Shown piece by piece: positions 1 through 64,000 of a DNA stretch of 64,000 bases (positions within the stretch are counted from its first letter, which is position 1; each line of letters starts with the position of its first letter). This stretch comes from an uncultured Gammaproteobacteria bacterium. Its GTDB lineage: Bacteria > Patescibacteriota > Patescibacteriia > Magasanikbacterales > UBA922. The position numbers and the translations under genes are program-made. Below the pieces are notes generated by a model. It saw nothing but the letters and a program-made list of their open reading frames with translations, had not been told where the DNA came from and made no database searches. The stretch lies in assembly GCA_964394405.1 (NCBI GenBank), contig CAYMVY010000003.1, positions 29,224-93,223 on the forward strand, in the 5' to 3' direction.

Positions 1-2672
1 CAGAGCGTATCAATATTCAAATCCCGCTTAATGTGTGGCATTTTGCGCCTATTGAAGTGCCTGATGGAAAAACTCCCGATGAATTTTTGCGAGAAGAGGC
101 ATATCGATATGTAGGGAATTTTTATAATCCAGTGACTGAAGAGATTAATACACGTATTGAATATGAATTGGATATTATCAAAACCAAAGGATATTCACGA
201 TATTTTTTGTGTGTAGCTGATTTTGTCCGGTATGCAAAAGAAAAAGGTATTGTAGAATCTACTCGTGGTTCAGCTGCTGGATCTCTCGTTTCCTATATAC
301 TTGGAATTACAACGGTTGATCCGATTCGATTCAAACTGCCGTTTGAGCGTTTTCTCAACCCATTCCGACCGAGCGCTCCTGATATTGATACTGACTTTGC
401 CGACGATCGTCGTGAAGAGATGATTGAATATGTGACGAAGAAGTATGGTGCCGATCGGGTGGCTCAGATTATTACCTTTGGAACCATGGCTGCGCGTGCG
501 AGCGTGCGCGATGTAGGTCGTGCGCTTGGGTATTCGTATAGTTTTTGTGATCAGGTGGCAAAACTTATTCCACAGGGAGCTCAAGGGTTTCCGATGACTA
601 TTGAACGCGCTCTCAAAGAAGAGCCGGATTTGAAGAAAATTTATGATACGAATCCGCTCGTGAAGCGTCTACTTGATCTTGCACGAAAAGTGGAAGGTTG
701 TGCCAGACATACTTCTATTCATGCTGCGGGTGTGGTTATTTCTCCCACACCACTTACTGATTTTACTCCCATTCAACGTGAAACAGGGGGAGATAAGATT
801 ACTACCCAGTATGAAATGAAGTCAGTTGAAGCAGCAGGAGTTCTCAAGAATGATTTTTTGGGAATTAGAAATTTGGCAATACTCGGAAACGCTGTCGTGA
901 TTGTAGAAAAAACTACTGGAGAGAAAGTTGATATCTATAATCTTCCGCTTGATGATACGAAGACTTTTGAAATGCTTGCACGTGGAGAGACGATGGGAAC
1001 ATTTCAGCTGGGAGGATCGGGAATGACGCGGTGGGTTAAAGAACTCAAACCAAACCGTATTGAAGATATTATGGCCATGGTTGCGCTGTATCGTCCGGGT
1101 CCTATGGAGTCTATTCCCGAGTACATTCGTCGCAAGTATAATCCTGAATTAGTGACGTATCCAGATCCACGGCTTGAAAAAATTCTTGGAGCTTCCTACG
1201 GTCTTTTGGTATATCAGGATGATGTCATGCTTACGGCAATCGAGCTTGCAGGATATGATTGGATGGAAGCGGATAAATTCCGCAAAGCCATGGGTAAAAA
1301 AATTCCTGAGGAAATGGCGCAGCAAAAAGTGAAATTTTATGCAGGGTGTAAGGAATATGGAAAATTGAAACAAGAAAAGATCGATGAATTGTGGAGAGCG
1401 ATCGAACCATTTGCTGCATATGGATTCAACAAAGCGCATGCAGCAAGCTATGGAATTGTTGCATATCAAACAGCGTATATGAAGGCGCATTATCCAGTGC
1501 AGTATATGACTGCCGTACTTCAAGCTGAATCAGGAGATAATGATAAGATCGCCCAGATTGTCGGTGAATGTCGACGTATTGGAATTGAAGTACTTCCTCC
1601 TGATGTGAATGAAAGTTTTCGATCATTTGCTATGGTATCAAAGCCGGGGGAGAAAGGACGTATCCGTTTTGGTTTGACTGCAATTAAGAATGTGGGAGAA
1701 CATATCTGTGAGGTAATTTATCGAGAACGAAAAGAACATGGGCAATACACTAGCCTTGAGAATTTTCTTGAGCGGATTGATGATAAAGATTTGAATAAAA
1801 AATCACTTGAGAGTTTGGCCCAGGCTGGTGCGCTTGATGGATTTGGTCATGATCGGGGATTATTGATTTCTAATAGTGAACATATTTTAGGATTTTTACG
1901 CCAACATCGTGAGCGAAAGACAACGAACCAGAATTCACTTTTTTCAGGCACTGATATTGCACTTGATGCAAAAGTTGTATTAAAAGAAGCTCCTGATGCA
2001 ACACTTGATCAAAAATTAAAATGGGAAAAGGATTTACTTGGAATTTATTTGTCTTCACATCCTTTTGCATATTACGAAAGCCTCATGAACGGGAAATTGG
2101 TAACTCTGGCAGAAATTGATGGGTATACACGCGATACCTGGGTGGTAGTCGGGGGAGTGGTTGCTGCGCTCAAGAAAAAGATTACCAAAAAAGGATCAAT
2201 TATGATGTTTGCGACAATTGAAGATACGACTGGTCTCATGGAGCTTTTGGTTTTTCCAAAGACCTATGAGACTACCAAAGATTTATGGGTAGAGGGGAAT
2301 ATTCTTTGTGTAGTTGGTAAAACTCCCAAGGAAGATGGGGACAATAAAATATTTGTGGAGAAGGCGTATGGTCTCACGAAAGAAAATGCGCAAGAAGTCA
2401 TGAGGTTTCTCTCCCTTGCTTCCGGACAGAGTCCAAGTCATGAGCCAGCAAAACGCGTTCCCCATCTTTTGATTACGACTGAAAAAGAATATATAAAACA
2501 ACATGCCGATACATTGAAAGAATTGTTATCGGCATATCCTGGATCACATGAAGTGTTTATCCATCTCGAAGGTGGAAATATCAAAACTCAATTTTTAGTT
2601 GAACCAAGTGAAGAGATGCTTATAAAAGTTCGAGAAGTGTTTGGATCTGAAGCAGTTGAAATTAGACAATAA
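1..2672 (+). CDS. dnaE: DNA polymerase III alpha subunit DnaE, C-terminal ~880 aa. The 5' end is truncated by the window edge (frame open to nt 1).
   Basis: Translation carries classic DnaE motifs (GSAAGSLVSYILGIT..DP, PDIDTDF, OB-fold region). Frame 3 has no stop back to position 3. Confidence 0.9.
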   Translation, partial: ERINIQIPLNVWHFAPIEVPDGKTPDEFLREEAYRYVGNFYNPVTEEINTRIEYELDIIKTKGYSRYFLCVADFVRYAKEKGIVESTRGSAAGSLVSYILGITTVDPIRFKLPFERFLNPFRPSAPDIDTDFADDRREEMIEYVTKKYGADRVAQIITFGTMAARASVRDVGRALGYSYSFCDQVAKLIPQGAQGFPMTIERALKEEPDLKKIYDTNPLVKRLLDLARKVEGCARHTSIHAAGVVISPTPLTDFTPIQRETGGDKITTQYEMKSVEAAGVLKNDFLGIRNLAILGNAVVIVEKTTGEKVDIYNLPLDDTKTFEMLARGETMGTFQLGGSGMTRWVKELKPNRIEDIMAMVALYRPGPMESIPEYIRRKYNPELVTYPDPRLEKILGASYGLLVYQDDVMLTAIELAGYDWMEADKFRKAMGKKIPEEMAQQKVKFYAGCKEYGKLKQEKIDELWRAIEPFAAYGFNKAHAASYGIVAYQTAYMKAHYPVQYMTAVLQAESGDNDKIAQIVGECRRIGIEVLPPDVNESFRSFAMVSKPGEKGRIRFGLTAIKNVGEHICEVIYRERKEHGQYTSLENFLERIDDKDLNKKSLESLAQAGALDGFGHDRGLLISNSEHILGFLRQHRERKTTNQNSLFSGTDIALDAKVVLKEAPDATLDQKLKWEKDLLGIYLSSHPFAYYESLMNGKLVTLAEIDGYTRDTWVVVGGVVAALKKKITKKGSIMMFATIEDTTGLMELLVFPKTYETTKDLWVEGNILCVVGKTPKEDGDNKIFVEKAYGLTKENAQEVMRFLSLASGQSPSHEPAKRVPHLLITTEKEYIKQHADTLKELLSAYPGSHEVFIHLEGGNIKTQFLVEPSEEMLIKVREVFGSEAVEIRQ

Positions 2673-2681
2673 GCAGGTGTA

Positions 2682-3056
2682 TTATCTGACAATCGTGTGC
2701 TTGAATAGTTTCTCTCTGTAATCGACTGCTGCCTCAATTTGTTCGTCTGTGAGTATCGTGCCTTCAGGAACTACAATAAGTTTATCATCATCGTCTTCAA
2801 GTCGATGAATGATTGCAATACACTCTCCTGTAGCTTCTGTCAGAGGTACTTTTTCTCCCAAATAATATCCATCTATTCCTGATCCATCCGGTGCGAGGGT
2901 ATTGGGAACATACCCATAGTTTTCTTTGTACAGCGTTTCTCTATAAGTCGTGCCGTAAGGTTGATCAATTACCAGTGTGACTGTTTTTCCTAGATATTTT
3001 TTACACATTTCTAATGTGATTGATTTGCCATTGATGAGCGGGATTTTAGGTTCCAT
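2682..3056 (-). CDS. Short (124 aa) family-I inorganic-pyrophosphatase-like protein, N-terminally truncated relative to canonical Ppa. Possibly a pseudoenzyme.
   Basis: NYGYVPNTL..DGSGIDG..EDDDDKLIVVP aligns to E. coli Ppa NYGYINHTLSLDGDPVDVL..DEAGEDAKLVAVP. The N-terminal ~55 residues of Ppa are absent and one of the DxDxxD aspartates is replaced (D->S). Confidence 0.5.
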   Translation of the reverse strand: MEPKIPLINGKSITLEMCKKYLGKTVTLVIDQPYGTTYRETLYKENYGYVPNTLAPDGSGIDGYYLGEKVPLTEATGECIAIIHRLEDDDDKLIVVPEGTILTDEQIEAAVDYREKLFKHTIVR

Positions 3057-3068
3057 AGTGTGTGATAG

Positions 3069-4121
3069 TTAGTATGTGTATAATGTCGATTGCGGGTCTG
3101 CAGTGATATCTTTCCAGCCCATGGTTTTTTTTGCTTGAAAACGGTGATATCCAGCGACTGCAATCATCGCAGCGTTATCAGTCGTGTAGGCGAGTTCAGG
3201 AAGACGAAATGCAATATGTAATTTTTTTGTAAGCGCTTCGAGTTCGCCTCGAAGTTTTTTGTTTGCAGAAACTCCACCTGCGAGGATAAGCGTGTTTGGT
3301 TTGTGTGCTTTGATCGCAGTCGTTGTTTTTGAAATTAGTACGTCAGTGATTGCAGTTTCTACGCTGGCACACACATCCTCGATGGTAAATTCACCTTCTT
3401 CGTTTGTAAACTTTGTTTTTTCAACAGTAATAGGATGATTTTTTAGCCAGTATAATACTGAGGTTTTTAATCCTGAAAAACTCATATCAAGATCATGTGA
3501 ACCATGCATAGGACGGGGGAATGATATTTTTGTATCATCTCCATTTTCAGCTAGCTTAGAGATTTTTGGTCCACCAGGATAGGGGATACCGAGAAGCTTT
3601 GCGACTTTATCAAAACATTCACCCACCGCATCATCTCTTGTGCCCCCGATTTTTTCATATACCCCTTCTTTTGGTGACCATGCGAGTTCAGTGTGTCCAC
3701 CACTCACGATTAATGCAAGAGCTGGGTATTGAATTTCATTTCGTTCTTTTTCTGTCTTTGAAATTTCTGGAGAATAAAAATGTCCTTCGATATGGTTGAC
3801 TGGAATAAGCGGGATGTTCCAGACATATGATAATGTTTTTGCAGCTTCAACTCCGACTAGAAGTCCGGTGATAAGACCGGGGCCGAATGTCACGGCAATG
3901 GCGTCTGGTTTTTCTTGATTTTTTAATACTTCTTCAATAACCGGAGTAATGTATTCTGCATGCAATCTTCCTGCAACTTCTGGGATAACCCCACCAAATT
4001 TTGCATGTATATCAATCTGGCTTGCAGTTTTTTCTGCAAGCACGGTTAGGTTTTTTTCGTCTATTTCTATGAGTGCGACTGAGGTGTCGTCACATGATGA
4101 TTCGATGCCGAGTATTCGCAT
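3069..4121 (-). CDS. tsaD: tRNA N6-adenosine threonylcarbamoyltransferase TsaD (Kae1/YgjD family)
   Basis: N-terminus MRILGIESSCDDTSVALIE and ASKH-fold motifs. 350 aa is typical. Lies 12 nt upstream of the Ppa-like ORF on the same strand (operon). Confidence 0.9.
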   Translation of the reverse strand: MRILGIESSCDDTSVALIEIDEKNLTVLAEKTASQIDIHAKFGGVIPEVAGRLHAEYITPVIEEVLKNQEKPDAIAVTFGPGLITGLLVGVEAAKTLSYVWNIPLIPVNHIEGHFYSPEISKTEKERNEIQYPALALIVSGGHTELAWSPKEGVYEKIGGTRDDAVGECFDKVAKLLGIPYPGGPKISKLAENGDDTKISFPRPMHGSHDLDMSFSGLKTSVLYWLKNHPITVEKTKFTNEEGEFTIEDVCASVETAITDVLISKTTTAIKAHKPNTLILAGGVSANKKLRGELEALTKKLHIAFRLPELAYTTDNAAMIAVAGYHRFQAKKTMGWKDITADPQSTLYTY

Positions 4122-4169
4122 ATGGAGCTTATACTAACAGAGTACAGGCAGTATGGCAATCTATCTGTA

Positions 4170-4198
4170 TTGACAATCTATACTTTTTTTACTATACT
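4170..4198 (+). promoter_or_regulatory. Sigma70-like promoter TTGACA-17-TATACT upstream of tRNA-Glu
   Basis: ttgacaatctatacttttttactatact read directly. Spacing is 17. Confidence 0.4.
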
Positions 4199-4224
4199 TT
4201 TCGCTACTAACACTTGAAATTAAT

Positions 4225-4297
4225 GGCGTCATCGTCTAGTGGTTAGGACACCAGGTTTTCATCCTGGGAACCGGGGTCCGATTCCCCGTGGCGCTAC
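4225..4297 (+). tRNA. tRNA-Glu (anticodon UUC)
   Basis: Cloverleaf folded by hand: acceptor GGCGUCA/UGGCGCU (two G-U pairs), D-arm GUCU..GGAC, anticodon stem CCAGG/CCUGG with loop UUUUCAU, T-arm CGGGG-UCCGAUU-CCCCG. No encoded CCA. Confidence 0.75.
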
Positions 4298-4303
4298 AAC
4301 TAC

Positions 4304-4334
4304 AAACCCAACTCACTTGAGTTGGGTTTTGTTT
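4304..4334 (+). terminator. Rho-independent terminator after tRNA-Glu
   Basis: Hairpin aaacccaactc-actt-gagttgggttt followed by a T-run. Confidence 0.55.
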
Positions 4335-4342
4335 GTATGCCT

Positions 4343-4379
4343 GTAAAATTGAAAGACCCCGCATCCGAAGATGCGGGGC
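4343..4379 (-). terminator. GC-rich hairpin terminator for the minus-strand island gene
   Basis: ccccgcatc-cgaa-gatgcgggg. On the minus strand it is followed by tctttcaatttt. Confidence 0.5.
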
Positions 4380-4409
4380 TTGTCTCCTTTGCAAGAGACT
4401 GTCGGACGA

Positions 4410-5177
4410 TCAGTGGTCGAGAGCCATCCGCTGGATGGCGCTCTCGATCCGCTGACGCTCGTCCGTGTGTGTCGGGAAGAGACTGCGCCAGTGAAGGACG
4501 ATCTTGTCCATCGCCTCCTGCTCGCGCGCCTCCTTGCTCGGTTGGTGGTAGTTGGCACCCACGATCAGCGGCACTCGCAGGTCGAGCATGGTGTAGCTGT
4601 ACTCACTCAGTGCGAGCATGCCGAGGAGGAAGTCGATGTCCTCCATGCCGCCGATCGCGTCACACCTGGCGTCGAACCCACCCATGAGCGGACCGAACGC
4701 CTCGATCCGGACCAGCATCCCAGTGTTACGCGGGTGCCGGTACGATCGTCCCAGGGAGACGATGTTCCCATCCTGTCGCCCCTCGAACGAGGTGCCGACC
4801 ACGCCGACCTTGGGGTCATTGATCGCGGCGTCGAGCATGGCCTCGAGGTGCTGTCTCGTGAACTGCGCCTCGACGCTGATGTTCATGACGAAGCGGAAAC
4901 GATTCCGCTCCCGTACGTTCGCCATGAACACGGCTTTGAAACCGATGTTCAGGGCGTTCGCCCACGAGTAGCCCTCGTGCATCTCGATGAGTTGCACGTG
5001 GCCGGCTTCGATGAACCCTCCGAGGAAGCCTCGGGTAGCGCCTCTGTCCTTGGTGGCGTCCGTAACGACGATGATCTTACCGATCCCCGCGTTACACAGG
5101 CTTGAGACCTGTTTTTGGACGAATTTGTTGTTGTAGGACCGCAGAATCGCGGCCGTCTGGTCCAGTCTGTCACGCAT
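4410..5177 (-). CDS. GT-A fold (family-2-like) glycosyltransferase, encoded in a strongly GC-rich island
   Basis: GT2-like motif order IIVVTDATKD .. GYSWANALNIG .. GGFDARCDAIGGMEDIDFLLG (compare GGFDE..EDxD). The region is visibly GC-rich, with long ORFs on both strands. The antisense ORF 4371..5105 looks like low-complexity junk. Confidence 0.5.
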   Translation of the reverse strand: MRDRLDQTAAILRSYNNKFVQKQVSSLCNAGIGKIIVVTDATKDRGATRGFLGGFIEAGHVQLIEMHEGYSWANALNIGFKAVFMANVRERNRFRFVMNISVEAQFTRQHLEAMLDAAINDPKVGVVGTSFEGRQDGNIVSLGRSYRHPRNTGMLVRIEAFGPLMGGFDARCDAIGGMEDIDFLLGMLALSEYSYTMLDLRVPLIVGANYHQPSKEAREQEAMDKIVLHWRSLFPTHTDERQRIESAIQRMALDH

Positions 5178-5347
5178 GATGTTTAGCGTGTTCCTTTGCC
5201 CCTCTCAAGGGCTTTTGGAAGTAAGATTCCGCGTCCTGTGGTACCCATTTGAGGTATGTTGGGACGATCCACCACACTATGATGGACGTCGAATAATATC
5301 ATATTTTAGCCATTTTGTCAAGTATACTCTTCGATATACGCTGTCTA

Positions 5348-5376
5348 TTGACATATTTCTCAGGCTTTGATATTAT
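5348..5376 (+). promoter_or_regulatory. Sigma70-like promoter TTGACA-17-TATTAT for rplJL
   Basis: ttgacatatttctcaggctttgatattat read directly. Confidence 0.5.
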
Positions 5377-5382
5377 CTCTTC

Positions 5383-5535
5383 ACCATAGACAGTAGCTTC
5401 CCGACAAAGTCGTGGATTAAATACGCTACCGAGGTAAACCAGTTCATCGTCAAGATGGACATCCCGACTAAGTCGGGATAAAGGTCGATATACCGTGTAC
5501 GTCTGTGGTTCAAAAAACCACATTTTTTATTTGTT
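5383..5535 (+). promoter_or_regulatory. Ribosomal protein L10 leader (autoregulatory leader with attenuator hairpin abutting the start codon)
   Basis: ~150-nt structured 5' UTR with hairpins aucccgac-uaa-gucgggau and ugugguu-caaaa-aaccaca followed by UUUUUUAUUUGUU immediately before the rplJ ATG. Position and architecture match the Firmicutes-type L10 leader. Confidence 0.45.
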
Positions 5536-6057
5536 ATGCCAAAAACTAGAGCGCAAAAAGAAGAAGCAATGCAGATTTTGGTCAATACCTTGAAACAGTC
5601 CAAGTCAGTCGTATTTGCGAACTTTCAAGGACTCAAGGTTTCTGAATCAGAAGAACTTCGACGATTGTGCCGAAAAGAAGGTGTTGAGTATGTTGCTGCC
5701 AAGAAAACTCTGGTAGCAAAAGCTCTCAAAGACGCTGGAATTGAAGCAAATCCAAAAAGTTTTGAAGGCGCAGTATCAGTGGTGTTTGGAATTCAGGATG
5801 AAGTTGCTCCTGCACAGATTCTTGCAAAATTCGCGAAAACGCATGAAGCAGTAAAACTTTTCGGCGGAATTCTCGAAGGTGCATTTATCGATGGCAAGAA
5901 AGTAACCGAACTCTCAAAACTTCCAAGCAAACAACAGCTTCTTGGTCAATTGGTGGGAACACTCAACGCTCCGGTATCCGGATTCGTGAATGTACTCGCT
6001 GGAAATCTCCGAGGACTGGTAACCGTACTTGGTGCGATCAAAGATGCAAAAGTTTAA
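5536..6057 (+). CDS. rplJ: 50S ribosomal protein L10
   Basis: MPKTRAQKEEAMQILVNTLKQSKSVVFANFQGLKV.. is typical of L10. 173 aa. Confidence 0.95.
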   Translation: MPKTRAQKEEAMQILVNTLKQSKSVVFANFQGLKVSESEELRRLCRKEGVEYVAAKKTLVAKALKDAGIEANPKSFEGAVSVVFGIQDEVAPAQILAKFAKTHEAVKLFGGILEGAFIDGKKVTELSKLPSKQQLLGQLVGTLNAPVSGFVNVLAGNLRGLVTVLGAIKDAKV

Positions 6058-6081
6058 TACTAGTTATTAATTAATGTATAT

Positions 6082-6489
6082 ATGTCAGAAGAAAAAACAG
6101 TTGTAGAAGTACCAGCAAAATTCCAGTCTCTCGTGAGTGAGATTGAAAAAATGTCTGTACTCGATCTCGCTGAACTTGTAAAAGTTCTCGAAGAAAAATT
6201 TGGTGTGAGCGCAGCAGCACCAGCAATGATGATGGCTCCGACGTCCGTCGGAGCAGGTGGAGCAGCTACTGAAGAGAAGACTGATTTCACTGTAGAGCTT
6301 ACTGAAGCAGGTGGAAACAAGATTGCAGTGATTAAAGTGGTAAAAGAAATTACTGGTCTTGGTCTCGCTGAAGCAAAAGGACTCGTTGATGGAGCTCCAA
6401 AAGCAATCAAAGAGAAAGTTGCTAAAGCAGAAGCTGAAGAAATGAAAAAGAAAATCGAAGAAGCTGGTGGAAAAGTTACTTTGAAGTAA
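6082..6489 (+). CDS. rplL: 50S ribosomal protein L7/L12
   Basis: N-terminal dimerisation helix, Ala/Pro hinge, and C-terminal [28 protein letters not shown] motif. Confidence 0.95.
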
Positions 6490-6502
6490 TTTATCCTTAG
6501 TC

Positions 6503-6535
6503 AAAAAACTCCCCGTTTAAAGCGGGGAGTTTTTG
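6503..6535 (+). terminator. Rho-independent terminator after rplL
   Basis: actccccg-tttaaag-cggggagt followed by TTTTTG. Confidence 0.7.
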
Positions 6536-6634
6536 TATATTGGAATCAATCTTTGTACTTCTATTTATTTTGACATTTATTGTATATTGAGAGTACTATA
6601 AAAATACTTTGTGTTATTAATTATTTATCTTTGT

Positions 6635-7636
6635 ATGAGTACTATTGAACAAATTGCCCGAGAATTGGTTTCTTCTGGGAAAGGAATTTTGGCGGCAGAC
6701 GAAAGTGTGGGTACGATGGGTAAACGACTTGCTTCAATTAATGTTGAATCAACTTTGCATAATCGTTCTTTATGGAGAGAGATCATGCTTACCTCAGAAG
6801 GTGTTGAACGCTATATCAGTGGTGTTATTTTGTTTGATGAAACGTTGCGAGAACCGACTCCGGGCGGGCATCGTATTTCTGAGCTCCTTTCAAAAAAAGG
6901 AATTCATTCAGGAGTCAAAGTTGATACAGGCGTTGTCGACATACCACAATTTTCTGGAGATACCTACACTCAGGGACTAGATAATTTAGCAAAGCGTTTT
7001 CTCGAATATCGTGAAATGGGCGCGACGTTTGCCAAGTGGCGCGCGGTGTATTCGGTCGGTGATACTAATCCCTCAGAGGCTGCTCTTGTGGCAAATGCTG
7101 TGGGATTGGCGCAGTATGCGTCGCTTGCACAGCAGGCCGGGTTAGTGCCAATTGTTGAGCCGGAAATACTGGTGTTGGAAGGATCACATTCAATCGAAAA
7201 AAGCAGGGAAGTAACTAAGAACGTTTTGCATACGGTGTTTACACAATTGCGTAATTTTAAGATTAATCTCAAGGGAATATTACTCAAACCAAACATGGTT
7301 CTTCCAGGAAAAGAATCTATAACACAAGCAAGTGCTGACGAAATTGCCAAAGCGACTGTCGAGACACTGCTTGAAGAAGTACCATCAGAAGTTCCTGGGA
7401 TTGTATTTCTTTCAGGGGGGCTTTCACCTGATGACTCAACCATATATCTTGCTACCATGAACAGTGTCTATATGGGAAAGTTGCCGTGGGAGTTGAGTTA
7501 TTCTTATGGACGAGCGCTACAGCAAGAAGCATTGAAGTTATGGTCTGGAAAATCAGAAAATGTTGGCGCATCTCAGAAAGTATTTTTGGAAAGAGCTGAA
7601 AAAGTTTCCCAAGCTCGTTTTGGAAAAATTAGTTAA
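6635..7636 (+). CDS. fba: Fructose-bisphosphate aldolase, class I
   Basis: GKGILAADESVGTMGKRL, ..LLKPNMV..: class I (Schiff-base) FBA signature. The ATG at 6635 lies inside a longer GTG-initiated ORF (6611). Confidence 0.85.
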   Translation: MSTIEQIARELVSSGKGILAADESVGTMGKRLASINVESTLHNRSLWREIMLTSEGVERYISGVILFDETLREPTPGGHRISELLSKKGIHSGVKVDTGVVDIPQFSGDTYTQGLDNLAKRFLEYREMGATFAKWRAVYSVGDTNPSEAALVANAVGLAQYASLAQQAGLVPIVEPEILVLEGSHSIEKSREVTKNVLHTVFTQLRNFKINLKGILLKPNMVLPGKESITQASADEIAKATVETLLEEVPSEVPGIVFLSGGLSPDDSTIYLATMNSVYMGKLPWELSYSYGRALQQEALKLWSGKSENVGASQKVFLERAEKVSQARFGKIS

Positions 7637-7641
7637 TCAAT

Positions 7642-8598
7642 ATGTTTCAAAAAGTCACTACGCTTACTGAGTTTATTATTGAAGAGCAGCGGAAGTTCCC
7701 TCAGGCACAGGGCAATTTCACGCTTCTCATGACTCAGATAGAAAATGCTACAAAAATTATTGCAAGTCATGTCAAAAAAACAGGCCTGGTCGACATTATT
7801 GGCGCAACAGGCGAGACCAATGTTCATAAAGAACAGGTACAAAAGCTAGATATATTCAGTAATGAACTTTTGGTTGATACTCTGGTTCAGAGTGGGGAAG
7901 TTTGTATGATCGCTTCAGAGGAGATGGAACATGAAATACACGTTGAGAAAAATTCTGGTGAGTATACTGTATTTTTTGATCCTTTGGATGGTTCTTCAAA
8001 TATCGATGTCAATGTCAGTATCGGAACTATCTTTTCTATTTACAGAAAGAGTGAGCATATATTACAAAAAGGAAGGGAACAGGTGGCGGCTGGATATATC
8101 GTATATGGTCCAAGTGTCATGTTTGTCTATACCTCGGGGCATGGAGTGAACGGGTTCACTCTTGATCCTTCAATAGGTAGTTTTTTACTTTCTCATCCAA
8201 ACATACAGATTCCTGAGACCGGTGAATTCTATTCGATTAATGAGGCGTATTATGATTTATTTGATTCGCGGCTACAGACATATCTCAGGGCTATCAAAGT
8301 GGGTGAAAAACCACGTGCATTGCGCTATGTAGGCTCTATGGTCGCAGATGTTCATAGAACTCTCCTCAAAGGAGGTATATTTGCTAATCCTGCAAATATC
8401 AAAAAACCGAATGGCAAACTCCGGCTTATGTACGAGGTGAATCCACTTTCATTTATTATCGAACAGGCGGGCGGTATGTCCTATAGCCGAAGCTCAAGCC
8501 CACTCGACATTGCGCCAAGTAGTCTACACGAGACTGTACCAATTGTATTGGGGAGCAGGAGAGATGTGGAAGAATATGTACGCCAAACACTTCAGTGA
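7642..8598 (+). CDS. fbp: Fructose-1,6-bisphosphatase class 1
   Basis: TEFIIEEQRKFPQAQGNFTLLM, FDPLDGSSNIDVNVSIGTIFSIY, GEFYSINE motifs of FBPase I. Confidence 0.85.
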   Translation: MFQKVTTLTEFIIEEQRKFPQAQGNFTLLMTQIENATKIIASHVKKTGLVDIIGATGETNVHKEQVQKLDIFSNELLVDTLVQSGEVCMIASEEMEHEIHVEKNSGEYTVFFDPLDGSSNIDVNVSIGTIFSIYRKSEHILQKGREQVAAGYIVYGPSVMFVYTSGHGVNGFTLDPSIGSFLLSHPNIQIPETGEFYSINEAYYDLFDSRLQTYLRAIKVGEKPRALRYVGSMVADVHRTLLKGGIFANPANIKKPNGKLRLMYEVNPLSFIIEQAGGMSYSRSSSPLDIAPSSLHETVPIVLGSRRDVEEYVRQTLQ

Positions 8599-8632
8599 AG
8601 GGTTTTTGCTGGTTTTATCCGTCTCTGGCTTT

Positions 8633-10909
8633 TTATAGTTTGAATCGGTAAATTATTGTTCCATCGAGCACGTATGCTTCTTTTTCATCAGCGCTAATTA
8701 TTAGTCCCACGGGATTGGTCCATTCATCAGCTGTAAATTGTTTTTTGAAATTACCGTCTTTATCTACGACAACAATTCGTTTTCGGGAAGGTTCCAGGAT
8801 GTAGAGATTATTAAATTCACTACTGGTCTCAATAATGGTAGGAGAGTCAAGTGCTGGGTCAAGTCCTTTTACTTCAAAAGGCTGTTCATCACCCGCCATT
8901 AGTTTTACGATCTTTCCTTTCGCGGTTAATACATAGAGGTCGCCATCGATTCCAAAGGAGATTGCATCTTTTAGTATGTTTGGGTCTGAGAGAGTTTTGG
9001 TCCATATACTCCCATTATCATATCCAATTTGTGTAGGATTGTGGCGATAGATTACCCCATGCGTTGCGTCAAGCGCGTACAGACGAGCATTGTAGAGTGC
9101 TATATCAGTGAGCAATACATCTTGGTTTGGATATCCAATAGTTTTTGACACCATGCTAGCTGATGTAGTGTCGTATGCTACGATTGAGTTTCTTCCTGAT
9201 ATAAACGCAACTTGCAGACCATCTTTCGCAGTGTATCCATCTGCGAGTTCGCGTGCTGTTTCTACACTTTTTCTTTCTACTGTTCCGGTGAGTGTTGAAA
9301 TAAGGTATAGAGAGGTGTCATTTTTTCCTGTTGCAATAATTTTGTCTCCTACAACCACTAGTGAGTCAGGAGTTGCCTCAGCGTGAGTGTCTTGTATATT
9401 CGTAATTTTTTCGGGAATAATTTTGGTAATTTTTTGTACTTTAAGCAGGAGTTGATCTAGCTCTGACTGTAGATCGTTTGCATGGGTTTGTTTCTCTGGA
9501 GTATTGTGAGCTAGGGAAATCAAGAGATTTTCAGCTTCACGTACTGCGGTGAGTGCTTTGATATTCTCTCCATATAGGACATATTTTTCAGCATCTTTTA
9601 GTTTTTCATCAACTTTTTTGATTTCTGTCTGATACGCCGCCTCAATAGCTGCTTCTTTGGCTTTTTCTTTGGTGTATATAATGCTTCCGCTGAGAATTGC
9701 GATACCCGCAATTATAATAATTAACAGTATTTTTCCAAAAATTCCCAGACTGGAAATCCTTTCTATTATTCGATTAATTGAAGACTTGTATTGTTCTATT
9801 AATACTTTTCGATTGCCATTGTAATTAGTGGTAAGTGACCAGATGACTGCAATCAATTTTCCTAATCCAATTAGGATATTCTTAACGACATAGAATAATG
9901 CCTTTGAAATCCACACTAGTGTTTTACCTAAAATAATGAGTAGTGAATTAGCACTCGCATCATCTGCGTATTCAGGTTTTTTTCTTTTTCTATATTTTCC
10001 AGGACTTGTCTCTCTAATTTTTGACTGTATTTTTACGTCGTCTGCATCATCCATTGTTTCATTTTTTCTTTTCATGGTTCCTGTAAGTGATCGGGCTAAT
10101 TGCGAAAATACTTTGGGAGAAAGAGTGTCTTCGGTAGATCTGGTAGTATCAATTAATTTGTCCATTGATGCCTCTGAGCCAACCATGGGTCTATATACTG
10201 GTTTCTCACGTTTTACAGTCTCAATTACCTCTGTACCAGTTACCACCAGTCCACCAAATGAGTATTCAGAGGAAATTCCTTCCAATGTTTTTTGAATTTG
10301 ATGTGCTGAGTTTTTCGCAGGCTTACCCACAATCATTTTTGCAATTCGATCTGAGGAGAAATATTTTATTATGTGTGGGGTTGATAAATATACTGCTTCA
10401 TCAAGCGCAAAATTTCCTTCAATGACTGATGAGAAGAACATGGAAGTCGGGTAGGATACTTCATCAACGATCGGAGTAAACGATGGGCCTTCCGAGCTTG
10501 TATATGCGAGTAGTGCTAATATGTCACCGCGATACGCAAATGATAGTTTGTTTCCACTGATAACACCTACTGCAATATGCATTTTTTGGCTGTGTACGTC
10601 TTCGAGTAATATCTTTGCTCTTCGATTGAGTTTTTCAATTACCGATCCAAAATGCGCTGCTTCAGGATCATCTGTTTCCCTGGTCTCTCCATCATATCCG
10701 CCATAGTAGAGAGTCTCGCCGTCCTTTATTAATTCTTCAATTATTGAGAGTATTTTTGTCTCTGGGTGATCAAGTTCTGCGAGAACAAAAAAATATCCCT
10801 GATTCTCTCCCTCAGGTTTTCCTGGTGAGGCAATGTGGAGAAGCACGTGGGATAGGTGGGGATTTTTGCCTTCAACAAAGAATTCGTACACTTCGCTTTT
10901 GATTTCCAT
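8633..10909 (-). CDS. 758-aa membrane protein. It has an N-terminal cytoplasmic domain (weakly PP2C-like), 2-3 TM helices, a coiled coil and a C-terminal beta-propeller-like repeat domain.
   Basis: Hydrophobic segments LLIILGKTLVWISKALFYVV.. and ILLIIIIAGIAILSGSIIY. C-terminal repeats (..YALDATHGVIYRH, ..DLYVLTAKGKIVKL, ..NLYILEPSRKRIVVVD, ..EAYVLDGTIIYRFKL). Confidence 0.6.
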   Translation of the reverse strand: MEIKSEVYEFFVEGKNPHLSHVLLHIASPGKPEGENQGYFFVLAELDHPETKILSIIEELIKDGETLYYGGYDGETRETDDPEAAHFGSVIEKLNRRAKILLEDVHSQKMHIAVGVISGNKLSFAYRGDILALLAYTSSEGPSFTPIVDEVSYPTSMFFSSVIEGNFALDEAVYLSTPHIIKYFSSDRIAKMIVGKPAKNSAHQIQKTLEGISSEYSFGGLVVTGTEVIETVKREKPVYRPMVGSEASMDKLIDTTRSTEDTLSPKVFSQLARSLTGTMKRKNETMDDADDVKIQSKIRETSPGKYRKRKKPEYADDASANSLLIILGKTLVWISKALFYVVKNILIGLGKLIAVIWSLTTNYNGNRKVLIEQYKSSINRIIERISSLGIFGKILLIIIIAGIAILSGSIIYTKEKAKEAAIEAAYQTEIKKVDEKLKDAEKYVLYGENIKALTAVREAENLLISLAHNTPEKQTHANDLQSELDQLLLKVQKITKIIPEKITNIQDTHAEATPDSLVVVGDKIIATGKNDTSLYLISTLTGTVERKSVETARELADGYTAKDGLQVAFISGRNSIVAYDTTSASMVSKTIGYPNQDVLLTDIALYNARLYALDATHGVIYRHNPTQIGYDNGSIWTKTLSDPNILKDAISFGIDGDLYVLTAKGKIVKLMAGDEQPFEVKGLDPALDSPTIIETSSEFNNLYILEPSRKRIVVVDKDGNFKKQFTADEWTNPVGLIISADEKEAYVLDGTIIYRFKL

Positions 10910-10914
10910 ACGCT

Positions 10915-10944
10915 TTTGACACTAGGGCATATAGGATAGTATAC
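10915..10944 (+). promoter_or_regulatory. Promoter TTGACA-18-TATACT for the wHTH regulator gene (divergent region)
   Basis: ttgacactagggcatataggatagtatact. Confidence 0.4.
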
Positions 10945-11002
10945 TATACCTACATACTGACCCGCAATGCCGGTCTATATCCCTTAATTGTGTAGTGTAT
11001 CT

Positions 11003-11602
11003 ATGCTCGAACACCTATTTGGCTCAAAGACTAGAGTAAAGGTTCTTAAATTATTGTACCGAAGACCAGATCGGGCTTTTTTTGTTCGGGAGTTATCTCG
11101 AGAAATCGGGGTACAAATTAATGCAGTACGAAGAGAACTGGATCTGTTGCGAGAGCTTGGAATTATTAATGAGAAGGTAGATGCCAAACCAACTGATGTT
11201 GAAAAGGCAGGGGTTACTCTTCGAAAATATTATCAACTTAACCCTGAGTCATTATTGTATTCAGAATTACAAGCTCTATTGACCAAAGAGACTATTATTG
11301 AACAAAAACAGTTCATTAATGATCTTTCTACCAAAATTGGAGACATTACATTGTTAATTTTGACTGGAGCTTTTACTCATGATGTTAAAGTGGAGACTGA
11401 TTTGCTTATCGTTGGGGCGGTAAAACTTCGTGCGCTTACCAAACTGCTTGATCAATACCAAAAGGAGTTGGGTTTTGATATTCGCTATACACTCATGTCT
11501 GAAGATGAATTTAGTGATCGGCGATATGTCATGGACAAGTTTTTATTTTCTATTTTTGAAGCTGAACATATCAAAGTTATCGATCATCTCAGTCAGTCGT
11601 GA
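11003..11602 (+). CDS. Winged-helix (ArsR/MarR-like) DNA-binding protein with a C-terminal domain of unknown function
   Basis: N-terminal LFGSKTRVKVLKLLYRRPDRAFFVRELSREIGVQINAVRRELDLLRELGII is wHTH-like. The ATG at 11003 lies inside a TTG-initiated ORF. Confidence 0.5.
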   Translation: MLEHLFGSKTRVKVLKLLYRRPDRAFFVRELSREIGVQINAVRRELDLLRELGIINEKVDAKPTDVEKAGVTLRKYYQLNPESLLYSELQALLTKETIIEQKQFINDLSTKIGDITLLILTGAFTHDVKVETDLLIVGAVKLRALTKLLDQYQKELGFDIRYTLMSEDEFSDRRYVMDKFLFSIFEAEHIKVIDHLSQS

Positions 11603-11617
11603 TTGTGTGTATTCTCT

Positions 11618-12001
11618 ATGTACCTCTTTATCGATCCTTCTCACCACGACTCTATACGTCTAGTTGTGCTGTATTCTACTCACGAGAAAGAATATCAGGT
11701 TGTTGGAAAAAATAGGGAATTGCTGATACATATCATGAGCACCCTAGATCAGGAACAATTGTCTTTATCTGATGTCGAGGGGGTGGCAATACGTATGGGG
11801 GTGGGCGGTTTTTCGAGTACGCGCATTGCCAGCGTGGTTGGCAATTCTCTTTCTTTTGCCTTACATATTCCTGTTGTTGGAGTCAATTTAGACCACCCCT
11901 CTTTTGGGGCTCTGACCACTCTTTTTTCCTCCGCAAAACTCGGAGTCTATCTTAGTCCGACGTATAGTAGCGAGCCTACAATAGGTACGAATACTTCTTA
12001 A
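11618..12001 (+). CDS. tsaB: TsaB-like (inactive Kae1/YeaZ homologue), short form
   Basis: MYLFIDPSHHDSIRLVVL.. and GVAIRMGVGGFSSTRIASVVGNSLSFALHIPVVGVN match the TsaB N-terminal ASKHA core. The gene overlaps the upstream stop. Confidence 0.5.
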   Translation: MYLFIDPSHHDSIRLVVLYSTHEKEYQVVGKNRELLIHIMSTLDQEQLSLSDVEGVAIRMGVGGFSSTRIASVVGNSLSFALHIPVVGVNLDHPSFGALTTLFSSAKLGVYLSPTYSSEPTIGTNTS

Positions 12002-12006
12002 ACTTT

Positions 12007-13491
12007 ATGCTCTCTGATTATCATCGGTATCGTCTCTATGAAATACTCCCTGGCCTCACTGTTTGGGGTACTTTGATATTGGCAATTGTACTTTCGTTTT
12101 TTTATCCTCTACCCATGATTTATTTCATTATTATTTTTGACATATATTGGGTACTCAAAGTTTTTAATTTTGCATTTTATTTGATTTTGTCGTGGAGTCG
12201 ATTTAGAAGGGCTCAGAGAATTGATTGGAGAGACGCATTACGGCATGATTTACCGCAAGCTTCAGGTAAGCACCATGTAGTTTTTTTGACGATTTTAAAT
12301 GAAACGTGGGACGTGGTTGAGGGGGCGGTCGCAAGTGTTGCGCGTGCGGTCTATAATCAACACAATTTTACTATTGTCATTGCTGGCGAACAACGTCAAG
12401 AGAAGCATTGCCGTGATATTTTTGAAAAGATACAAGAAAAATTTTCAGACAATTTTGATAATATCCTGTTCACGCTCCATCCGAGTTCTCTACCTCATGA
12501 GATTCCAGGTAAGGGTTCAAATTTGCATTATGCAGAGAGGGAAGTAAAAAAATATATCGATGTAAAGGGTTGGAATTATGATGATGTGATTGTGACCGTG
12601 TTTGATATCGATACAGTGTGTCATTCTCAGTATTTTGCCTATTTAACTTATGTGTACTGTACCCATCCAAATCCAACGAGGAGTTCCTATCAACCAATTG
12701 CTCTCTATAATAACAACATGTGGGAGTCGCCCGCAGTTCTCCGTATTATGGCGTTTGGTACCACATTTTGGATGATGATGTCTCTAGCTCGCCAGGATTC
12801 TCTGGTGACTTTCTCCTCACATTCTATGAGTTTTCGCGCATTGGTTGATGCTGGGTATCACGATAAGCGTATTGTAAGTGAAGATTCACGCATCTTTTAC
12901 CAGTGTCTGCTTGCCTACAATGGTAAGTATGAGGTGACCCCTCTGTATATCCCTGTGTCCATGGATACTGTGCGCGATGATTCGTGGTTGCAGAGTATTA
13001 AAAATTTGTATCGTCAACAGCGCAGATGGGCGTGGGGAGTTGAACATGTACCCTATCTTTTGTGGGAATTTCGGAAGAAGGGAAAATTAATACCCTGGTT
13101 TACTAAATTTAAATGGGTTTTTATTGAGTGGGAGGGGAAATGGTCGTGGTGCCTTGCCGCTATTATCATTACCATTCTTGGACGATTTCCTTTGTGGGTT
13201 GCTAGTCCGAGTATTCGCCAGAGCGCACTTTATTTTAACGCACCACATCTTCTGGAAATTCTTATGACATTTGCTATGGGAGGTTTAATTCTTTCTGCAA
13301 TACTTAGTTTTCCATTATTACCACCTCGTCCGCATTCTCGTCCCAAACATCAATATTTTTTTATGTTGCTACAGTGGATTCTGTTGCCTATTTCTATGAT
13401 TTTTGTTGCAGCAATTCCTGGTATTGATGCGGTGACCCATCTTATGAGAGGAAAATATCTGGGATTTAATATTTCTCAAAAAAAACGTTAA
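12007..13491 (+). CDS. Membrane-embedded processive family-2 glycosyltransferase (cellulose/hyaluronan-synthase-like)
   Basis: D..DxD (VFDIDT), ED (SEDSRIF) and QxxRW (QQRRWAWG) motifs in order. Multiple TM helices at both ends. Confidence 0.75.
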   Translation: MLSDYHRYRLYEILPGLTVWGTLILAIVLSFFYPLPMIYFIIIFDIYWVLKVFNFAFYLILSWSRFRRAQRIDWRDALRHDLPQASGKHHVVFLTILNETWDVVEGAVASVARAVYNQHNFTIVIAGEQRQEKHCRDIFEKIQEKFSDNFDNILFTLHPSSLPHEIPGKGSNLHYAEREVKKYIDVKGWNYDDVIVTVFDIDTVCHSQYFAYLTYVYCTHPNPTRSSYQPIALYNNNMWESPAVLRIMAFGTTFWMMMSLARQDSLVTFSSHSMSFRALVDAGYHDKRIVSEDSRIFYQCLLAYNGKYEVTPLYIPVSMDTVRDDSWLQSIKNLYRQQRRWAWGVEHVPYLLWEFRKKGKLIPWFTKFKWVFIEWEGKWSWCLAAIIITILGRFPLWVASPSIRQSALYFNAPHLLEILMTFAMGGLILSAILSFPLLPPRPHSRPKHQYFFMLLQWILLPISMIFVAAIPGIDAVTHLMRGKYLGFNISQKKR

Positions 13492-13495
13492 CTGT

Positions 13496-14989
13496 ATGCA
13501 TATTCAGCCGTCGCATCTCATAAAAAAAAGAAGGAAGTGGCCGTACATAGTACTCGGGATCGTATTAATTTTTGTGTTATTTGTGGGGGGTGCATATTAT
13601 GCATTGCGTCATATTGGTATTGAAGGAATATTGTCTTCGCGTTTTTTACAAAATCAGATTACTGAACGGGTAGGGGAAATTGAGGGTGATATCTTTTCGC
13701 TTTTGCCAGCAGCATTGGGTTTTCAGGAACCACAGACTTATTTAGTATTATTTTTGAATAATACTGAGCTACGTCCGGGGGGTGGTTTTATCGGTGTGTA
13801 TGCAACTGTGCGACTTGACCGAGGGAATGTTGAAGTTCTTGCCGTAGAGGGTACCGAGCTCTTGGATAATCGATCTTCCAAAGATGCTATCCCTACCCCT
13901 CCAACACCGTTGTCTACCTATTTGAAGGTTGATGGATGGTATTTTCGTGATAGTAATTGGTCACCTGATTTTGGCGAGAGCGCAAAACGTTCGCTTGAGC
14001 TCTATCGCAGAGAAGCGGGTATTGCAGCCGATGATATTGATGCGGTGATTGGTATTACTCCGACTGTACTAGAAAGGCTTATGGAACGTACCGGCCCGCT
14101 TGTGGTAGATGGGATAACTTTTACCCCAGAAAATGTAGTTGAAGAATTGGAGCATGAGGTTGAGTATAATTTTTATCATCGAGGAATCGCGCGGGCTGAT
14201 CGTAAAGATATCATTGAATCTTTTATGCATATTATTCTTGATGAACTCAAAAGTGATATTTTTTTGCATCCAACCCAGTATAAAACTCTTGCTGAAACAC
14301 TGGTAAAAGAAAAACATATTATTGCATATGCCCTTGATTCTCAGGTTCAAGATACATTACGCGCGCATTTTGCAGATGGTGCAGTTCGTGAAACCATGGG
14401 TGATTATTTGATGTGGGTTGATGCAAATTTGGGTGCACTTAAAACTGATCATGCGATTGATCGGACTATATCTTATCAGATTCGACCTCGTGTTGATGGG
14501 GTAGGAAAAAAGTATTATGAGGCTACGGTTACTACAGAATATGCACATACACATAATTTTGATTGGAGGACATCTCGTTATTTGACGTACGCTCGTCTCT
14601 ACGTTCCTCGAGGAAGTGTCTTTGTTTCTGGTGTTTCACAAGTTGGTGATGTTCGAAAAGACATTGGTGCAATTGATCGTGGTAATGAGCTCGGAAAAGA
14701 ATGGTATGGAACTTTTATTTCTGTTGAACCACTTACTACTAAAAAAGTTTCATTAGTGTATATGCTCCCTGATTCTGTTACCGCACAGATTGATGCAGGG
14801 CTATATACTCTATTGGTTCAAAAACAACTTGGTTTGGTGGGTGCACGATTGACGCTTGACCTTGATTTTGATACAACTATTCAATCAGCTTCACCTTCGG
14901 AATTAGAGAGTGACTGGGGAAATGATACCTACACGATTAAAATGCCGTTTGAGAGTGATCACACATTTGAAGTAACTATAGGTAAGTAA
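13496..14989 (+). CDS. DUF4012-family membrane-anchored protein (cell-surface polymer associated)
   Basis: N-terminal TM followed by the YLVLFLNNTELRPGGGFIGVYATV block characteristic of DUF4012. Confidence 0.55.
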   Translation: MHIQPSHLIKKRRKWPYIVLGIVLIFVLFVGGAYYALRHIGIEGILSSRFLQNQITERVGEIEGDIFSLLPAALGFQEPQTYLVLFLNNTELRPGGGFIGVYATVRLDRGNVEVLAVEGTELLDNRSSKDAIPTPPTPLSTYLKVDGWYFRDSNWSPDFGESAKRSLELYRREAGIAADDIDAVIGITPTVLERLMERTGPLVVDGITFTPENVVEELEHEVEYNFYHRGIARADRKDIIESFMHIILDELKSDIFLHPTQYKTLAETLVKEKHIIAYALDSQVQDTLRAHFADGAVRETMGDYLMWVDANLGALKTDHAIDRTISYQIRPRVDGVGKKYYEATVTTEYAHTHNFDWRTSRYLTYARLYVPRGSVFVSGVSQVGDVRKDIGAIDRGNELGKEWYGTFISVEPLTTKKVSLVYMLPDSVTAQIDAGLYTLLVQKQLGLVGARLTLDLDFDTTIQSASPSELESDWGNDTYTIKMPFESDHTFEVTIGK

Positions 14990-15000
14990 GAAATTATTGT

Positions 15001-16002
15001 ATGAGAAAAGTCGGAATCGACCTCGGAACAACGAATATACTTGTCTATATCCCCAAACGGGGGATTGTGGTTAATGAACCATCTGTTGTTGCTATTTCAA
15101 AAGAAGATAAGAAAGTTCTTGCAGTGGGTATCGAAGCAAAAGAAATGATTGGGAGAACTCCTGATACAATTATTGCCGAGCGTCCTCTCAAAGATGGGGT
15201 TATTGCGAGTTATAAAACGACTGAAGCAATGCTTCGATATTTTATCAACAAAGCTCTTGGAGGAGTGCGTTTGTTTCGTCCTGAAGTCATGGTTGCTGTT
15301 CCTGCAGGTATTACTTCTACTGAGCGTCGAGCGGTAATTGACGCAGCTATGGCAGCTGGCGCAAAAGCAGCTTATATTATCAAAGAACCGATTGTGGCAG
15401 CGATTGGAGCAGATATACCGATTGGCTCAGCTTCGGGGCATATGATTGTAGATATTGGGGGAGGAACTGCAGAAATTGCAGTTATTTCTCTTGGAGGAAT
15501 TGTGTCTGTTGGATCAGTCCGTATCGGAGGAAATCGTTTTGATCAGTCAATTGCTGAATTTATTCGAAGGAAATATGGGCTCGCTATTGGAGAACAGAGT
15601 GCTGAAGAGGTAAAAATTCAGATTGGCAGCGCTATGTTTATGGATTCTCCTCTTACGATGGATGTCAAAGGTCGCGATATGGTGACTGGACTACCACGTA
15701 CGGTTACGGTTACCTCAGATGATACCACTGAAGCTTTGCAACATGACCTGGAGGGTTTGATTGAGTCGATTAAGGAGGTATTAAACCGCACACCTCCTGA
15801 GCTTTCTGCTGATGTTATGAATAAGGGTATTATTATGTCCGGAGGATCAAGTTTACTTCGGAATCTTGATGAGCTTATTGCTCAGGCAATTGGGGTTGCT
15901 GCGTATGTAGCTGAAGAGCCATTACTTTGTGTTGCAAAGGGAACGGGAATTGCACTTGAGAATTTGGATAATTATAAGAGATCTATAGTTTCAACAAGAT
16001 AA
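15001..16002 (+). CDS. mreB: Rod shape-determining protein MreB
   Basis: MRKVGIDLGTTNILVYI..NEPSVVAI..DIGGGTAEIAVISLGG: actin-like ATPase motifs. Confidence 0.9.
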   Translation: MRKVGIDLGTTNILVYIPKRGIVVNEPSVVAISKEDKKVLAVGIEAKEMIGRTPDTIIAERPLKDGVIASYKTTEAMLRYFINKALGGVRLFRPEVMVAVPAGITSTERRAVIDAAMAAGAKAAYIIKEPIVAAIGADIPIGSASGHMIVDIGGGTAEIAVISLGGIVSVGSVRIGGNRFDQSIAEFIRRKYGLAIGEQSAEEVKIQIGSAMFMDSPLTMDVKGRDMVTGLPRTVTVTSDDTTEALQHDLEGLIESIKEVLNRTPPELSADVMNKGIIMSGGSSLLRNLDELIAQAIGVAAYVAEEPLLCVAKGTGIALENLDNYKRSIVSTR

Positions 16003-16010
16003 GTACGTAA

Positions 16011-16106
16011 AATTATTCTAATTATACTAATTAGCCTAATTACTCTAAAAAATTAAATTCATTATTATTTAGGTTAATTATAATAATTAGAGTACTTAGA
16101 ATAATT
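16011..16106. repeat. Intergenic AT-rich element with ~22-bp terminal inverted repeats (family A, copy 1)
   Basis: aattattctaattatactaatt ... aattagagtacttagaataatt. Ends are reverse complements. The same element recurs at 31488-31598. Confidence 0.6.
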
Positions 16107-16112
16107 TTTATT

Positions 16113-17261
16113 ATGATTATTGGAATTGATGCATCATTAGCTTGTAGAGAGGAGCGTACGGGTGTTGAATCGTATGCTTTTTATATTATTTCACATCTTG
16201 CATCAGTTATTCCACCAGATGTTGAGGTGCGATTATACAGCGATCGGGCATTTCCTCAAGATTTTATACAACATATTCCGCAACATTGGAAACAAATTAT
16301 TTTATCATGGCCACCTCGATTTTTGTGGACACAGGTACGACTTAGTTTTGAATTATTATTACATCCCCCAGATATTTTTTTTACCCCCGGGCATGTAGAG
16401 CCTATCCTACATCCGGAGTGTACGGTAATGATGGTACATGATGTGGCTGCTTGGCGTATTCCTCGAGCATATTCGTGGTTTAATCGCGTCTATACTCTTC
16501 AGAAAACGCTTAATGCATATGCGACCAATCCAATCATGCTGGTTCCAACTGTTTTTACTAAAGAAGAATTAGAAAAATTAGCTCAAGAAAGAAATGTACA
16601 TAAAAAAACAGAAGTTGTGGTAGTACCTCACGGCTTTATTCCTTTTGCTGACAGTACTAGAGAATATTCAGACATTCTCAAAAAATTTTCTTTGAGTCCA
16701 TCTCAACACTATATACTTTCTATTGGTCGGGTAGAGTACAAAAAAAATATTGATACAATTATCCGTGCGTTTGAGCAATTAAAAAATTCCAGCCCTGCAT
16801 TTGGAAAATTGAAATTGGTTTTGGCAGGAAAACCGGGATATGGGTATGAACCTATTCAGAAAATGATTGAAAATAGTAGGTACAAGGATTACATTATACA
16901 AACAGGCTGGGTAACAGAAGTTGAGCGGTTTGCATTGCTCAAACATGCCCAATCACTTATATTTGTGAGTCGTTATGAAGGATTTGGTTTTCCTGTGCTC
17001 GAAGCTCTCTCTCTTGGGATTCCAGTGATTGCATCAAAAGGGTTGGGTTTGGAGGAAGTTGGTGGGGGACTCTGTACTTTTGTATCATCTGACGATGAAG
17101 GAGAGATTATGAATGCAATAGGGGCGTGTGCACACATGGATACTGCTGCTCGTGAGGTCCTGCAAAAAGAGGGACAACATCATGTCCATATGTTTTCTTG
17201 GTCTACAAGCGCTACATTAACCTACAACGCTCTGGTGAGAGCATATCAAAAATTGCAGTAA
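16113..17261 (+). CDS. Glycosyltransferase family 4 (GT-B fold)
   Basis: C-terminal VSRYEGFGFPVLEALSLGIPVIASK is the GT4 EX7E-type motif. Confidence 0.8.
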   Translation: MIIGIDASLACREERTGVESYAFYIISHLASVIPPDVEVRLYSDRAFPQDFIQHIPQHWKQIILSWPPRFLWTQVRLSFELLLHPPDIFFTPGHVEPILHPECTVMMVHDVAAWRIPRAYSWFNRVYTLQKTLNAYATNPIMLVPTVFTKEELEKLAQERNVHKKTEVVVVPHGFIPFADSTREYSDILKKFSLSPSQHYILSIGRVEYKKNIDTIIRAFEQLKNSSPAFGKLKLVLAGKPGYGYEPIQKMIENSRYKDYIIQTGWVTEVERFALLKHAQSLIFVSRYEGFGFPVLEALSLGIPVIASKGLGLEEVGGGLCTFVSSDDEGEIMNAIGACAHMDTAAREVLQKEGQHHVHMFSWSTSATLTYNALVRAYQKLQ

Positions 17262-17291
17262 AAGGAGGGGGTATGATATGATTGGTGCCAT

Positions 17292-18206
17292 ATGGTACCA
17301 AGCTTTGGTCATGAGCCGATAATTTCTTTTTTTGAGCGCTGTATTGAGAATAGGACATTGCATCACGCGTATGCTTTTTTTGGCCCTACTCATGTAGGGA
17401 AGCGGACAGTTGCTGAGGAAATCTCACGCACACTTCTTCGTATTCCTATGGCTGGTGCTTTAGTCCATCCAGATTTAATTGTGATTGAGCGGGAAATTGA
17501 TGAAAAAACAGGGTTACGAAAAAAAGATATTAGCGTGACACAGATTCGAGATTTGATCCATCGACTACATCAAAGTTCATTTGAAAAAGATGGTTATACT
17601 ATTGCAATTATTGACGGGGCAGAGTATCTCAATCCTGCAGGCGCGAATGCACTTCTTAAAACTCTTGAGGAGCCACGTTCTCGAACAGTTATATTTCTTA
17701 TTACTCAAGATGAGTCACTACTTCTCCCGACTATTCGTTCGCGTGTGCAGTCACTATATTTTTCTCTTGTTTCTCAAGAAAAAATTTTACTGCATTTAGA
17801 GAAGTGTGGTGTAGATAGTGCGCAAGCACAGATATTTTCGAAAGAATCGCATGGGTTACCTGGGTATGCGTGTACTTGGGCAATGCAACCCGGGCTTTAT
17901 GATATCTATCGTTCTGAAAAAGAGAGGTGTCTTTCTCTTACTAATTTTCAATTTCACGAGAAAATACAACGCATTGAAGATTTATTTGAGGACACTGATG
18001 ATCATGTTGAGGTCCGTACAAAAATTATCGAAACTTTGAGAGTGTGGACCATCGCATTACGTGATAGTATGATTGAATCTGAAAATCTCAGAACTCGCAT
18101 TTTTCCAGTATTGGATAGCATTCGCGAAGCTGAGAGAGAACTTAAACGAAATGTACACCCCCGATTAATCCTCGAGCATATTATGCTCGCTTTACCACAT
18201 ATTTAA
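17292..18206 (+). CDS. holB: DNA polymerase III delta' subunit
   Basis: FFGPTHVGKRTVA (P-loop-like), ..IIDGAEYLNPAGANALLKTLEEP.., SRVQSL (SRC motif). Confidence 0.8.
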   Translation: MVPSFGHEPIISFFERCIENRTLHHAYAFFGPTHVGKRTVAEEISRTLLRIPMAGALVHPDLIVIEREIDEKTGLRKKDISVTQIRDLIHRLHQSSFEKDGYTIAIIDGAEYLNPAGANALLKTLEEPRSRTVIFLITQDESLLLPTIRSRVQSLYFSLVSQEKILLHLEKCGVDSAQAQIFSKESHGLPGYACTWAMQPGLYDIYRSEKERCLSLTNFQFHEKIQRIEDLFEDTDDHVEVRTKIIETLRVWTIALRDSMIESENLRTRIFPVLDSIREAERELKRNVHPRLILEHIMLALPHI

Positions 18207-18215
18207 TTTATCTGT

Positions 18216-19304
18216 ATGAGACGTTCGCTTTCAATTTTTGTAATCCTATTTTCAGTGCTTGTGTTAACCGGACAAGCTTGTGTTACTTTTGGCGGGAACA
18301 AAAAAAATACTGCACTTGGGCCATCGGGCGTGTGGGTTACTACCAAGAATGGTGAGTCCTGGACGCAGATTGTCTCCGTTCCTGGTGCTAAAGGGGTAGA
18401 ACAGCTCTCTGGTGCGGAGGTGTACAAATTGATTGATGATCCGCAGGATCCTCATGCACTCTACTGGGCATCCCGAGAGAATGGATTACTCTATAGTTAT
18501 GACGATGGTAGAACATGGGCACGAGCTGCAAGCCCACTTGATACTGGATTTGTCTACAGTGTTGCCATACATCCAAAGGAAAAATGCACGATATACGCGA
18601 CAAACGGTAGACAGATATTCAGATCCTTTGATTGTGCTCGATCGTGGAATGAAACGTATCGCGAAAATCGTACCAAATATGTCGTTACCTCGGTTGCGAT
18701 TAACCCATTTAATCCTTACCAGGTATATGCGGCGACTAGTGCTGGAGATGTGTATGTGAGTGCAGACGGGGGAAGCTCATGGCAGGTAAATATTCGCATC
18801 AATCGTGCGGATATTCGTGAGGTGGTGTTTGATCAACATGCTGAGGGAATTATATATCTTGCAACTCGTGAGAGCGGATTGTACCGATCTAAAGATGGGG
18901 GAGTTTCATGGGAGAATCTCAAATCTAAGTTTGCTGAGTATGCAGGATCTTTACAGTACCGTAGATTTGTGGTATATCCCTCAAAAGCAGAGACTATTTT
19001 CTGGATTTCAAAGTATGGAATCCTTACGTCGAGAAATTCTGGTGAAGACTGGGAACCAATTGCACTCGTCACCCCGCCAGGGAGTGTTGATATCTATGGC
19101 TTTGCGCTCAATCCTTCGAACGACAAAGAAATGTACTACACCGGAAGTATTGATGACAAATCCACATTCTATCGGAGTGTTGATGGGGGGACTACATGGG
19201 AAACACGTAAGCTTCCTACTAGACAGACTCCTACGGCGCTTCGGGTGCATCCAATAGAAAGTGGTTGGGTGTATCTGGGATTTACTACAATTGTAAAAAA
19301 ATAA
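18216..19304 (+). CDS. Secreted BNR/Asp-box repeat beta-propeller protein
   Basis: Signal peptide MRRSLSIFVILFSVLVLTGQAC. At least six SxDxGxTW-type boxes (SYDDGRTW, SFDCARSW, SADGGSSW, SKDGGVSW, SRNSGEDW, SVDGGTTW). Confidence 0.65.
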   Translation: MRRSLSIFVILFSVLVLTGQACVTFGGNKKNTALGPSGVWVTTKNGESWTQIVSVPGAKGVEQLSGAEVYKLIDDPQDPHALYWASRENGLLYSYDDGRTWARAASPLDTGFVYSVAIHPKEKCTIYATNGRQIFRSFDCARSWNETYRENRTKYVVTSVAINPFNPYQVYAATSAGDVYVSADGGSSWQVNIRINRADIREVVFDQHAEGIIYLATRESGLYRSKDGGVSWENLKSKFAEYAGSLQYRRFVVYPSKAETIFWISKYGILTSRNSGEDWEPIALVTPPGSVDIYGFALNPSNDKEMYYTGSIDDKSTFYRSVDGGTTWETRKLPTRQTPTALRVHPIESGWVYLGFTTIVKK

Positions 19305-19407
19305 ACATTGATTGCGCAGATTGACATGGATTTTGACTGAAAGATTTCAGTTTATCACTTCCACGATCTGTTTCAATCAATATTTAATCAGTTTAAATCA
19401 ATGTTAT

Positions 19408-19953
19408 ATGACTTTAGGATACAAAGAACAAATACACAAATCAATTGAGCATCTCAAGCAGGATATTTCGAGTCTGCGTACTGGGCGAGCAACGAGTGCC
19501 TTGGTTGAAGATATTATGATTGAGGCATATGGTATGAAACAACCACTCAAAGCACTTGCCTCTATCTCAGTTCTTGATGCAAAAACCCTTGCCATTGAGC
19601 CGTGGGATAAGAGTATTGTTTCTGCAGTAGACACTGGATTACGCATGTCTGATCTAGGTATCAACCCGGTAAATGATGGAAAAATGATTCGCTTGCCCTT
19701 GCCTGAGCTTAGTCAAGAAAGACGGCAAGAACTTATCAAAGTGCTTCACACCAAATTGGAATCTGGGAGAATTGTGATTCGGAAAATTCGAGAAGAAGCT
19801 CGAGAAGATGTAGATCTGCAAGAGGAACATGGGTCTATCAGCGAGGATCAGAAATACAAGATCCACGAAGAAATTGAGAAGGTAGTCAAAGAGGCTAATG
19901 AAAAAATTAAGGAGATTGGGGAAGAGAAGGAAAAAGAGATTTTGAAGGTGTAA
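19408..19953 (+). CDS. frr: Ribosome recycling factor
   Basis: MTLGYKEQIHKSIEHLKQDISSLRTGRATSALVEDI.. is typical of RRF. 181 aa. The ATG lies inside a longer TTG-initiated ORF (19312). Confidence 0.9.
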   Translation: MTLGYKEQIHKSIEHLKQDISSLRTGRATSALVEDIMIEAYGMKQPLKALASISVLDAKTLAIEPWDKSIVSAVDTGLRMSDLGINPVNDGKMIRLPLPELSQERRQELIKVLHTKLESGRIVIRKIREEAREDVDLQEEHGSISEDQKYKIHEEIEKVVKEANEKIKEIGEEKEKEILKV

Positions 19954-19979
19954 TTATCCAAATAGATCATATAAATCGT

Positions 19980-20816
19980 ATGAGTGTAGAGGGGTTTAGT
20001 CCATCTCCAGTTGAGGTTAATCCTGAAAAGAGGGAGGATCACCAATTTGATGATTTGACGATTTTTACTACGACTTTTTATGGGAGTGATCCTGTTTCTC
20101 AAACTCGGCAGAAATTAGCTGAACAGTTTTTATCCAACGCTAATAATCTTGGGGTACGAACTGTTGTTGTGGATGGAGGATCAAATCCTGAATTTTTGGA
20201 ATCATTGAAACAGTTTAAAAACGTACACGTTATTGTCGAGAGTAAATTGTCAATGGGGGAGAGTCGTCGGCGTGCGCTTCATGAGGCGCGTCAGATATAC
20301 AAAACTCCATTTTATTTGTGGGCAGAGCCAGAAAAGTCTGGTCTTATTACTCCTGAATCACTACAAGTCATGATCAGTGGGCTACGAGGAGAAACGACTG
20401 ATATTATTGTCCCTGCACGTAAAAATTTTGAATCATTGCCGAAGTTTCAAAAATTCATGGAGAAGCGAGCGAATCAGCGGGTGCGGGATAAACTTATGCC
20501 TGACACAGAAGTACTTGATTTGTGGTTTGGTCCTAAAATGTTTAACAATGAAGGTGCTGAATATTTTGAAAATTATAAGGGTACCCTCGATAAATGGGAT
20601 TCAATTATTAAACCAGTGCTCGAGGCACATCAGGCGGGTAAACGGGTTTCCACCGTAGAAGTTGACTATGAATACGACCCAACACAAAAAAATTCTGAAG
20701 AAGGTGATCGGGAGATGAAAAGGAAAAGATTTGAGCAATATATTCAGATTTTAGCTGAATTGGGTGATTCTTTTTGGAAAGAACAGCTTGATCAGAGAGA
20801 ACGTCGTAAAAAATAA
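19980..20816 (+). CDS. Hypothetical protein, possibly a GT-A-like nucleotide-sugar transferase
   Basis: Weak TVVVDGGSNPEFLESL (DxD-like) segment only. Basic C-terminal tail. Confidence 0.35.
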   Translation: MSVEGFSPSPVEVNPEKREDHQFDDLTIFTTTFYGSDPVSQTRQKLAEQFLSNANNLGVRTVVVDGGSNPEFLESLKQFKNVHVIVESKLSMGESRRRALHEARQIYKTPFYLWAEPEKSGLITPESLQVMISGLRGETTDIIVPARKNFESLPKFQKFMEKRANQRVRDKLMPDTEVLDLWFGPKMFNNEGAEYFENYKGTLDKWDSIIKPVLEAHQAGKRVSTVEVDYEYDPTQKNSEEGDREMKRKRFEQYIQILAELGDSFWKEQLDQRERRKK

Positions 20817-21077
20817 TAAGAGTGTTTTTTGATCTAATAAAAAGTCACGTGCCCTACGTGGTTTTTTGTTTTTTGATTATCCTACTTTTTGCTATAAATA
20901 CTAATTATCTTCCTGGATGTAATTGCTGGTTTAAGGGTTTTTCCCACTTTTTTATGTGGTTTTTGTCTATTGTGGATATTTCTTCTATTTTTAGCTGTTT
21001 TTATATATGAAGAACATTCAAAAAATGATATACTAGTTGCGTATCTTGGCCATCTTTTTTAGGACCAAATTTTTCGT

Positions 21078-22442
21078 ATGTCATTGATCAAAATTACCAA
21101 TTTATCAGTAATTTATTTTCTTGGTAAGAGCAACGAGGTCAATGCCTTGACTGACGTTAGTCTGGAAATTAACGCTGGAGAGCTAATAATTTTTTTTGGA
21201 GCATCGGGCTGTGGTAAGTCTACGTTGCTCTATACCATTGCAGGACTTGAGTCTCCTACTCGAGGCGAGGTGATTGTTGATGGTATTGATTTGGCACATA
21301 TGAAAACTCATGAGCTTGAGTCCTATCGTCAGAAGACAATTGGAATGGTATTCCAGGCATTCCATCTTATTCCGTCTCTTTCAGTCATGAAGAATGTCAT
21401 GTTACCCAAAATTGCGGTAGGTGCATCATCGGCTGATAGGCGCGATGAGGCGATACGATTGATGAAATATTTTGGTGTCTATGAGCAACGTAATAAATTG
21501 CCTACTGAGTTGTCTGGTGGACAGCAACAGCGTGTTGCTATCTCTCGTTCATTGATCAATGATCCAGATATTATTTTTGCTGATGAACCGGTCGGTAATC
21601 TTGATTCAAAATCAGCTCAAGATGTGTTGGGATTGATTCAAGAGCTTAATGTGAAGGATAAGAAAACTGTTATCCTGGTTACTCACGATCCATCGCACCT
21701 TGATATTGCTGATCGAGTATTTTTTATGAAAGATGGTCGCATTACTGATACGAAGGTTAATACGACTACTCGAAAGATTATTCCAGGAACTGCAAAGGCT
21801 TCAGAAACCCAAAAGACTAACCTTGAATTGGTATCTGAGACACTTACCAAGTCTGGAGATTCTGGTATTAGTGGAATGCTCCTCGAATATAAAGCAAAAG
21901 AAATTGTATCTGAAGCATTGACTGGCTTTACTGTTGAAGAAACTTCTCATATTGAGAATTATGTGAAGCAACTCTTGCGTAGTTCACTCAGTGATTACAC
22001 GGGTTTGCAACAATATCTGGACGCTGATCAGAGCAGTGGCGGACTTGATTTGGATAAGCGATCGGCGCATCGTCTCGTAGAGGTTATCAAGCGCACGGTT
22101 GAAGATATGAAAATTTTGAGCACCACTACTCCTACTACGTACAAGAAGCATGTGGGCTATATAGAACAGTTGCGATGCCATCTACTCGACATGTTTGATG
22201 TTTCTATATCAAGTACTGATTCAATTGATGCGATTGAATCAGTGATTGTTGATCGGATAGAGGGAATTACTGATCGTGTTGGAGTTCAGGTAAAGCTTGA
22301 TATGCCCCTCATTGAAGGTGGTGCGGGACTGGATCGTCGGACTGCAAAAAAAATGGCAAAACATTTGGAATTAATTATGCTTGGGCGCTATCAACCTGGA
22401 TTTATGAAACCGGGAACTACTATTGATCGATCGGCTACATAA
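21078..22442 (+). CDS. MacB/LolD-type ABC transporter ATP-binding protein with a ~230-aa C-terminal extension of unknown function
   Basis: Walker [11 protein letters not shown]-loop, signature [13 protein letters not shown], Walker B IIFADEP, H-loop VTHD. Residues ~225-454 have no recognisable motif. Confidence 0.85.
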
Positions 22443-22443
22443 T

Positions 22444-23697
22444 ATGGAACAAAAACCACATACCCAAAAATTGGATTTTAAAAGCATGGTTTTGAAAGAT
22501 TTATTTTCTCTCTCTACTCGTACTTTTAAGACTCGTCTTTTGCGAACTTCTCTAACTATTTTGGGTATGAGTGTGGGTATTGGCGCGGTATTATTTTTGG
22601 TATCACTCGGATACGGTTTGCAAGAGACAGTGCTCAATCGTATTACTACTGCTGATGCGCTATTAAGTCTTGATGTTTCAGCAGGACAATCAGAACTTTT
22701 TAAACTTGATGCTGCAAGTATTGAAAAAATTGCTAGTCTGCCACATGTGGCAGAGGTGAGTCCGGTACGCGCTATCTCTTCTCAGATCGCCCTGAATGAC
22801 GTAACTGGTATTGTGACACTTTACTCAGTCAGGCCATCATATTTTGGATTGAGTGGGGTTGTTCTTTCGCAGGGTAGCTTTTTTACTTCGAATTCAGGTG
22901 ATCAGGCAGCGCGTGAACTCGTGGTTTCTTCTGCTATGACTACGCTTTTTAATATTACTCCAGAGGCGATTATTGGTAAGGAAGTTATGATGAGTGTGTT
23001 TGTTCCTACCAAGACTGAAGAGGGTGTTGAAGATGTGATGACCGTGGATTTTCCCACGCCATTTAAGGTGGTCGGCGTGGTACAGGATGATCGAGAAAGT
23101 TTTATGTACGCTCCAGCTGAGACACTAGTAGAGATACCGGTCGATACGTATATTGGGGTAAAAGTAAAAGTCACACAAGCTGAGTTTATGACATCTCTTC
23201 GTGATCAGATAATTGATATGGGTTTTTTCGTCTCAGTACTTCAGGATACTATTGATCAGGTAAAAAAGATTTTTTCTGTTATTCAAATCGTGCTTGGTTT
23301 ATTTGGACTTATTGCGTTAATCGTGTCTGCGATTGGAATGTTTAACACTATGACCGTCCTTCTTCTTGAACGTACTAATGAGATTGGGATTATGCGCTCA
23401 ATTGGTGTCACTCGCGCTGATGTTGGAAAATTATTTATTTTTGAATCCATGATTATGGGCTTCTTGGGTGGTCTGGGAGGAGTAATTCTCGGATATCTTG
23501 GGGGGACTGTATTCAATCTAGGTATCAATATTTTGGCAAATCAGTTTGGTGGTCAGTCGATTAGTTTGTTTTCTCGTCCTGTGTGGTTTATTGCATTGAT
23601 CATCATATTTTCTACGGTTATTGGTTTTTGTACGGGAATATTTCCTGCACGTCGCGCTGCACGCATCAAACCGCTCGACGCATTGCGGTATAAATAA
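22444..23697 (+). CDS. FtsX/MacB-type ABC transporter permease (4 TM with large extracytoplasmic loop)
   Basis: TM1 near N-terminus, ~230-aa loop, three C-terminal TMs, C-terminal ..RAARIKPLDALRYK as in MacB/FtsX. The ATG immediately follows the upstream TAA. Confidence 0.8.
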   Translation: MEQKPHTQKLDFKSMVLKDLFSLSTRTFKTRLLRTSLTILGMSVGIGAVLFLVSLGYGLQETVLNRITTADALLSLDVSAGQSELFKLDAASIEKIASLPHVAEVSPVRAISSQIALNDVTGIVTLYSVRPSYFGLSGVVLSQGSFFTSNSGDQAARELVVSSAMTTLFNITPEAIIGKEVMMSVFVPTKTEEGVEDVMTVDFPTPFKVVGVVQDDRESFMYAPAETLVEIPVDTYIGVKVKVTQAEFMTSLRDQIIDMGFFVSVLQDTIDQVKKIFSVIQIVLGLFGLIALIVSAIGMFNTMTVLLLERTNEIGIMRSIGVTRADVGKLFIFESMIMGFLGGLGGVILGYLGGTVFNLGINILANQFGGQSISLFSRPVWFIALIIIFSTVIGFCTGIFPARRAARIKPLDALRYK

Positions 23698-23720
23698 TTT
23701 GTCTACGCTGTTTCAATCGT

Positions 23721-26700
23721 ATGCCTGGTAAAAGACGAACTGTACAAGCAACACGCAATCCATCTCCTTCTCGAGGTGGTCGTCTTCGTGCCTGGCATAA
23801 GTATGTTGCGTGGCAGGAATTACTCAATTCATATCAGCTTTCTAAGAAGACGCAAAAGAATTCTGACACTCATACTGATCGTTTTTATCTAGAAAAACAA
23901 ATTGTTTGGCATTATTTCAAAAATTTCTTTTTATTTCCTGTATGGTTTTTCAAATTATTAACCCCGTCATATTTTAAGGGTCCGGTAAACGTATGGACAA
24001 ATCTTCATACGATTTTACGAAGTCATGAGTTTCGTCCACTCCGGATGGCAGTTGTGTCTCAGGCTCTTTTTCTATTTATTATTATTAAATTGGGAATTTT
24101 TGTATTCTATTATCAATCAACCCCTGCCTACACCGCAACCTACGGATGGATCCAGACTAACTGGATAGGGGGTGTTTCTACGACTGCTGCAGCAACACAC
24201 ACCAGTGATCGAACAGGTTGGACACAGTATACGAGCTCAACTCTGGTGAGTGTCTATGCTTCTCCTGGTAATGTGGTTATTGCAACATCGAGTTACACGA
24301 CGACTGATGATGCAACACTTACTACTGATGGGCTAGCGAGTGGGGGAGGATTTGGAAATGGTGCCACCTCGACTGTAGAGGTTAGTGGTGGGGATGTGAC
24401 TCTTAGTGTTGCATCAGCTGGAGGAGAAGTGCTTGATTGGGATTCAGCCCCCCTCACTCTTCCCGCTACTATTTCGGGCACTGATGATGGGAATGGGGTC
24501 ATGGTGACCGATGGTGATGATGCTTTTTATATTCTTCGAGGAGGTGGAACTACTGGTTTTTATAAATTTGTACCTTCCACTGCGACCACGAGCACACTTA
24601 CTTCAGTTCCGAGTGCAATTCCACCTAATGGAGGAGGTGGTTCGTTAGTACTTTCTGGTAATTATATCTACGTATATTCTGGCGGTAATAGTGGTCCAAA
24701 ATTTTATGCGTACTCAATTGCAGATGATTCATGGACCACTCTCACGAATCCACCCAGCGCTCCCTATGGGGATGGTATTGGTAGTAGTATGGCTGCAGAT
24801 GCTAGTGGTAATATTTATTTGGCAGCTGGAGGTGCTACTACTAATTTTTATAAATACACTGTGTCGACTGCTCCAAGTGGTTCGTGGAGCAGTGCATATA
24901 CTTTTGGGAGTAGTGTGCGAAGAGGTTCTCGTGCAATTTATGATAGCGTGAATAATGATATTTTGGTGCTTTCTGGTAATAATGGTCACAGTGTATTTAA
25001 ATTTGACATAGATTCTTCGACAGTCACCTCGTATGCTGGTGCTAACAATGATCCTGGCTTTACGACTGGTGCGACGATGGCTGTTGATACTACGAATAAT
25101 AGAGTCTATGCACTCAGTGGGCAGAGTTATGGGTACATGGAAATTCTCAATCTTTCGAATGGTACATGGAATTCTCGTCAATCTTCATCTACTCCTGTAG
25201 GGTCAGATGCAGGTGCCTATATGATTAAGAAAGAGGGTGAGAAGCGAATTTATACCTCATTTGGGGGAACTAGTTTTTACTACTTTAGTACTGATGGTGC
25301 TGGTTCGTGGCAGATGACCTCTAATACTAGCCCTGTCCCTGCTTCGATGGGGCAGGGTGCAACCCTGATTCGACATGGTAATGACGAGATCTATGCCTTG
25401 CTTGGTGGTGGAAGCTCGGCAATTTATCGTTTTGCGATTAATTCAGGCACGCAATATAACACGTCTGGAAATTTGATTTCAGCAACTATTGATCTCAAAT
25501 TTGCGTCTTCAACCTATATCTCTTGGTCAGCCACTACGCCTGCAAACACTGGTTCAAATGCAGTGAAATTTCAGGTTGCTGCGAATACTGATAACTCGAC
25601 GTGGAATTATGTAGGTCCTGATGGTACAGCGAGCACGTATTTTACCACTTCAAATACGGCATTACCTGATTCGCTGAATGGAAAGCGCTATTATAGGTAC
25701 AAAGCGTACCTCACAACCTCTAATTCTTCTTATACGCCTACATTGCATAGTGTTACTTTCACGTATGATAGTTATCGTACTTCTGGTGGAATAGCTTCTT
25801 CACCATTTAATACTCTTGATGGTACCAATGTTCCTGCATCTATTGCGTGGACACAAACTGTCCCAACGGGTACGAGTATTAAATTTCAAGTTCGTACTAG
25901 TGCTGATAATAATACGTGGACTTCGTGGATGGGTCCTGATGGGACTGAGGGTACCTATTTTACTGACAATACTGGGGCGCAGGATATGCCTGCGGCACTG
26001 AGCGATGGGACAAATGATAATTGGATTCAGTATCAGGCATATTTTGTGAGTGATGGTACGGCGACACCAGTACTCGCTGACGCTACCTTCACCTATGTAG
26101 TGAATGCTCCTCCTGAAATTTCTATCACAAGTTCTACTCTTTCGGTTGCTTCTGATGGGGTCTTGACTGTAGATTATACTGTTCGAGATATTGACACAGA
26201 CACTGGAGCTACGACCGGATATGTTGCAGTATCACTTCAGTATTGCACTGCAAATTGTTCGAGTTCTGGATCAGAAACCTGGGCAACTGCTGCTGCAGGA
26301 AGTTTGACTGGTAATTTTGGTTCGAGTGTTACGGTAAACGCCCTCTCACCAACCGAATATACGAGTCATTCTCTTACCTGGACGCCAACTAGTTCTTATA
26401 ATAATCAGTATAATGGAAGTACTTTTAAGATCCGTCTTGTTGCTGATGATTCTGAAGCTGCAAATAATACGGGGAATGATGAATCAAACGTTTTTGTTCT
26501 TGATACTACTGACCCTGTGGTTTCGTTAGTAATTGATGGAAGAACGTCTACTACTACATTGACCTTTAGTGTCACTGAAGATACTCAGCTAGGAATGCAG
26601 ATGAAGCTATCAAATAATAGTAGTCTTGCTTCTGATGGATTGAATGCTGATTCGGGAACTTGGATTCCCTATGCCTCCACCTCGACATGGAATTTGGGAA

Positions 26701-29700
26701 GTGGGGGAACTACGGTGTATTACCAAATCAAGGATAGGTACGGTAATGTCTCTGCAGGTAATGCTATTTCTTCGGGTCAGACTCCTCAAATTCCAGGAAA
26801 TTTATTTTTCAAAGATATTTCCAATGCAGAGACGAGTGAATGGCGAGAATTTATTGCTTGGCAAATTATTGACGAGCCGACTCCTGGATTTTCGAAATAT
26901 ACTATTTACCGCTCAACTGATGGTAGTACCTATGAGGAACTTGCAACTCAGGTATCACGTGTCATTAATTATTATCTTGATACTGATATTGATACTGGTA
27001 CTACGTATTACTATAAAGTCACTTCACATGATACTAGTGGAAATGTTTCGAGTTACTCGACGGTGGTGTCTGATGATCCCAATGGTACGGGAGGTACTGA
27101 TGTGGCGTCTCCTAGTATTACTAATGTTGCAACCAGTACGATTACACCTGATTCTGTGACTATTACCTGGGATACAGATGAGGTTTCTGATTCGTATGTG
27201 GATTATATTACGGTAGCAGGTGGTGATTTTAGTGGAGCTAATACGGTCGGTATTACTACCATGCGAGATACTGAAGATGGGCTCGGAGAGCACAGTGTAG
27301 TACTTACTGACCTGACCCCTGAAACTACATATTATTTCCGTGTACGGTCAATAGACCCGGATGGAAATCAAGGTACAGGTACTCAGGAGCCGAATGGGTA
27401 CTCGTTTACTACGTTGTCTGGACCCACTATTTCAAATGTGATAACCTCGGAGATTCTTAATACTGAGGCAACAATTACTTGGACTACCAATCAAGAGAGT
27501 GATTCATATGTTGTTTTTTCGACTTCTTCGAGTTTCACTGCATCTACTACGGTCGGCTCACCTACCAGTGTGACATCACATTCGGTCACCTTACCATCAC
27601 TCACTCAAAATACAACTTATTTTTATTATGTGGTATCTGGAATTTCGGTTGATAAAAATACTGTTGAGGGTCAACATGAGTATTATAGTTTTACCACTAC
27701 TGCAGACTTGACTGCTCCAACTATTACTTTTGACGTAGATGATGACGTCACTGTTTCTGACACCTCAATCATCGTCACTTTTGTGACCAATGAGCCTGCG
27801 ACTTCGAGTCTTCAGTATGGTACGAGCGGTGCTTATGGATCTTCCCAGATAAATAATAATTTGAATACCGATCATCGATACTCGCTTACAGACCTACTCC
27901 CGGGCACGCTCTATTATTTCAGTCTACAGGTCTCAGATGAAGATGAAAATGTATCAAGTGCTACCCAGTTTAATGCCACCACTACGAATAGTGCTGATGT
28001 GACTGCGCCGACTATATCATCAGTTACGACTACTGTTGTGACCGATGACCAGGCTCTTATTGAGTGGTCGACTGATGAAGGTGCAACAGGAAGAGTTTGG
28101 TATGGAACTACTTCAGGAATATATGGATCGTCCAGTAATCTATCTTCGTCATACAATCGGAGTCATGCAATAACATTATCAAGTTTGACTACTTCGACTG
28201 CATATTATTATATCGTTGCTTCGGTTGATTCCAGTGGAAATTCTGCAACTTCAAGTGAATATGGATTTACTACTCTTGAGACGCTTACTCCTGAAAGTGA
28301 AGTAATTTTGCGTGAAGAAGAAGCGCGGGCTGAAGGAGAGGATGAGGGAAGGGCAGCTGCTTCTTCGGGTGGTGGCGGTGGTGGCGGAGGCTCTTCCTCT
28401 GACAAGACGGCCCCGATTATTTCGGGAGCCACTGTTACTGATATTACGAGTCAGTCTGCCACCTTTACTTGGAATACTGATGAGGCAGGGGATAGTGTGG
28501 TTGAATTTGGAGAAACCAATGCTTATGGAAGAGGTGGATTGATTTTTGAGAATACAAAAAATCATAAAATAGTTCTTACTGACTTAGATCCTCTCACTAA
28601 GTATTTTTATCGATTGAGTTCTGCAGATGCAGCGGGTAATCGTAGTACTTTCTTTGAAAGTTCGTTTAGCACTCTTTCGCTTTTAGAAGACGCAAATACT
28701 ATTGCAAGTACTACTGCATCTGATGATCTGGAAACAGAGGAGGTACAGGAATCATTCCTTGCTTCTCTTGAAAAAGTGACTGATTTTATACGTACCATGG
28801 CGACTCGAGTAAGTGTTGGAGTTCTTGAGTCATCACTATTGAAACAGTCTGATCTAGTACTCGAACTTTCTTCGCTTCTCCCTCTTCCTGCTATTGGTGG
28901 ACAGCCAGTGGTTGAAACAGGTTCTACCTATGCTACGGTTTCTTGGACTACTGATAAGGAATCTAATTCATTGGTTTCTTTTGCTTCTGATGCGGACTAC
29001 CTTCTTTCCAAGCAGTACACACAGACTGTTGGTGATTCTGAATTGATGACCACACAGCATTCAGTTGAAATTAGGGGATTACAGCCATCGACTCTGTATC
29101 ACTATCGTGTGATTTCGCGAACTCAGACTGGTGCTGAGACGAGATCTCAGGATTTTGTGTTCCAGACCAAGGCTGAGAGTACAGAAATCGAGACGCATAA
29201 GATTGATATTATATCTTCTGAAGAGGCTGTATTTTCATGGAATACAACTATCCCGACTGAATCTATTGTATCGTATATTCCGTATCGCAATGGTGTCCTT
29301 GATATTGACGCAAAACAGTTTGTAAAAGATAAAAGTCTTACTACAAAACATTCGTTGCATGTCAAAAACCTCGAAGCAGGTGTACTCTATGATATTGAAA
29401 TTTCTGGTATTGATTCAGGCGGTAATACAGTCAGTAAGACAATCAAAGGTTTTTCAACTAATGATGAGGATCTTCCTCCAATTATTTCTCAGGTCACCAC
29501 TGATTCAGCGATTCTTCCTGGAGGAAATGATAAAATTCAGGTAATCATTTCTTGGATTACCAATGAATTTTCTACAACCAAAGTGTATTACCTTAAAGGA
29601 TTCTCGGGTGAGAATACTGAGTTCAAAGATAGTACCCCGCTTGATTCTAATTACACGAAAAAACATATTGCAGTTATTGCTAATTTTGAGCCTGGTTTTG

Positions 29701-29858
29701 TGTATCAGTTTCAAGTCGAGAGCACTGATTCTTCTGGTAATACCACTCGTTCAAAGACATACACTCTTTTGACCCCACGAAAAGAAGAATCAGTCTTCCA
29801 GATTATTACAGGTAATTTTGAAAGTATCTTCTCATGGGTAGGAAAACTGAGGAGTTAG
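23721..29858 (+). CDS. Giant (2045 aa) single-pass surface protein with an N-terminal cytoplasmic basic segment and TM helix. The extracellular part has Kelch/beta-propeller-like repeats and at least eight fibronectin-III-like modules.
   Basis: TM AVVSQALFLFIIIKLGIFVFYY. Repeated GG..FYKF/YRF blades. Fn3-like modules each start (T/S)ITW(D/T)T(D/N).. and end ..YY(F/Y)(R/Y)V.S.D..GN (for example VTITWDTDEVSDSYVDY..TTYYFRVRSIDPDGNQG). Gly8 linker at aa ~1545. Confidence 0.8.
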   Translation: MPGKRRTVQATRNPSPSRGGRLRAWHKYVAWQELLNSYQLSKKTQKNSDTHTDRFYLEKQIVWHYFKNFFLFPVWFFKLLTPSYFKGPVNVWTNLHTILRSHEFRPLRMAVVSQALFLFIIIKLGIFVFYYQSTPAYTATYGWIQTNWIGGVSTTAAATHTSDRTGWTQYTSSTLVSVYASPGNVVIATSSYTTTDDATLTTDGLASGGGFGNGATSTVEVSGGDVTLSVASAGGEVLDWDSAPLTLPATISGTDDGNGVMVTDGDDAFYILRGGGTTGFYKFVPSTATTSTLTSVPSAIPPNGGGGSLVLSGNYIYVYSGGNSGPKFYAYSIADDSWTTLTNPPSAPYGDGIGSSMAADASGNIYLAAGGATTNFYKYTVSTAPSGSWSSAYTFGSSVRRGSRAIYDSVNNDILVLSGNNGHSVFKFDIDSSTVTSYAGANNDPGFTTGATMAVDTTNNRVYALSGQSYGYMEILNLSNGTWNSRQSSSTPVGSDAGAYMIKKEGEKRIYTSFGGTSFYYFSTDGAGSWQMTSNTSPVPASMGQGATLIRHGNDEIYALLGGGSSAIYRFAINSGTQYNTSGNLISATIDLKFASSTYISWSATTPANTGSNAVKFQVAANTDNSTWNYVGPDGTASTYFTTSNTALPDSLNGKRYYRYKAYLTTSNSSYTPTLHSVTFTYDSYRTSGGIASSPFNTLDGTNVPASIAWTQTVPTGTSIKFQVRTSADNNTWTSWMGPDGTEGTYFTDNTGAQDMPAALSDGTNDNWIQYQAYFVSDGTATPVLADATFTYVVNAPPEISITSSTLSVASDGVLTVDYTVRDIDTDTGATTGYVAVSLQYCTANCSSSGSETWATAAAGSLTGNFGSSVTVNALSPTEYTSHSLTWTPTSSYNNQYNGSTFKIRLVADDSEAANNTGNDESNVFVLDTTDPVVSLVIDGRTSTTTLTFSVTEDTQLGMQMKLSNNSSLASDGLNADSGTWIPYASTSTWNLGSGGTTVYYQIKDRYGNVSAGNAISSGQTPQIPGNLFFKDISNAETSEWREFIAWQIIDEPTPGFSKYTIYRSTDGSTYEELATQVSRVINYYLDTDIDTGTTYYYKVTSHDTSGNVSSYSTVVSDDPNGTGGTDVASPSITNVATSTITPDSVTITWDTDEVSDSYVDYITVAGGDFSGANTVGITTMRDTEDGLGEHSVVLTDLTPETTYYFRVRSIDPDGNQGTGTQEPNGYSFTTLSGPTISNVITSEILNTEATITWTTNQESDSYVVFSTSSSFTASTTVGSPTSVTSHSVTLPSLTQNTTYFYYVVSGISVDKNTVEGQHEYYSFTTTADLTAPTITFDVDDDVTVSDTSIIVTFVTNEPATSSLQYGTSGAYGSSQINNNLNTDHRYSLTDLLPGTLYYFSLQVSDEDENVSSATQFNATTTNSADVTAPTISSVTTTVVTDDQALIEWSTDEGATGRVWYGTTSGIYGSSSNLSSSYNRSHAITLSSLTTSTAYYYIVASVDSSGNSATSSEYGFTTLETLTPESEVILREEEARAEGEDEGRAAASSGGGGGGGGSSSDKTAPIISGATVTDITSQSATFTWNTDEAGDSVVEFGETNAYGRGGLIFENTKNHKIVLTDLDPLTKYFYRLSSADAAGNRSTFFESSFSTLSLLEDANTIASTTASDDLETEEVQESFLASLEKVTDFIRTMATRVSVGVLESSLLKQSDLVLELSSLLPLPAIGGQPVVETGSTYATVSWTTDKESNSLVSFASDADYLLSKQYTQTVGDSELMTTQHSVEIRGLQPSTLYHYRVISRTQTGAETRSQDFVFQTKAESTEIETHKIDIISSEEAVFSWNTTIPTESIVSYIPYRNGVLDIDAKQFVKDKSLTTKHSLHVKNLEAGVLYDIEISGIDSGGNTVSKTIKGFSTNDEDLPPIISQVTTDSAILPGGNDKIQVIISWITNEFSTTKVYYLKGFSGENTEFKDSTPLDSNYTKKHIAVIANFEPGFVYQFQVESTDSSGNTTRSKTYTLLTPRKEESVFQIITGNFESIFSWVGKLRS

Positions 29859-29917
29859 TATAGGATTTCTTTATACTGAAGACGTTATTTTTTGTGATAG
29901 AAGGGTTTGTTTTTTAT

Positions 29918-29946
29918 TTGACAAAACTCTTATTTTCACCTATAGT
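29918..29946 (+). promoter_or_regulatory. Promoter TTGACA-17-TATAGT for the glyQS leader
   Basis: ttgacaaaactcttattttcacctatagt. Confidence 0.45.
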
Positions 29947-29952
29947 TTTGTA

Positions 29953-30125
29953 TAGATTATTGCCGTACTTGAGCACTGCATTGACGAGGGTTGGCCCCCC
30001 TCTGAGCAGGTTTGTGTATAGGCAAAAAGTGTCTCCCGACTCAGTCGGGAGGAACTTGGGTGGAACCCCCCCCGACGTACGTCGGGAGGCCCAAGACCAT
30101 TACTGTGGTCTTTTTTTATTCAAAA
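29953..30125 (+). promoter_or_regulatory. Candidate T-box leader (glycine-type) upstream of glyQS
   Basis: T-box-like aacuuGGGUGGAACC (UGGA variant expected for discriminator-U tRNAGly). Competing hairpins ucucccgac-uca-gucgggagg / ccccgacg-ua-cgucgggagg. Terminal hairpin aagacca-uuacug-uggucuu followed by UUUUUUU. Confidence 0.45.
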
Positions 30126-30140
30126 TTAGTCTTCGATCGT

Positions 30141-31457
30141 ATGTCTCAGTCTCAAGATAAAATGGAATCACTAATTTCGCTTGCAAAACGCAGAGGATTT
30201 ATTTTTCCTGGAAGTGACATCTATGGTGGCCTCGCTAATGCGTGGGATTTTGGACCACTGGGAGCACAGATGAAGAAAAATATTAAAGATTTGTGGTGGA
30301 AAATGTTTGTTGAGTCTCGCCCCGACATGGTCGGGCTCGATGGAGCAATTCTTATGAATCCAAAAGTGTGGGAAGCGAGTGGACATGTGGCGACATTTAA
30401 TGATCCATTGGTTGAATGTAAAAATTGTCATGGACGTTTTCGTGCTGATCATGTAGACATTACCAAGAATTGTCCGATTTGTGGCAAGAAAGATTGGACT
30501 GAATCAAAACAATTCAATCTGATGTTCAAAACATTTGTTGGTCCTTCTGAAGAGAGTGCTAATGCTGTGTATCTCCGTCCAGAAACGGCACAGGCGATGT
30601 TTGTAAATTTTAGAAATGTTGCAATAACTACACGCAAACGACTTCCCTTTGGAATGGCACAAATTGGAAAAGCATTCCGTAATGAAATTACTCCCGGAAA
30701 TTTTATTTTTCGCACACTCGAATTTGAGCAAATGGAAATTGAATATTTTGTAGAAGAGAATAGTTGGGAAAAACTTTTTGAAAACTGGCTTAAGGATGCG
30801 TATTCTTTTGCCAACGCATTGGGAATCAAAACAGATCTTATGCACGATTTTGAAGTCCCTGACGATGAGCGTGCACATTATTCCAAGCGGACAGTCGATA
30901 TTATGTTTGAGTTTCCATTTGGGCAGAAGGAATTGTGGGGACTTGCATATCGAGGAGACTATGATTTGAAGCAACATGAAACACATTCGAAGCAATCTCT
31001 TGAGTACACTGATCCGGACGATAATAAGCGAAAAATAATTCCGCATGTGATTGAACCATCATTTGGAGTTGAACGAACACTCCTTGCTACTTTGGTTTCT
31101 GCATATGAGGAGCAGGTAGTAAAAGAAGGGGACACGCGGATTGTATTACACCTGAAGCCAGCAATCGCGCCCTATCATATTGCGGTATTACCACTTATGA
31201 AAAAAGATGGTCTTGCTGAAAAGGCACATGAATTGTATACAGAATTACTGAAACATTTCAGAGTGGATTATGATGAGTCAGGGAGTGTGGGTAAACGCTA
31301 TCGGAGACACGATGAAATCGGAACTCCGTATTGTGTGACTGTTGATTATGAATCAAAAGATGATAATTGTGTGACGGTTCGTGACCGTGATACAATGACA
31401 CAGGAGAGGGTGAAGATGGGCGAGTTGAATGAGTATTTGCGAGGGAAGATGGTGTAA
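30141..31457 (+). CDS. glyQS: Glycine--tRNA ligase (alpha2 homodimeric GlyQS type)
   Basis: FIFPGSDIYGGLANAWDFGPLG, class II motifs and anticodon-binding C-terminus. ATG at 30141 inside a longer ORF. Confidence 0.9.
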   Translation: MSQSQDKMESLISLAKRRGFIFPGSDIYGGLANAWDFGPLGAQMKKNIKDLWWKMFVESRPDMVGLDGAILMNPKVWEASGHVATFNDPLVECKNCHGRFRADHVDITKNCPICGKKDWTESKQFNLMFKTFVGPSEESANAVYLRPETAQAMFVNFRNVAITTRKRLPFGMAQIGKAFRNEITPGNFIFRTLEFEQMEIEYFVEENSWEKLFENWLKDAYSFANALGIKTDLMHDFEVPDDERAHYSKRTVDIMFEFPFGQKELWGLAYRGDYDLKQHETHSKQSLEYTDPDDNKRKIIPHVIEPSFGVERTLLATLVSAYEEQVVKEGDTRIVLHLKPAIAPYHIAVLPLMKKDGLAEKAHELYTELLKHFRVDYDESGSVGKRYRRHDEIGTPYCVTVDYESKDDNCVTVRDRDTMTQERVKMGELNEYLRGKMV

Positions 31458-31487
31458 ATCACAGATGAATTGCAATAGTTAAGATTC

Positions 31488-31598
31488 AATTATTCTAATT
31501 ATACTAATTGACCTAATTATTCTAAAAATTTAGCAGTAAATTAATAGAATGTGTAGGTGTTTAGGTTAATTAGAATAATTAGAGTAATTAGAATAATT
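31488..31598. repeat. Intergenic TIR element, family A copy 2
   Basis: aattattctaattatactaattgacctaattattctaaaaa ... ttaggttaattagaataattagagtaattagaataatt. Ends match copy 1 nearly exactly and the interior diverges. Confidence 0.6.
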
Positions 31599-31606
31599 TG
31601 TTGTCT

Positions 31607-32866
31607 ATGTTTGAACGATATAATTTGAAAAATGGAGCTGAGGTTTGTCTGGTCCCTCTGAAAGATGCACAGTCAGTGACGGTGCTCATTATGTTTCCCG
31701 TTGGTTCGCGCTATGAGACGTCTACGTTAAATGGTGCTTCACATTTTATTGAACATTTATTTTTTAAGGGTACGAAGAAACGTCCAAACACTCTCAAGCT
31801 TACGAGTGAAATCGATCGGCTAGGTGCTGAGTATAATGCGTTTACTAGCAAAGAATATACGGGATACTATATCAAGAGCGCTGCGAAATATCTTGAGACC
31901 AGTCTTGATATTCTTTCTGATATGCTTTTTAATTCTCTTTTTGATCCTAAAGAAATGGAGAGAGAGAAGAAAGTGGTTGCAGAAGAGCTAAAGATGTATA
32001 AAGATAACCCACTCATGAATATTGAGACTGTATTTGAAAATACTCTCTATAAAGGGAGTCCGTTGGGGTGGGATATCGGGGGAACAGTGAAGCATGTGCT
32101 TAATTATAAGAGAGAGGATGTACTTACATTTCGAGATACACACTACCTTCCTTCCCAGATGCGAATTGTGATTGCAGGAGCGATTGATACACAGACCACA
32201 CAAATGGTTGAGCAATATTTTGGACATCAGCGATCAAATAAAAAACCGAATCATACGTATAAGCCCGCAGTTTTTGGGTCAACTAAACAAAGTGAGCGTA
32301 TGGTCATCGAACATAAAACAACTGATCAAGTTCAAATGATGGTCGGTTTTCCTGGATTTTCGCATACTGATCCCCGAGTCCATGCTGAAACTGTTATGAA
32401 TACTATTCTCGGAGGATCGATGAGTTCTCGATTATTTATACAAATTCGTGAACGACGCGGACTTGCGTATGTCGTACGCTCAGGGGCGGATCAATTTCGT
32501 GATACGGGATATGCGTTTGTTCGGGCTGGGCTTGAAGCCAAGAATATTAATAAGGCTCTCTCGGTTATTAAAGAACAGATTGAAAAAATAGTAGCAAAAG
32601 GTGTAACCAAAAAAGAACTTGAAGACGCTAAAACCCATATTCGTGGATCATTCACTCTATCTCTTGAGGACTCAAGTGTGCAGGCAAATTATTATGCTCG
32701 ACAACTTCTATTCCATCCAACGATTGAAACACCTGATGAAGTGCTTGCAAAGATTGATCGTGTAACCCATGCTGAGGTACAAAATGTGGCACATAAACTG
32801 TTTAATTGGAAACAGGCGCGACTAGCTATTATCGGCAATGTTGATCGGGAGAAGATTAAGTTTTAA
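31607..32866 (+). CDS. M16-family zinc peptidase (insulinase-like)
   Basis: Inverted zincin HxxEH motif (HFIEHLFFKGT) plus downstream E. 420 aa. Confidence 0.8.
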   Translation: MFERYNLKNGAEVCLVPLKDAQSVTVLIMFPVGSRYETSTLNGASHFIEHLFFKGTKKRPNTLKLTSEIDRLGAEYNAFTSKEYTGYYIKSAAKYLETSLDILSDMLFNSLFDPKEMEREKKVVAEELKMYKDNPLMNIETVFENTLYKGSPLGWDIGGTVKHVLNYKREDVLTFRDTHYLPSQMRIVIAGAIDTQTTQMVEQYFGHQRSNKKPNHTYKPAVFGSTKQSERMVIEHKTTDQVQMMVGFPGFSHTDPRVHAETVMNTILGGSMSSRLFIQIRERRGLAYVVRSGADQFRDTGYAFVRAGLEAKNINKALSVIKEQIEKIVAKGVTKKELEDAKTHIRGSFTLSLEDSSVQANYYARQLLFHPTIETPDEVLAKIDRVTHAEVQNVAHKLFNWKQARLAIIGNVDREKIKF

Positions 32867-32960
32867 TTATCTGCGAACTACGAAAGAATATGGACGTACG
32901 AAATACGAACCAACTTACCCAGAGGGATTTCGTAGTCCGTATGCATCAATTAATTGTTAA

Positions 32961-33707
32961 TTGTTATATATGAAATACATATTTGGAAATTGGAAAATGT
33001 ATTTGGACGAAAGTGAGAGTATTGCCACTGCACAAAATCTTGCGCAGTTATTTCAGGAACAAAGTCAAATCTCATGTGCTGTTTTTCCAAATACACTTGC
33101 GTTTGCACAAGTTCGGGATATTTTGAAGCATACCGCTCTTGCTGTAGGGGCGCAGAATGTATCCTGGGTTCCTAAGGGCGCGTATACTGGCGCTACTTCA
33201 GCAGAATTGTTCCGTCTCTCCGGCGCGTCACACGCGTTGGTAGGGCATTCGGAGCGTCGATATATTTTTGGTGAAACCGATGATGACGTGAGAAAAAAAA
33301 TAGATGCTTGTGTTGATGCTAGTCTGGTGCCGGTCGTGTGCATCGGAGAAACAAAGAGTGATCGAGAGGAACTCAAAGCAGCGTACCGAGTGAAGAAGCA
33401 AATTATGAAATTATTTGAAGGATTGCGTGATAGTGAGACACAGATCCTGGTTGCCTATGAGCCAGTGTGGGCTATTGGGACCGGGGATGCGTGTGACCCT
33501 GATGAAGCTCTGCGAATGATCTCTCTTATCAAAGAAGAAATTGCCCGATATTATTCAGCAACTGTTCCGGTATTATATGGCGGAAGTGTTGATGAAAAAA
33601 ATGTAGATTCATATCTCTCCCATGGGAATATTGATGGGGTGTTGGTAGGGTCTGCTTCAGCTGATGCTACCAGGTTTTTGAATATTATTAAGCATTCAGT
33701 TTTCTAA
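32961..33707 (+). CDS. tpiA: Triosephosphate isomerase
   Basis: IFGNWKMY, ALVGHSERR, AYEPVWAIGTG, YGGSV motifs. Confidence 0.9.
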   Translation: MLYMKYIFGNWKMYLDESESIATAQNLAQLFQEQSQISCAVFPNTLAFAQVRDILKHTALAVGAQNVSWVPKGAYTGATSAELFRLSGASHALVGHSERRYIFGETDDDVRKKIDACVDASLVPVVCIGETKSDREELKAAYRVKKQIMKLFEGLRDSETQILVAYEPVWAIGTGDACDPDEALRMISLIKEEIARYYSATVPVLYGGSVDEKNVDSYLSHGNIDGVLVGSASADATRFLNIIKHSVF

Positions 33708-33709
33708 GT

Positions 33710-34612
33710 ATGTTGTTTGTTATTTCAATTATACTTGCAATTATTTCCCTCATTACTATTTTAGTGATTATTTGGCGTCACTATAAACAGATTACTCTTC
33801 TCAATGTAGAATCACTTCCTTATATGCGGGAAGAAAAAAAGAAGGATGAATTTATACGAAAAAAAGCTGCACAGAAGAGTTCACAGGTACATGCTCGGGC
33901 ATATGCAGCTTTCGTTATACCTATTATTAATACGGCCACTTCAATTCAACAGCGTTTTAGACGGTTTGTGGGTATGGTTGAGCGGCGCGCCATGATGCAT
34001 GATTCTAAAAAGAGAAAATTTGAGACACCGGAGGAGGAGACTCGACGTGAACTTACGCTCCAGCAGCTGATGCTTGAGGCTGGACGAGATGTAGCGCAGG
34101 AAGACTATGAGACTGCTGAGAAGAGGTATTTGGCAGTGCTCCGACAAGACCCGAAAAATATTGAAGCGTACAAAGGTCTTGCACAGGTCTATCAGAAACA
34201 AGGTCAGTTAATTGAAGCAAAGGAGACATACCAATTCATACTTCATGTAGATCCGTCTGATGAACAGACATTGATTAAATTGGGTGACATATATGAAGAA
34301 GAGGGGAGGCTCGAAAAAGCTGTGGAATATTACGAAGCAGCTGTACTTATTAATCCGCATAATCCGCTTCGTTTTGCGAAATTGTATGACCTATTGTTTG
34401 AATTGAAACAGTATGAAACTGCGCTTGAGGCAATTCAGCAGGCCCTTGAGATTGAGCCTCAAAATCCAAAATACCTTGACAATTTCACTGAAGTAGCTAT
34501 ACTATTGAAGCAAAAAGCATTGGCTGAGAAGGGTTATCATGATCTTCGAATGATCAATCCAGAGAATCAAAAACTTCAATTATTTCGTCAAAGAATTGAC
34601 GAACTCTCGTAG
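33710..34612 (+). CDS. TM-anchored TPR-repeat protein
   Basis: N-terminal TM ISIILAIISLITILVIIW. At least 4 TPR-like units (..AEKRYLAVLRQDPKNIEAYKGLAQVYQKQGQLIEA..). Confidence 0.6.
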   Translation: MLFVISIILAIISLITILVIIWRHYKQITLLNVESLPYMREEKKKDEFIRKKAAQKSSQVHARAYAAFVIPIINTATSIQQRFRRFVGMVERRAMMHDSKKRKFETPEEETRRELTLQQLMLEAGRDVAQEDYETAEKRYLAVLRQDPKNIEAYKGLAQVYQKQGQLIEAKETYQFILHVDPSDEQTLIKLGDIYEEEGRLEKAVEYYEAAVLINPHNPLRFAKLYDLLFELKQYETALEAIQQALEIEPQNPKYLDNFTEVAILLKQKALAEKGYHDLRMINPENQKLQLFRQRIDELS

Positions 34613-34638
34613 TGGTTTTCACTTATATTTATCGTTAG

Positions 34639-34730
34639 CGAGCCGTCTCCCGCCTCCGTCCTCCGATTTGGAGGACTACGGCGGGCAGGTAGCTCAGCTC
34701 CAGTGTCTGAGCAATAGTTTTGTAGTCAGC
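34639..34730 (+). pseudogene. Degenerate 5' half-copy of tRNA-Thr(UGU) interrupted by a 36-nt GC-rich hairpin
   Basis: agcgagccgucuc repeats the flank plus acceptor 5' strand of the intact gene. Then the hairpin cccgcc..ggaggac..ggcggg. Then uagcucagcu..gagcaa..uuuugua, a mutated D-arm/anticodon loop. No 3' half. Confidence 0.4.
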
Positions 34731-34733
34731 GAG

Positions 34734-34806
34734 CCGTCTTAGCTCAGCTGGTAGAGCAACGGTTTTGTAAACCGTCGGTCCGGGGTTCGAATCCCCGAGA
34801 CGGCTC
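34734..34806 (+). tRNA. tRNA-Thr (anticodon UGU)
   Basis: Acceptor GCCGUCU/AGACGGC perfect, D GCUC/GAGC, anticodon stem ACGGU/ACCGU with loop UUUGUAA, T-arm CGGGG-UUCGAAU-CCCCG. No CCA encoded. Confidence 0.85.
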
Positions 34807-34872
34807 GCTGACTATAATCAAGATAGTTAAACGGTTTTGCTTGTCCCGATGAGCGAAAGCGATATCGGGATA

Positions 34873-34911
34873 AACCGTCGGTCCGGGGTTCGAATCCCCG
34901 AGACGGCTCGT
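34873..34911 (+). repeat. Direct duplicate of the 3' half of tRNA-Thr(UGU), from anticodon-stem 3' strand through the acceptor 3' strand
   Basis: aaaccgtcggtccggggttcgaatccccgagacggctcg is identical to positions 34771-34808. The anticodon 5' part aaacggttttg lies at ~34830, separated by a 31-nt hairpin cttgtcccgatgagcgaaagcgatatcggga. Confidence 0.55.
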
Positions 34912-34940
34912 TGATGATAAATTGTTTTCTGTACTATTAT

Positions 34941-35025
34941 GGGTCGATTCCCGAGCGGTCAAAGGGGGCAGACTGTAAATCTGCTGGCTCAGCCTTCGTA
35001 GGTTCGAATCCTACTCGGCCCACCA
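34941..35025 (+). tRNA. tRNA-Tyr (anticodon GUA), long variable arm, CCA encoded
   Basis: Acceptor GGGUCGA/UCGGCCC, anticodon stem GCAGA/UCUGC with loop CUGUAAA, extra arm, T-arm GUAGG-UUCGAAU-CCUAC, ACCA 3' end. Confidence 0.8.
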
Positions 35026-35031
35026 AATTAG

Positions 35032-35057
35032 AAAATCGCTTAATTAAGCGATTTTTG
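35032..35057 (+). terminator. Rho-independent terminator after the tRNA cluster
   Basis: aaaatcgctt-aatt-aagcgatttttg. Confidence 0.6.
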
Positions 35058-35110
35058 TATTAATGTAAGTTTTTGTCTTTTGATACGTCTTATAGTATAG
35101 TCAGGTAGTT

Positions 35111-35617
35111 ATGAGTGAAGACAACCGGCAGAAATTTCTTCAATACTACGATAGCCATGCTGATGCGATATTCCGTCATTGTTTTTTTCGAGTGTATGAT
35201 CGTGAACATGCGAAAGATTTGGTTCAGGAAGTATTTTCGAGAGTATGGGTATCAATGATTGAAGGGGTTCATATTGAGAATGTCTCGGCTTTTCTCTATC
35301 GTATTGCCAATAATTTGATTATTGACCATTCGAGAAAGAAGCATGCATTTTCACTTGACCATCTTATGGAAGAAGGATTTAGCCTCCGTGATAATAGCCA
35401 TATAACACTTGAACGTACGATTGATGCGCAGCAGGTATATACTTTTCTCCGTTCGCTCGATAATAAGTATCAACCAATTGTAGTTATGAGATTTATTGAC
35501 GGGATGAGTCCAAAAGAAATCGCTACAGTACTTGGTTTGAGCGAGAATGTGGTATCAGTCAGGCTTAATCGGGGGATTAAAAAACTACGTACGATCGCAG
35601 AGCAGGCAAATAATTAA
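35111..35617 (+). CDS. ECF-type sigma-70 family RNA polymerase sigma factor
   Basis: Region 2 (..AKDLVQEVFSRVW..YRIANNLIIDH..) and region 4 HTH (MSPKEIATVLGLSENVVSVRLNRGIKKLR). Confidence 0.8.
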   Translation: MSEDNRQKFLQYYDSHADAIFRHCFFRVYDREHAKDLVQEVFSRVWVSMIEGVHIENVSAFLYRIANNLIIDHSRKKHAFSLDHLMEEGFSLRDNSHITLERTIDAQQVYTFLRSLDNKYQPIVVMRFIDGMSPKEIATVLGLSENVVSVRLNRGIKKLRTIAEQANN

Positions 35618-35623
35618 TTTTGT

Positions 35624-36817
35624 ATGAAAGATATTTTTGCACAATTTGAGGAGCAGGCAAAAAAAGTTTCGCTTTCTTCTGAAGAAAAACAAAAAATACG
35701 AGGTCGGTTAATTGTGTTTACAGAGACTAATCAGGCGACAAATCAAGTTACTAAGCTCTCTTCACGAGAGGCAGGGAAAATTTCCAAGTCGAGGATATTT
35801 TTTCAACATTTATTTATTTTAAAATTACGTCCTATGTTTATCGCATTAGTTATCGCATTAGTTTTAGGTGGTAGTACTGTCGCTGCTGCTGAAAATACGT
35901 TGCCCGGAGATACATTGTATCCAATCAAAATTCATGTTAATGAGCAGGTTCGGGATGCTATTGAAATATCCGCAGAAAAACAGGCAGAGTGGGATTTGAA
36001 AAAAGCAGAGCGTCGTCTACTTGAAGCACAAAAATTGGCTCAGCAAGGTAAATTAAACGCTGCAGTTCGTTCTGATATTGAGTCTCGGATTACAGAAAAT
36101 ATTGATCGAGCTAATAAAGCAAAAGGTGATGCGGAGAATAAACAAATTCTTGCTACCACTCTCGGATCATTGTTACGTGCTCATAGCGATATTTTGGATT
36201 CAATTGTGTCATCTACTAGCGGTAAAAATGGTTCACGAGCGGAACTTCAACTCATACTCAATACACTCAGGCAACATACTACAACGACTGTAAGCACCAG
36301 TACACGACCAGGTGCGACTACAAGCACTAGTGTTTTTGCTGAACAGGCTGCTCGGGGTAAATTACAAGCTGCAGAGCATAAATTGGCTGAAGTGGAACGC
36401 TTTATTTCAAAAAAATGGAGTGGATTCACTAGTACGACATCTTTGAGCACTACTACAGTATCACTTGAGACAAAAGTGAAGGCAAAATTATACGCATCTC
36501 GAGACTTGATCGCTCAAGGAAAAATAAAACTTACCGCAGGATTATATCGCGAAGCATTTTACCTGTTTCAAGATTCCATGAATATGGCTCAGGAAGCCAA
36601 GATATTGGTCGCCACTGCTCATGAATTGAAGATTAATCGCAGGGGTGATGACCGTAGAGATGATCGAAATACTACTTCTACAGATTCTCGTAGACAAAAC
36701 GATGATGCTGACAAAAAAGAAGATAAGGATGATGATCGCGAAAAGGAAGATGATTCACGTGGCAGATCAGATAGTCAGCGTAACAATGGTGAGTCGAGAG
36801 GTCGAGGACGAAACTAG
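35624..36817 (+). CDS. Probable anti-sigma factor (single TM, extracytoplasmic helical domain, acidic/basic low-complexity tail)
   Basis: Immediately downstream of the ECF sigma gene. TM FIALVIALVLGGSTVAAA. DUF5667-like helical region. C-terminal R/D/E-rich tail. Confidence 0.5.
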   Translation: MKDIFAQFEEQAKKVSLSSEEKQKIRGRLIVFTETNQATNQVTKLSSREAGKISKSRIFFQHLFILKLRPMFIALVIALVLGGSTVAAAENTLPGDTLYPIKIHVNEQVRDAIEISAEKQAEWDLKKAERRLLEAQKLAQQGKLNAAVRSDIESRITENIDRANKAKGDAENKQILATTLGSLLRAHSDILDSIVSSTSGKNGSRAELQLILNTLRQHTTTTVSTSTRPGATTSTSVFAEQAARGKLQAAEHKLAEVERFISKKWSGFTSTTSLSTTTVSLETKVKAKLYASRDLIAQGKIKLTAGLYREAFYLFQDSMNMAQEAKILVATAHELKINRRGDDRRDDRNTTSTDSRRQNDDADKKEDKDDDREKEDDSRGRSDSQRNNGESRGRGRN

Positions 36818-36836
36818 TTTAGCCCTTAGGTATCTT

Positions 36837-36860
36837 AAAAGCCACCCACGGGTGGCTTTT
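36837..36860 (+). terminator. Rho-independent terminator
   Basis: aaaagccaccc-acg-ggtggctttt. Confidence 0.6.
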
Positions 36861-36929
36861 GCTTATATTATTGGGTTGCAGTATACTTTTGTTGACTATT
36901 CTATCACCTATGCTCCATACCCACCGTAC

Positions 36930-37044
36930 AATTACGTGGTCCGGCTTTACACAAACCGCACACTCTTTTTTCTGAAAGGGCGAGTTATGTGTAACCATTT
37001 TCGCCCTGTTGGGGCGTTTTTTATTTACCTATTAAAACTATATT
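36930..37044 (+). promoter_or_regulatory. Structured leader with terminator/antiterminator alternative before the YhhQ-family transporter. Candidate riboswitch (preQ1 class suspected from gene context only).
   Basis: gggcg(a)..cgccc..ggggcg followed by UUUUUUAUU: the middle segment can pair with either neighbour. Followed by an A-rich tail ..uuaaaacuauauu before the ATG. Confidence 0.3.
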
Positions 37045-37692
37045 ATGATTCAACTTACTGAAAATTCTCTTAAAAAACTTATAATCGCTCTCGCGATCTA
37101 TCTCACTTCATTATTTGCCGCAAATACATTGGGACTGAAACTGATGCCCTTTATCTTTGGCACCAATCTATCGGTTGGGGTGTTTTCTTTTCCCATAGTA
37201 TTTCTTATGACTGATGTAATTGGGGAAGTATATGGCAAAAAAATCGCACAATTATTTGTGCTTGCCGGGTTTGTGAGTACAGCACTCTTTATTCTCTATT
37301 CATTGGTTTCGCTTGCAATGCCCTGGTCTGATAGTGGAATGTGGGTCAAGGAAGGATATAACCAAGTATTTGGTGTTTCAGTCAGGATTGCGGTTGCGTC
37401 TCTGGTTGCGTTTATTATTGCTGAATATCAGGATGTATTTTCGTTTTTCTTTTTTCGAGAAAAATGGGGAACACGATTATTCTGGCTTCGATCAATACTT
37501 TCTAATCTTTGGTCACAGTTGCTTGATACCGCGATTTTTATGGTTGTTGCATTTGCCGGAGTATATTCAATCGGGACACTTATCAGTATCATTATTTCAT
37601 GGTGGCTGTATAAAGTCGCAATGGGAAGTCTATACGTGCCACTTTCATATATTGTTTTGCGGTGGTTGAGAGGAAAGGAGTTTAGTGTTTGA
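37045..37692 (+). CDS. Queuosine-precursor transporter family (YhhQ/DUF165, VUT family) membrane protein
   Basis: 6-TM protein with the FPIVFLMTDVIGEVYGKK motif typical of YhhQ. Confidence 0.65.
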   Translation: MIQLTENSLKKLIIALAIYLTSLFAANTLGLKLMPFIFGTNLSVGVFSFPIVFLMTDVIGEVYGKKIAQLFVLAGFVSTALFILYSLVSLAMPWSDSGMWVKEGYNQVFGVSVRIAVASLVAFIIAEYQDVFSFFFFREKWGTRLFWLRSILSNLWSQLLDTAIFMVVAFAGVYSIGTLISIIISWWLYKVAMGSLYVPLSYIVLRWLRGKEFSV

Positions 37693-38152
37693 GAGTTTCT
37701 ACATCTTTCACCACCTCGTCTACATGAGTTTCTGGTTTTACGTTTTCGTAATGTTTGATGATGATTCCTTCTGGGTTAATCAAAAATGATTCCCGTACAA
37801 TTCCCATATACTTTTTCCCAAAGTTTTCTTTTTCTCGCCAGACTCCGTAGGATTCGATGATTTTTTTGTCAGTATCTGCAAGCAGGGGGAAATTAAGCTG
37901 ATATTTCTCAGCAAATTTTTTGTGTGATGCAGTATCATCTGCGCTTACGCCCAGTACTTGCACGTTTTTTTCTTTGAGTTCATTTAATCGGTCACGAAAA
38001 CTACAAGCCTCAATCGTACACCCCTCAGTATCATCTTTGGGGTAGAAGTAGAGGAGTATATAGTTTCCTGCATATTCTGCGAGACTGTGCGTCGCACCGA
38101 ATTGATCTGGGAGTGTAAAATCGGGTGCTTGCGAATTGAGTGGGGGAGTCAT
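37682..38152 (-). CDS. bcp: Peroxiredoxin (Bcp/PrxQ type thiol peroxidase)
   Basis: APDFTLPDQ..ILLYFYPKDDTEGCTIEACSFRD.. carries the catalytic Cys in the TxxC motif. Confidence 0.85.
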   Translation of the reverse strand: MTPPLNSQAPDFTLPDQFGATHSLAEYAGNYILLYFYPKDDTEGCTIEACSFRDRLNELKEKNVQVLGVSADDTASHKKFAEKYQLNFPLLADTDKKIIESYGVWREKENFGKKYMGIVRESFLINPEGIIIKHYENVKPETHVDEVVKDVETLKH

Positions 38153-38263
38153 AGGGGCAAAGTCGAAAGTTAAAAGTAAAAAGGCAAAAGAGAGATGTGC
38201 CTGTATAGTTTAAGTATAACATCACTTGCGTATCTGTACAGTCTTGTGTTAGCGTATGGCTGT

Positions 38264-38827
38264 ATGAATAATGATATATATACACAAATTTGTGTAGAAT
38301 TAGAAAAACTTCGGATTGCGGAAAATCCGTATTGGAATGCAGGTCCTCAGACTGTTGATTTTCTTATTTCGCAGATACAACATATTCCCCATTGTCGTAT
38401 GCTTGAGATTGGTACGTCAAATGGGTATACCGCACTTCGACTTGTTCCTGCGCTTAGGGAGGTTGGCGGAACTCTCACCACTGTTGAGTCGCATAAAGAA
38501 AGAGGTGAATTAGCCAAACATCATTTTCGTTCTGCTGAAGTAGAGGATATTATTACTCCAGTGCATGGGCATGCGCCAGAAATATGTGATTCACTTACGG
38601 GGAAATTTGATCTCATATTTCTCGATGCTACAAAGTATGAGCATGTCTCCTATGTACAGGAACTCCTTCCGTTTATGAGTGAACATTGCATTATCATTGC
38701 TGATAATATTCATTCACACGAAGAATCTATGAAGCCCTTTGTTGAGTACCTATATTCTGTGCCTGGTTTTGCGATTGAAATATTCCCTATTGAGACTGGA
38801 ATTCTTGTTGCTAGGAAAGAGTTATAG
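38264..38827 (+). CDS. Class I SAM-dependent O-methyltransferase (family 3, CCoAOMT/YrrM-like)
   Basis: MLEIGTSNGYTALRL (motif I), DLIFLDATK, ..IIADNI.. The ATG at 38264 is preferred over the longer ORF start at 38195. Confidence 0.6.
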   Translation: MNNDIYTQICVELEKLRIAENPYWNAGPQTVDFLISQIQHIPHCRMLEIGTSNGYTALRLVPALREVGGTLTTVESHKERGELAKHHFRSAEVEDIITPVHGHAPEICDSLTGKFDLIFLDATKYEHVSYVQELLPFMSEHCIIIADNIHSHEESMKPFVEYLYSVPGFAIEIFPIETGILVARKEL

Positions 38828-38843
38828 GTCTTAATATTTCCTG

Positions 38844-38872
38844 TTGACAGGATAGATTAATTTGAGTATACT
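38844..38872 (+). promoter_or_regulatory. Promoter TTGACA-17-TATACT for the tRNA-Val/tRNA-Thr pair
   Basis: ttgacaggatagattaatttgagtatact. Confidence 0.45.
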
Positions 38873-38905
38873 GCTCTCCGCATATTAACTACCTTTTACA
38901 ACCAT

Positions 38906-38982
38906 GCGCGCCTAGCTCAGTTGGTTAGAGCATCTCGTTTACACCGAGAGGGTCAGGGGTTCGAATCCCTTGGCGCGCACCA
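38906..38982 (+). tRNA. tRNA-Val (anticodon UAC), CCA encoded
   Basis: Acceptor GCGCGCC/GGCGCGC, anticodon stem UCUCG/CGAGA with loop UUUACAC, T-arm AGGGG-UUCGAAU-CCCUU, ACCA. Confidence 0.85.
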
Positions 38983-39018
38983 GTATAGAGACGCTTTCTA
39001 AAGCGTTTTTACATTCAC

Positions 39019-39091
39019 GCCGTCATAGCTCAGTTGGTAGAGCGCGTCCATGGTAAGGACGAGGTCTCCAGTTCAATCCTGGATGACGGCT
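39019..39091 (+). tRNA. tRNA-Thr (anticodon GGU)
   Basis: Acceptor GCCGUCA/UGACGGC, anticodon stem CGUCC/GGACG with loop AUGGUAA, T-arm UCCAG-UUCAAUC-CUGGA. Confidence 0.85.
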
Positions 39092-39103
39092 CAAAAAAAT
39101 AAT

Positions 39104-39135
39104 CTGCCCGTAAGGGCGGGTTATTTTTTTGTTCG
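39104..39135 (+). terminator. Weak terminator hairpin with U-run after tRNA-Thr(GGU)
   Basis: ctgcccg-taag-ggcggg followed by ttattttttt. Confidence 0.45.
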
Positions 39136-39264
39136 TGAACAGTAGGATTGAACTGAGGGAAGGGTGAAACCGTAAGGTTTCACTGGGCTGAGGAAGAGTA
39201 TTGAGAAACCCGAAGGTTTCTCAAAGCGCACCCCGCCCTTCGCGAAGAGCGGGGGAGCAGTGAA

Positions 39265-39290
39265 ATCCCTGGATGACGGCTCAAAAAAAT
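39265..39290 (+). repeat. Direct repeat of the 3' end of tRNA-Thr(GGU) plus A-run, ~190 bp downstream of the gene
   Basis: aatccctggatgacggctcaaaaaaat versus the original aatcctggatgacggctcaaaaaaat at 39074-39100. It is followed by a second taag-loop terminator, tctccc-taagtt-gggaga followed by attttta. Confidence 0.5.
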
Positions 39291-39380
39291 TCTCCCTAAG
39301 TTGGGAGAATTTTTATTTGCCTAAATTTTATTTATAGGATATTGTGAGTGTAGTGTATTACATTTTTAACCTGAAGTATT

Positions 39381-40388
39381 ATGAAGCTTAATTCAAAAGT
39401 TTTATATGTGATTGGTGTTTTATTATTTGTAGGCACTTCTTTGATTCCACGTTTTTCGAATGCTGAATCTTGTCCTTTGGCGGTAAACAAACCGTATAAG
39501 ATTAAAAATAGTCCGTCAGTTTTTTATGTTTCTCCTGACTGCACTAAGCGTCCAATTAGAGACCCTGAAACATATTTTTCATATTTTTCCTCATGGGCTG
39601 AAGTGAGGGTTGTCACAGAGTCCCAGTTGTCATCTATTAGAAATGATGTGCTTGGTTTTTTACCATGGGGACCAAAAAAGGTATTTCAAGAAGGTTCTAT
39701 AATTAAGTCACCTACAGAGGATAAAGTTTTTATTGTTCTCAATCAAAAATTGCATGCATTTGAAACTGAACAGGATTTTCTTGCCAGTGGCTACAAATGG
39801 GAATGGGTAGAAGATGTTACTCCTGAGGTTATTCGCAACTATTCTCGTGGAAATGATTTTAGCACGATTAGTATTCCAGATGGCTTGGTTTTCAAGTTTG
39901 AACATTCTCCAAGTGTGTATTACGTGCGCGAGGTTGATGGTGGTATTGATCTAAAATATATTAGATCAATGACTGAATTGAAAGGCCTGTGGTACCGCTC
40001 TGATCGAATTGCGACATTTTCGGACAATCGTTATCTTTTGGAGGGAGCTGCTCGGGATGCAAAGCGTCTGTCTGACATTAAACAGATTCAGATTGCTCTT
40101 GAACTCTATTATACTGATCATAATATGTATCCAGTCATGTCAGTTCAGCTTGGTAGCAATGATGCGCGATGTCTGAATGGTGATGGATTCAAGCGTGAGC
40201 CGTATGGGGAGGATTGTAGAAATCCGTATATGGGTTGGATACCCAAAGGACCATTAACGAATGAATATTATTATTACACGAGTAGCCTTCCTGGCTCCAC
40301 CTATACGATTTCTGTAGTTCTTGAAAATGGTTCAGAGGGGCTTGCGGCAGGAACTATTATTGCAAGTCCATCAGGGATTACGCAGTAG
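39381..40388 (+). CDS. Secreted protein with a C-terminal type-IV-pilin/pseudopilin-like (GspG-like) globular domain
   Basis: Signal peptide MKLNSKVLYVIGVLLFVGTSLIPRFSNA. Internal duplicated SPSV(F/Y)YV module. C-terminal ..DIKQIQIALELYYTDHNMYPV.. resembles the pseudopilin G core. Confidence 0.5.
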   Translation: MKLNSKVLYVIGVLLFVGTSLIPRFSNAESCPLAVNKPYKIKNSPSVFYVSPDCTKRPIRDPETYFSYFSSWAEVRVVTESQLSSIRNDVLGFLPWGPKKVFQEGSIIKSPTEDKVFIVLNQKLHAFETEQDFLASGYKWEWVEDVTPEVIRNYSRGNDFSTISIPDGLVFKFEHSPSVYYVREVDGGIDLKYIRSMTELKGLWYRSDRIATFSDNRYLLEGAARDAKRLSDIKQIQIALELYYTDHNMYPVMSVQLGSNDARCLNGDGFKREPYGEDCRNPYMGWIPKGPLTNEYYYYTSSLPGSTYTISVVLENGSEGLAAGTIIASPSGITQ

Positions 40389-40432
40389 AATGGCGGTATT
40401 AAGTATTAAAATTATCTTAGCAAAAACAGCCT

Positions 40433-40969
40433 TTAGGGCTGTTTTTCTTGAGTGGTTGTATGATTCCCATTTTTTTTCTTGAGGTTTTGCAATTCTTTCA
40501 TAATTTCCTGCATTTGTAATTCTACTTTTCCGATAATTCGCGCAGCGCGTTTGACCTCATCTTCTTGTTTATCATCATCATCCTGGATCTCATCAATATC
40601 TTTGGAAATATCTTTGACGTTTCCCTCAATATCCTCGACATCTTCCTGGATCTCATCAATATCTTTGGAAATATCTTTGACGTTTCCTTCGATGTCTTCG
40701 ATATCTTCTTGAAGTTCGTCGACGTCTTTTCCGACTTCTTCGATACTGGCACTGGTTTTGTTTATACTCATCTGGATGAAGATAGAGAGATAAATAGCTT
40801 CAAGAGACACTGCGGTGGTAAGTATGATAAGAATTTCTTCGGTTGATAATCCGAATAGTGACAAAAAGAAAACCCCTATAAATAAAATAGTATGCACAAT
40901 AATCGAACTTGGTGTACCAATCCATTGTGTGAATTTGTGAGCAACGGTGGTGGTGACCTTTTTTGACAT
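40433..40969 (-). CDS. DUF1003-family two-TM membrane protein with a duplicated acidic repeat
   Basis: Two TM helices near the N-terminus. QEDIEDIEGNVKDISKDIDEI duplicated. Confidence 0.55.
   Translation of the reverse strand: MSKKVTTTVAHKFTQWIGTPSSIIVHTILFIGVFFLSLFGLSTEEILIILTTAVSLEAIYLSIFIQMSINKTSASIEEVGKDVDELQEDIEDIEGNVKDISKDIDEIQEDVEDIEGNVKDISKDIDEIQDDDDKQEDEVKRAARIIGKVELQMQEIMKELQNLKKKNGNHTTTQEKQP
40581..40706. repeat. Perfect-to-near-perfect 2 x 63-bp tandem direct repeat inside the DUF1003 gene
   Basis: tcctggatctcatcaatatctttggaaatatctttgacgtttcc.. repeated twice, with 5 mismatches in the last 20 nt. Confidence 0.8.
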
Positions 40970-41072
40970 ACTATGATGATAAGAATACGGACACTAGTAT
41001 AGCATCTTTTTTCTTTATTTACAATCCTATAAGCCATGTTATACTAAGTATATATTTTTTAACTTAGTTTGT

Positions 41073-41486
41073 ATGTTTTATTATATATTACCGATTCTTG
41101 CTTCAGTACTATTTGCACAAATAGTTGGGATGTTGTGGTATTCACGGTTTTTGTTTGGTAAGGTGTGGATGAAGGCAGCGGGTATAACCCAGGAAAAAAT
41201 GGAAGTAGGTAAGAAAAACATGGGGGTATATATGGCCGGGGCTGCGCTGGGGACAGTGATTACAGCGATGGTACTACTTCTTACTATTCGAATGTTCGGG
41301 GAACCTAGTATGGCGCTTGGGATCAAAGTTGGCGCATTGGTTTGGCTCGGATATGTTATGGTTACCCAGTTTGATACCGTGCTCTGGGATGGGAAGTCTT
41401 TTACCTATTTTGCCATCAATACCCTACATTCATTGGTGCGTTTTGTGGGTATGGCTGCTATTCTTGGCGCATGGGCTGCATCCTAG
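41073..41486 (+). CDS. DUF1761-family small membrane protein
   Basis: VGMLWYSRFLFGKVWM motif and 4 predicted TM segments. Confidence 0.5.
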   Translation: MFYYILPILASVLFAQIVGMLWYSRFLFGKVWMKAAGITQEKMEVGKKNMGVYMAGAALGTVITAMVLLLTIRMFGEPSMALGIKVGALVWLGYVMVTQFDTVLWDGKSFTYFAINTLHSLVRFVGMAAILGAWAAS

Positions 41487-41496
41487 AGGGTTAAAC

Positions 41497-41525
41497 TTGA
41501 CAAATTTCGTTTATCCCTGTACTAT
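41497..41525 (+). promoter_or_regulatory. Promoter TTGACA-17-TACTAT for rpmG
   Basis: ttgacaaatttcgtttatccctgtactat. Confidence 0.45.
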
Positions 41526-41553
41526 TTGGGTACTTCATTTTTAGTTGAGTATT

Positions 41554-41721
41554 ATGGCATCCAAGTCAAAAGAACGACAAAATAAAATCAAACTTTCATG
41601 TACGGAGTGTAAAACAGTGACTTATTTTAAGAATAAGAATAAAGTTCTTAAAATACGACTCGAACTTTCAAAGTTTTGTAAGCACTGTAAAAAGCATACT
41701 CCACACAAAGAAACCAAATAA
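41554..41721 (+). CDS. rpmG: 50S ribosomal protein L33 (55 aa). Absent from the supplied ORF track because it is under 60 aa.
   Basis: [55 protein letters not shown]: two CxxC pairs and the L33 pattern. A hairpin-U terminator follows. Confidence 0.8.
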
Positions 41722-41786
41722 GATTTTAAGATTTTTAAAACAGCACCATGAACGGAGCTGTTTTAAAATAATATATCCTTTTAATT

Positions 41787-42644
41787 ATGAAATATTATTT
41801 TACCGCATTGTATAAAAGTTTGACTTCACCTAGTTGGCTTGCGTCGCAATCCAAGGCTACGACCAGAGCAGGAAAATTTTTTGTCATGGTGATGCTCGTA
41901 TTATCGCTCGGAGTCGGTGCTCATATTATCTATCGACAGATTCCGTCGATTGTACCCATTGTTGAACAGGGGATTACTGAACATGTGCCAGACTTCACTG
42001 CGAAGCTCACTGACGGAGAGCTCGTAGTGTCTGACCTTACTCAGCCGTATATTAATTATTTTACAGATGAGCAGAATAAAGAGTTTGTGATCGTGATTGA
42101 CACAGTGAGTACGGGTACTCTTGCGTTACCATCATTTTTTGTTTCTTCTACTGAAGGTGGGGTACTCATCACTCGAGATCGTATTGTTTCTCAAAATCTA
42201 GATGGTCAGGCAGATATTAATGAGGCATTTGATCAGGTTCCGAACCTTACCTTTTCACGCGCGCAGATTATTCAGACTTTGGAGGATATTGGGGGCAGAT
42301 ATCGACCTGCAATATTTGCTGTATTTGTGGCACTTTCATTTGCATTTTGGGGATTAGGGTTGTTGGTATTTATACTTTTGTTTTCAACTATTGCATTTGC
42401 TATTTATTCAGCTATTAGCAAGCAAGATAAGAAAGTGAGATATTCTTGGAAAGAAATATTTACTATGTCTCTCTTTGCATTCGGACTTCCCAAATTGATT
42501 GTTACTCTGGTGATGTTTGGATTTTATACCCCACTTCACTATGTGGTCACAGGAACAATGACCCTTGTCCTTATACGTACACTCAGTATTCCAAAGCAAG
42601 GTTCTGAACAGCAGAATGGTTCAGAACCACCGTTTACGGCTTAG
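41787..42644 (+). CDS. Hypothetical polytopic membrane protein (DUF1189-like, tentative)
   Basis: N-terminal TM, soluble ~120-aa segment, then 3-4 TM helices. No catalytic motif recognised. Confidence 0.4.
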   Translation: MKYYFTALYKSLTSPSWLASQSKATTRAGKFFVMVMLVLSLGVGAHIIYRQIPSIVPIVEQGITEHVPDFTAKLTDGELVVSDLTQPYINYFTDEQNKEFVIVIDTVSTGTLALPSFFVSSTEGGVLITRDRIVSQNLDGQADINEAFDQVPNLTFSRAQIIQTLEDIGGRYRPAIFAVFVALSFAFWGLGLLVFILLFSTIAFAIYSAISKQDKKVRYSWKEIFTMSLFAFGLPKLIVTLVMFGFYTPLHYVVTGTMTLVLIRTLSIPKQGSEQQNGSEPPFTA

Positions 42645-42747
42645 TTTTCCACACTTGAAGAGATAGTGCGTTTCGGTTATACTCTTTATTGGATTTTATA
42701 AAGAGCATGTTTAGTGCTCTTTGATCTATTTTGACCACTTACGAAGT

Positions 42748-43353
42748 ATGCTTACACTGTATGGATCTGCGAATTCAAGCGCTGGGAGATGTATCTGGTT
42801 GCTCGAAGAATTGAATGTGCCTTACGAACAAAAAGAGGTTGATATGAAAGCCAAGGAGCATAAGTCTCCCTGGTTTTTGAAACTTAATCCAAACGGAAAA
42901 GTTCCGGTGTTGGTTGATGATGATTTTGTCTTGTGGGAATCCTACGCGATCAATGAATATCTTGCTGCTAAGTATAAACCAGGATTGCTGGGACGAACTC
43001 CAGAAGAGAAAGCAAAAATTTCACAATGGAGCTGGTGGAGCGCGCTTCATGTACAAAAATATTTTGATGTGATTTTGTTGTTTGTGTTGTATAACGTTGG
43101 GACCAAAGAAGAAGCAATCGCTGCAGGAGAGGGTGTAAAGAAATACCTTGCGATTTTTGAAGCGTATATTCTCGATAAGGATTATGTGGTAGGAAAAGAG
43201 TTTACACTTGCTGATTTGAATCTTGGCTCAGTCATTAATATTGGGGTTGGACTCAATTATGATTTTACTCCATATCCTGCGATTATGTCATGGCTTGGAA
43301 GAATGAAAACAAGACCCGCGATGATTTCACTTCTTGCGAAATTAGGACGATAA
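42748..43353 (+). CDS. Glutathione S-transferase-fold protein
   Basis: N-terminal thioredoxin-like GST domain (LTLYGSANSSAGRCIWLLEELNVPYE..VPVLVDDDFVLWESYAINEYL) and alpha-helical C-domain. Confidence 0.7.
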   Translation: MLTLYGSANSSAGRCIWLLEELNVPYEQKEVDMKAKEHKSPWFLKLNPNGKVPVLVDDDFVLWESYAINEYLAAKYKPGLLGRTPEEKAKISQWSWWSALHVQKYFDVILLFVLYNVGTKEEAIAAGEGVKKYLAIFEAYILDKDYVVGKEFTLADLNLGSVINIGVGLNYDFTPYPAIMSWLGRMKTRPAMISLLAKLGR

Positions 43354-43524
43354 TGTTAATACAATTACGTTAGGTACTTTTTGCAACCAAAAAGTACCAA
43401 AAACTTTCGGGGGCGACAAAACTCGCCCCTTTAAGTTTATATAGTTATTTTGCATTTTTAGCTCGAACAGTTGTCGCCCCCGAACCCCCTTGGTAGGCTT
43501 TGTAGCCTGAGTAACCCTTTTTAC

Positions 43525-43553
43525 TTGACATTCTTATAATTTTCTTGTATATT
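43525..43553 (+). promoter_or_regulatory. Promoter TTGACA-17-TATATT for typA
   Basis: ttgacattcttataattttcttgtatatt. Confidence 0.5.
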
Positions 43554-43605
43554 ATCGACATATTTCCGCCTTGAGCGTAACAGCTCGGGGCGTTTTAAAT
43601 AAACT

Positions 43606-45393
43606 ATGGAAATTAGAAATATTGCAATTATCGCCCACGTAGACCACGGCAAGACCACCTTGACCGATGCTTTGCTTCGCGAATGTGGGATGATTACTGA
43701 AGAGGGACAGACTATGGACTCAAACACGCTTGAAAAAGAGCGTGGTATTACGATTTATGCAAAAAACACTTCTTTGTTCTATAAGGGAACCAAAGTGAAT
43801 ATCGTCGACACTCCAGGTCACGCGGACTTCGGATCTGAAGTAGAACGCGTACTTCGCTCGATTGATTCAGTGTTATTGGTTGTTGATGCGCAGGAAGGTC
43901 CTATGCCTCAGACCAAATTTGTATTGAAAAAATCTCTTGAGATTGGACTCAAGCCAATTGTGGTATTGAATAAAATCGATAAGCCGGCTGCTAGACCTCA
44001 GGAAGCGCATGATATGGTACTTGAATTATTCATGGATCTTGGAGCAAATGATGAACAGCTCAATTTTACGACCGTATATGCAATCGGCAAACTTGGCGTT
44101 GCAAAAAAGAATTTGACTGATGAATCAAAAAATCTCGAACCATTACTCGATACTATTTTGGAAAAAGTTCCAGCTGCTCCGCATGATATTGAAAAACCAC
44201 TTCGCATGCAACCATTCAATCTTGCATACGATAATTATTTGGGACGTCTTGCAGTAGGGCGTATTTATGAAGGAGTAGTGAAACAGGGTGATAAGGTATT
44301 TATTAAAAATCAGGACGGAACGACTCGAACAGGAAATATTACCAAAATTCAAAATTTTAAAGGCTTTGCTCGTGAAGAAGTTCAAACTGCTGAAGCAGGG
44401 GATATTGTGATGATTGCAGGAATTCCAGATATTTATATTGGTGAAACTATTTGTGCTAGCGCAGATCAGGAAGCATTGCCTGCGATCAAGGTTGACGATC
44501 CGACTATTTCTATGGATTTTTTGGTCAACAATTCTCCGTTTGCAGGAAAAGAAGGAACCTATGTTACGAGTAGACAGATTCGTGAGAGACTTGAAAAAGA
44601 ACTTGAAGTAAACGTAGGTCTTCATGTTGATTTTACCAATTCAGATCGATTCACTGTCTATGGTCGTGGAGAAATGCATATTGCAATTTTACTTGAAAAC
44701 ATGCGCCGTGAAGGATTCGAACTCCAGGTGTCTCAGCCAAAAGTAATTATCAAAGAAGAAAATGGAGAAAAAGTAGAACCATTTGAAGAAGTCACGATTG
44801 ATGTACCTGATGTGTACGTTGGAACGATTATTGAAAAAATGAGTAAACGAAAAGGAACGATGACGAATATGATGCCTGAGGGTGGACATACTCGTATTAT
44901 TTTTGAAATTCCGACTCGCGGACTTCTTGGTTATCGTGGAGAATTTGTGATGGATACTCGTGGAGAGGGAATCATGGCATCACGAGTGACGGGATTCCGA
45001 CCTCATGTGGGTGTGATTGAAAAGCGAGAAGTGGGAAGTATGGTTTCTATGCTTACTGGAAAAGCACTTGGGTATGCTCTCTGGAATCTCCAGGATCGAG
45101 GTACACTCTATATCGGACCAAATATTGAAATCTACGAAGGAATGGTTATTGGAAATGTTTCCAAAGGTCAAGATATGGCAGTAAATGCAATCAAAGGAAA
45201 GAAACTTACGAACATGCGCGCAAGCGGAAGTGACGATGCGATTATCCTCACCCCTCCATTTGAAATAACCCTTGAGCGTGGTATGGAAATGATGAATGAT
45301 GATGAATATCTCGAAATTACTCCACAAAGTATTAGACTTCGTAAGAAATATTTGACTGAGGTTGAGCGGAATAAGGCGAAAAGATCTAGCTGA
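43606..45393 (+). CDS. typA: Translational GTPase TypA/BipA
   Basis: IRNIAIIAHVDHGKTTL, DTPGHADF, NKIDK G-motifs. 595 aa with the BipA-specific C-terminal domain. Confidence 0.95.
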   Translation: MEIRNIAIIAHVDHGKTTLTDALLRECGMITEEGQTMDSNTLEKERGITIYAKNTSLFYKGTKVNIVDTPGHADFGSEVERVLRSIDSVLLVVDAQEGPMPQTKFVLKKSLEIGLKPIVVLNKIDKPAARPQEAHDMVLELFMDLGANDEQLNFTTVYAIGKLGVAKKNLTDESKNLEPLLDTILEKVPAAPHDIEKPLRMQPFNLAYDNYLGRLAVGRIYEGVVKQGDKVFIKNQDGTTRTGNITKIQNFKGFAREEVQTAEAGDIVMIAGIPDIYIGETICASADQEALPAIKVDDPTISMDFLVNNSPFAGKEGTYVTSRQIRERLEKELEVNVGLHVDFTNSDRFTVYGRGEMHIAILLENMRREGFELQVSQPKVIIKEENGEKVEPFEEVTIDVPDVYVGTIIEKMSKRKGTMTNMMPEGGHTRIIFEIPTRGLLGYRGEFVMDTRGEGIMASRVTGFRPHVGVIEKREVGSMVSMLTGKALGYALWNLQDRGTLYIGPNIEIYEGMVIGNVSKGQDMAVNAIKGKKLTNMRASGSDDAIILTPPFEITLERGMEMMNDDEYLEITPQSIRLRKKYLTEVERNKAKRSS

Positions 45394-45420
45394 TTAGTTT
45401 ACTGGTTTTCTAATCGGTTA

Positions 45421-45530
45421 AACTTAAAACTCAAATGTCAAAACGAAAAACTATAACTTAAATCTCAAAAATTTTGAGTTTTTAGTTCCAGTTTGAAGCT
45501 TTGAGTTTTACGTTTTGAGCTTATTTGAAT
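45421..45530. repeat. AT-rich palindromic intergenic element, family B copy 1 ('aaaactcaaa / tttgagtttt' units)
   Basis: ..aaaactcaaatgtcaaaacgaaaaactataacttaaatctcaaaaattttgagttttt... Its reverse complement matches 58713-58785. Confidence 0.5.
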
Positions 45531-45567
45531 ATCTCTAACTATTGGGCTATACTGTTCTTTATTCTAT

Positions 45568-45638
45568 GGGCGCGTGGTGAAATGGTGAGACTTTGGTCTC
45601 CAACCCCACCCTTCGCGAAGGGTGGGGCGATTCCCACT
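45568..45638 (+). pseudogene. Degenerate copy of tRNA-Trp: the first 19 nt are identical to the intact gene and the rest is decayed. It carries a GC palindromic hairpin.
   Basis: gggcgcgtggtgaaatggt is identical to 45917-45935. The anticodon loop CUCCAAC (still CCA) is retained but the stems are broken. The ccccaccctt-cgcg-aagggtgggg hairpin replaces the variable/T region. The 3' strand cannot pair with the acceptor. Confidence 0.5.
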
Positions 45639-45663
45639 ATACACTTGTTGATTAAGGGGGGGT

Positions 45664-45912
45664 ATGTATTATGTTTATCTGTTGAAAAGTTTCAAAGATA
45701 ATGGATTGTATATAGGATATACCCATGATTTACGTCGGAGATTTCAAGAACATACTGAAGGCGAGGTTGATTCTACAATGCATCGAAGGCCGTTAATACT
45801 TCTCTATTACGAAGCTTATGAGATATGTGAACGAGCACAAGAAAGAGAAAGAAAGTTGAAAAAATTTGGTTCCGCGTATACTGCACTTTTAAAACGTTTG
45901 AAAATTAAGTAA
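45664..45912 (+). CDS. Standalone GIY-YIG nuclease superfamily protein (UPF0213/YhbQ-like, 82 aa)
   Basis: YVYLLKSFKDNGLYIGYTHDLRRRFQEH..G...T.....P..LLYYE matches the GIY..YIG..R..H..E core. AT-rich (host-like) composition. The stop lies 5 nt before tRNA-Trp. Confidence 0.75.
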   Translation: MYYVYLLKSFKDNGLYIGYTHDLRRRFQEHTEGEVDSTMHRRPLILLYYEAYEICERAQERERKLKKFGSAYTALLKRLKIK

Positions 45913-45916
45913 ACAT

Positions 45917-45987
45917 GGGCGCGTGGTGAAATGGTATCACTAAGGTCTCCAAAACCTTCGTCGTAGGTTCGATTCCTACCGCGCCTG
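45917..45987 (+). tRNA. tRNA-Trp (anticodon CCA)
   Basis: Acceptor GGGCGCG/CGCGCCU (G1-U72), D GUGA/UCAC, anticodon stem AAGGU/ACCUU with loop CUCCAAA, T-arm GUAGG-UUCGAUU-CCUAC. Confidence 0.85.
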
Positions 45988-45994
45988 CTAAAAC

Positions 45995-46025
45995 AAAAAA
46001 TCACCATATACTGGTGATTTTTTGT
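45995..46025 (+). terminator. Rho-independent terminator after tRNA-Trp
   Basis: aaaaaatcacca-tatac-tggtgattttttg. Confidence 0.6.
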
Positions 46026-46115
46026 TGCTCGCCGACGGGTGTCCTGCGAGCAGGATGCTATTTCGTCGGCGGTGGTCTAGCGCGTGTTCCCACGGCTTCT
46101 CCTTGTGTTGTTGTC

Positions 46116-46439
46116 TCAGAAGTCGATGACCTCGACGTACTCCGGGATCCCGTTCTTCCAGCGGGGATTGAATTCTGGCTGGTTGAAGGTCGAGCGGTAG
46201 AGCCTGCTCAGTTCCCCTGATCCGTCGAAGCGCATCTGGTCCGGTGTCACGACGACGAGGTTGTCCTTGTTGCCGAAGCCGATCTTCAATGCGGCAGTGT
46301 ACGCCTCGTCCATCGTCAGCGGCCAGTTGGCGCGGACGTACTCCTCCATCGTGGTTGCCTTGTAGCCTTCGCTACCCGCTACGATTTTCATCTTGACTTC
46401 TCCGCCCTTGCGGACGGTGATGAGGCCTTGGGTTGCCAT
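46116..46439 (-). CDS. Hypothetical 107-aa protein in GC-rich island 2, with a strong AGGAGG Shine-Dalgarno
   Basis: MATQGLITVRKGGEVKMKIVAGSEGYKATTMEEYVRANWPLTMDEAYTAALKIGFGNKDNLVVVTPDQMRFDGSGELSRLYRSTFNQPEFNPRWKNGIPEYVEVIDF has no family I can name. caggaggaaagcATG on the minus strand. Confidence 0.5.
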   Translation of the reverse strand: MATQGLITVRKGGEVKMKIVAGSEGYKATTMEEYVRANWPLTMDEAYTAALKIGFGNKDNLVVVTPDQMRFDGSGELSRLYRSTFNQPEFNPRWKNGIPEYVEVIDF

Positions 46440-46488
46440 GCTTTCCTCCTGTTGCATTTGGCCGGATACATATACTAAAATTTAAAGA

Positions 46489-46511
46489 GTTTGTCAATAG
46501 TATTGACAAAC
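46489..46511. promoter_or_regulatory. Perfect 11-bp-arm palindrome overlapping the -35 of the helicase promoter (candidate operator)
   Basis: gtttgtcaata-g-tattgacaaac. A promoter TTGACA(46503)-17-TATACT is embedded in it. Confidence 0.4.
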
Positions 46512-46634
46512 CACCCTCTTTCTGCTATACTCGCATTTCATTCATTGGACGGTCATTTGACCGCCCTTCGACTCGAATCTTCTTGTTCCATAGTTATAGT
46601 GGCCCAGTAGACATCGGGTCACTATATTTATTTT

Positions 46635-48005
46635 ATGGAACACACCACAAAGGTGGGCTTTGAAAGTCTGCCTATTGCTCCAAAACTCTTAGAGATTTTG
46701 GCGCAGCACAAGTATACTCATCCGACTCCAATCCAATTGAAGTCTATTCCTGTTGCCCTCGAGGGTAAGGATATGGTGGGTATTGCACAGACTGGAACAG
46801 GGAAGACGCTTGCGTTTGGAATCCCCATGATTCAGCGTCTTGCAAAATTAAAAGCGCAAGGACTTGTAGTCGTGCCTACACGTGAGCTGGCGCTTCAAGT
46901 GGAAGAAACACTTCGAAAGATAGGGCATTCATTGGGACTCAAAACAGCTGTGATTATTGGGGGAGCCTCGATGTACACCCAGATTAATGAGCTTCGTCGC
47001 AATCCACATATTATTGTTGCGACTCCAGGACGGTTGGTAGATCATCTCGAACAAAAGACGGTGACGCTTGATCGTATACAGGTGGTAGTTCTTGATGAAG
47101 CTGATCGTATGTTTGATATTGGATTTGCGCCACAAATCAAGCGAATTTTATCGCTCACCCCAAAAGATCGTCAGACGCTTCTTTTTTCTGCGACCATGCC
47201 TGCTGAAATTGCAAAAATGGCATCACAGCATATGAAGTTGCCACTTCGGATCGAAGTTGCACCTCAAGGAACGAGTTCTGCAAATGTGGAACAGGAAATT
47301 TTTATTATCAGCAAAGAACAAAAATTACAATTACTTCAGAAATTACTTGATGACAACAAAGGAACAGTACTCGTATTTTCTCGAACCAAATTTGGCGCAA
47401 AGCGAATTGCAGCTTCACTTCGTCACATGAATCATACGGCTGTTGAAATTCACTCGAATCGAACGCTTGCGCAGAGAAAAGCAGCGCTTGCTGGATTCAA
47501 ATCAGGACAGTATCGAATTCTCGTCGCAACTGACATCGCTGCACGTGGAATCGATGTGACGGGAATTTCTCTCGTTATCAATTACGACCTTCCAGATAAT
47601 TCTGAAGATTACGTGCATCGAATTGGACGTACTGGTCGCGCTGGACTTACCGGGAAAGCAGTGTCATTTGCAACTCACCAAGAGCGAGCACAGATCAAAC
47701 AGATTGAACGATTGATCAAAAAAACTTTGCCAATTATTGGTCTTCCGACACTTCCTCCGAGAATTGAAGTACCTCGTGATTCAGGTCGCGAAGAACGATT
47801 TGAGGGAGGCTCTCGACGTAATTTTCGAGGAAATGATTCTCGAGAGCAACGAAATTTTGGTAGCGGTGGACAGCGACGTAGCCGGACGCATCGATATGGA
47901 AATAATCGTCCACGTCCTGAAGGGCAGAGCGACAATCAAGCACAGAAACCATCATTTCAGCGAACATTTCGCAGACCATCTCGACCTTCGTCCAATCAGT
48001 CATAA
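46635..48005 (+). CDS. DEAD-box ATP-dependent RNA helicase with an RG/RS-rich C-terminal tail
   Basis: Q-motif, AQTGTGKT, PTRELA, DEAD, SAT, HRIGRTGRAG motifs. Tail ..GGSRRNFRGNDSREQRNFGSGGQRRSR.. Confidence 0.9.
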   Translation: MEHTTKVGFESLPIAPKLLEILAQHKYTHPTPIQLKSIPVALEGKDMVGIAQTGTGKTLAFGIPMIQRLAKLKAQGLVVVPTRELALQVEETLRKIGHSLGLKTAVIIGGASMYTQINELRRNPHIIVATPGRLVDHLEQKTVTLDRIQVVVLDEADRMFDIGFAPQIKRILSLTPKDRQTLLFSATMPAEIAKMASQHMKLPLRIEVAPQGTSSANVEQEIFIISKEQKLQLLQKLLDDNKGTVLVFSRTKFGAKRIAASLRHMNHTAVEIHSNRTLAQRKAALAGFKSGQYRILVATDIAARGIDVTGISLVINYDLPDNSEDYVHRIGRTGRAGLTGKAVSFATHQERAQIKQIERLIKKTLPIIGLPTLPPRIEVPRDSGREERFEGGSRRNFRGNDSREQRNFGSGGQRRSRTHRYGNNRPRPEGQSDNQAQKPSFQRTFRRPSRPSSNQS

Positions 48006-48151
48006 TTAAGAGATTTTCATCTTGACTTTTAAGATACCGTACGGTACTCTGAGTCGTACTTTTTGTTGATTCTATTCTTTTGGGTTTACCTGAACTCAGA
48101 GGAGCTGGATCAAGAGATGATCGTAGCACAACTCAAAAGGAGAGCCCCCTC

Positions 48152-48622
48152 ATGCTGAATTCGATTCCTCTTTTCCTGATTCTGTTCATGACCTTCAACT
48201 GCTCCTCGATCCCTCGCAGTGAGTCGGACGGATGGGAGAATTACCTCGAACTCGTCCAGCGGGTCAAGTATCTCGAGTACGAGCACTACTTCACCACTCT
48301 CGGTCCCATGGCCGAGAAATACTTCCGTGATCCCAACTTTGGTTCTGGCATTTATGCCTACAAGGATGGTGAACTCCTCAAGCTCGGACCGAGTGATGAT
48401 CCCAATGAGATCGTGACGATCGCTGGACATCCGATCAATGGCTGGACGTACTGCGTCTATCGCAGTTTCTATTGGCGTAGAGCGATTGATGGGAGCTTCA
48501 AGCTGATCTCCCAAGAGATCATCGAAGAGGGGATGCCCGAGACGGGCACGTGCAATCCTGCGAACAGGTTTCGCAATCGGGACGACCGACGGTCCACCCC
48601 GAAGATCCGGATCCTGGATTAG
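48152..48622 (+). CDS. Hypothetical secreted/lipoprotein (156 aa) in GC-rich island 3, with an AAAGGAGAG Shine-Dalgarno
   Basis: Signal MLNSIPLFLILFMTFNCSS (Cys after a hydrophobic core). Mature part has no recognised domain. GC-rich, with ORFs open on both strands. Confidence 0.5.
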   Translation: MLNSIPLFLILFMTFNCSSIPRSESDGWENYLELVQRVKYLEYEHYFTTLGPMAEKYFRDPNFGSGIYAYKDGELLKLGPSDDPNEIVTIAGHPINGWTYCVYRSFYWRRAIDGSFKLISQEIIEEGMPETGTCNPANRFRNRDDRRSTPKIRILD

Positions 48623-48692
48623 TAGGACAATACACAACCCCGACGCCTCGTATCGACTGGTCCACGATGCGAATCGCGTCGGGAACAGTCTA

Positions 48693-48722
48693 CCCCGTCT
48701 TTCGCGAAAGACGGGGTTTTTG
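48693..48722 (+). terminator. GC-rich perfect palindromic terminator hairpin at the island 3 boundary
   Basis: ccccgtcttt-cgcg-aaagacgggg followed by ttttt. Confidence 0.6.
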
Positions 48723-48731
48723 TTCGAAGAA

Positions 48732-49706
48732 TTAATTTTTTTGACTAAACCAATTTTTAAAAATGTCAGAGATTTTTTTTCGTGGAGGTTGCTGTGGTCG
48801 AGTGATTTCGATTGTTTCAGGAGGCATCTTTTCTAAATCCAGTGCAGGTTTTGAAGGTATGCGGAGTAGTCCTGGGATTTGCTCTCTTCGTTCTTGGTAC
48901 ACTTGAGTAATTGTTGTTCTAATTATTGGCAGAACGTGTAATTTTAGGGATGTAAGTATGATTTTTTCGAATCCCGATTGTTGAAATTCCCATTCATTCT
49001 CAATATTTTTTTTGATGCTAGAATCCATGTTTTTTATTTCCGTATCTAATTCTATTTTTTTATGCTCTATAATTTGTTTATACAATTTTTCGTAATTGAT
49101 AAAGAATTTATCAAATGCGTTTGTATTTACCAGATTAAATTCAGGATTTTCTTCGACCAGTAGTCCATCTGTCCGTTGTTCCAATTTTACTTTTGCAGCA
49201 GTATATTCATATAGAGTTTCTGAAACTGCCTCATTTATCAGAAGCATTGTGGGGCTTCCTACATCTGTAATTTCTTTCATTCTTTTTTCATTCTCGTATT
49301 GCATTTCATTAAAAAAAGAGTTTATTTCTTTTTTTAAACCTACTGCTTTTTCGTATTGTTCATCATGCTTGATTTCTTGCGTATTCTTTCTCCTCCCACT
49401 TCTGCTTTTTCTTTTCAATATTTCAGCCGTAATTTCGTCGTTGATCGTGCCTATACTATCTACTAGTTCATCGCTCAGGAGTTTAAGAATAGCATCTTTT
49501 TCATTTTCAAAATCCGATTCATATCTTCCGTGAAACGCATCATTCCGATTTGTTATTATTTTATCGATTTCTGTTTTGTAGCGTTTTTGTATTTCTGGAT
49601 CAAGTTGCTCAGAACCTTGCAATAATGATACCCGTATTTGTTCTAGGCCATGTTTTTTTTGCATTTTTCTATCCATGCGATATACCTCCATTGTATTTTC
49701 ATTCAT
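48732..49706 (-). CDS. Hypothetical 324-aa charged/coiled-coil protein
   Basis: Long K/E-rich helical sequence without recognisable enzymatic motifs. AT-rich host-like composition. Confidence 0.5.
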   Translation of the reverse strand: MNENTMEVYRMDRKMQKKHGLEQIRVSLLQGSEQLDPEIQKRYKTEIDKIITNRNDAFHGRYESDFENEKDAILKLLSDELVDSIGTINDEITAEILKRKSRSGRRKNTQEIKHDEQYEKAVGLKKEINSFFNEMQYENEKRMKEITDVGSPTMLLINEAVSETLYEYTAAKVKLEQRTDGLLVEENPEFNLVNTNAFDKFFINYEKLYKQIIEHKKIELDTEIKNMDSSIKKNIENEWEFQQSGFEKIILTSLKLHVLPIIRTTITQVYQERREQIPGLLRIPSKPALDLEKMPPETIEITRPQQPPRKKISDIFKNWFSQKN

Positions 49707-49780
49707 AGGTAGGGAGATTTTTTTATCCTGTATTATTATACGCTCTTATTTATGATATACTATATCTCAATCAATTTCTT

Positions 49781-51142
49781 ATGGCAACCAAACAAAAAAT
49801 ATACAAAGAAGCGTATATTGTGACTGTCGATATGGGGTATGGACATCAGCGTGCACTGTATCCACTTCGCGATATTGCTGCGTCCCCGGTAGGGTGGCAG
49901 GATGCCTCTATTATTACTGCAAATAACTATGGCGGGATTCCCAAGAGCGATCGGATTAAGTGGGAGGGGAGTCGTAAATTGTATGAATGGATATCTCGAC
50001 TCAAGAAAGTACCCCTTATTGGTACCTTGTCTTTCTCTATCATGGATTATATTCAGCGTATTGATCCATTTTATCCCAAACGCGATTTGTCTAAACCCAC
50101 GCTTCAGGTCAAAGAAATGTATCGAATGATTGGTGAAGGGTGGGGCAAACATCTGATTGATGTCCTTAATCAAAAACCTTTGCCGTTATTAACTTCTTTT
50201 TTTGCAGTTGCTTTTTTTGCCGAGGAACATGGATATCGGGGCGACATCTATTGCCTATGTACTGATACTGATATTAGTCGTGCATGGGCACCATTGGATC
50301 CAAAGAATAGTAGAATCAACTACTGTGCCCCGAATAAGCGGGTCAAACAGCGTCTCCTGCACTACGGTGTTTCTGAACAGAATATTTTTGTGACGGGGTT
50401 TCCACTACCAAAAGAAAATACAGGAGCCAAAAATTTGAATGTACTGAAACAGTCGCTTGGATGCAGGATTACGAATCTTGATCCGAACCTGCGGTATCAG
50501 CGGAAGTATGAGCCAACCATTCGATCATATCTGGGGTCAAGATATTGCACTATTAATCACAAACATCCATTGACTATTACTTTTGCTGTAGGCGGAGCTG
50601 GAGCTCAGCGTGATATTGGAATTACAATACTTGAGAGCCTTCATGAGCATATTGATGCGGGGAAAATAAAATTGAATTTGGTTGCTGGCTCTCGCAATGA
50701 TGTGTATGTGTATTATGAAAATAAGGTAAAAGAATTACATCTCAATGAAAAACACTCTGGGATGATTAGTATCATCTATGATGCGGATAAAATGGAATAT
50801 TTTGAGAAATTTAATGAAGCACTTCTTACTACTGACATACTTTGGACCAAGCCAAGTGAATTGTCTTTTTATGCAGGGCTAGGGATTCCCATTATCATTG
50901 CACCTTCAATTGGTTCTCAAGAAGACTATAATCGAGCATGGCTTCATTCAATTGGGGCAGGATTTGAGCAGGAAGATCCTCGATACACGCACCAGTGGCT
51001 TTTTGACTGGCTGGAGTCTGGATGGCTTGCAGAAGCTGCAGTAAGCGGATTTCTCCATGCGCCAAAAAGTGGCGCATACCATATTGAAGAAGTTGTATTG
51101 CGGGGGAAGCGAAGTGAAATTGAAGATGTCCATCTATTATAA
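49781..51142 (+). CDS. GT-B glycosyltransferase, GT28-like (MGDG/diglycosyl-diacylglycerol synthase or MurG-like)
   Basis: N-terminal VTVDMGYGHQRAL (G-x-GH motif of the MGDG-synthase/UgtP family). C-terminal GLGIPIIIAPSIGSQEDYNRAWL (nucleotide-sugar binding loop). Confidence 0.6.
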   Translation: MATKQKIYKEAYIVTVDMGYGHQRALYPLRDIAASPVGWQDASIITANNYGGIPKSDRIKWEGSRKLYEWISRLKKVPLIGTLSFSIMDYIQRIDPFYPKRDLSKPTLQVKEMYRMIGEGWGKHLIDVLNQKPLPLLTSFFAVAFFAEEHGYRGDIYCLCTDTDISRAWAPLDPKNSRINYCAPNKRVKQRLLHYGVSEQNIFVTGFPLPKENTGAKNLNVLKQSLGCRITNLDPNLRYQRKYEPTIRSYLGSRYCTINHKHPLTITFAVGGAGAQRDIGITILESLHEHIDAGKIKLNLVAGSRNDVYVYYENKVKELHLNEKHSGMISIIYDADKMEYFEKFNEALLTTDILWTKPSELSFYAGLGIPIIIAPSIGSQEDYNRAWLHSIGAGFEQEDPRYTHQWLFDWLESGWLAEAAVSGFLHAPKSGAYHIEEVVLRGKRSEIEDVHLL

Positions 51143-51147
51143 ATAAT

Positions 51148-52080
51148 ATGCTTTGGATAGTTATCGCAATTATCGGATACCTGTTTCTCGCTGCAACATT
51201 TATTCTCGATAAATATATTTTGTCGAAGACAAAGGTGGCACAGCCAACAGTCTATGCATTTTATTCCACTATTATTATGTGGGGGGCGCTTGCTATCCTT
51301 CCTTTTTCTTCTGAGTCGTGGAGCATACTCCATATTGTAATTGGATTGCTATCAGGTCTTGCTTTTGGATTTGGTCTCTACACCTTGTATATTGGAGTTA
51401 AGGGTGGTGAAGCTTCACATATCAATCCCATTAGTGGAGCTGTAGTCACTCTTGTTACTTATACATTGTCCCATACCTTTTTGTATGAGGCATTATTACC
51501 GATTCAGCTGATAGGTATGGGATTACTTATCCTTGCTTCTATTTTTTTGTCATATGCCGAAACAAGGAAACAAAAAGGGTTTCATACCGGATATGCGTGG
51601 GCGATTCTCTCCGGTATTTTTTTTGCAGCTTCTCATGTAAGCGCAAAATATCTGTATGATATCCATGAATTTCTTCCTGCTCTAGCATGGACACGGGCTG
51701 GGGCTGGCATACTCGGTATTATATTGTTTTTCACCCCCTCTGTTCGTCGAGAGTTTGCACTTCGGTTTGCCAAGAAGTCGAAAAAAAAGAAAACGCCGAA
51801 GCCTGCTTCACTTGCACTGGTATGGATTGCAAAAATTGTCGGAGTGGTGGCAGTCGTTCTCCTTCAGTATGCTTCGGCGCTCGGTTCGGTCACGGTGGTG
51901 CAGGCAATGAGTGGGTTGCAATATGCACTCATGTTTCTTGCTATTTTTATTTTCAGTAAATGGTTTCCTCGCACCTTTAAGGAATATTTTTCTCGTCGTG
52001 AGTTGGCGCTTCAAACTACGGGTACTCTGCTTGTGCTTGTAGGATCGGTATTTATTGTTATTCCCTGTCTATGCGTATAG
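51148..52080 (+). CDS. EamA/DMT-superfamily 10-TM transporter
   Basis: Two duplicated 5-TM halves and a positively charged central loop (RKQKGFH.., KKSKKKKTPKP). Confidence 0.7.
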   Translation: MLWIVIAIIGYLFLAATFILDKYILSKTKVAQPTVYAFYSTIIMWGALAILPFSSESWSILHIVIGLLSGLAFGFGLYTLYIGVKGGEASHINPISGAVVTLVTYTLSHTFLYEALLPIQLIGMGLLILASIFLSYAETRKQKGFHTGYAWAILSGIFFAASHVSAKYLYDIHEFLPALAWTRAGAGILGIILFFTPSVRREFALRFAKKSKKKKTPKPASLALVWIAKIVGVVAVVLLQYASALGSVTVVQAMSGLQYALMFLAIFIFSKWFPRTFKEYFSRRELALQTTGTLLVLVGSVFIVIPCLCV

Positions 52081-53063
52081 GTTTTTTTGGGTTATTGATT
52101 GGATTTATCGCACTTGTCTATGGTGGATTGTGGTGGTATGGACGAGCCTCACATCCTTTGGTATATGGAGTGAGTTTTAGTTCGCAACATGCTGCGTGGC
52201 TTCATCTTGACTGGAAGTCGATATATCGAGAAATGCTTAGTGAGTTACAACCTACATACCTACGTCTTTCAGCCGATTGGAATGAAGTGGAAAAGATAGA
52301 AGGTACCTATGATTTTTCTTCTGTTGATTTTATGATGACTGAAGCTGGTAAGCGGGGGAGTAAGGTAGTTCTCGCTATTGGACAAAAAACTCCGCGATGG
52401 CCTGAATGTCATACACCAGGCTGGGTGACGAAAAAAACGGATGAGGAGTATCTGGAAAAATTATATACATATATTGAGACAACTGTGTTGCGATATAAGA
52501 ATCATGATGCCCTTGAATATTGGCAAGTGGAGAACGAGCCATATATCATGTTTGATTTTGGCAATTGTCCTATGTTCCAACCAGATGCAGTAGAGAAGGA
52601 GTTTGATATTGTGCGAACTCATGATACCGCGCATTCGATTGTTGTTACTGACAGTGGTGAGCTGTCAGTCTGGTACCCTGCAGCAAAGAGAGGTGATATA
52701 TTCGGAAGTACGATGTATCGAGTGGTGACTACTGAAAAGGGCACTCCACTCACCTATGACTGGCTTCCACTCGGTTGGTATCGGGCACGCGCCCGAATAC
52801 TTGGGTTGACTGCTGATAGATTTTTTATTTCTGAATTACAAGCTGAACCGTGGATTGGCTCGGGGAATGTTACTTCGACTCCGATTGATGAGCAGTTTAA
52901 AACTATGGGAATTGATCGTATGAAAAAAAATCTTGAAGATGCTAAGCATACGGGCGCTTCTCGAGCATATTTGTGGGGAGTGGAGTGGTGGTATTGGATG
53001 AAGCATGAGAAGGGGGATAATTCTTTTGTCAATGTGGCAAAGGAGTATATAAAGGGGAAATAA
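52071..53063 (+). CDS. TM-anchored glycoside hydrolase, clan GH-A TIM-barrel (GH5/GH113-like)
   Basis: N-terminal TM. WQVENEP (acid/base NEP motif of clan A) and a downstream ..SELQAEPW.. candidate nucleophile Glu. Confidence 0.55.
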   Translation: MRIGFFGLLIGFIALVYGGLWWYGRASHPLVYGVSFSSQHAAWLHLDWKSIYREMLSELQPTYLRLSADWNEVEKIEGTYDFSSVDFMMTEAGKRGSKVVLAIGQKTPRWPECHTPGWVTKKTDEEYLEKLYTYIETTVLRYKNHDALEYWQVENEPYIMFDFGNCPMFQPDAVEKEFDIVRTHDTAHSIVVTDSGELSVWYPAAKRGDIFGSTMYRVVTTEKGTPLTYDWLPLGWYRARARILGLTADRFFISELQAEPWIGSGNVTSTPIDEQFKTMGIDRMKKNLEDAKHTGASRAYLWGVEWWYWMKHEKGDNSFVNVAKEYIKGK

Positions 53064-53119
53064 AAGTCATCTAGTTTGCTGGTTATCTAGTTTTGAAGTG
53101 TGCTAAGTTATGTAAGTGT

Positions 53120-54301
53120 ATGTTGAATAAAAATAAAATTTCAGAAGAATTGGTAAGCTTTCGTGGGATTTTTCAGCGACGTCTTACCTTATTACAAGGA
53201 ACCGCCCTCATTGTGAGTGGTACGATTGGTGCAGGTATCCTGAGTTTGCCATACGCAATTTCTCAGTCAGGTGCATTGATTGGTTTTCTCTACATCGCTA
53301 TTCTCGGTTTTCTCATGATTGTCCTCAATCTTATGTTGGGTCAGGTGGTATCTGTTCAGCCTACACCAGTACAGCTCCCAGGTTTGGCTCGGAAGTATCT
53401 AGGCAAATGGGGCGGGTATGCAATGAATATGATCCTCTATACTATGTTGACCGGTGTATTGGTCGTATATCTTATTGGGGAAGGAGAAACTCTCGCGGTT
53501 TTGTTTGGTGGAGAGCCTTTTTATTGGACTCTTGTGTTTTATCTTATTGCGGTAGTGCTTATTGCAGGTGGTATGCGAACTATCAAACGTATCGAATCGG
53601 TTTTGGTAGTAGGGGTTCTTTTGGTGGTATGTATGATTATTCTTGCAGGTGCCCCGCATGCGAATATCGATAATTTGCTTAATCATAATCTTGCCAATCT
53701 TTTATTCCCATACGGCGTTATCTTATTTGCCTTCCATGGAACGACTTCGATACCTGAAGTGTATTCCATTATGAAACATCGGAATGGTACGTTCAAACAC
53801 GCAATTATGAATGCTGGGACAATTGCGATTGTGGTATATGCTGGTTTTGCACTCATGGCTGTCGCAGTCATGGGAAATAATACGCCTGAAATAGCAACTG
53901 TAGGACTTGAGAGATATGTAGGATCGACCGCGTTTATATTCGGTAATATTTTTGCCCTTCTTGCGATGGGGATGAGTTTTTTGATTACCTCACTCTCGCT
54001 GCGGGATTCTCTTGTCTGGGATCATAAAATCAAAGACTGGATCGCCACTATTTTGGTTGTGGTTGTACCTTTTCTTCTTTTTTATTTTGGTCTCCGGAAT
54101 TTTGTTGCAGTGATCGATATTATTGGTGGGGTGCTTGTAAGTCTTGAGTTGTTTTTTATTATTGCTATTTATTGGAGAGCATACCGTAAAGGCGATTTAC
54201 AACAGCATACGTATCCACTCCATCGAATTATTATTTTTGTGATACCTCTTATCCTTGCATTGGGGGTTGGGGCAGTGTATAGTGTGGGGAAATTGTTTTA
54301 A
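53120..54301 (+). CDS. Amino-acid permease of the aromatic amino acid (HAAAP/Trp-Tyr) transporter type
   Basis: 11 TM helices. N-terminal GTALIVSGTIGAGILSLPYAISQSG motif typical of TnaB/Mtr/TyrP-like permeases. Confidence 0.6.
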   Translation: MLNKNKISEELVSFRGIFQRRLTLLQGTALIVSGTIGAGILSLPYAISQSGALIGFLYIAILGFLMIVLNLMLGQVVSVQPTPVQLPGLARKYLGKWGGYAMNMILYTMLTGVLVVYLIGEGETLAVLFGGEPFYWTLVFYLIAVVLIAGGMRTIKRIESVLVVGVLLVVCMIILAGAPHANIDNLLNHNLANLLFPYGVILFAFHGTTSIPEVYSIMKHRNGTFKHAIMNAGTIAIVVYAGFALMAVAVMGNNTPEIATVGLERYVGSTAFIFGNIFALLAMGMSFLITSLSLRDSLVWDHKIKDWIATILVVVVPFLLFYFGLRNFVAVIDIIGGVLVSLELFFIIAIYWRAYRKGDLQQHTYPLHRIIIFVIPLILALGVGAVYSVGKLF

Positions 54302-54385
54302 GTAAGTCGAAAGTCGTAAAGTCCATACAGTTATGTGTATTTTACTTTAAACTTTATAGACTTTCTGACTTTTTACTTATTTTAT
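54302..54385. repeat. AT-rich palindromic intergenic element, family C copy 1 (GAAAGTC/GACTTT units)
   Basis: taagtaagtcgaaagtcgtaaagtcc ... ggactttctgactttttacttat. It shares the 16-mer gaaagtcgtaaagtcc with 62027-62146. Confidence 0.45.
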
Positions 54386-55186
54386 ATGACTATATTTCAA
54401 GCTATTGTTCTTGGTGTGGTTCAGGGGCTTTCGGAATTTCTACCCATTTCTTCTTCAGGGCATCTTATTTTGGTTCCTGAGTTGCTTCACTGGGATGTGC
54501 AGGATCGCGCATTTGATGTGATGGTCCATCTAGGAACTTTGCTTGCCGTTATTGTGTATTTTCGAAAAAAGCTCTATGCCATGGTTCGTTCATTGTTTGT
54601 AAGAACAGATACTACAGGTGATCGTCGATTATTGTGGCTTATCTGTATCAGTATTATCCCGGCAGGAATTGTCGGATTATTTTTTGGCGATACATTAAAT
54701 TATTGGTTTCGATCTTCGGCAGTTGTTGCATATAATTTGATTTTTTGGGGAATTATACTTTTTATAGCTGATTGGTATAGTAAAACTAGGGTTACAAAAC
54801 CATTTGATCTCACTAATCTTAGTGCGAAGCACGCCATCATTATTGGAGTCGCACAGGCTGTAGCTTTGATTCCAGGAACAAGCAGGTCGGGGATTACTAT
54901 GACTGCAGGTCTATTTCAAAAATTTTCAAAATCAGCTGCAGCAGAATTTTCGTTTCTTATGAGTATTCCGATTACTGCTCTTGCAGGAATGTCGCTCTTT
55001 CGGGAATTGGCGGGTACCGGTATTGGCACTCTTGCGGTACCTGCTCTCATATGGGGTGGTATCGCTGCGTTTGTGAGCGGTCTATGCGCCATCTGGATTG
55101 TATTTGCGGTTATCAAAAAAATTAGCTTTACGCCATTTGTGGTCTATCGAATTCTCGTAGGTATTATTATTCTTTTTTTGGTGTAG
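54386..55186 (+). CDS. uppP: Undecaprenyl-diphosphate phosphatase
   Basis: MTIFQAIVLGVVQGLSEFLPISSSGHL and ..PGTSRSG.T.. BacA motifs. I read the 54335 ORF start one nucleotide later than the track, so the coordinate is ±1. Confidence 0.85.
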   Translation: MTIFQAIVLGVVQGLSEFLPISSSGHLILVPELLHWDVQDRAFDVMVHLGTLLAVIVYFRKKLYAMVRSLFVRTDTTGDRRLLWLICISIIPAGIVGLFFGDTLNYWFRSSAVVAYNLIFWGIILFIADWYSKTRVTKPFDLTNLSAKHAIIIGVAQAVALIPGTSRSGITMTAGLFQKFSKSAAAEFSFLMSIPITALAGMSLFRELAGTGIGTLAVPALIWGGIAAFVSGLCAIWIVFAVIKKISFTPFVVYRILVGIIILFLV

Positions 55187-55253
55187 CATGCTTGACCGGA
55201 GCGCATCGATGTGCTAGTATGATAAGTATGATTTTCATACTTATTATCACTCT

Positions 55254-55478
55254 ATGAAATCCACTAAACCTGATATGGGGACCTGCCATGGTACTACATC
55301 GCTCGGTGAGCGTGGCCAGATTGTCATACCCAAAAAAGCCCGGACAAAATTAGGACTCACCAAGGGAGATAATCTTCTTGTTATTGAAAAAGGTCCAGTG
55401 ATTGTCCTTATTCCTGTTACGGTTGCTGAGAAGATGATCACTGATTTTACCCGAGGACTTAAAAAAATACGAACATAA
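55254..55478 (+). CDS. AbrB/MazE/SpoVT-family small DNA-binding protein
   Basis: GERGQIVIPKKARTKLGLTKGDNLLVI matches the swapped-hairpin AbrB-N signature. Confidence 0.5.
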   Translation: MKSTKPDMGTCHGTTSLGERGQIVIPKKARTKLGLTKGDNLLVIEKGPVIVLIPVTVAEKMITDFTRGLKKIRT

Positions 55479-55503
55479 ATTACTTACTATTTACCTACTA
55501 TAT

Positions 55504-57156
55504 ATGTCAACATCAATATCAACTCCAGGAGTAAAAAAATGGTATAAGAAAAAATGGGTATACATTGTTTCAGGTGGTGCACTTCTTATTGGGGGAATCG
55601 TTTTTTCAAGTTTGGGAAATAATACCGATGAATCGATCTATGATACTGCTCTAGTCGAGAAGGGTACTCTGGTTCAGACTGTTGATGCTTCGGGCAATGT
55701 TGAGTCTGCCGATGAACTCGATCTGCGATTTGAATCAAGTGGTAGAATTGCGAAAATTTATACCCAAGTCAATCGCCAAGTAAAAAAAGGTGCTGTTCTC
55801 GCTGATCTTAATTTGGGGGAGTTGAATGCGAATATTAGTCAGTCGAGCGCTTCTTTGGCTCAGGCACAGGCGAATCTTTTGCAAATCAAGGCTTCTGCTA
55901 ATGATGCCATTGCTAATGCCGAGGCAGTACTGCAGAAAGCTGAGCTTAATCTCAAGCTGGCAGAAGGTGGATCGGACAGCCAAATTATACGTGATACCTA
56001 TAATGATGCTGTTGCGCTTGCGTTTACGACGCAGGCATCCATCTCTGAAGCACTGACAGAAGCAGATAATATTATCGGCGTTGAAAATCCGCTTGCGAAT
56101 GATGAGTATGAGAGCGTATTGTCTGTGCAAAATCCTTCACTTCTCGAGTCTGCTCGAAGTCAATACAGACGATCTTCGGCGAATTTTGACATTCTTAATA
56201 CAAAAATAAATATAATTTCTGTCTCTTCTCCACAATCAGATATTGATGCAACATTGGATTTGATTGAGCAGAGTCTCAATTCTCTCAAAGAATTGTTGTT
56301 CACTGTGTCTGAGGTTCTTAATGCGACTTCTCCCATTGGTAATTTGAGTGTTTCTGAGCTTAGTACGCTTAAGTCTGGTTTATCAACGGAACGGGCTTCG
56401 ATTAATACTGCGTACGCGTCATTGATTACTCAAAAGCAGGAGATTCAAAGTGCAAAAAATAGTTATGCCACGTATTCTGTTGCTTTTGCTCAGGCACAGA
56501 AGAATCTTGAAAATGCTAAAAATAAAGCAGCAGCCGATATCGCTGCATACGAAGCATCAATTCGACAATCACAAGCTTCACTCTCTGCTTCTGCTGCGAA
56601 TAGAAATAAATCTCGCATTGTTGCTCCTATTGCTGGAAAAGTCGCAAAGATTGCTTTTAAACCTGGAGAATTTGTGACCTCTCAGGATGTTATTGTAAAA
56701 TTAGTCAGCCCCCGTTTTGAAGTAAAAGTGGATATTCCTGAAACTGATATTGTAAAGATTCAAACAGGTGTTTCAACTACGGTTACCCTAGATGCATATG
56801 GGAGTGATGTTGAATTTAGCGGGTTTGTGACAGAAATTGATAGTGGTGAGACGGTGATTCAAGATGTAGTGTATTATAAAGTTACCGTTATTTTGGAGGA
56901 AAAGCCGGGCTTTCAAATTTTGAATGGCATGACTGCTGATGTTGTCTTTTATACTGAACAAAGGGAAAATACCTTATTTATTCCTCAGCGCGCGCTCAGA
57001 ACTGATGGTGAAACTAGAATCGTTCGTGTGCTCGAAAATGGTCAGCCACGAGAGGTTGAGGTCGTTACCGGCCTTCGGGGTGATGATGGGCTGATTGAGA
57101 TTGTTTCTGGACTTGAAGAGGGGCAGGAAGTGATCATACGGGAACGTGCTGAGTAG
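55504..57156 (+). CDS. Efflux periplasmic adaptor / membrane-fusion protein (HlyD/MacA family)
   Basis: N-terminal TM, long coiled-coil (..AQAQANLLQIKASAND..), beta-barrel and lipoyl-like C-terminal segments. Confidence 0.7.
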   Translation: MSTSISTPGVKKWYKKKWVYIVSGGALLIGGIVFSSLGNNTDESIYDTALVEKGTLVQTVDASGNVESADELDLRFESSGRIAKIYTQVNRQVKKGAVLADLNLGELNANISQSSASLAQAQANLLQIKASANDAIANAEAVLQKAELNLKLAEGGSDSQIIRDTYNDAVALAFTTQASISEALTEADNIIGVENPLANDEYESVLSVQNPSLLESARSQYRRSSANFDILNTKINIISVSSPQSDIDATLDLIEQSLNSLKELLFTVSEVLNATSPIGNLSVSELSTLKSGLSTERASINTAYASLITQKQEIQSAKNSYATYSVAFAQAQKNLENAKNKAAADIAAYEASIRQSQASLSASAANRNKSRIVAPIAGKVAKIAFKPGEFVTSQDVIVKLVSPRFEVKVDIPETDIVKIQTGVSTTVTLDAYGSDVEFSGFVTEIDSGETVIQDVVYYKVTVILEEKPGFQILNGMTADVVFYTEQRENTLFIPQRALRTDGETRIVRVLENGQPREVEVVTGLRGDDGLIEIVSGLEEGQEVIIRERAE

Positions 57157-57224
57157 AAATTCACAAGTAATCTACCGACAGGCAGGAAACTAAAAACGCA
57201 AAAGAAATACGAAAATTCAAATGT

Positions 57225-58712
57225 ATGGTCGATTTGAGTAAAATTTACGCTACTATCGGTGCTCTTGCAGAAGAGAAGAAAATCCCTGCGTATGCTGTCG
57301 GGGGATTTGTGCGTGACATACTCATGCATCGAGAATCAACCAAAGATTTGGATGTGGTTGTTGAGGGTAGTGGTATTGAATTTGCCAGGGCATTTGATGA
57401 GAGGGTAACACAAGAGGGGAGTCTGATTGAGTTTCCTGACTTTGATACTGCCCGATATGTGTATACCGAGGAAGACGAAGCTGGAAGAAAAATTCATTTG
57501 TTTGAACTTGAATTTGCGGGAGCGCGAAGTGAAGCGTATGATCCTAATTCTCGAAAGCCAAAAGTACAGTCAACCACACTCATCGAAGATTTGAGACGAC
57601 GTGATTTTACTGTTAATGCTCTTGCATTGCCGATTACTCCTCTTGGGCTGAGCAATGAGGTCATCGATCCATTTGATGGCGCAATTGATATTGAGAAAAA
57701 AATTCTTCGTACCCCACTGGATCCTGATGTTACCTTTTCTGAAGATCCGCTTCGAATGCTTCGTGCGGCGCGTTTTGCATCCCAACTTGGTTTTACGATT
57801 GAAGAGGGAACGTATGATGCAATTGCGCGTAATCGTGAACGATTGAAAATCGTATCAAAAGAGCGAGTGTGTGAAGAATTTTTTAAACTTCTCGCTACTC
57901 CAACTCCCTCTGTTGGGTTGTGGATTTTGTATCAAACAGGACTTATTAATGAATTTTTACCAGAAGTAAGTGAGTTGAACGGTGTTGAAGAATTGTACGG
58001 TCATCAACATAAAAATAATCTCGTACATACCTTTAAAGTAGTCGATAATATTGCGGAGCGTACTGATAATGTACTTCTTCGGTTTGCAGCACTTATGCAT
58101 GATATTGGAAAACCAGGGACCAAATCGTTTATCGCTGGACGTGGCTGGGCATTCGATATGCATGAACATTTGGGTAAAAAAATTGTGCGGGACGTAGGGC
58201 GTAGACTCAGGATGAGTAAGGGAGATATTGAATACGTGGCGCTTTTGGTCCGCTGGCACCAGCAGCCTATTTCACTTATGGACGAGGGGGTCACTGATAG
58301 TCCTGTACGACGTTTGATTGTGAATCTCAAAGACAATCTTTCTGACCTACTCACGTTGTGCCGGAGTGACATCACAACTGGAAATCCATATAAGCTCAAG
58401 AAACGATTGAAGAATTATGATTTTCTTGAAAAACGTATTTTCGAAGTAATGGAAAAAGATAAACTCCGGGCATTCCAATCACCAGTTCGTGGGGAGGAAA
58501 TTATGGAGCTTTCAGGGTTGAAGGCCGGACCAACTGTTGGAAAAATTAAGAAGCGAATTGAAAATGCGATTCTTGATGGTGAGATTCCGAATGAATATGA
58601 TGCGGCGAGAGTATATTTTGAGAAGATTAAAGACGAATTTATTAGTCAGGCTGAGGAATGGGAAAAAATAAACTCAAAGCTAAAAACTCAAAAGTCAAAA
58701 CTTTCAACTTAA
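57225..58712 (+). CDS. cca: CCA-adding tRNA nucleotidyltransferase with HD phosphohydrolase domain
   Basis: GGFVRDILM..DLDVVV head domain, RRDFTVNAL, and HD motif (HDIGKPGT). Confidence 0.85.
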   Translation: MVDLSKIYATIGALAEEKKIPAYAVGGFVRDILMHRESTKDLDVVVEGSGIEFARAFDERVTQEGSLIEFPDFDTARYVYTEEDEAGRKIHLFELEFAGARSEAYDPNSRKPKVQSTTLIEDLRRRDFTVNALALPITPLGLSNEVIDPFDGAIDIEKKILRTPLDPDVTFSEDPLRMLRAARFASQLGFTIEEGTYDAIARNRERLKIVSKERVCEEFFKLLATPTPSVGLWILYQTGLINEFLPEVSELNGVEELYGHQHKNNLVHTFKVVDNIAERTDNVLLRFAALMHDIGKPGTKSFIAGRGWAFDMHEHLGKKIVRDVGRRLRMSKGDIEYVALLVRWHQQPISLMDEGVTDSPVRRLIVNLKDNLSDLLTLCRSDITTGNPYKLKKRLKNYDFLEKRIFEVMEKDKLRAFQSPVRGEEIMELSGLKAGPTVGKIKKRIENAILDGEIPNEYDAARVYFEKIKDEFISQAEEWEKINSKLKTQKSKLST

Positions 58713-58785
58713 AACTCAAAAGTTTTAAGATTTGAGTTATAGTTTTTCGTTTTTAATTTTGAGCTTTTAACTTATTTGTATGTCC
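58713..58785. repeat. Family B palindromic element copy 2, opposite orientation to copy 1
   Basis: aaaactcaaaagttttaagatttgagttatagtttttcgttttt is the reverse complement of ..aacgaaaaactataacttaaatctcaaaaattttgagtttt.. at 45440-45490. Confidence 0.5.
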
Positions 58786-59505
58786 AAACTTATTGAAGTC
58801 AAGAATTTGAAAAAACAATACGAAAATGAGGAAGTAGTTACCAAAATTTTACATGGGGTGACTTTTGATATTGATAAAGGTGAATTTGTGTCGATCATGG
58901 GACCTTCCGGATCTGGGAAGTCGACACTCATGCACATCTTGGGCTTTCTTGATACCTTGTCTGAAGGAACATTCTTTTTTGAAGGGCAGGATGTAAGTAC
59001 GCTTTCTGATGATCAGCTTGCCGCGATGCGTAGTAAAAAGATTGGATTTGTATTTCAAGCATTTAATCTACTCAATCGTTCGACGACACTTGAGAATGTC
59101 ATGCTTCCTTTACTCTATACTGATGTACCAAAAAAAGAACGGATCACACGTGCGACTGAATTGTTGAATCAGGTAGGGTTGGGGCATCGTCTTGAATATT
59201 CTCCAAACAAATTATCTGGTGGTGAGAAACAACGTGTTGCTATTGCCCGCGCACTCGTGAATAATCCTGAAGTTATTTTTGCAGATGAGCCTACGGGAAA
59301 TTTGGATTCAAAATCAGGGTTGCAAGTTATGAAGATTCTTCAGGATTTGAATGAAAAGGGACATAGTATTATTCTGGTTACTCATGAAAAATATACTGCT
59401 GAGCATGCGAAACGCATTATTCGTCTCAAAGATGGTCTGATTGAGTATGATAAGGAAGTGGAACAGCGACAACTTGCGGGAGAGAATGGTGTACTCATAA
59501 AATAA
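58780..59505 (+). CDS. MacB/LolD-type ABC transporter ATP-binding protein
   Basis: [39 protein letters not shown]. Confidence 0.9.
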
Positions 59506-59526
59506 TATTGTCTTGGATAATACGTA

Positions 59527-60774
59527 TTGGTATCTATGGATTTTTTGGAAAGCACTGGTAATGCATTGAAAATAATTACTCGAAGTAAAGCTCGGTCTTT
59601 TTTGACCATGCTTGGTATTGTGATTGGTGTTATGGCAGTGATTATTGTGATGTCGGTTGGAGCTGGTGCGCAAAGTCTTATTCTCAACCAAGTAAAAGGA
59701 CTCGGTTCAAATCTGGTTGCAGTGTTACCAGGTGCCTCAGAGGAAGACGGTCCTCCTGCCTCTGCCTTGGGGATTGTGGTCACCACCCTCACCTATGAAG
59801 ATGGAGAAGCAGTACTTCAGGATGCATGCCCTTGTATCGAAGATCTTGCTGTATATGTCACCGGGAATGATATTATCACTGCGGGGGATTATATTACTCG
59901 GGGTAATTATACCGGTACGAGTGCTTCGTATATTCGTGTTGAAGATACAGAAGTCCAGATTGGTAGATTTTTTTCTACTGATGAAGAGAAGAATTTTGCA
60001 CGTGTTGCAGTACTCGGATCTGGGACTAAGGATGAATTGTTTGGTAGTGAAGATGCTATTGGTAAACGGATCAGAATTGGTAAGGTAAATTTTACTGTGA
60101 TTGGTGTTATGAAACAGCGTGGGGTTTCTGGGTTCCAAAATCAGGATAATCAGTTATTTATTCCTGTGAGTTCCGCTCAAAAGTTATTACTAGGTATTTC
60201 TCATGTGAATTATATAAGAATGAAAGTTGACACTTCGGAGAATGTAGCGAGAGCTATGGAGGATGTACGTGTGGTATTGCGTGATCGACATGATATTGGG
60301 CCTGATGAAGATTCTGATTTTTCAGTACGTTCAATGGCTGATGGACTAAGCGCGCTTACTAATATCACTAATGCATTAAAATTTTTTCTTGTTGCGATTG
60401 CGAGTATTGCATTAGTTGTCGGGGGATTCGGTATTATGAATATCATGCTTGCAACCGTGCAAGAGCGCACTCGAGAGATTGGTCTTCGTAAGGCAGTAGG
60501 TGCAACTTCACAACAAATCACTCTTCAGTTTTTGATAGAATCAGTAGTTATCACCTTTGTGGGTGGTACGATTGGGATCATACTCGGGGTACTTATTTCT
60601 GTGACTGTTGCACAGGTTGCCCAAGGATTGGGATATTCATGGGATCTAGTTATTACCCCTGGATCAATTGTGCTAGGGTGGGGTGTGTCTGTTGGAATTG
60701 GTCTGTTGTTTGGTATTTTACCTGCACGGCGGGCGAGCAGATTGAATGCTATTGAAGCATTACGATACGAATAA
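59527..60774 (+). CDS. FtsX/MacB-type ABC permease (4 TM with large loop), first of two
   Basis: TM1, ~240-aa extracytoplasmic domain, 3 C-terminal TMs, ..RRASRLNAIEALRYE. Confidence 0.8.
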   Translation: MVSMDFLESTGNALKIITRSKARSFLTMLGIVIGVMAVIIVMSVGAGAQSLILNQVKGLGSNLVAVLPGASEEDGPPASALGIVVTTLTYEDGEAVLQDACPCIEDLAVYVTGNDIITAGDYITRGNYTGTSASYIRVEDTEVQIGRFFSTDEEKNFARVAVLGSGTKDELFGSEDAIGKRIRIGKVNFTVIGVMKQRGVSGFQNQDNQLFIPVSSAQKLLLGISHVNYIRMKVDTSENVARAMEDVRVVLRDRHDIGPDEDSDFSVRSMADGLSALTNITNALKFFLVAIASIALVVGGFGIMNIMLATVQERTREIGLRKAVGATSQQITLQFLIESVVITFVGGTIGIILGVLISVTVAQVAQGLGYSWDLVITPGSIVLGWGVSVGIGLLFGILPARRASRLNAIEALRYE

Positions 60775-60784
60775 TTGTTATAGT

Positions 60785-62026
60785 ATGATTCTCAAAGATT
60801 TATTTACTATTGCGTCTGGTGCATTGCTTAGACAAAAAATGCGCACTATTTTAACCATGATTGCTCTTGGTATTGGCATTGCATCGGTCGTCATTATTGT
60901 TTCTGCAGGGAAAGGTCTGGAGTCGATGGTGCTTGGTGAATTGGATATATATAGCCCGAATACAATGAATGTGGAAGTGCGCGTGCCAGGTAAGGGAAAT
61001 GGGGGAAGCGCAACCAGTATGGCAAGCGGAGTGACTATCACGACTCTCAAGAATTCGGACATGGAAGCGATCATGAAGCACCCGAATATTTCTGTTGCCT
61101 ATGGATATGTCACTAGTCAGCAGGTTATTAAATATCGTGAACAGAATAAGACTGTCACCGTATTTGGGTACGGCGCATATGCGGCTGAGGTAGATAATTT
61201 GAAAATTGCAGAAGGAAAATTTTATACACCTGACGAAGAGAGTTCGCTAGCACAGGTGGTATTTATTGGATCGAAAGTAAAAGAAGATTTTTTTGGAGAT
61301 GATACTGCAGTTGGCAAGACTATTTTTATTAAAGGAAAATCATTTCGAGTGGTTGGAGTTCAGGAACCCATGGGTGCTTCATTCGGCTTTGATATGGACA
61401 ATATTGTGTATATACCGACTGAAACACTTCAGAAACGGTTTTTGGGGACTGACTATGTGATGGGGATTAATGCGCATGTGATTGATATGAGTCAGCTTGA
61501 AACCACCAAAGAAGACGTAGAGATGTTGTTGCGTGAACGACACGATATTACTGATCCTGATAAAGATGATTTTGAAGTGGCGACGATGGATGAGATTAGA
61601 GATACACTTGAGACAGTGGTTGGGGGTATCACCTTGTTGCTTATCGCTCTTGTATGTATTTCACTCATTGTGGGAGGAGTGGGAATTACCAATATTATGT
61701 ATGTGACAGTTGCTGAACGTACTTTTGAGATAGGTCTCCGCAAATCACTTGGCGCACGGTCAAAAGATATTTTGTTGCAATTTTTAATTGAAGCAATGCT
61801 TCTCACCTCCCTTGGAGGTGTGATTGGGGTGATTTTTGGAGTACTCATATCATATCTCGTCTATGTAGTGGCGACCAGTGTCGGTTTAAATTGGATTTTC
61901 TCGGTTCCTCTATATGCCGTTGTCTTGGCACTCGGCTTTTCTACTGCTGTTGGACTTTTCTTTGGGCTTTACCCAGCAAAGAAAGCTGCAAAATTGAACC
62001 CGATCGAAGCTTTGCGGAAAGAGTAG
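60785..62026 (+). CDS. FtsX/MacB-type ABC permease, second paralogue
   Basis: Same architecture. C-terminal ..KKAAKLNPIEALRKE. The ATG follows the upstream stop. Confidence 0.8.
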   Translation: MILKDLFTIASGALLRQKMRTILTMIALGIGIASVVIIVSAGKGLESMVLGELDIYSPNTMNVEVRVPGKGNGGSATSMASGVTITTLKNSDMEAIMKHPNISVAYGYVTSQQVIKYREQNKTVTVFGYGAYAAEVDNLKIAEGKFYTPDEESSLAQVVFIGSKVKEDFFGDDTAVGKTIFIKGKSFRVVGVQEPMGASFGFDMDNIVYIPTETLQKRFLGTDYVMGINAHVIDMSQLETTKEDVEMLLRERHDITDPDKDDFEVATMDEIRDTLETVVGGITLLLIALVCISLIVGGVGITNIMYVTVAERTFEIGLRKSLGARSKDILLQFLIEAMLLTSLGGVIGVIFGVLISYLVYVVATSVGLNWIFSVPLYAVVLALGFSTAVGLFFGLYPAKKAAKLNPIEALRKE

Positions 62027-62146
62027 TCTGGAAGTTGAAAGTCGTAAAGTCCGAAAGTCAGATCAACATTGCTTGTATCTTTGTATCTACTTTCGACTTT
62101 TAGACTTTTGACTTATAGCCTGTATTCAGGCTATACTGTAGCCACT
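62027..62146. repeat. Family C palindromic element copy 2. Contains TATACT 10 nt before the yidC ATG.
   Basis: gaagttgaaagtcgtaaagtccgaaagtcag ... ctactttcgacttttagacttttgactta. Confidence 0.45.
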
Positions 62147-62866
62147 ATGTTCGCATTTATCTGGAACGAAATACTCTATCAGCCACTGTTCAATGTCCTT
62201 ATTTGGCTGTATAACGATGTTACTAACCATAACCTTGGCTGGGCAGTCATTCTGCTTACACTTGCGCTTCGCGTCCTCCTCTTGCCGTTGTCGGTCATTG
62301 CTGAGTATAATCGGGTGAGAAATCAGGAGTTGTCTCAGGATATTGAAAAGATGAATCAGGATTTCAAATTTGATTCGATTCTTCGGAAAGAACAGATTCG
62401 AAAGCTTATTAAAACAAGGAAAGTACATCCTTGGGCAAAGACCCTTGGATTGGCACTCCAACTCTTGGTCTTGGTATTACTCTATCAGGTATTCTGGCGT
62501 GGGATCACTGGTGAGAAACTTATCACCTACCTCTACGATTGGGTTGATTTTCCGGGTACGATCAATATCATGTTTTATGGTTTTAATTTGTCAGCCAGTC
62601 ATGATATAGTATGGGCAGGGATTGTAGGGCTTCTTATGCTCGTAGAGATTTACCTTGAAGTACGTAGGGCTAAGCAGGCTCCTACCAAATCTGATCTTTT
62701 TTACTTCATTTTGTTTCCTCTGGTGACTTTCTACGTGCTCTGGATGCTCCCTATGGTAAAATCCCTCTTTGTATTGACCTCTATCGTTTTTTCTGCTATA
62801 GTGAATCCTTTATTGCATCGTGCAATGAAGAAGAAGCCTGCAGAAGCAAAAGATAGTCATCATTAA
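62147..62866 (+). CDS. yidC: YidC/Oxa1-family membrane protein insertase (short form)
   Basis: ..FIWNEILYQPLFNVLIWLY.. NLGWAVILLTLALRVLLLPLS.. and conserved 5-TM core, ~240 aa. Confidence 0.75.
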   Translation: MFAFIWNEILYQPLFNVLIWLYNDVTNHNLGWAVILLTLALRVLLLPLSVIAEYNRVRNQELSQDIEKMNQDFKFDSILRKEQIRKLIKTRKVHPWAKTLGLALQLLVLVLLYQVFWRGITGEKLITYLYDWVDFPGTINIMFYGFNLSASHDIVWAGIVGLLMLVEIYLEVRRAKQAPTKSDLFYFILFPLVTFYVLWMLPMVKSLFVLTSIVFSAIVNPLLHRAMKKKPAEAKDSHH

Positions 62867-62874
62867 TAATTACT

Positions 62875-63495
62875 ATGTCTGACTCTTCACTCGATAAGCT
62901 CATGTATTCATTCGTGATGGAGGATGTCCTCAAAGGACTCTTTATTTATGTACCACCTGGATACGTAGCTTGTGTCTATGATCTTGGCCGTGGAGTGCTC
63001 AAAAAAGTACTGACTCCTGGACTTCATTTTAAAATTCCGTTTTGGCAGAAAGCAAAATTGTTTAATACCCAGACACTTGAATACGGTATCTCTCGTCAGT
63101 TTAATTCTGGAAATCAGAAGGCAATGGGGGATGTACCTATTGCTGCGGTAACTCATGATAACAAGCGGATTGCGGTTGAAGGTACTATTCTGCTTCGCCT
63201 TGATATTCACCAGATTCCGATGATTTGGCAGACGATTGGTGAGGATTTTGTAGAAAAAATTATTCGTCCTACGATTCGAAGTCGTATGCGTATGGTTGTC
63301 ACTCGGTTTAGCTACGAGGATTTGGTAGGAGCAAAACGCGATGCAGTTGAAACTGAAGTAAAAAATGAACTTGAACGTATCTTCTATCCGCGTGGAATTT
63401 ATGTAGAAAATATTCTTCTCTCTGAGATTTCTCAGGTGTCTGCTCAGAGTGGCAAGGAAGAATCGTCAAAAAAAGAAGATCATGGGCATCATTAA
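62875..63495 (+). CDS. SPFH/band-7 (stomatin/prohibitin-like) domain protein
   Basis: ..VPPGYVACVYDLGRGVLKKVLTPGLHFKIPFWQKAKLFNTQTLEY.. matches the SPFH core. Confidence 0.7.
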   Translation: MSDSSLDKLMYSFVMEDVLKGLFIYVPPGYVACVYDLGRGVLKKVLTPGLHFKIPFWQKAKLFNTQTLEYGISRQFNSGNQKAMGDVPIAAVTHDNKRIAVEGTILLRLDIHQIPMIWQTIGEDFVEKIIRPTIRSRMRMVVTRFSYEDLVGAKRDAVETEVKNELERIFYPRGIYVENILLSEISQVSAQSGKEESSKKEDHGHH

Positions 63496-63519
63496 TGTTA
63501 CGAAGGTTCCCCTTTTATT

Positions 63520-64000
63520 ATGAGAGAATTCGGACCTGAATTTCGTTTTAACACACATACACCTGAGGATCCTCCTGTACCTCCTGAGCAGAATAGAGAA
63601 CATATTTTGCGTTTTGATAATCCAGTGACTGAGCATGTTCGTAATCTTCAGAAGACTAATCCTGAGATTGCCGCAACTATCGAGAGTACTTTGCGAACAC
63701 AAACTGTTGAATTCCAGTCTCGTGAAACGAGTCTTCTCGCTGATTTATCAAAAGTACTTTCTCGATTTAAGAAGAAGGTGTTGACTACACTTGCTACGGC
63801 TTCTGTAGTGTGGTCTGCTGGAGCGTGTAGGACAGAATATCGGGGTGAGTCTATCCCCGTTGCTCCTGCATCAACTGATAATGATCGAGAAGCGGGTAAT
63901 GTAGGTGTTTCTGAGATAAAGACACCTACCCATCCTCAATTACGTGCTGATGTTGGGGATATTGTGGTTGATGGTGTGTACAAGATTGGTGAAGTTATCA
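63520..64000 (+). CDS. Hypothetical protein, 5' part only (ORF runs off the window end)
   Basis: ATG at 63520 with no stop through 64000. One hydrophobic segment VLTTLATASVVWSAGA. Confidence 0.35.
   Translation, partial: MREFGPEFRFNTHTPEDPPVPPEQNREHILRFDNPVTEHVRNLQKTNPEIAATIESTLRTQTVEFQSRETSLLADLSKVLSRFKKKVLTTLATASVVWSAGACRTEYRGESIPVAPASTDNDREAGNVGVSEIKTPTHPQLRADVGDIVVDGVYKIGEVI

What the first reader, a model, noticed from the sequence alone, without database searches (positions are those of the whole stretch)
34639..34911. tRNA-Thr(UGU) flanked by a decayed 5' half-copy and an exact 3' half-copy, each interrupted by a different GC hairpin
Upstream of the intact tRNA lies a copy of its leader plus acceptor 5' strand (agcgagccgtctc), a 36-nt hairpin (cccgcc..ggaggac..ggcggg) and a mutated D-arm/anticodon-loop remnant. 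Downstream lies a perfect 39-nt copy of the tRNA 3' half. Its anticodon stem-loop is present but split after U34-G35 by a 31-nt hairpin (cuugucccgaugagcgaaagcgauaucggga), and it has no 5' half. A 3'-half tRNA direct repeat is the classic attL/attR footprint of integrase-mediated insertion, and the 5' remnant suggests a second, older event. A split or intron-containing tRNA is less likely because no matching 5' acceptor exists for the third piece.
Basis: partly seen in the sequence, partly recalled or inferred. Interest (0 to 1): 0.6.

Follow-up and report, generated by a model that had tools for sequence, protein, structure and literature searches.

The report
Working tRNA nested inside broken copy
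An intact threonine tRNA gene of a Patescibacteria (CPR) bacterium sits inside a second, disrupted copy of itself, so the transcript is predicted to fold as a tRNA within a tRNA; the insert also carries a small hairpin that recurs, with both stem arms identical, next to partial tRNA copies in Bacteroidota.

Summary
An intact tRNA-Thr(UGU) lies at 34733-34805. Upstream is a 5' partial copy with a 37-nt GC hairpin. Downstream is an exact 40-nt 3' copy whose anticodon loop is split after G35 by a 31-nt hairpin.

The two partial copies are not separate scars. They are the two halves of one outer tRNA-like cloverleaf, closed by a 23-bp leader-trailer helix, that encloses the intact gene and its own 20-bp helix (MFE -160.7 kcal/mol, z -12.4).

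The outer flanks match the plain single gene of the closest relative (L029). Twelve related genomes, including the closest sisters, have a plain gene. One other lineage (L005) carries the same composite insert, with compensatory changes in the inner helix and in the hairpin.

No recombinase or cargo is present; only 62 nt separate the 3' repeats.

The anticodon-loop hairpin is a conserved motif. It is the 3' hairpin of a covarying ~73-nt module, absent from Rfam, that sits in truncated tRNA-Asp and tRNA-Phe copies upstream of intact tRNAs in Bacteroidota.

Best reading: a small, self-healing, gain-and-loss insertion in the tRNA gene. The inner pre-tRNA supplies function. The outer shell is non-decoding. 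The hairpin's role is unknown.

The parts
34476..34503 (+). Promoter-like site (TTGACA-16-TATACT, 11/12) inside the 3' end of the TPR ORF. It is a candidate start of the tRNA-Thr/tRNA-Tyr transcript.
   Evidence: The same letters are present in L005. This is a consensus match only.
34627..34641 (+). Outer leader strand. It pairs with the outer trailer 34908-34922.
   Evidence: Inverted repeat I1 and the MFE fold. It is identical to the leader of the plain gene in L029.
34642..34648 (+). Outer acceptor 5' strand GCCGTCT.
34649..34689 (+). Insert 1: a 37-nt GC hairpin (CCCGCC UCC GUCCUCC GAUUU GGAGGAC UAC GGCGGG) plus CAGG, placed between tRNA nt 7 and 8.
   Evidence: I6. Unique in the window. 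Absent from plain relatives and from L005.
34690..34713 (+). Outer D arm with a remodelled loop (TAGCTCAG CTCCAGTGT CTGAGCA). The G18 G19 pair is missing.
   Evidence: The derived loop letters CTC..CA(G/A)(T/G)GTC(T/C) are shared with L005.
34714..34719 (+). 5' linker ATAGTT.
34720..34732 (+). Inner leader strand. It pairs with 34805-34817 and extends the acceptor stem to 20 bp.
   Evidence: I3, 95% complementary. Covariation in alignment A1.
34733..34805 (+). Intact inner tRNA-Thr(UGU).
   Evidence: ARAGORN. Rfam RF00005 at 72.2 bits. Identical to the plain genes of L002, L029 and L037.
34805..34817 (+). Inner trailer strand (discriminator U plus CGCTGACTATAA).
   Evidence: I3.
34818..34829 (+). 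3' linker TCAAGATAGTTA.
   Evidence: About 40% identical to the L005 linker.
34830..34839 (+). Outer anticodon-stem 5' strand plus loop nt 32-35 (AACGGTTTTG).
   Evidence: D6.
34840..34870 (+). Insert 3, 'hairpin B': CUUG UCCCGAU GA GC GAAA GC GA U AUCGGGA. It converts the anticodon arm into a roughly 20-bp rod.
   Evidence: Conserved in L005 with a G-C to A-U swap. Matches positions 43-70 of model R1 at 28.5 bits. Its stem arms are identical in 23 metagenome loci.
34871..34907 (+). Outer 3' half: loop UAA, anticodon-stem 3' strand, variable loop, T arm and acceptor 3' strand. It is 100% identical to the inner copy.
   Evidence: D1.
34908..34922 (+). Outer trailer strand (TCGTTGATGATAAAT).
   Evidence: I1. 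Identical to the trailer of plain L029.
34941..35025 (+). tRNA-Tyr(GUA), the next gene of the same unit, followed by a perfect 12+12 palindrome at 35032-35055 (likely terminator).
   Evidence: I7.

Best explanation
The resident tRNA-Thr(UGU) gene has been broken by a small composite insert of about 195 nt that carries its own complete pre-tRNA-Thr. I call this a 'self-healing' insertion.

**Shown**
- The outer flanks are those of the ancestral resident gene.
- The insert lies wholly inside the tRNA coding sequence.
- A homologous composite insert exists in one other lineage.
- Close sisters of both carriers are plain.
- The transcript is predicted to fold as a tRNA inside a tRNA-like shell.
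- In this clade the leader-trailer helix of tRNA-Thr is a conserved, covarying feature.

**Inferred**
- The unit is transcribed from a promoter in the end of the TPR gene together with tRNA-Tyr.
- The inner pre-tRNA is freed through its 20-bp leader-trailer stem by a double-strand-specific cut such as RNase III, followed by RNase P and 3' trimming. It supplies all tRNA-Thr(UGU) function.
- The outer shell keeps an acceptor/T-arm minihelix but cannot decode. Its D loop lacks G18 G19 and its anticodon loop is replaced by a rod.
- The insert is gained by recombination or homing that uses the tRNA-identical ends (17 nt on the left, 40 nt on the right) as homology. It is lost by recombination between the inner and outer repeats.
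- Hairpin B is the conserved cis element of whatever process creates or maintains such partial tRNA copies. Its molecular partner is unknown.
For: **Nested fold.** The MFE of 34620-34930 is -160.7 kcal/mol with z -12.4, and 0 of 100 shuffles do as well. The L005 locus gives the same topology with z -6.4.

**Outer equals resident.** The window's outer leader and trailer are identical to the flanks of the plain gene in L029, whose TPR protein is 87% identical. The L005 outer leader and trailer resemble those of plain L037 and L002.

**Presence and absence.** L001, L002, L029-L031, L033-L037, L040 and L041 are plain. L005 is nested although its TPR protein is 93.5% identical and its DNA 82% identical to plain L002.

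**Homology of the two inserts.** Both place the inner gene after the D arm and the hairpin at 35/36, and both share the derived D-loop letters.

**Selection on the helices.**
- In alignment A1, 7 of the 15 leader-trailer pairs change on both sides, and 0 of 500 shuffles reach the observed score.
- Three double compensatory changes separate the window and L005 inner stems.
- Of the window's six tRNAs, only tRNA-Thr(UGU) has such a helix.

**Hairpin B under constraint.** It is 27/31 identical between the window and L005 with a compensatory swap, while the adjacent linkers are near random.

**Outer shell not a normal tRNA.** After the three inserts are removed in silico, ARAGORN misfolds the D and anticodon region.
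Against: - Only two nested loci are known, and there are no expression data.
- The identity of the outer and inner tRNA segments could reflect gene conversion rather than neutrality or selection.
- The direction of change cannot be proven for L005. Plain genes such as L002 and L037, which lack the helix, could be collapsed nested loci.
- A 17-nt left homology arm is short for RecA-type recombination.
- No enzyme for gain has been identified.
- If the outer shell were merely tolerated junk, the stable GC hairpins in a 41% GC genome and the cross-phylum conservation of hairpin B would be unexpected. Some function or cis role is therefore being assumed without identification.
Confidence: 0.5

Rival explanations
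1. The outer shell is itself a functional tRNA-like RNA or processing scaffold. The acceptor/T-arm minihelix recruits tRNA enzymes, and hairpin B (with the 5' hairpin) binds a conserved partner. Nesting couples its production to the tRNA or controls tRNA-Thr maturation.
For: - The outer acceptor, D stem, T arm and hairpin B are conserved between the window and L005, while the linkers are scrambled.
- The hairpin B stem arms are identical across two phyla.
- The Bacteroidota module shows strong covariation: 9 of 11 pairs in hairpin A, with 0 of 500 shuffles reaching the score.
- The insert sites recur in both phyla: nt 7/8 and the D loop.
Against: - Close sisters do without it.
- The 5' hairpin differs in place and sequence between the two nested loci.
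- Conservation of the tRNA-like parts can come from gene conversion with the inner copy.
- The Bacteroidota copies have no 3' partner.
- No partner protein is known.
Confidence: 0.22
2. One reading: the pieces are attL/attR-type scars of tyrosine-integrase elements that integrated into the tRNA gene, once at the anticodon loop and once, earlier, at the 5' side. The elements were later deleted.
For: - There is a direct repeat of the tRNA 3' part starting at the anticodon loop (D1).
- Relatives are plain.
- tRNA gene fragments are commonly produced by integrating elements (PMC9897764).
Against: - Only 62 nt lie between the repeats, in both the window and L005, with no cargo.
- No recombinase domain was found in the ORFs tested.
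- The sequence next to the intact gene pairs with the inner leader and shows compensatory changes, which a decayed element arm would not.
- The 5' and 3' pieces travel together.
Confidence: 0.1
3. Tandem triplication of the whole pre-tRNA unit was followed by deletion of the 3' part of copy 1 and the 5' part of copy 3, plus random hairpin insertions.
For: The repeat spacings of 91 and 103 nt are close to one unit length.
Against: - The inner and outer leader/trailer are different allele types, not copies of one another. The outer equals L029; the inner has CAGCGA/TCGCTG as in L005.
- No relative has two or three tandem genes.
- The same complementary truncations occur in two lineages.
Confidence: 0.06
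4. The outer copy is a multi-intron or split tRNA gene whose three inserts, including the inner tRNA, are removed to give a second mature tRNA-Thr.
For: - A complete set of tRNA segments is present in the right order.
- Long helices bring the halves together, as in archaeal split tRNAs.
Against: - The host is a bacterium.
- No bulge-helix-bulge motif is present at any junction. The anticodon insert forms a continuous rod with one 5-nt bulge.
- The 31-nt insert is far too small for a group I intron, and no intron family hit was found.
- The 'spliced' product has a defective D loop.
- The L005 outer anticodon stem keeps only 3 of 5 pairs.
Confidence: 0.03

Closest known systems
tRNA gene fragments left by integrating genetic elements (attL/attR duplications; reviewed for prokaryotes in PMC9897764)
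   Same: A partial, non-canonical tRNA copy sits next to an intact gene. There is a direct repeat of the 3' part starting in the anticodon loop. Presence and absence vary among relatives.
   Different: There is no integrase and no cargo. A 5' fragment is also present. The two fragments pair into one shell around the intact gene. Structured, conserved hairpins sit inside the fragments.
Archaeal disrupted tRNA genes: multiple-intron, split and tri-split tRNAs (own knowledge; summarised in PMC10714607)
   Same: The tRNA body is interrupted at several non-canonical positions. Complementary flanking sequences hold the halves together. The inserts behave as mobile units.
   Different: The host is bacterial. 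There are no BHB motifs. One 'intron' is a whole working tRNA. The outer product is probably not functional.
Leader-trailer processing stems of bacterial stable-RNA precursors (RNase III stems around 16S/23S rRNA; own knowledge)
   Same: Near-perfect duplexes of 20 and 23 bp, formed by the 5' and 3' flanks, enclose a stable RNA and covary.
   Different: They enclose a single tRNA and continue its acceptor stem. Cleavage is untested.
Free-standing GIY-YIG homing endonuclease SegB of phage T4, which cuts tRNA genes (PMC2330249)
   Same: Small GIY-YIG genes sit next to tRNA genes here (window 45652-45909, L029, L010). Such an enzyme could make the break that is repaired into a partial duplication.
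   Different: The proteins here are 80-87 aa catalytic domains with no DNA-binding domain. No link to this locus has been shown.
GOLLD/ROOL large ornate RNAs that often embed or adjoin tRNAs (own knowledge)
   Same: A tRNA is enclosed within a larger structured RNA.
   Different: Those RNAs are 600-800 nt and unrelated in sequence. There is no Rfam hit here.

Membership tests
Integrase att-site scar in a tRNA gene | Direct repeat of the tRNA 3' segment at both ends of the inserted DNA | tested here: met
   The 40-nt exact repeat 34768-34807 / 34871-34910.
Integrase att-site scar in a tRNA gene | Recombinase gene and cargo between or next to the repeats | tested here: not met
   Only 62 nt lie between the repeats. 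No integrase or recombinase Pfam domain was found in 30 window ORFs or in the neighbouring genes.
Archaeal-type spliced or split tRNA | Bulge-helix-bulge motif at each exon-insert junction | tested here: not met
   The fold shows continuous helices and a single 5-nt bulge at the anticodon insert, and perfect 20-bp stems at the inner gene.
Archaeal-type spliced or split tRNA | A canonical tRNA results once the inserts are removed | tested here: not met
   ARAGORN on the in-silico spliced outer copy misfolds the D and anticodon arms, and G18 G19 are missing.
Archaeal-type spliced or split tRNA | Splicing endonuclease and ligase encoded by the host | not tested
   Only a 64-kb window is available.
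Bacterial group I intron in a tRNA anticodon loop | Intron of at least ~200 nt with a P1-P9 core | tested here: not met
   The insert is 31 nt. There is no intron family among the Rfam matches even at E<=10.
RNase III-type leader-trailer processing stem | A duplex of about 20 bp formed by the flanks of a stable RNA, kept by compensatory change | tested here: met
   I1 and I3. In A1, 7 pairs change on both sides and 0 of 500 shuffles reach the score.
RNase III-type leader-trailer processing stem | Cleavage within the stem by RNase III | not testable with these tools
   Needs in vitro cleavage or end-mapping.
Bacteroidota tRNA-leader module defined here (model R1) | CCGUAG + hairpin A with loop GACGAAGGA + CAAG + hairpin B, placed inside a truncated tRNA copy upstream of an intact tRNA | tested here: inconclusive
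   The window and L005 match only hairpin B (model positions 43-70; 28.5 and 30.1 bits). The 5' inserts are a different hairpin followed by CA(A/G)G at the same tRNA sites.
tmRNA | Rfam RF00023 at gathering score | tested here: not met
   21 bits against a gathering score of 47, covering the T arm and rod only.

The most novel reading that the evidence does not exclude
Hairpin B, together with the Bacteroidota hairpin A/B module, is the signature of an undescribed system that acts on tRNA loops (nt 7/8, D loop, anticodon loop) in distant bacterial phyla. It could be a tiny non-autonomous mobile insert that creates self-healing partial tRNA duplications. Alternatively it could be a protein-binding tag that turns spare tRNA copies into functional tRNA-like RNAs. 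On either reading, the nested tRNA-in-tRNA is its Patescibacteria form.
Probability: 0.25. Interest if true: 0.85.

Novelty: new variant of a known kind. Interest (0 to 1): 0.6.

Why it matters
- Partial tRNA copies are normally written off as integrase scars. Here they form a nested, structured unit that comes and goes between close relatives without any recombinase.
- The unit carries a hairpin whose stem arms are identical in Patescibacteria and Bacteroidota.
- If the hairpin marks a mobile or RNA-level system aimed at tRNA loops, it would be a new way in which essential tRNA genes are invaded and repaired in bacteria. It would also be a bacterial counterpart to the disrupted tRNA genes of archaea.
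- On the practical side, such loci mislead tRNA annotation and att-site prediction.

Tried and rejected
**Searches that found nothing or little**
- A scan of JGI metagenomes for the duplicated 3' half gave 0 hits.
- The same pattern in GTDB genomes gave only L005.
- The hairpin pattern in viral contigs gave 0 hits.
- BLAST of the Bacteroidota module against phage and plasmid records found no match.
- Rfam reported nothing but tRNAs for the window locus or the module loci, at gathering score or at permissive E-values. There is a sub-threshold tmRNA-like hit on the T arm and rod.

**Motifs considered by eye for hairpin B and rejected**
- Kink-turn: extra UAUC on the non-bulged strand.
- Hammerhead core: two core mismatches and the wrong topology.
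- BHB, group II domain V and the Ro-binding Y-RNA helix.

**An argument I dropped**
- I first took the pairing-preserving differences between the inner and outer helices as proof of selection on the outer helix after duplication.
- I dropped this once L029 showed that the outer helix is simply the resident allele.

**Other dead ends**
- The apparent anticodon-loop remnant ATAGTTTTGTA in piece 1 is not kept in L005 (ACGAAATTATC), so it is not a robust feature.
- Hairpin-pattern hits in high-GC coding DNA (L007, L015, L017, L023, L025, L028) and the antisense hit between rplJ and rplL in L022 were treated as chance.
- Literature searches found no description of nested tRNA genes or of this module.

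Full report
**What is in the sequence**

ARAGORN and Rfam find one tRNA-Thr(UGU) at 34733-34805 and a tRNA-Tyr at 34941-35025.
- A second copy of AGCGA+GCCGTCT lies upstream.
- It is followed by a 37-nt GC hairpin (34649-34685).
- A D-arm-like hairpin follows (34690-34713).
- Downstream is an exact 40-nt copy of the tRNA 3' part (34871-34910 equals 34768-34807).
- That copy is preceded by a second AACGGTTTTG and a 31-nt hairpin that splits the anticodon loop after G35.
- Both hairpins are unique in the 64-kb window.

**The pieces belong together**

The intact gene's leader and trailer are complementary. This extends its acceptor stem to a 20-bp helix (34720-34739 with 34798-34817). The leader of the upstream piece pairs with the trailer of the downstream piece over 23 bp (34627-34649 with 34900-34922), and every position is a standard or G-U pair.

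The minimum-free-energy fold of 34620-34930 is a tRNA cloverleaf nested inside a second cloverleaf, at -160.7 kcal/mol with z -12.4. The outer cloverleaf carries three inserts:
- the hairpin after nt 7;
- the whole inner pre-tRNA between the D arm and the anticodon stem;
- the hairpin in the anticodon loop, which turns that arm into a rod of about 20 bp.

**Host and relatives**

The flanking sigma factor and TPR protein place the window in Patescibacteria, with the named hits being Parcubacteria- and Magasanikbacteria-like. I fetched 13 related genomes with the same gene order: M16 peptidase, TIM, TPR protein, tRNA-Thr, tRNA-Tyr.

Twelve have one plain tRNA-Thr: L001, L002, L029-L031, L033-L037, L040 and L041.

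The closest, L029 (TPR 87% identical), has a plain gene. Its leader TTTATCGTTAGCGA and trailer TCGTTGATGATAAAT are the window's outer leader and trailer. The outer copy is therefore the resident gene, and about 195 nt have been added inside it.

**A second nested locus**

A scan of one genome per GTDB species for two 3' halves 65-95 nt apart found one locus, L005. It has the same architecture:
- an outer acceptor strand and a D arm with a hairpin, here inside the D loop;
- a linker;
- an inner tRNA with a perfect 20-bp helix;
- a linker;
- an anticodon arm split at 35/36 by a 30-nt version of the same hairpin;
- an identical 3' half.

L005 is 93.5% identical in TPR protein and 82% identical in DNA to L002, which is plain. 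Its outer flanks resemble those of plain L002 and L037.

The window and L005 share derived letters in the outer D loop. The two inserts are therefore homologous, not two accidents.

Their inner helices differ by three double compensatory changes (-7/+7, -8/+8, -9/+9). The hairpin differs by a G-C to A-U swap in its apical stem. The linkers between them are near random.

**The leader-trailer helix is a clade feature**

In an alignment of 11 leader+tRNA+trailer sequences, 8 keep a 13-15-bp extension. Seven pairs change on both sides, and 0 of 500 shuffles reach the observed covariation. None of the other five tRNAs in the window has such a helix.

The inner cassettes of the window and L005 share CAGCGA/TCGCTG, which differs from the resident type TTAGCGA/TCGTTGA. 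The L005 inner leader is one base away from the plain leader of L040. The inner gene is therefore a different allele, not a local copy of the outer one.

**The anticodon-loop hairpin is a known-nowhere, found-widely motif**

A metagenome scan for GTCCCGATGA-N5-12-GATATCGGGAT returned 23 loci. About 14 are Bacteroidota loci with one recurring arrangement:
- a tRNA 5' fragment (acceptor strand and D-stem start of tRNA-Asp, tRNA-Phe or others);
- then CCGUAG, hairpin A with loop GACGAAGGA, CAAG and hairpin B;
- then a short spacer;
- then the intact tRNA.

The unit is sometimes repeated in tandem (L011, L013, L016). The module sits either in the D loop or after nt 7. These are the same two sites as the 5' hairpins of L005 and the window, and those hairpins are likewise followed by CA(A/G)G.

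Hairpin A covaries strongly: 9 of 11 pairs change on both sides, and 0 of 500 shuffles reach the score.

Rfam 15 has no family for it at E<=1. A covariance model of the module (R1) matches the window and L005 only over hairpin B (28.5 and 30.1 bits) and finds no other copy in the window.

**What it is not**

- **Integrase scar.** No integrase or recombinase domain was found in 30 window ORFs or in the neighbours, which are housekeeping genes. Only 62 nt separate the 3' repeats.
- **Spliced tRNA or intron.** No bulge-helix-bulge motif and no intron family were found. The outer copy with its inserts removed in silico is still not a normal tRNA.
- **Assembly artefact.** Two independent assemblies of different species show the same design.

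**Most likely mechanism**

A promoter-like site lies in the end of the TPR ORF (34476-34503), and a palindrome follows tRNA-Tyr (35032-35055). Together they bracket one transcript.
- I infer that the inner pre-tRNA is released through its long stem and matured normally.
- I infer that the outer shell is a non-decoding by-product that keeps an acceptor/T-arm minihelix.
- The insert behaves as a self-healing unit: it breaks the resident gene but brings a working one.
- It can enter a plain gene by recombination within the tRNA-identical ends and leave by recombination between the inner and outer repeats. This fits its patchy distribution.

What makes the break, and what hairpin B binds, remain unknown. 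Small GIY-YIG genes next to tRNA genes are a lead, with T4 SegB as the precedent for a GIY-YIG enzyme that cuts tRNA genes (PMC2330249):
- window 45652-45909, before tRNA-Trp;
- L029, after tRNA-Tyr;
- L010, between tRNA-Asp fragments.

**Verdict**

The integrase-scar reading is only partly supported.

The locus is a nested tRNA-in-tRNA created by a small composite insert that carries a cross-phylum hairpin motif. It is a new variant among disrupted or duplicated tRNA genes. The function of the shell and the hairpin is unresolved.

Noticed in passing
L008-L014, L016, L018, L019, L021, L024, L026, L027 (e.g. L027 1145-1217 minus strand): A ~73-nt structured module (CCGUAG, hairpin A with loop GACGAAGGA, CAAG, hairpin B) sits inside a truncated tRNA-Asp or tRNA-Phe 5' copy just upstream of the intact tRNA in Bacteroidota. 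It is sometimes tandemly repeated. It covaries strongly and has no Rfam family.
   Followed up: partly
window 45652-45909 (+), next to tRNA-Trp 45917-45987; also L029 1910-2161, L010 700-1026, L024 4282-4680, L021 8670-9441: Small (80-87 aa) GIY-YIG catalytic-domain ORFs lie directly beside tRNA genes in both the Patescibacteria and the Bacteroidota loci (Pfam PF01541, E 1e-13 to 1e-17). They are possible tRNA-gene nucleases.
   Followed up: partly
window 34720-34817 and the orthologous genes in L001, L029, L030, L031, L033, L040: tRNA-Thr(UGU), alone among the window's six tRNAs, has a 13-15-bp leader-trailer helix that continues the acceptor stem. The helix is conserved with compensatory changes across the clade but absent in L002, L037 and L041.
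   Followed up: yes
window 34476-34503: A near-consensus sigma-70-type promoter (TTGACA-16-TATACT) lies inside the last 140 nt of the TPR ORF and is conserved in L005. It probably drives the tRNA-Thr/tRNA-Tyr unit.
   Followed up: no
L010 554-1108: This tRNA-Asp region holds three tRNA pieces: a 5' copy with the module in its D loop; a second copy broken after the anticodon by a GC hairpin (TCTCGCCTGAGGCGAGA) and followed by a T-arm scrap and the GIY-YIG ORF; then the intact gene.
   Followed up: no
L032, L034, L035, L036, L038, L040 (contig ends): Six assemblies of relatives stop inside the tRNA-Thr gene. Two of them stop at or next to nt 35, where hairpin B is inserted in the nested loci. 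This may reflect strain polymorphism at this locus.
   Followed up: no
window 5366-5538: A sub-threshold match to the ribosomal protein L10 leader (RF00557, 40.6 bits against a gathering score of 44). The nearby region 4371-5177 is GC-rich (50%), has overlapping ORFs on both strands and gives no Pfam hit.
   Followed up: no
L013 versus L024 (minus strand, upstream of tRNA-Phe): Two near-identical loci differ in the copy number of the fragment+module unit (two versus one). Both are preceded by a run of CTAAACACCTAAAC-like short repeats.
   Followed up: no

Follow-up and report, generated by a model that had tools for sequence, protein, structure and literature searches.

Segment 45525-46026 of the window (by which we mean the whole 64-kb stretch of DNA that was analysed) appears to be a tRNA-Trp transcription unit that has been colonised by a small selfish GIY-YIG cassette, a reading to which we give a probability of roughly 0.6. 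Its parts, all on the + strand, follow one another in the order promoter-like site, dead tRNA-Trp copy, ribosome-binding site, 82-aa GIY-YIG ORF, 4 nt of spacer, intact tRNA-Trp and likely terminator. A first-pass annotation of this locus had come to a similar reading, which proved largely right; what it missed was the significance of the hairpin that follows the dead copy, and how widespread the layout is. It had also considered cassettes of this kind not well described, which holds for this particular architecture only: a GIY-YIG gene in a tRNA cluster (PMC2330249), GIY-YIG insertions in CPR rRNA genes (PMC11270868) and the hairpin-flanked Ssn nucleases (PMC11893778) are already known.

Organisation of the tRNA-Trp unit

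The unit begins with a promoter-like site (45525..45553), in which a consensus scan recognised TTGAAT and TATACT separated by a 17-nt spacer, with 9 of 12 consensus matches; it ends 14 nt 5' of the dead tRNA-Trp copy, and at the equivalent place in the related loci L001 and L002 we found by eye TTGAAA-17-TATAGT/TATACT. Judged from its sequence, this site is presumably the native tRNA-Trp promoter, which would now drive the whole unit. The GIY-YIG nuclease gene (45664..45912; Pfam PF01541) encodes 82 aa comprising the catalytic domain only, and is preceded, just 5' of its ATG, by the purine-rich ribosome-binding site AAGGGGGGG (45654..45662, read from the sequence), an equivalent of which is present in both L001 and L002. 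The first-pass annotation had correctly placed this ORF between the two tRNA copies; its stop codon ends 4 nt, rather than 5, before the intact tRNA-Trp (45917..45988), which ARAGORN identified with a CCA anticodon and Rfam scored at 64.3 bits. An A/T-flanked hairpin followed by a T run (45990..46026), with a local Rfam match to the IS128 terminator stem, is likely the intrinsic terminator of the unit; a simple terminator scan did not flag it.

The 64 kb contain exactly two instances of the 19-nt GGGCGCGTGGTGAAATGGT with which tRNA-Trp starts, one at 45568-45586 and the other, 349 nt further on (350 bp had been stated before), at 45917-45935, and none of 100 shuffles gave two matches to it; the repeat identity grows to 21 nt once the preceding AT is counted. 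The upstream copy covers 36 nt (45568..45603) equivalent to standard tRNA positions 1-37, aligns with tRNA-Trp as far as standard position 37 in the anticodon loop (CTCCAA) and is identical to the unit's own tRNA at 31 of 36 bases. The five substitutions that set it apart disrupt the D and anticodon stems and give rise to a new hairpin, GAGAC-TTTG-GTCTC. In the alignment to tRNA-Trp the acceptor 3' strand is absent. The first-pass annotation had likewise described a copy with a CCA anticodon loop, broken stems and no acceptor 3' strand. A tRNA was called by ARAGORN and Rfam only at 45917-45988, and none in 45568-45660 even at E<=10, which agrees with the view of one intact and one dead gene. 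We therefore rejected the idea that the upstream copy is a valid tRNA of another identity, given its missing D stem, anticodon stem and acceptor 3' strand and the lack of an ARAGORN or Rfam call.

Exactly after tRNA position 37 begins the 24-nt perfect GC palindrome ccccacccttcgcgaagggtgggg (45604..45627); as CCCCACCCTTCGCGAAGGGTGGGG it has a 10-bp stem and a CGCG loop. It is followed by CGATTCCCAC (45628..45637), a remnant in which 9 of 10 bases match the T-loop and T-stem 3' strand of tRNA-Trp. Because the alignment runs through the anticodon loop to position 37 and a T-loop remnant resumes after the palindrome, the palindrome replaces positions 38-55 and not, as had been thought, the whole T arm, although its description as a perfect GC palindrome stands. 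In four relatives (L027, L028, L031 and L037) the T-arm remnant extends to the acceptor 3' strand or even to the CCA. The core CCCTTCGCGAAGGG was present only twice in the window at up to two mismatches (expected 0.07). The hairpin lies 37 nt 5' of the ATG, and none was found downstream of the window ORF.

The two arms of the hairpin covary among relatives. In the alignment 97% of cells are paired, 4 of the 10 pairs show compensatory changes, 20 cells have changed on both sides, and none of 500 shuffles reached the observed score; when the partner strand was slid along, pairing collapsed from 97% to 48-65%. G-T versus C-A mismatches in the arms are too few to indicate the strand on which the hairpin forms. 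By comparison, the leader taken as one stable RNA fold was rejected, its whole length folding no better than shuffled sequence (z = -0.9 and -0.2), and only two local hairpins within it stand out from the shuffled background. The sequence of the dead copy is identical in the window, L001 and L002. A dead 5' half that is the same in three genomes whose ORFs differ by 21% of their nucleotides, and that forms a new hairpin, looks constrained. The copy called decayed is indeed a dead tRNA-Trp derivative, but its palindrome is a conserved, covarying hairpin and not the product of incidental decay. The target-site duplication proposed at first seems less likely in the literal sense: recombination or break repair accounts better than a staggered cut for a repeat of 36 nt.

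Partial tRNA duplicates also adjoin tRNA-Thr(TGT) and tRNA-Thr(GGT) in the window, there without any ORF, which indicates that duplication around tRNA genes is common in this stretch. Separately, we considered the GC-rich stretch 3' of tRNA-Trp as cargo of the cassette and discarded it, since the 113-aa ORF in it keeps its place beside the DEAD-box helicase in L097; this ORF belongs to a rare family, and L001 has a different GC-rich ORF at that place.

The GIY-YIG protein and related systems

The 82-aa ORF matches Pfam GIY-YIG (PF01541) over residues 1-67 with an E value of 1.9e-13 and 50.9 bits (cut-off 22.6), and 424 homologues were found, nearly all of them from Patescibacteria. Six positions, Y5, Y16, G18, R26, H30 and E62, do not vary across 38 family sequences. 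When the protein is aligned with 1mk0, the I-TevI catalytic domain, its residues 4-44 fall on positions 5-45, and in that register the Y, R and H residues would correspond to I-TevI Y6, Y17, R27 and H31. Using the family profile, the best PDB matches were UPF0213 proteins, BH0048 (1zg2, E 1.3e-12) and EF2693 (1ywl, E 6.4e-10), and tblastn also matched B. subtilis YazA. By homology, then, the protein is a real, conserved, single-domain GIY-YIG protein closest to the UPF0213/YhbQ type, in line with its first description as standalone and YhbQ/UPF0213-like. It resembles the members of UPF0213/COG2827 (E. coli YhbQ, B. subtilis YazA, BH0048, EF2693) in consisting of the catalytic domain only and in size, 82 aa falling within their range of about 80-110 aa; the whole protein is the GIY-YIG domain, and a separate DNA-binding domain is absent. 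The function of UPF0213 proteins is poorly defined; to our knowledge their genes are chromosomal and single-copy, and no association with tRNA genes or hairpins has been reported for them.

A second comparison is with SsnA and the Ssn family (CDD cd10448), site-specific ssDNA nucleases tied to NTS/SRM hairpin repeats (Chenal et al. 2025, PMC11893778). Against an SsnA homologue from Neisseria, whose locus is flanked by NTS/dRS3 hairpins, hhalign gave a probability of 98.4%, an E value of 7.6e-15 and 36% identity, and this strong profile comparison indicates that the two proteins are homologous. The single-sequence tblastn match to the N. gonorrhoeae homologue (E 8e-5, 35.7% identity, 84% coverage) is weaker than the limit by which the Ssn family is delineated, namely assignment to cd10448 or, in a blastp comparison with N. 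meningitidis SsnA, E<1e-10 at 75% coverage (PMC11893778), and the window protein is nearer to UPF0213. Both are small single-domain GIY-YIG proteins whose gene is tightly associated with an adjoining GC-rich, hairpin-forming inverted repeat, and in many relatives of the window protein inverted GC arms lie on either side of the gene. They differ in the hairpin sequence (CCCCGCCCTTCGCGAAGGGCGGGG in the window, ATTCCCGCG...CGCGGGAAT for Ssn), in its number, as the window gene has one hairpin upstream whereas Ssn has one on each side, and in their hosts, which are tRNA and other structured-RNA genes for the window family and dispersed intergenic repeats for Ssn.

A different explanation of the locus would be a classical homing endonuclease, free-standing and of the T4 Seg type. 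Such an enzyme would recognise the sequence of the double-stranded tRNA-Trp DNA and cut alleles that lack the cassette, double-strand-break repair would then copy its gene in, and the hairpin would be irrelevant to targeting. There is a precedent in T4 SegB, a GIY-YIG nuclease whose gene lies among tRNA genes and which promotes its own inheritance together with the flanking tRNA sequence (PMC2330249); the fixed junction at tRNA position 37/38 and the existence of cassette-free alleles and tandem copies would also be in keeping with it. However, SegB is larger, multi-domain and phage-encoded, cuts dsDNA, and comes with neither a partial tRNA duplication nor a hairpin, whereas the window protein has only 82 aa and lacks the DNA-binding domain that every characterised GIY-YIG homing enzyme has (PMC11893778). 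Moreover, an identical intact target remains in the cassette-bearing allele, so that protection is not evident, the family is also found in many non-homologous targets, and the conserved hairpin would be left unexplained. We consider this explanation quite improbable. A phage origin was rejected as well, since relatives in viral contigs amounted to two weak partial matches, both in giant-virus bins, and none in PHROGs, and so was a role as an anti-phage defence gene, for which no PADLOC family was found. The IS200/IS605 and REP/RAYT systems follow the same logic as our cassette, in that the gene of a small enzyme goes together with short GC hairpins of which solo copies exist as well, but their enzymes are HUH transposases that recognise single-strand hairpins, a different superfamily from GIY-YIG.

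Distribution of the cassette and comparison between loci

Thirty of 80 species-level Patescibacteria loci of the family have tRNA-Trp directly downstream and 11 have another tRNA, giving 41 of 80 with a tRNA just downstream, counted when on the same strand and starting no more than 64 nt from the end of the protein match. The leader made of tRNA positions 1-37, the hairpin and CGATTCC is present in about 20 of the 30 tRNA-Trp loci, and the junction at anticodon-loop position 37/38 is shared by about 20 species. The family adjoins at least nine other tRNA types, while other relatives lie inside tmRNA, RNase P RNA and 23S rRNA genes (L047 in the last case). Perfect GC inverted repeats of 9-14 nt enclose 26 of 86 relatives, and in most of these 26 the 3' GC arm overlaps the stop codon. 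Together with tandem arrays and cassette-free loci, the tRNA neighbours at 41 of 80 loci and the insertions in different RNA genes support the proposal of a selfish, tRNA-tied cassette.

Non-intron insertions encoding GIY-YIG proteins have been reported in CPR rRNA genes (Tsurumaki 2024, PMC11270868; also Brown 2015, as cited there). These insertions share phylum and protein superfamily with our cassette and are likewise not introns, and L047, a member of the window protein's own family, lies inside a 23S rRNA gene; that work differs in dealing with rRNA genes only, making no mention of tRNA, tmRNA or RNase P RNA hosts, nor of hairpin arms or a layout of dead plus intact copies (PMC11270868).

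As the layout recurs across species, it is not a private accident of the window locus. An accidental origin, with a decaying partial tandem duplication of tRNA-Trp and an unrelated ORF caught between the copies by chance, could appeal to the ORF-less partial duplicates beside the two tRNA-Thr genes, but recurrence of the ORF-plus-leader layout in about 20-30 species effectively refutes it, and covariation of the hairpin also speaks against it. Its variants, a group I intron or an att-site remnant, fare no better. A group I intron with an endonuclease was rejected because no Intron_gpI match was found in 45300-46200 at E<=10 and the downstream tRNA is uninterrupted; for tRNA introns of Patescibacteria, HNH and not GIY-YIG has been reported, and nothing for tRNA-Trp. 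An integrase island at a tRNA att site was rejected because the duplicated part is the 5' end, not the 3' end, and the immediate neighbours contain no recombinase or integrase domain (the Pfam scan covered BipA, the 113-aa ORF and the DEAD-box helicase, the shorter ORFs in 44-48 kb being listed only). We regard chance in any of these forms as hardly credible.

We then come to the age and movement of the cassette. The synteny BipA, cassette, tRNA-Trp is kept in L001 (95% aa), L002 (79% aa) and L097. Between the window and L001, BipA has 92.7% nucleotide identity, with 119 synonymous and 6 non-synonymous codon differences, and the spacer before the dead copy is unalignable, whereas the leader is 96%, the ORF 97.2% and tRNA-Trp 100% identical. 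The ORF shows 3 synonymous and 4 non-synonymous differences, a synonymous deficit relative to BipA (Fisher p = 9e-5). This block being less diverged than its flanks is evidence for movement. Copy number also varies within one population, as L003 has a tandem array where L002 has a single copy, and the middle copy of L003 is a fresh tRNA 1-37 joined straight to the hairpin; the array could have arisen by unequal crossing-over within the last 9 shared nucleotides, or could be a misassembly of the 348-nt repeat in a metagenome contig. Two cassette copies are present in L017. The cassette is lacking at three loci (L088, L089 and L090) where the tRNA-Trp 5' half is identical and the flanks differ from those of the window, and an empty BipA-to-tRNA-Trp junction with matching flanks was not found among three metagenome matches. 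Mosaics exist between the upstream halves and the tRNAs of other species; comparison with ORF identities and flanks gives them no direction.

On the other hand, ORFs in equivalent tRNA-Trp contexts are only 50-70% identical, so the association of cassette and tRNA must also be old. A rival reading takes the gene for a domesticated, vertically inherited operon partner: the GIY-YIG gene would be an ordinary host gene long co-transcribed with tRNA-Trp (for example a repair or RNA/DNA-processing nuclease), and the leader would be no insertion scar but an RNA element that serves processing, stabilisation or attenuation. In its favour, the architecture is kept across deeply diverged lineages, the synteny is shared by four loci, the hairpin covaries, the dead 5' half does not differ among three genomes and folds into a hairpin of its own, and the 20 synonymous versus 17 non-synonymous codon differences between the ORFs of the window and L002 are compatible with purifying selection. 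Against this, the distribution is patchy, with cassette-free tRNA-Trp loci and tandem copies; the family occupies many unrelated RNA genes, including the inside of tmRNA, RNase P RNA and 23S rRNA; the cassette block is less diverged from L001 than its flanks, with a non-synonymous to synonymous ratio of 4:3; and the whole leader folds no better than shuffled sequence (z = -0.2). Domestication is thus unlikely in our judgement, though by no means negligible.

Returning to the selfish cassette, we infer that it persists for long and moves only occasionally. The first-pass annotation had named an ancient, fixed arrangement in relatives as a finding that would count against it; the arrangement is in part just that, shared and old, and the element seems to be persistent as well as mobile. 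The layout is probably that of a persistent selfish element living in genes for structured RNAs.

Possible mechanism and implications

In the life cycle that we propose, the GIY-YIG gene would be transcribed from the tRNA promoter and its mRNA freed by ordinary tRNA processing, the RNase P cut at tRNA-Trp +1 forming the mRNA 3' end. By analogy with SsnA, the nuclease would recognise the GC hairpin in single-stranded DNA and nick beside it, at the 37/38 junction. GIY-YIG enzymes are able to cut DNA and are not known to rejoin it. The breaks would be repaired by recombination between the tRNA-derived repeats. Such repair could duplicate the cassette, transfer it to empty alleles acquired by transformation and also shuffle tRNA halves between lineages. 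The intact tRNA-Trp would always be retained because the gene is presumably single-copy and essential, so that an event could last only if it brought along or restored a complete copy, with the broken copy as a by-product. This scheme of hairpin-guided nicking and recombination is plausible since the protein is clearly homologous to SsnA, a hairpin-directed ssDNA nuclease. Several observations count against it: the window ORF stands outside the hairpin and is not flanked by two, the protein is nearer to UPF0213 than to the Ssn clade, and a nuclease targeting tRNA-Trp would have no obvious self-immunity, as the intact tRNA-Trp of the unit has the same anticodon loop. Finally, with ORFs only 50-70% identical and conserved synteny, vertical inheritance could account for much of the distribution, and the gene may have been domesticated.

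More broadly, and tentatively, these cassettes may represent an unrecognised class of mobile element, a single-domain GIY-YIG nuclease with its cognate GC hairpin that specifically colonises the structured-RNA genes (tRNA, tmRNA, RNase P RNA, rRNA) of streamlined Patescibacteria genomes; we hold this possible, with the odds somewhat against it. The nuclease would nick hairpins extruded from the single-stranded DNA of highly transcribed, hairpin-rich RNA genes, recombinational repair would spread the cassette, and in tRNA genes its survival would depend on restoring an intact gene next to a dead copy capped by the hairpin. One element family would then unite three observations hitherto kept apart, the GIY-YIG ORFs of CPR rRNA insertions, unusually extended genes for RNase P and tmRNA, and fragments of pseudo-tRNAs, and the element would drive the duplication, replacement and exchange of tRNA genes between lineages.

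The family offers dozens of natural pairings of nuclease and hairpin which, if Ssn-like, are candidate sequence-specific ssDNA cutters. For the annotation of Patescibacteria genomes, the dead copies and the tRNA fragments that carry a hairpin are a hazard. If our reading of the tRNA-Trp unit is true, the gene of a selfish nuclease can establish itself in a minimal genome at a tRNA gene that is essential and presumably single-copy, and yet spare its host: it would always leave an intact copy behind and borrow the promoter and processing signals of the tRNA.

Anatomy of the tRNA-Trp locus

The 19-mer GGGCGCGTGGTGAAATGGT, the first 19 nt of tRNA-Trp, occurs exactly twice in the window, starting at 45568 and 45917, as the first-pass annotation had stated; two matches were reached in 0 of 100 dinucleotide-preserving shuffles, and local BLAST extends the identity between the copies to 21 nt. 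ARAGORN and Rfam made a sole tRNA call in this region, tRNA-Trp with anticodon CCA at 45917-45988 (64 bits), and none over the upstream copy, for which Rfam, run over 45300-46200 at a permissive E<=10, gave no tRNA-like or intron-like match. This dead copy tracks tRNA-Trp through the anticodon loop to CTCCAA, standard position 37; its D and anticodon stems are destroyed by five substitutions and the acceptor 3' strand is absent, in agreement with the earlier description. Directly after position 37 lies a perfect 24-nt palindrome, CCCCACCCTTCGCGAAGGGTGGGG (45604-45627), followed by CGATTCCCAC, which matches the T-loop and the T-stem 3' strand at 9 of 10 bases. The palindrome had rightly been called perfect, but it stands in for tRNA positions 38-55 and not for the whole T arm.

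The ORF that follows (45664-45912) encodes 82 amino acids, begins with an ATG preceded by a strong purine-rich ribosome-binding site, and matches Pfam GIY-YIG with an E value of 1.9e-13, as anticipated; it ends 4 nt before the intact tRNA, not 5 nt as first reported. Upstream, a promoter-like site (TTGAAT, 17 nt, TATACT) stops 14 nt short of the dead copy, equivalent hexamers are found at the same place in two relatives, and a hairpin followed by a T run lies 3' of tRNA-Trp. The simplest reading of these signals would be one transcription unit of promoter, dead half-tRNA with its hairpin, nuclease gene, tRNA-Trp and terminator. Two local hairpins form in the leader, meaning the part before the ORF: GAGAC-UUUG-GUCUC and the GC stem of 10 bp. 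Taken whole, the leader folds no better than shuffled sequence.

Other repeats and GC-rich tracts were observed in the window. Downstream of the tRNA-Thr(TGT) gene (34733-34806) a partial second copy (34830-34909), with no ORF, comprises nt 25-34, a 31-nt hairpin insert, CTTGTCCCGATGAGCGAAAGCGATATCGGGA, and nt 35-74; every matched base agrees with the gene (100%; score 85, shuffle maximum 35). The insert sits between anticodon positions 35 and 36, where an unusual group I intron site has been described in tRNAs of Patescibacteria (PMC13011429). The stretch behind tRNA-Thr(GGT) (39019-39092), at 39093-39289, folds much more stably than its shuffles (z = -5.05). Past the terminator of this tRNA it contains three GC hairpins, of which CCCCGCCCTTCGCGAAGAGCGGGG almost repeats the tRNA-Trp leader palindrome, and then, at 39265-39289, a duplicate of the tRNA-Thr(GGT) 3' end with its A-run. 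An AT-rich palindromic element of ~100 nt is present on opposite strands at 45412-45524 and 58672-58772 (48 nt at 92% identity; long hairpins, z = -3.9 and -5.9); the first copy falls within the coordinates given in the first-pass annotation and yet is not part of the cassette, since two related loci, L001 and L002, lack it there. Three islands (4192-5303, 45908-46527 and 48196-48753) reach 53-57% GC against a window mean of 41%, two of them adjoining tRNA genes (Glu, Trp); GC hairpins lie at or near island edges (4357-4378 and 48692-48717, the latter sharing the TTCGCGAA centre and followed by a T run), and Pfam gave just a weak glycosyltransferase match for one island ORF. A GC-rich ORF of 113 aa on the minus strand (46116-46457) has no Pfam match and belongs to a rare family (16 homologues), which in locus L097 again neighbours the DEAD-box helicase gene, with a GIY-YIG gene and tRNA-Trp close by, and in L094 lies 2 kb from another GIY-YIG gene adjoining tRNA-Glu; L001 carries a different GC-rich ORF at this position.

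A family tied to hairpins and RNA genes

At E<=1e-3 the window protein has 424 homologues, nearly all of 80-110 aa and from Patescibacteria metagenome bins; Y5, Y16, G18, R26, H30 and E62 do not vary among 38 members. With each species represented by a single genome, a scan for the family yielded 80 loci, all of them apparently patescibacterial. Of these, 30 are followed on the same strand by tRNA-Trp, beginning no more than 38 nt past the end of the protein match, and 11 by another tRNA (Val, Ala, Cys, Ser, Ile, Leu or Thr), beginning no more than 64 nt past it; in 7 a tRNA ends just upstream. The main leader type, found in about 20 Trp loci, consists of tRNA-Trp positions 1-37, a GC palindrome of 22-24 nt, CGATTCC and a variable tRNA 3' part, which in L027 extends to CCA; a second type (5 loci) reads GGTCTCCA, hairpin, then TCCAAAACC. 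Covariation was computed on 20 distinct hairpin sequences: 97% of cells in the 10-bp stem are paired, compensatory changes affect four pairs (20 cells), the score was reached by 0 of 500 shuffles, and sliding the partner lowers pairing to 48-65%. The hairpin centre, TCGCGA, is nearly invariant.

In members beside tRNA-Val, -Ala or -Ile (L046, L048, L054, L057, L070, L075 and L085) the repeat is confined to the first 10-11 nt of the tRNA downstream at that locus, with a CCCTCA(C) motif behind it. Where the ORF end was read, in L057 and L075, the stop TGA abuts the tRNA-initial GGG and together they are complementary to that motif, and the tRNA bears an extra D-loop hairpin and was missed by ARAGORN. 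The reverse layout of intact tRNA, ORF, hairpin and tRNA 3' fragment occurs at a tRNA-Glu (L019) and a tRNA-Trp (L039). Half-tRNA duplicates also occur without a nuclease gene, as L014 has, read by eye at ~1745-1800, a dead ~34-nt 5' half of tRNA-Thr(TGT) that ends in the anticodon loop just upstream of the intact gene, with neither ORF nor palindrome at the joint.

Perfect GC inverted repeats of 9-14 nt, e.g. CCCCGCACCTTTTA ... TAAAAGGTGCGGGG, enclose 26 of 86 ORFs, the 3' arm overlapping the stop codon in most; the window palindrome resembles two such arms joined without an insert. By Rfam, several of the enclosed ORFs lie inside or at the edge of 23S rRNA (L047), within RNase P RNA (L061, L050) or at its 5' edge (L069), and within tmRNA (L024) or at its 5' edge (L052). 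Such insertions may explain some of the "divergent" or hard-to-detect CPR RNase P RNAs (PMC8172020). CPR rRNA genes have already been reported to carry GIY-YIG ORFs within insertions other than introns (PMC11270868); that paper mentions neither hairpin arms nor partial duplications, and no hosts among tRNA, tmRNA or RNase P RNA genes. The same holds for the works on tRNA introns of Patescibacteria and on divergent RNase P RNAs of CPR bacteria, nor did we find the tRNA-linked architecture described in the literature searched.

Among solved structures the best matches are two UPF0213 proteins, BH0048 (1zg2, E 1.3e-12) and EF2693 (1ywl), with far weaker ones to SLX1, I-TevI and UvrC; searches of NCBIfam, PADLOC and PHROGs gave nothing specific. 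A tblastn search of PLSDB matched a Neisseria gonorrhoeae chromosome where NTS/dRS3 hairpin repeats surround a GIY-YIG ORF. This arrangement is that of SsnA, founder of the Ssn family, whose DNA nucleases are directed by hairpins and specific for single strands (PMC11893778). Profile comparison of the window family with this protein gave a probability of 98.4%, E 7.6e-15 and 36% identity, and the two families are therefore homologous, although the window protein's match is weaker than PMC11893778 asks of an Ssn member and the protein is nearer UPF0213 by sequence. The matched record (L093, NZ_CP119142.1) is a 2.17-Mb chromosome filed as a plasmid, and its ssnA-like ORF is apparently out of frame with the nearest upstream ATG.

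Signs of movement and of long residence

The order BipA, cassette, tRNA-Trp is common to three other contigs, L001, L002 (95% and 79% amino acid identity to the window protein, respectively) and L097, which has several extra ORFs between the tRNA and the helicase gene. Between the window and L001, BipA is 92.7% identical in nucleotides (119 synonymous and 6 non-synonymous codon differences) and the spacer before the dead copy is unalignable, against 96% identity in the leader, 97.2% in the ORF (3 synonymous, 4 non-synonymous) and 100% in tRNA-Trp. The synonymous deficit of the ORF is significant (Fisher p = 9e-5), thus the cassette block looks younger than its flanks. The 36 nt of the dead copy, "decayed" positions included, show no difference among the window, L001 and L002, yet the ORFs of the window and L002 differ at 21% of nucleotides, which argues for constraint or recent exchange over free decay.

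L003, from the same population as L002 and a different sample, carries two tandem cassettes, although a 348-nt repeat may have been misassembled here; in the middle tRNA-derived repeat, positions 1-37 are freshly copied and run straight into the hairpin. L017 also has two copies, and together these put the putative point of recombination at 37/38 or inside the final 9 shared nucleotides. Another tRNA-Trp fragment with a hairpin (CTAAGGTCTCCAA, CCCCGCCCTTCGCGAAGGGCGGGG and CGATTCCTACCGCGCCTGC, in that order) lies in L001 at 4050-4115, ~720 nt downstream of the intact tRNA-Trp and past a GC-rich island, so the intervening DNA is also bracketed by tRNA-Trp-derived repeats.

Cassette-free tRNA-Trp genes with an identical 5' half exist (L088/L090, after rpmG, and L089), and several loci are mosaics whose upstream half agrees at 35-36 of 36 nt with another species' functional tRNA-Trp (L011 with L015, L033 with L011, L023 with L038, L038 with L012). 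Five loci have an upstream half that matches their own tRNA exactly, with an own-like 3' remnant as well, which would fit either recent duplication or gene conversion. Host range, tandem copies, the younger block, cassette-free genes and mosaics point to movement, while 50-70% ORF identity in the same context and the kept local synteny point to long residence. The serious rival is domestication, in which the gene would be an operon partner passed on vertically and its leader a functional RNA; it accounts for the deep conservation and for the constrained "decayed" half, and leaves the patchiness, tandem copies and multiple hosts unexplained. The selfish-cassette reading of the first-pass annotation is largely right, although it missed the palindrome as a conserved hallmark and a layout that is widespread and old. 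Accident, a group I intron remnant and an integrase att duplication were effectively excluded.

A possible way of living in a tRNA gene

We propose that the GIY-YIG gene is expressed from the tRNA promoter and freed by tRNA processing, and that intact tRNA-Trp would always be retained because only events that keep it are viable. By analogy with SsnA, the nuclease may recognise the hairpin in single-stranded DNA and nick beside it, and repair between the tRNA-derived repeats would then duplicate and spread the cassette. A Seg-like double-strand homing enzyme is unlikely, the window protein having 82 aa and no DNA-binding domain. Speculatively, structured-RNA genes would be natural targets since their DNA is rich in hairpins and, under heavy transcription, often single-stranded. 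The proposed mechanism has weak points: the window ORF lies outside the hairpin, no protection of the intact tRNA from the nuclease is visible, and the 36-nt repeat is not a classical target-site duplication.

Hairpin-associated single-domain GIY-YIG nucleases are a known kind, and the cassette, which overlaps with free-standing homing endonucleases and CPR RNA-gene insertions, is not categorically new; it represents a tidy, apparently undescribed way of living in an essential tRNA gene, and the family offers a set of natural enzyme-hairpin pairs.
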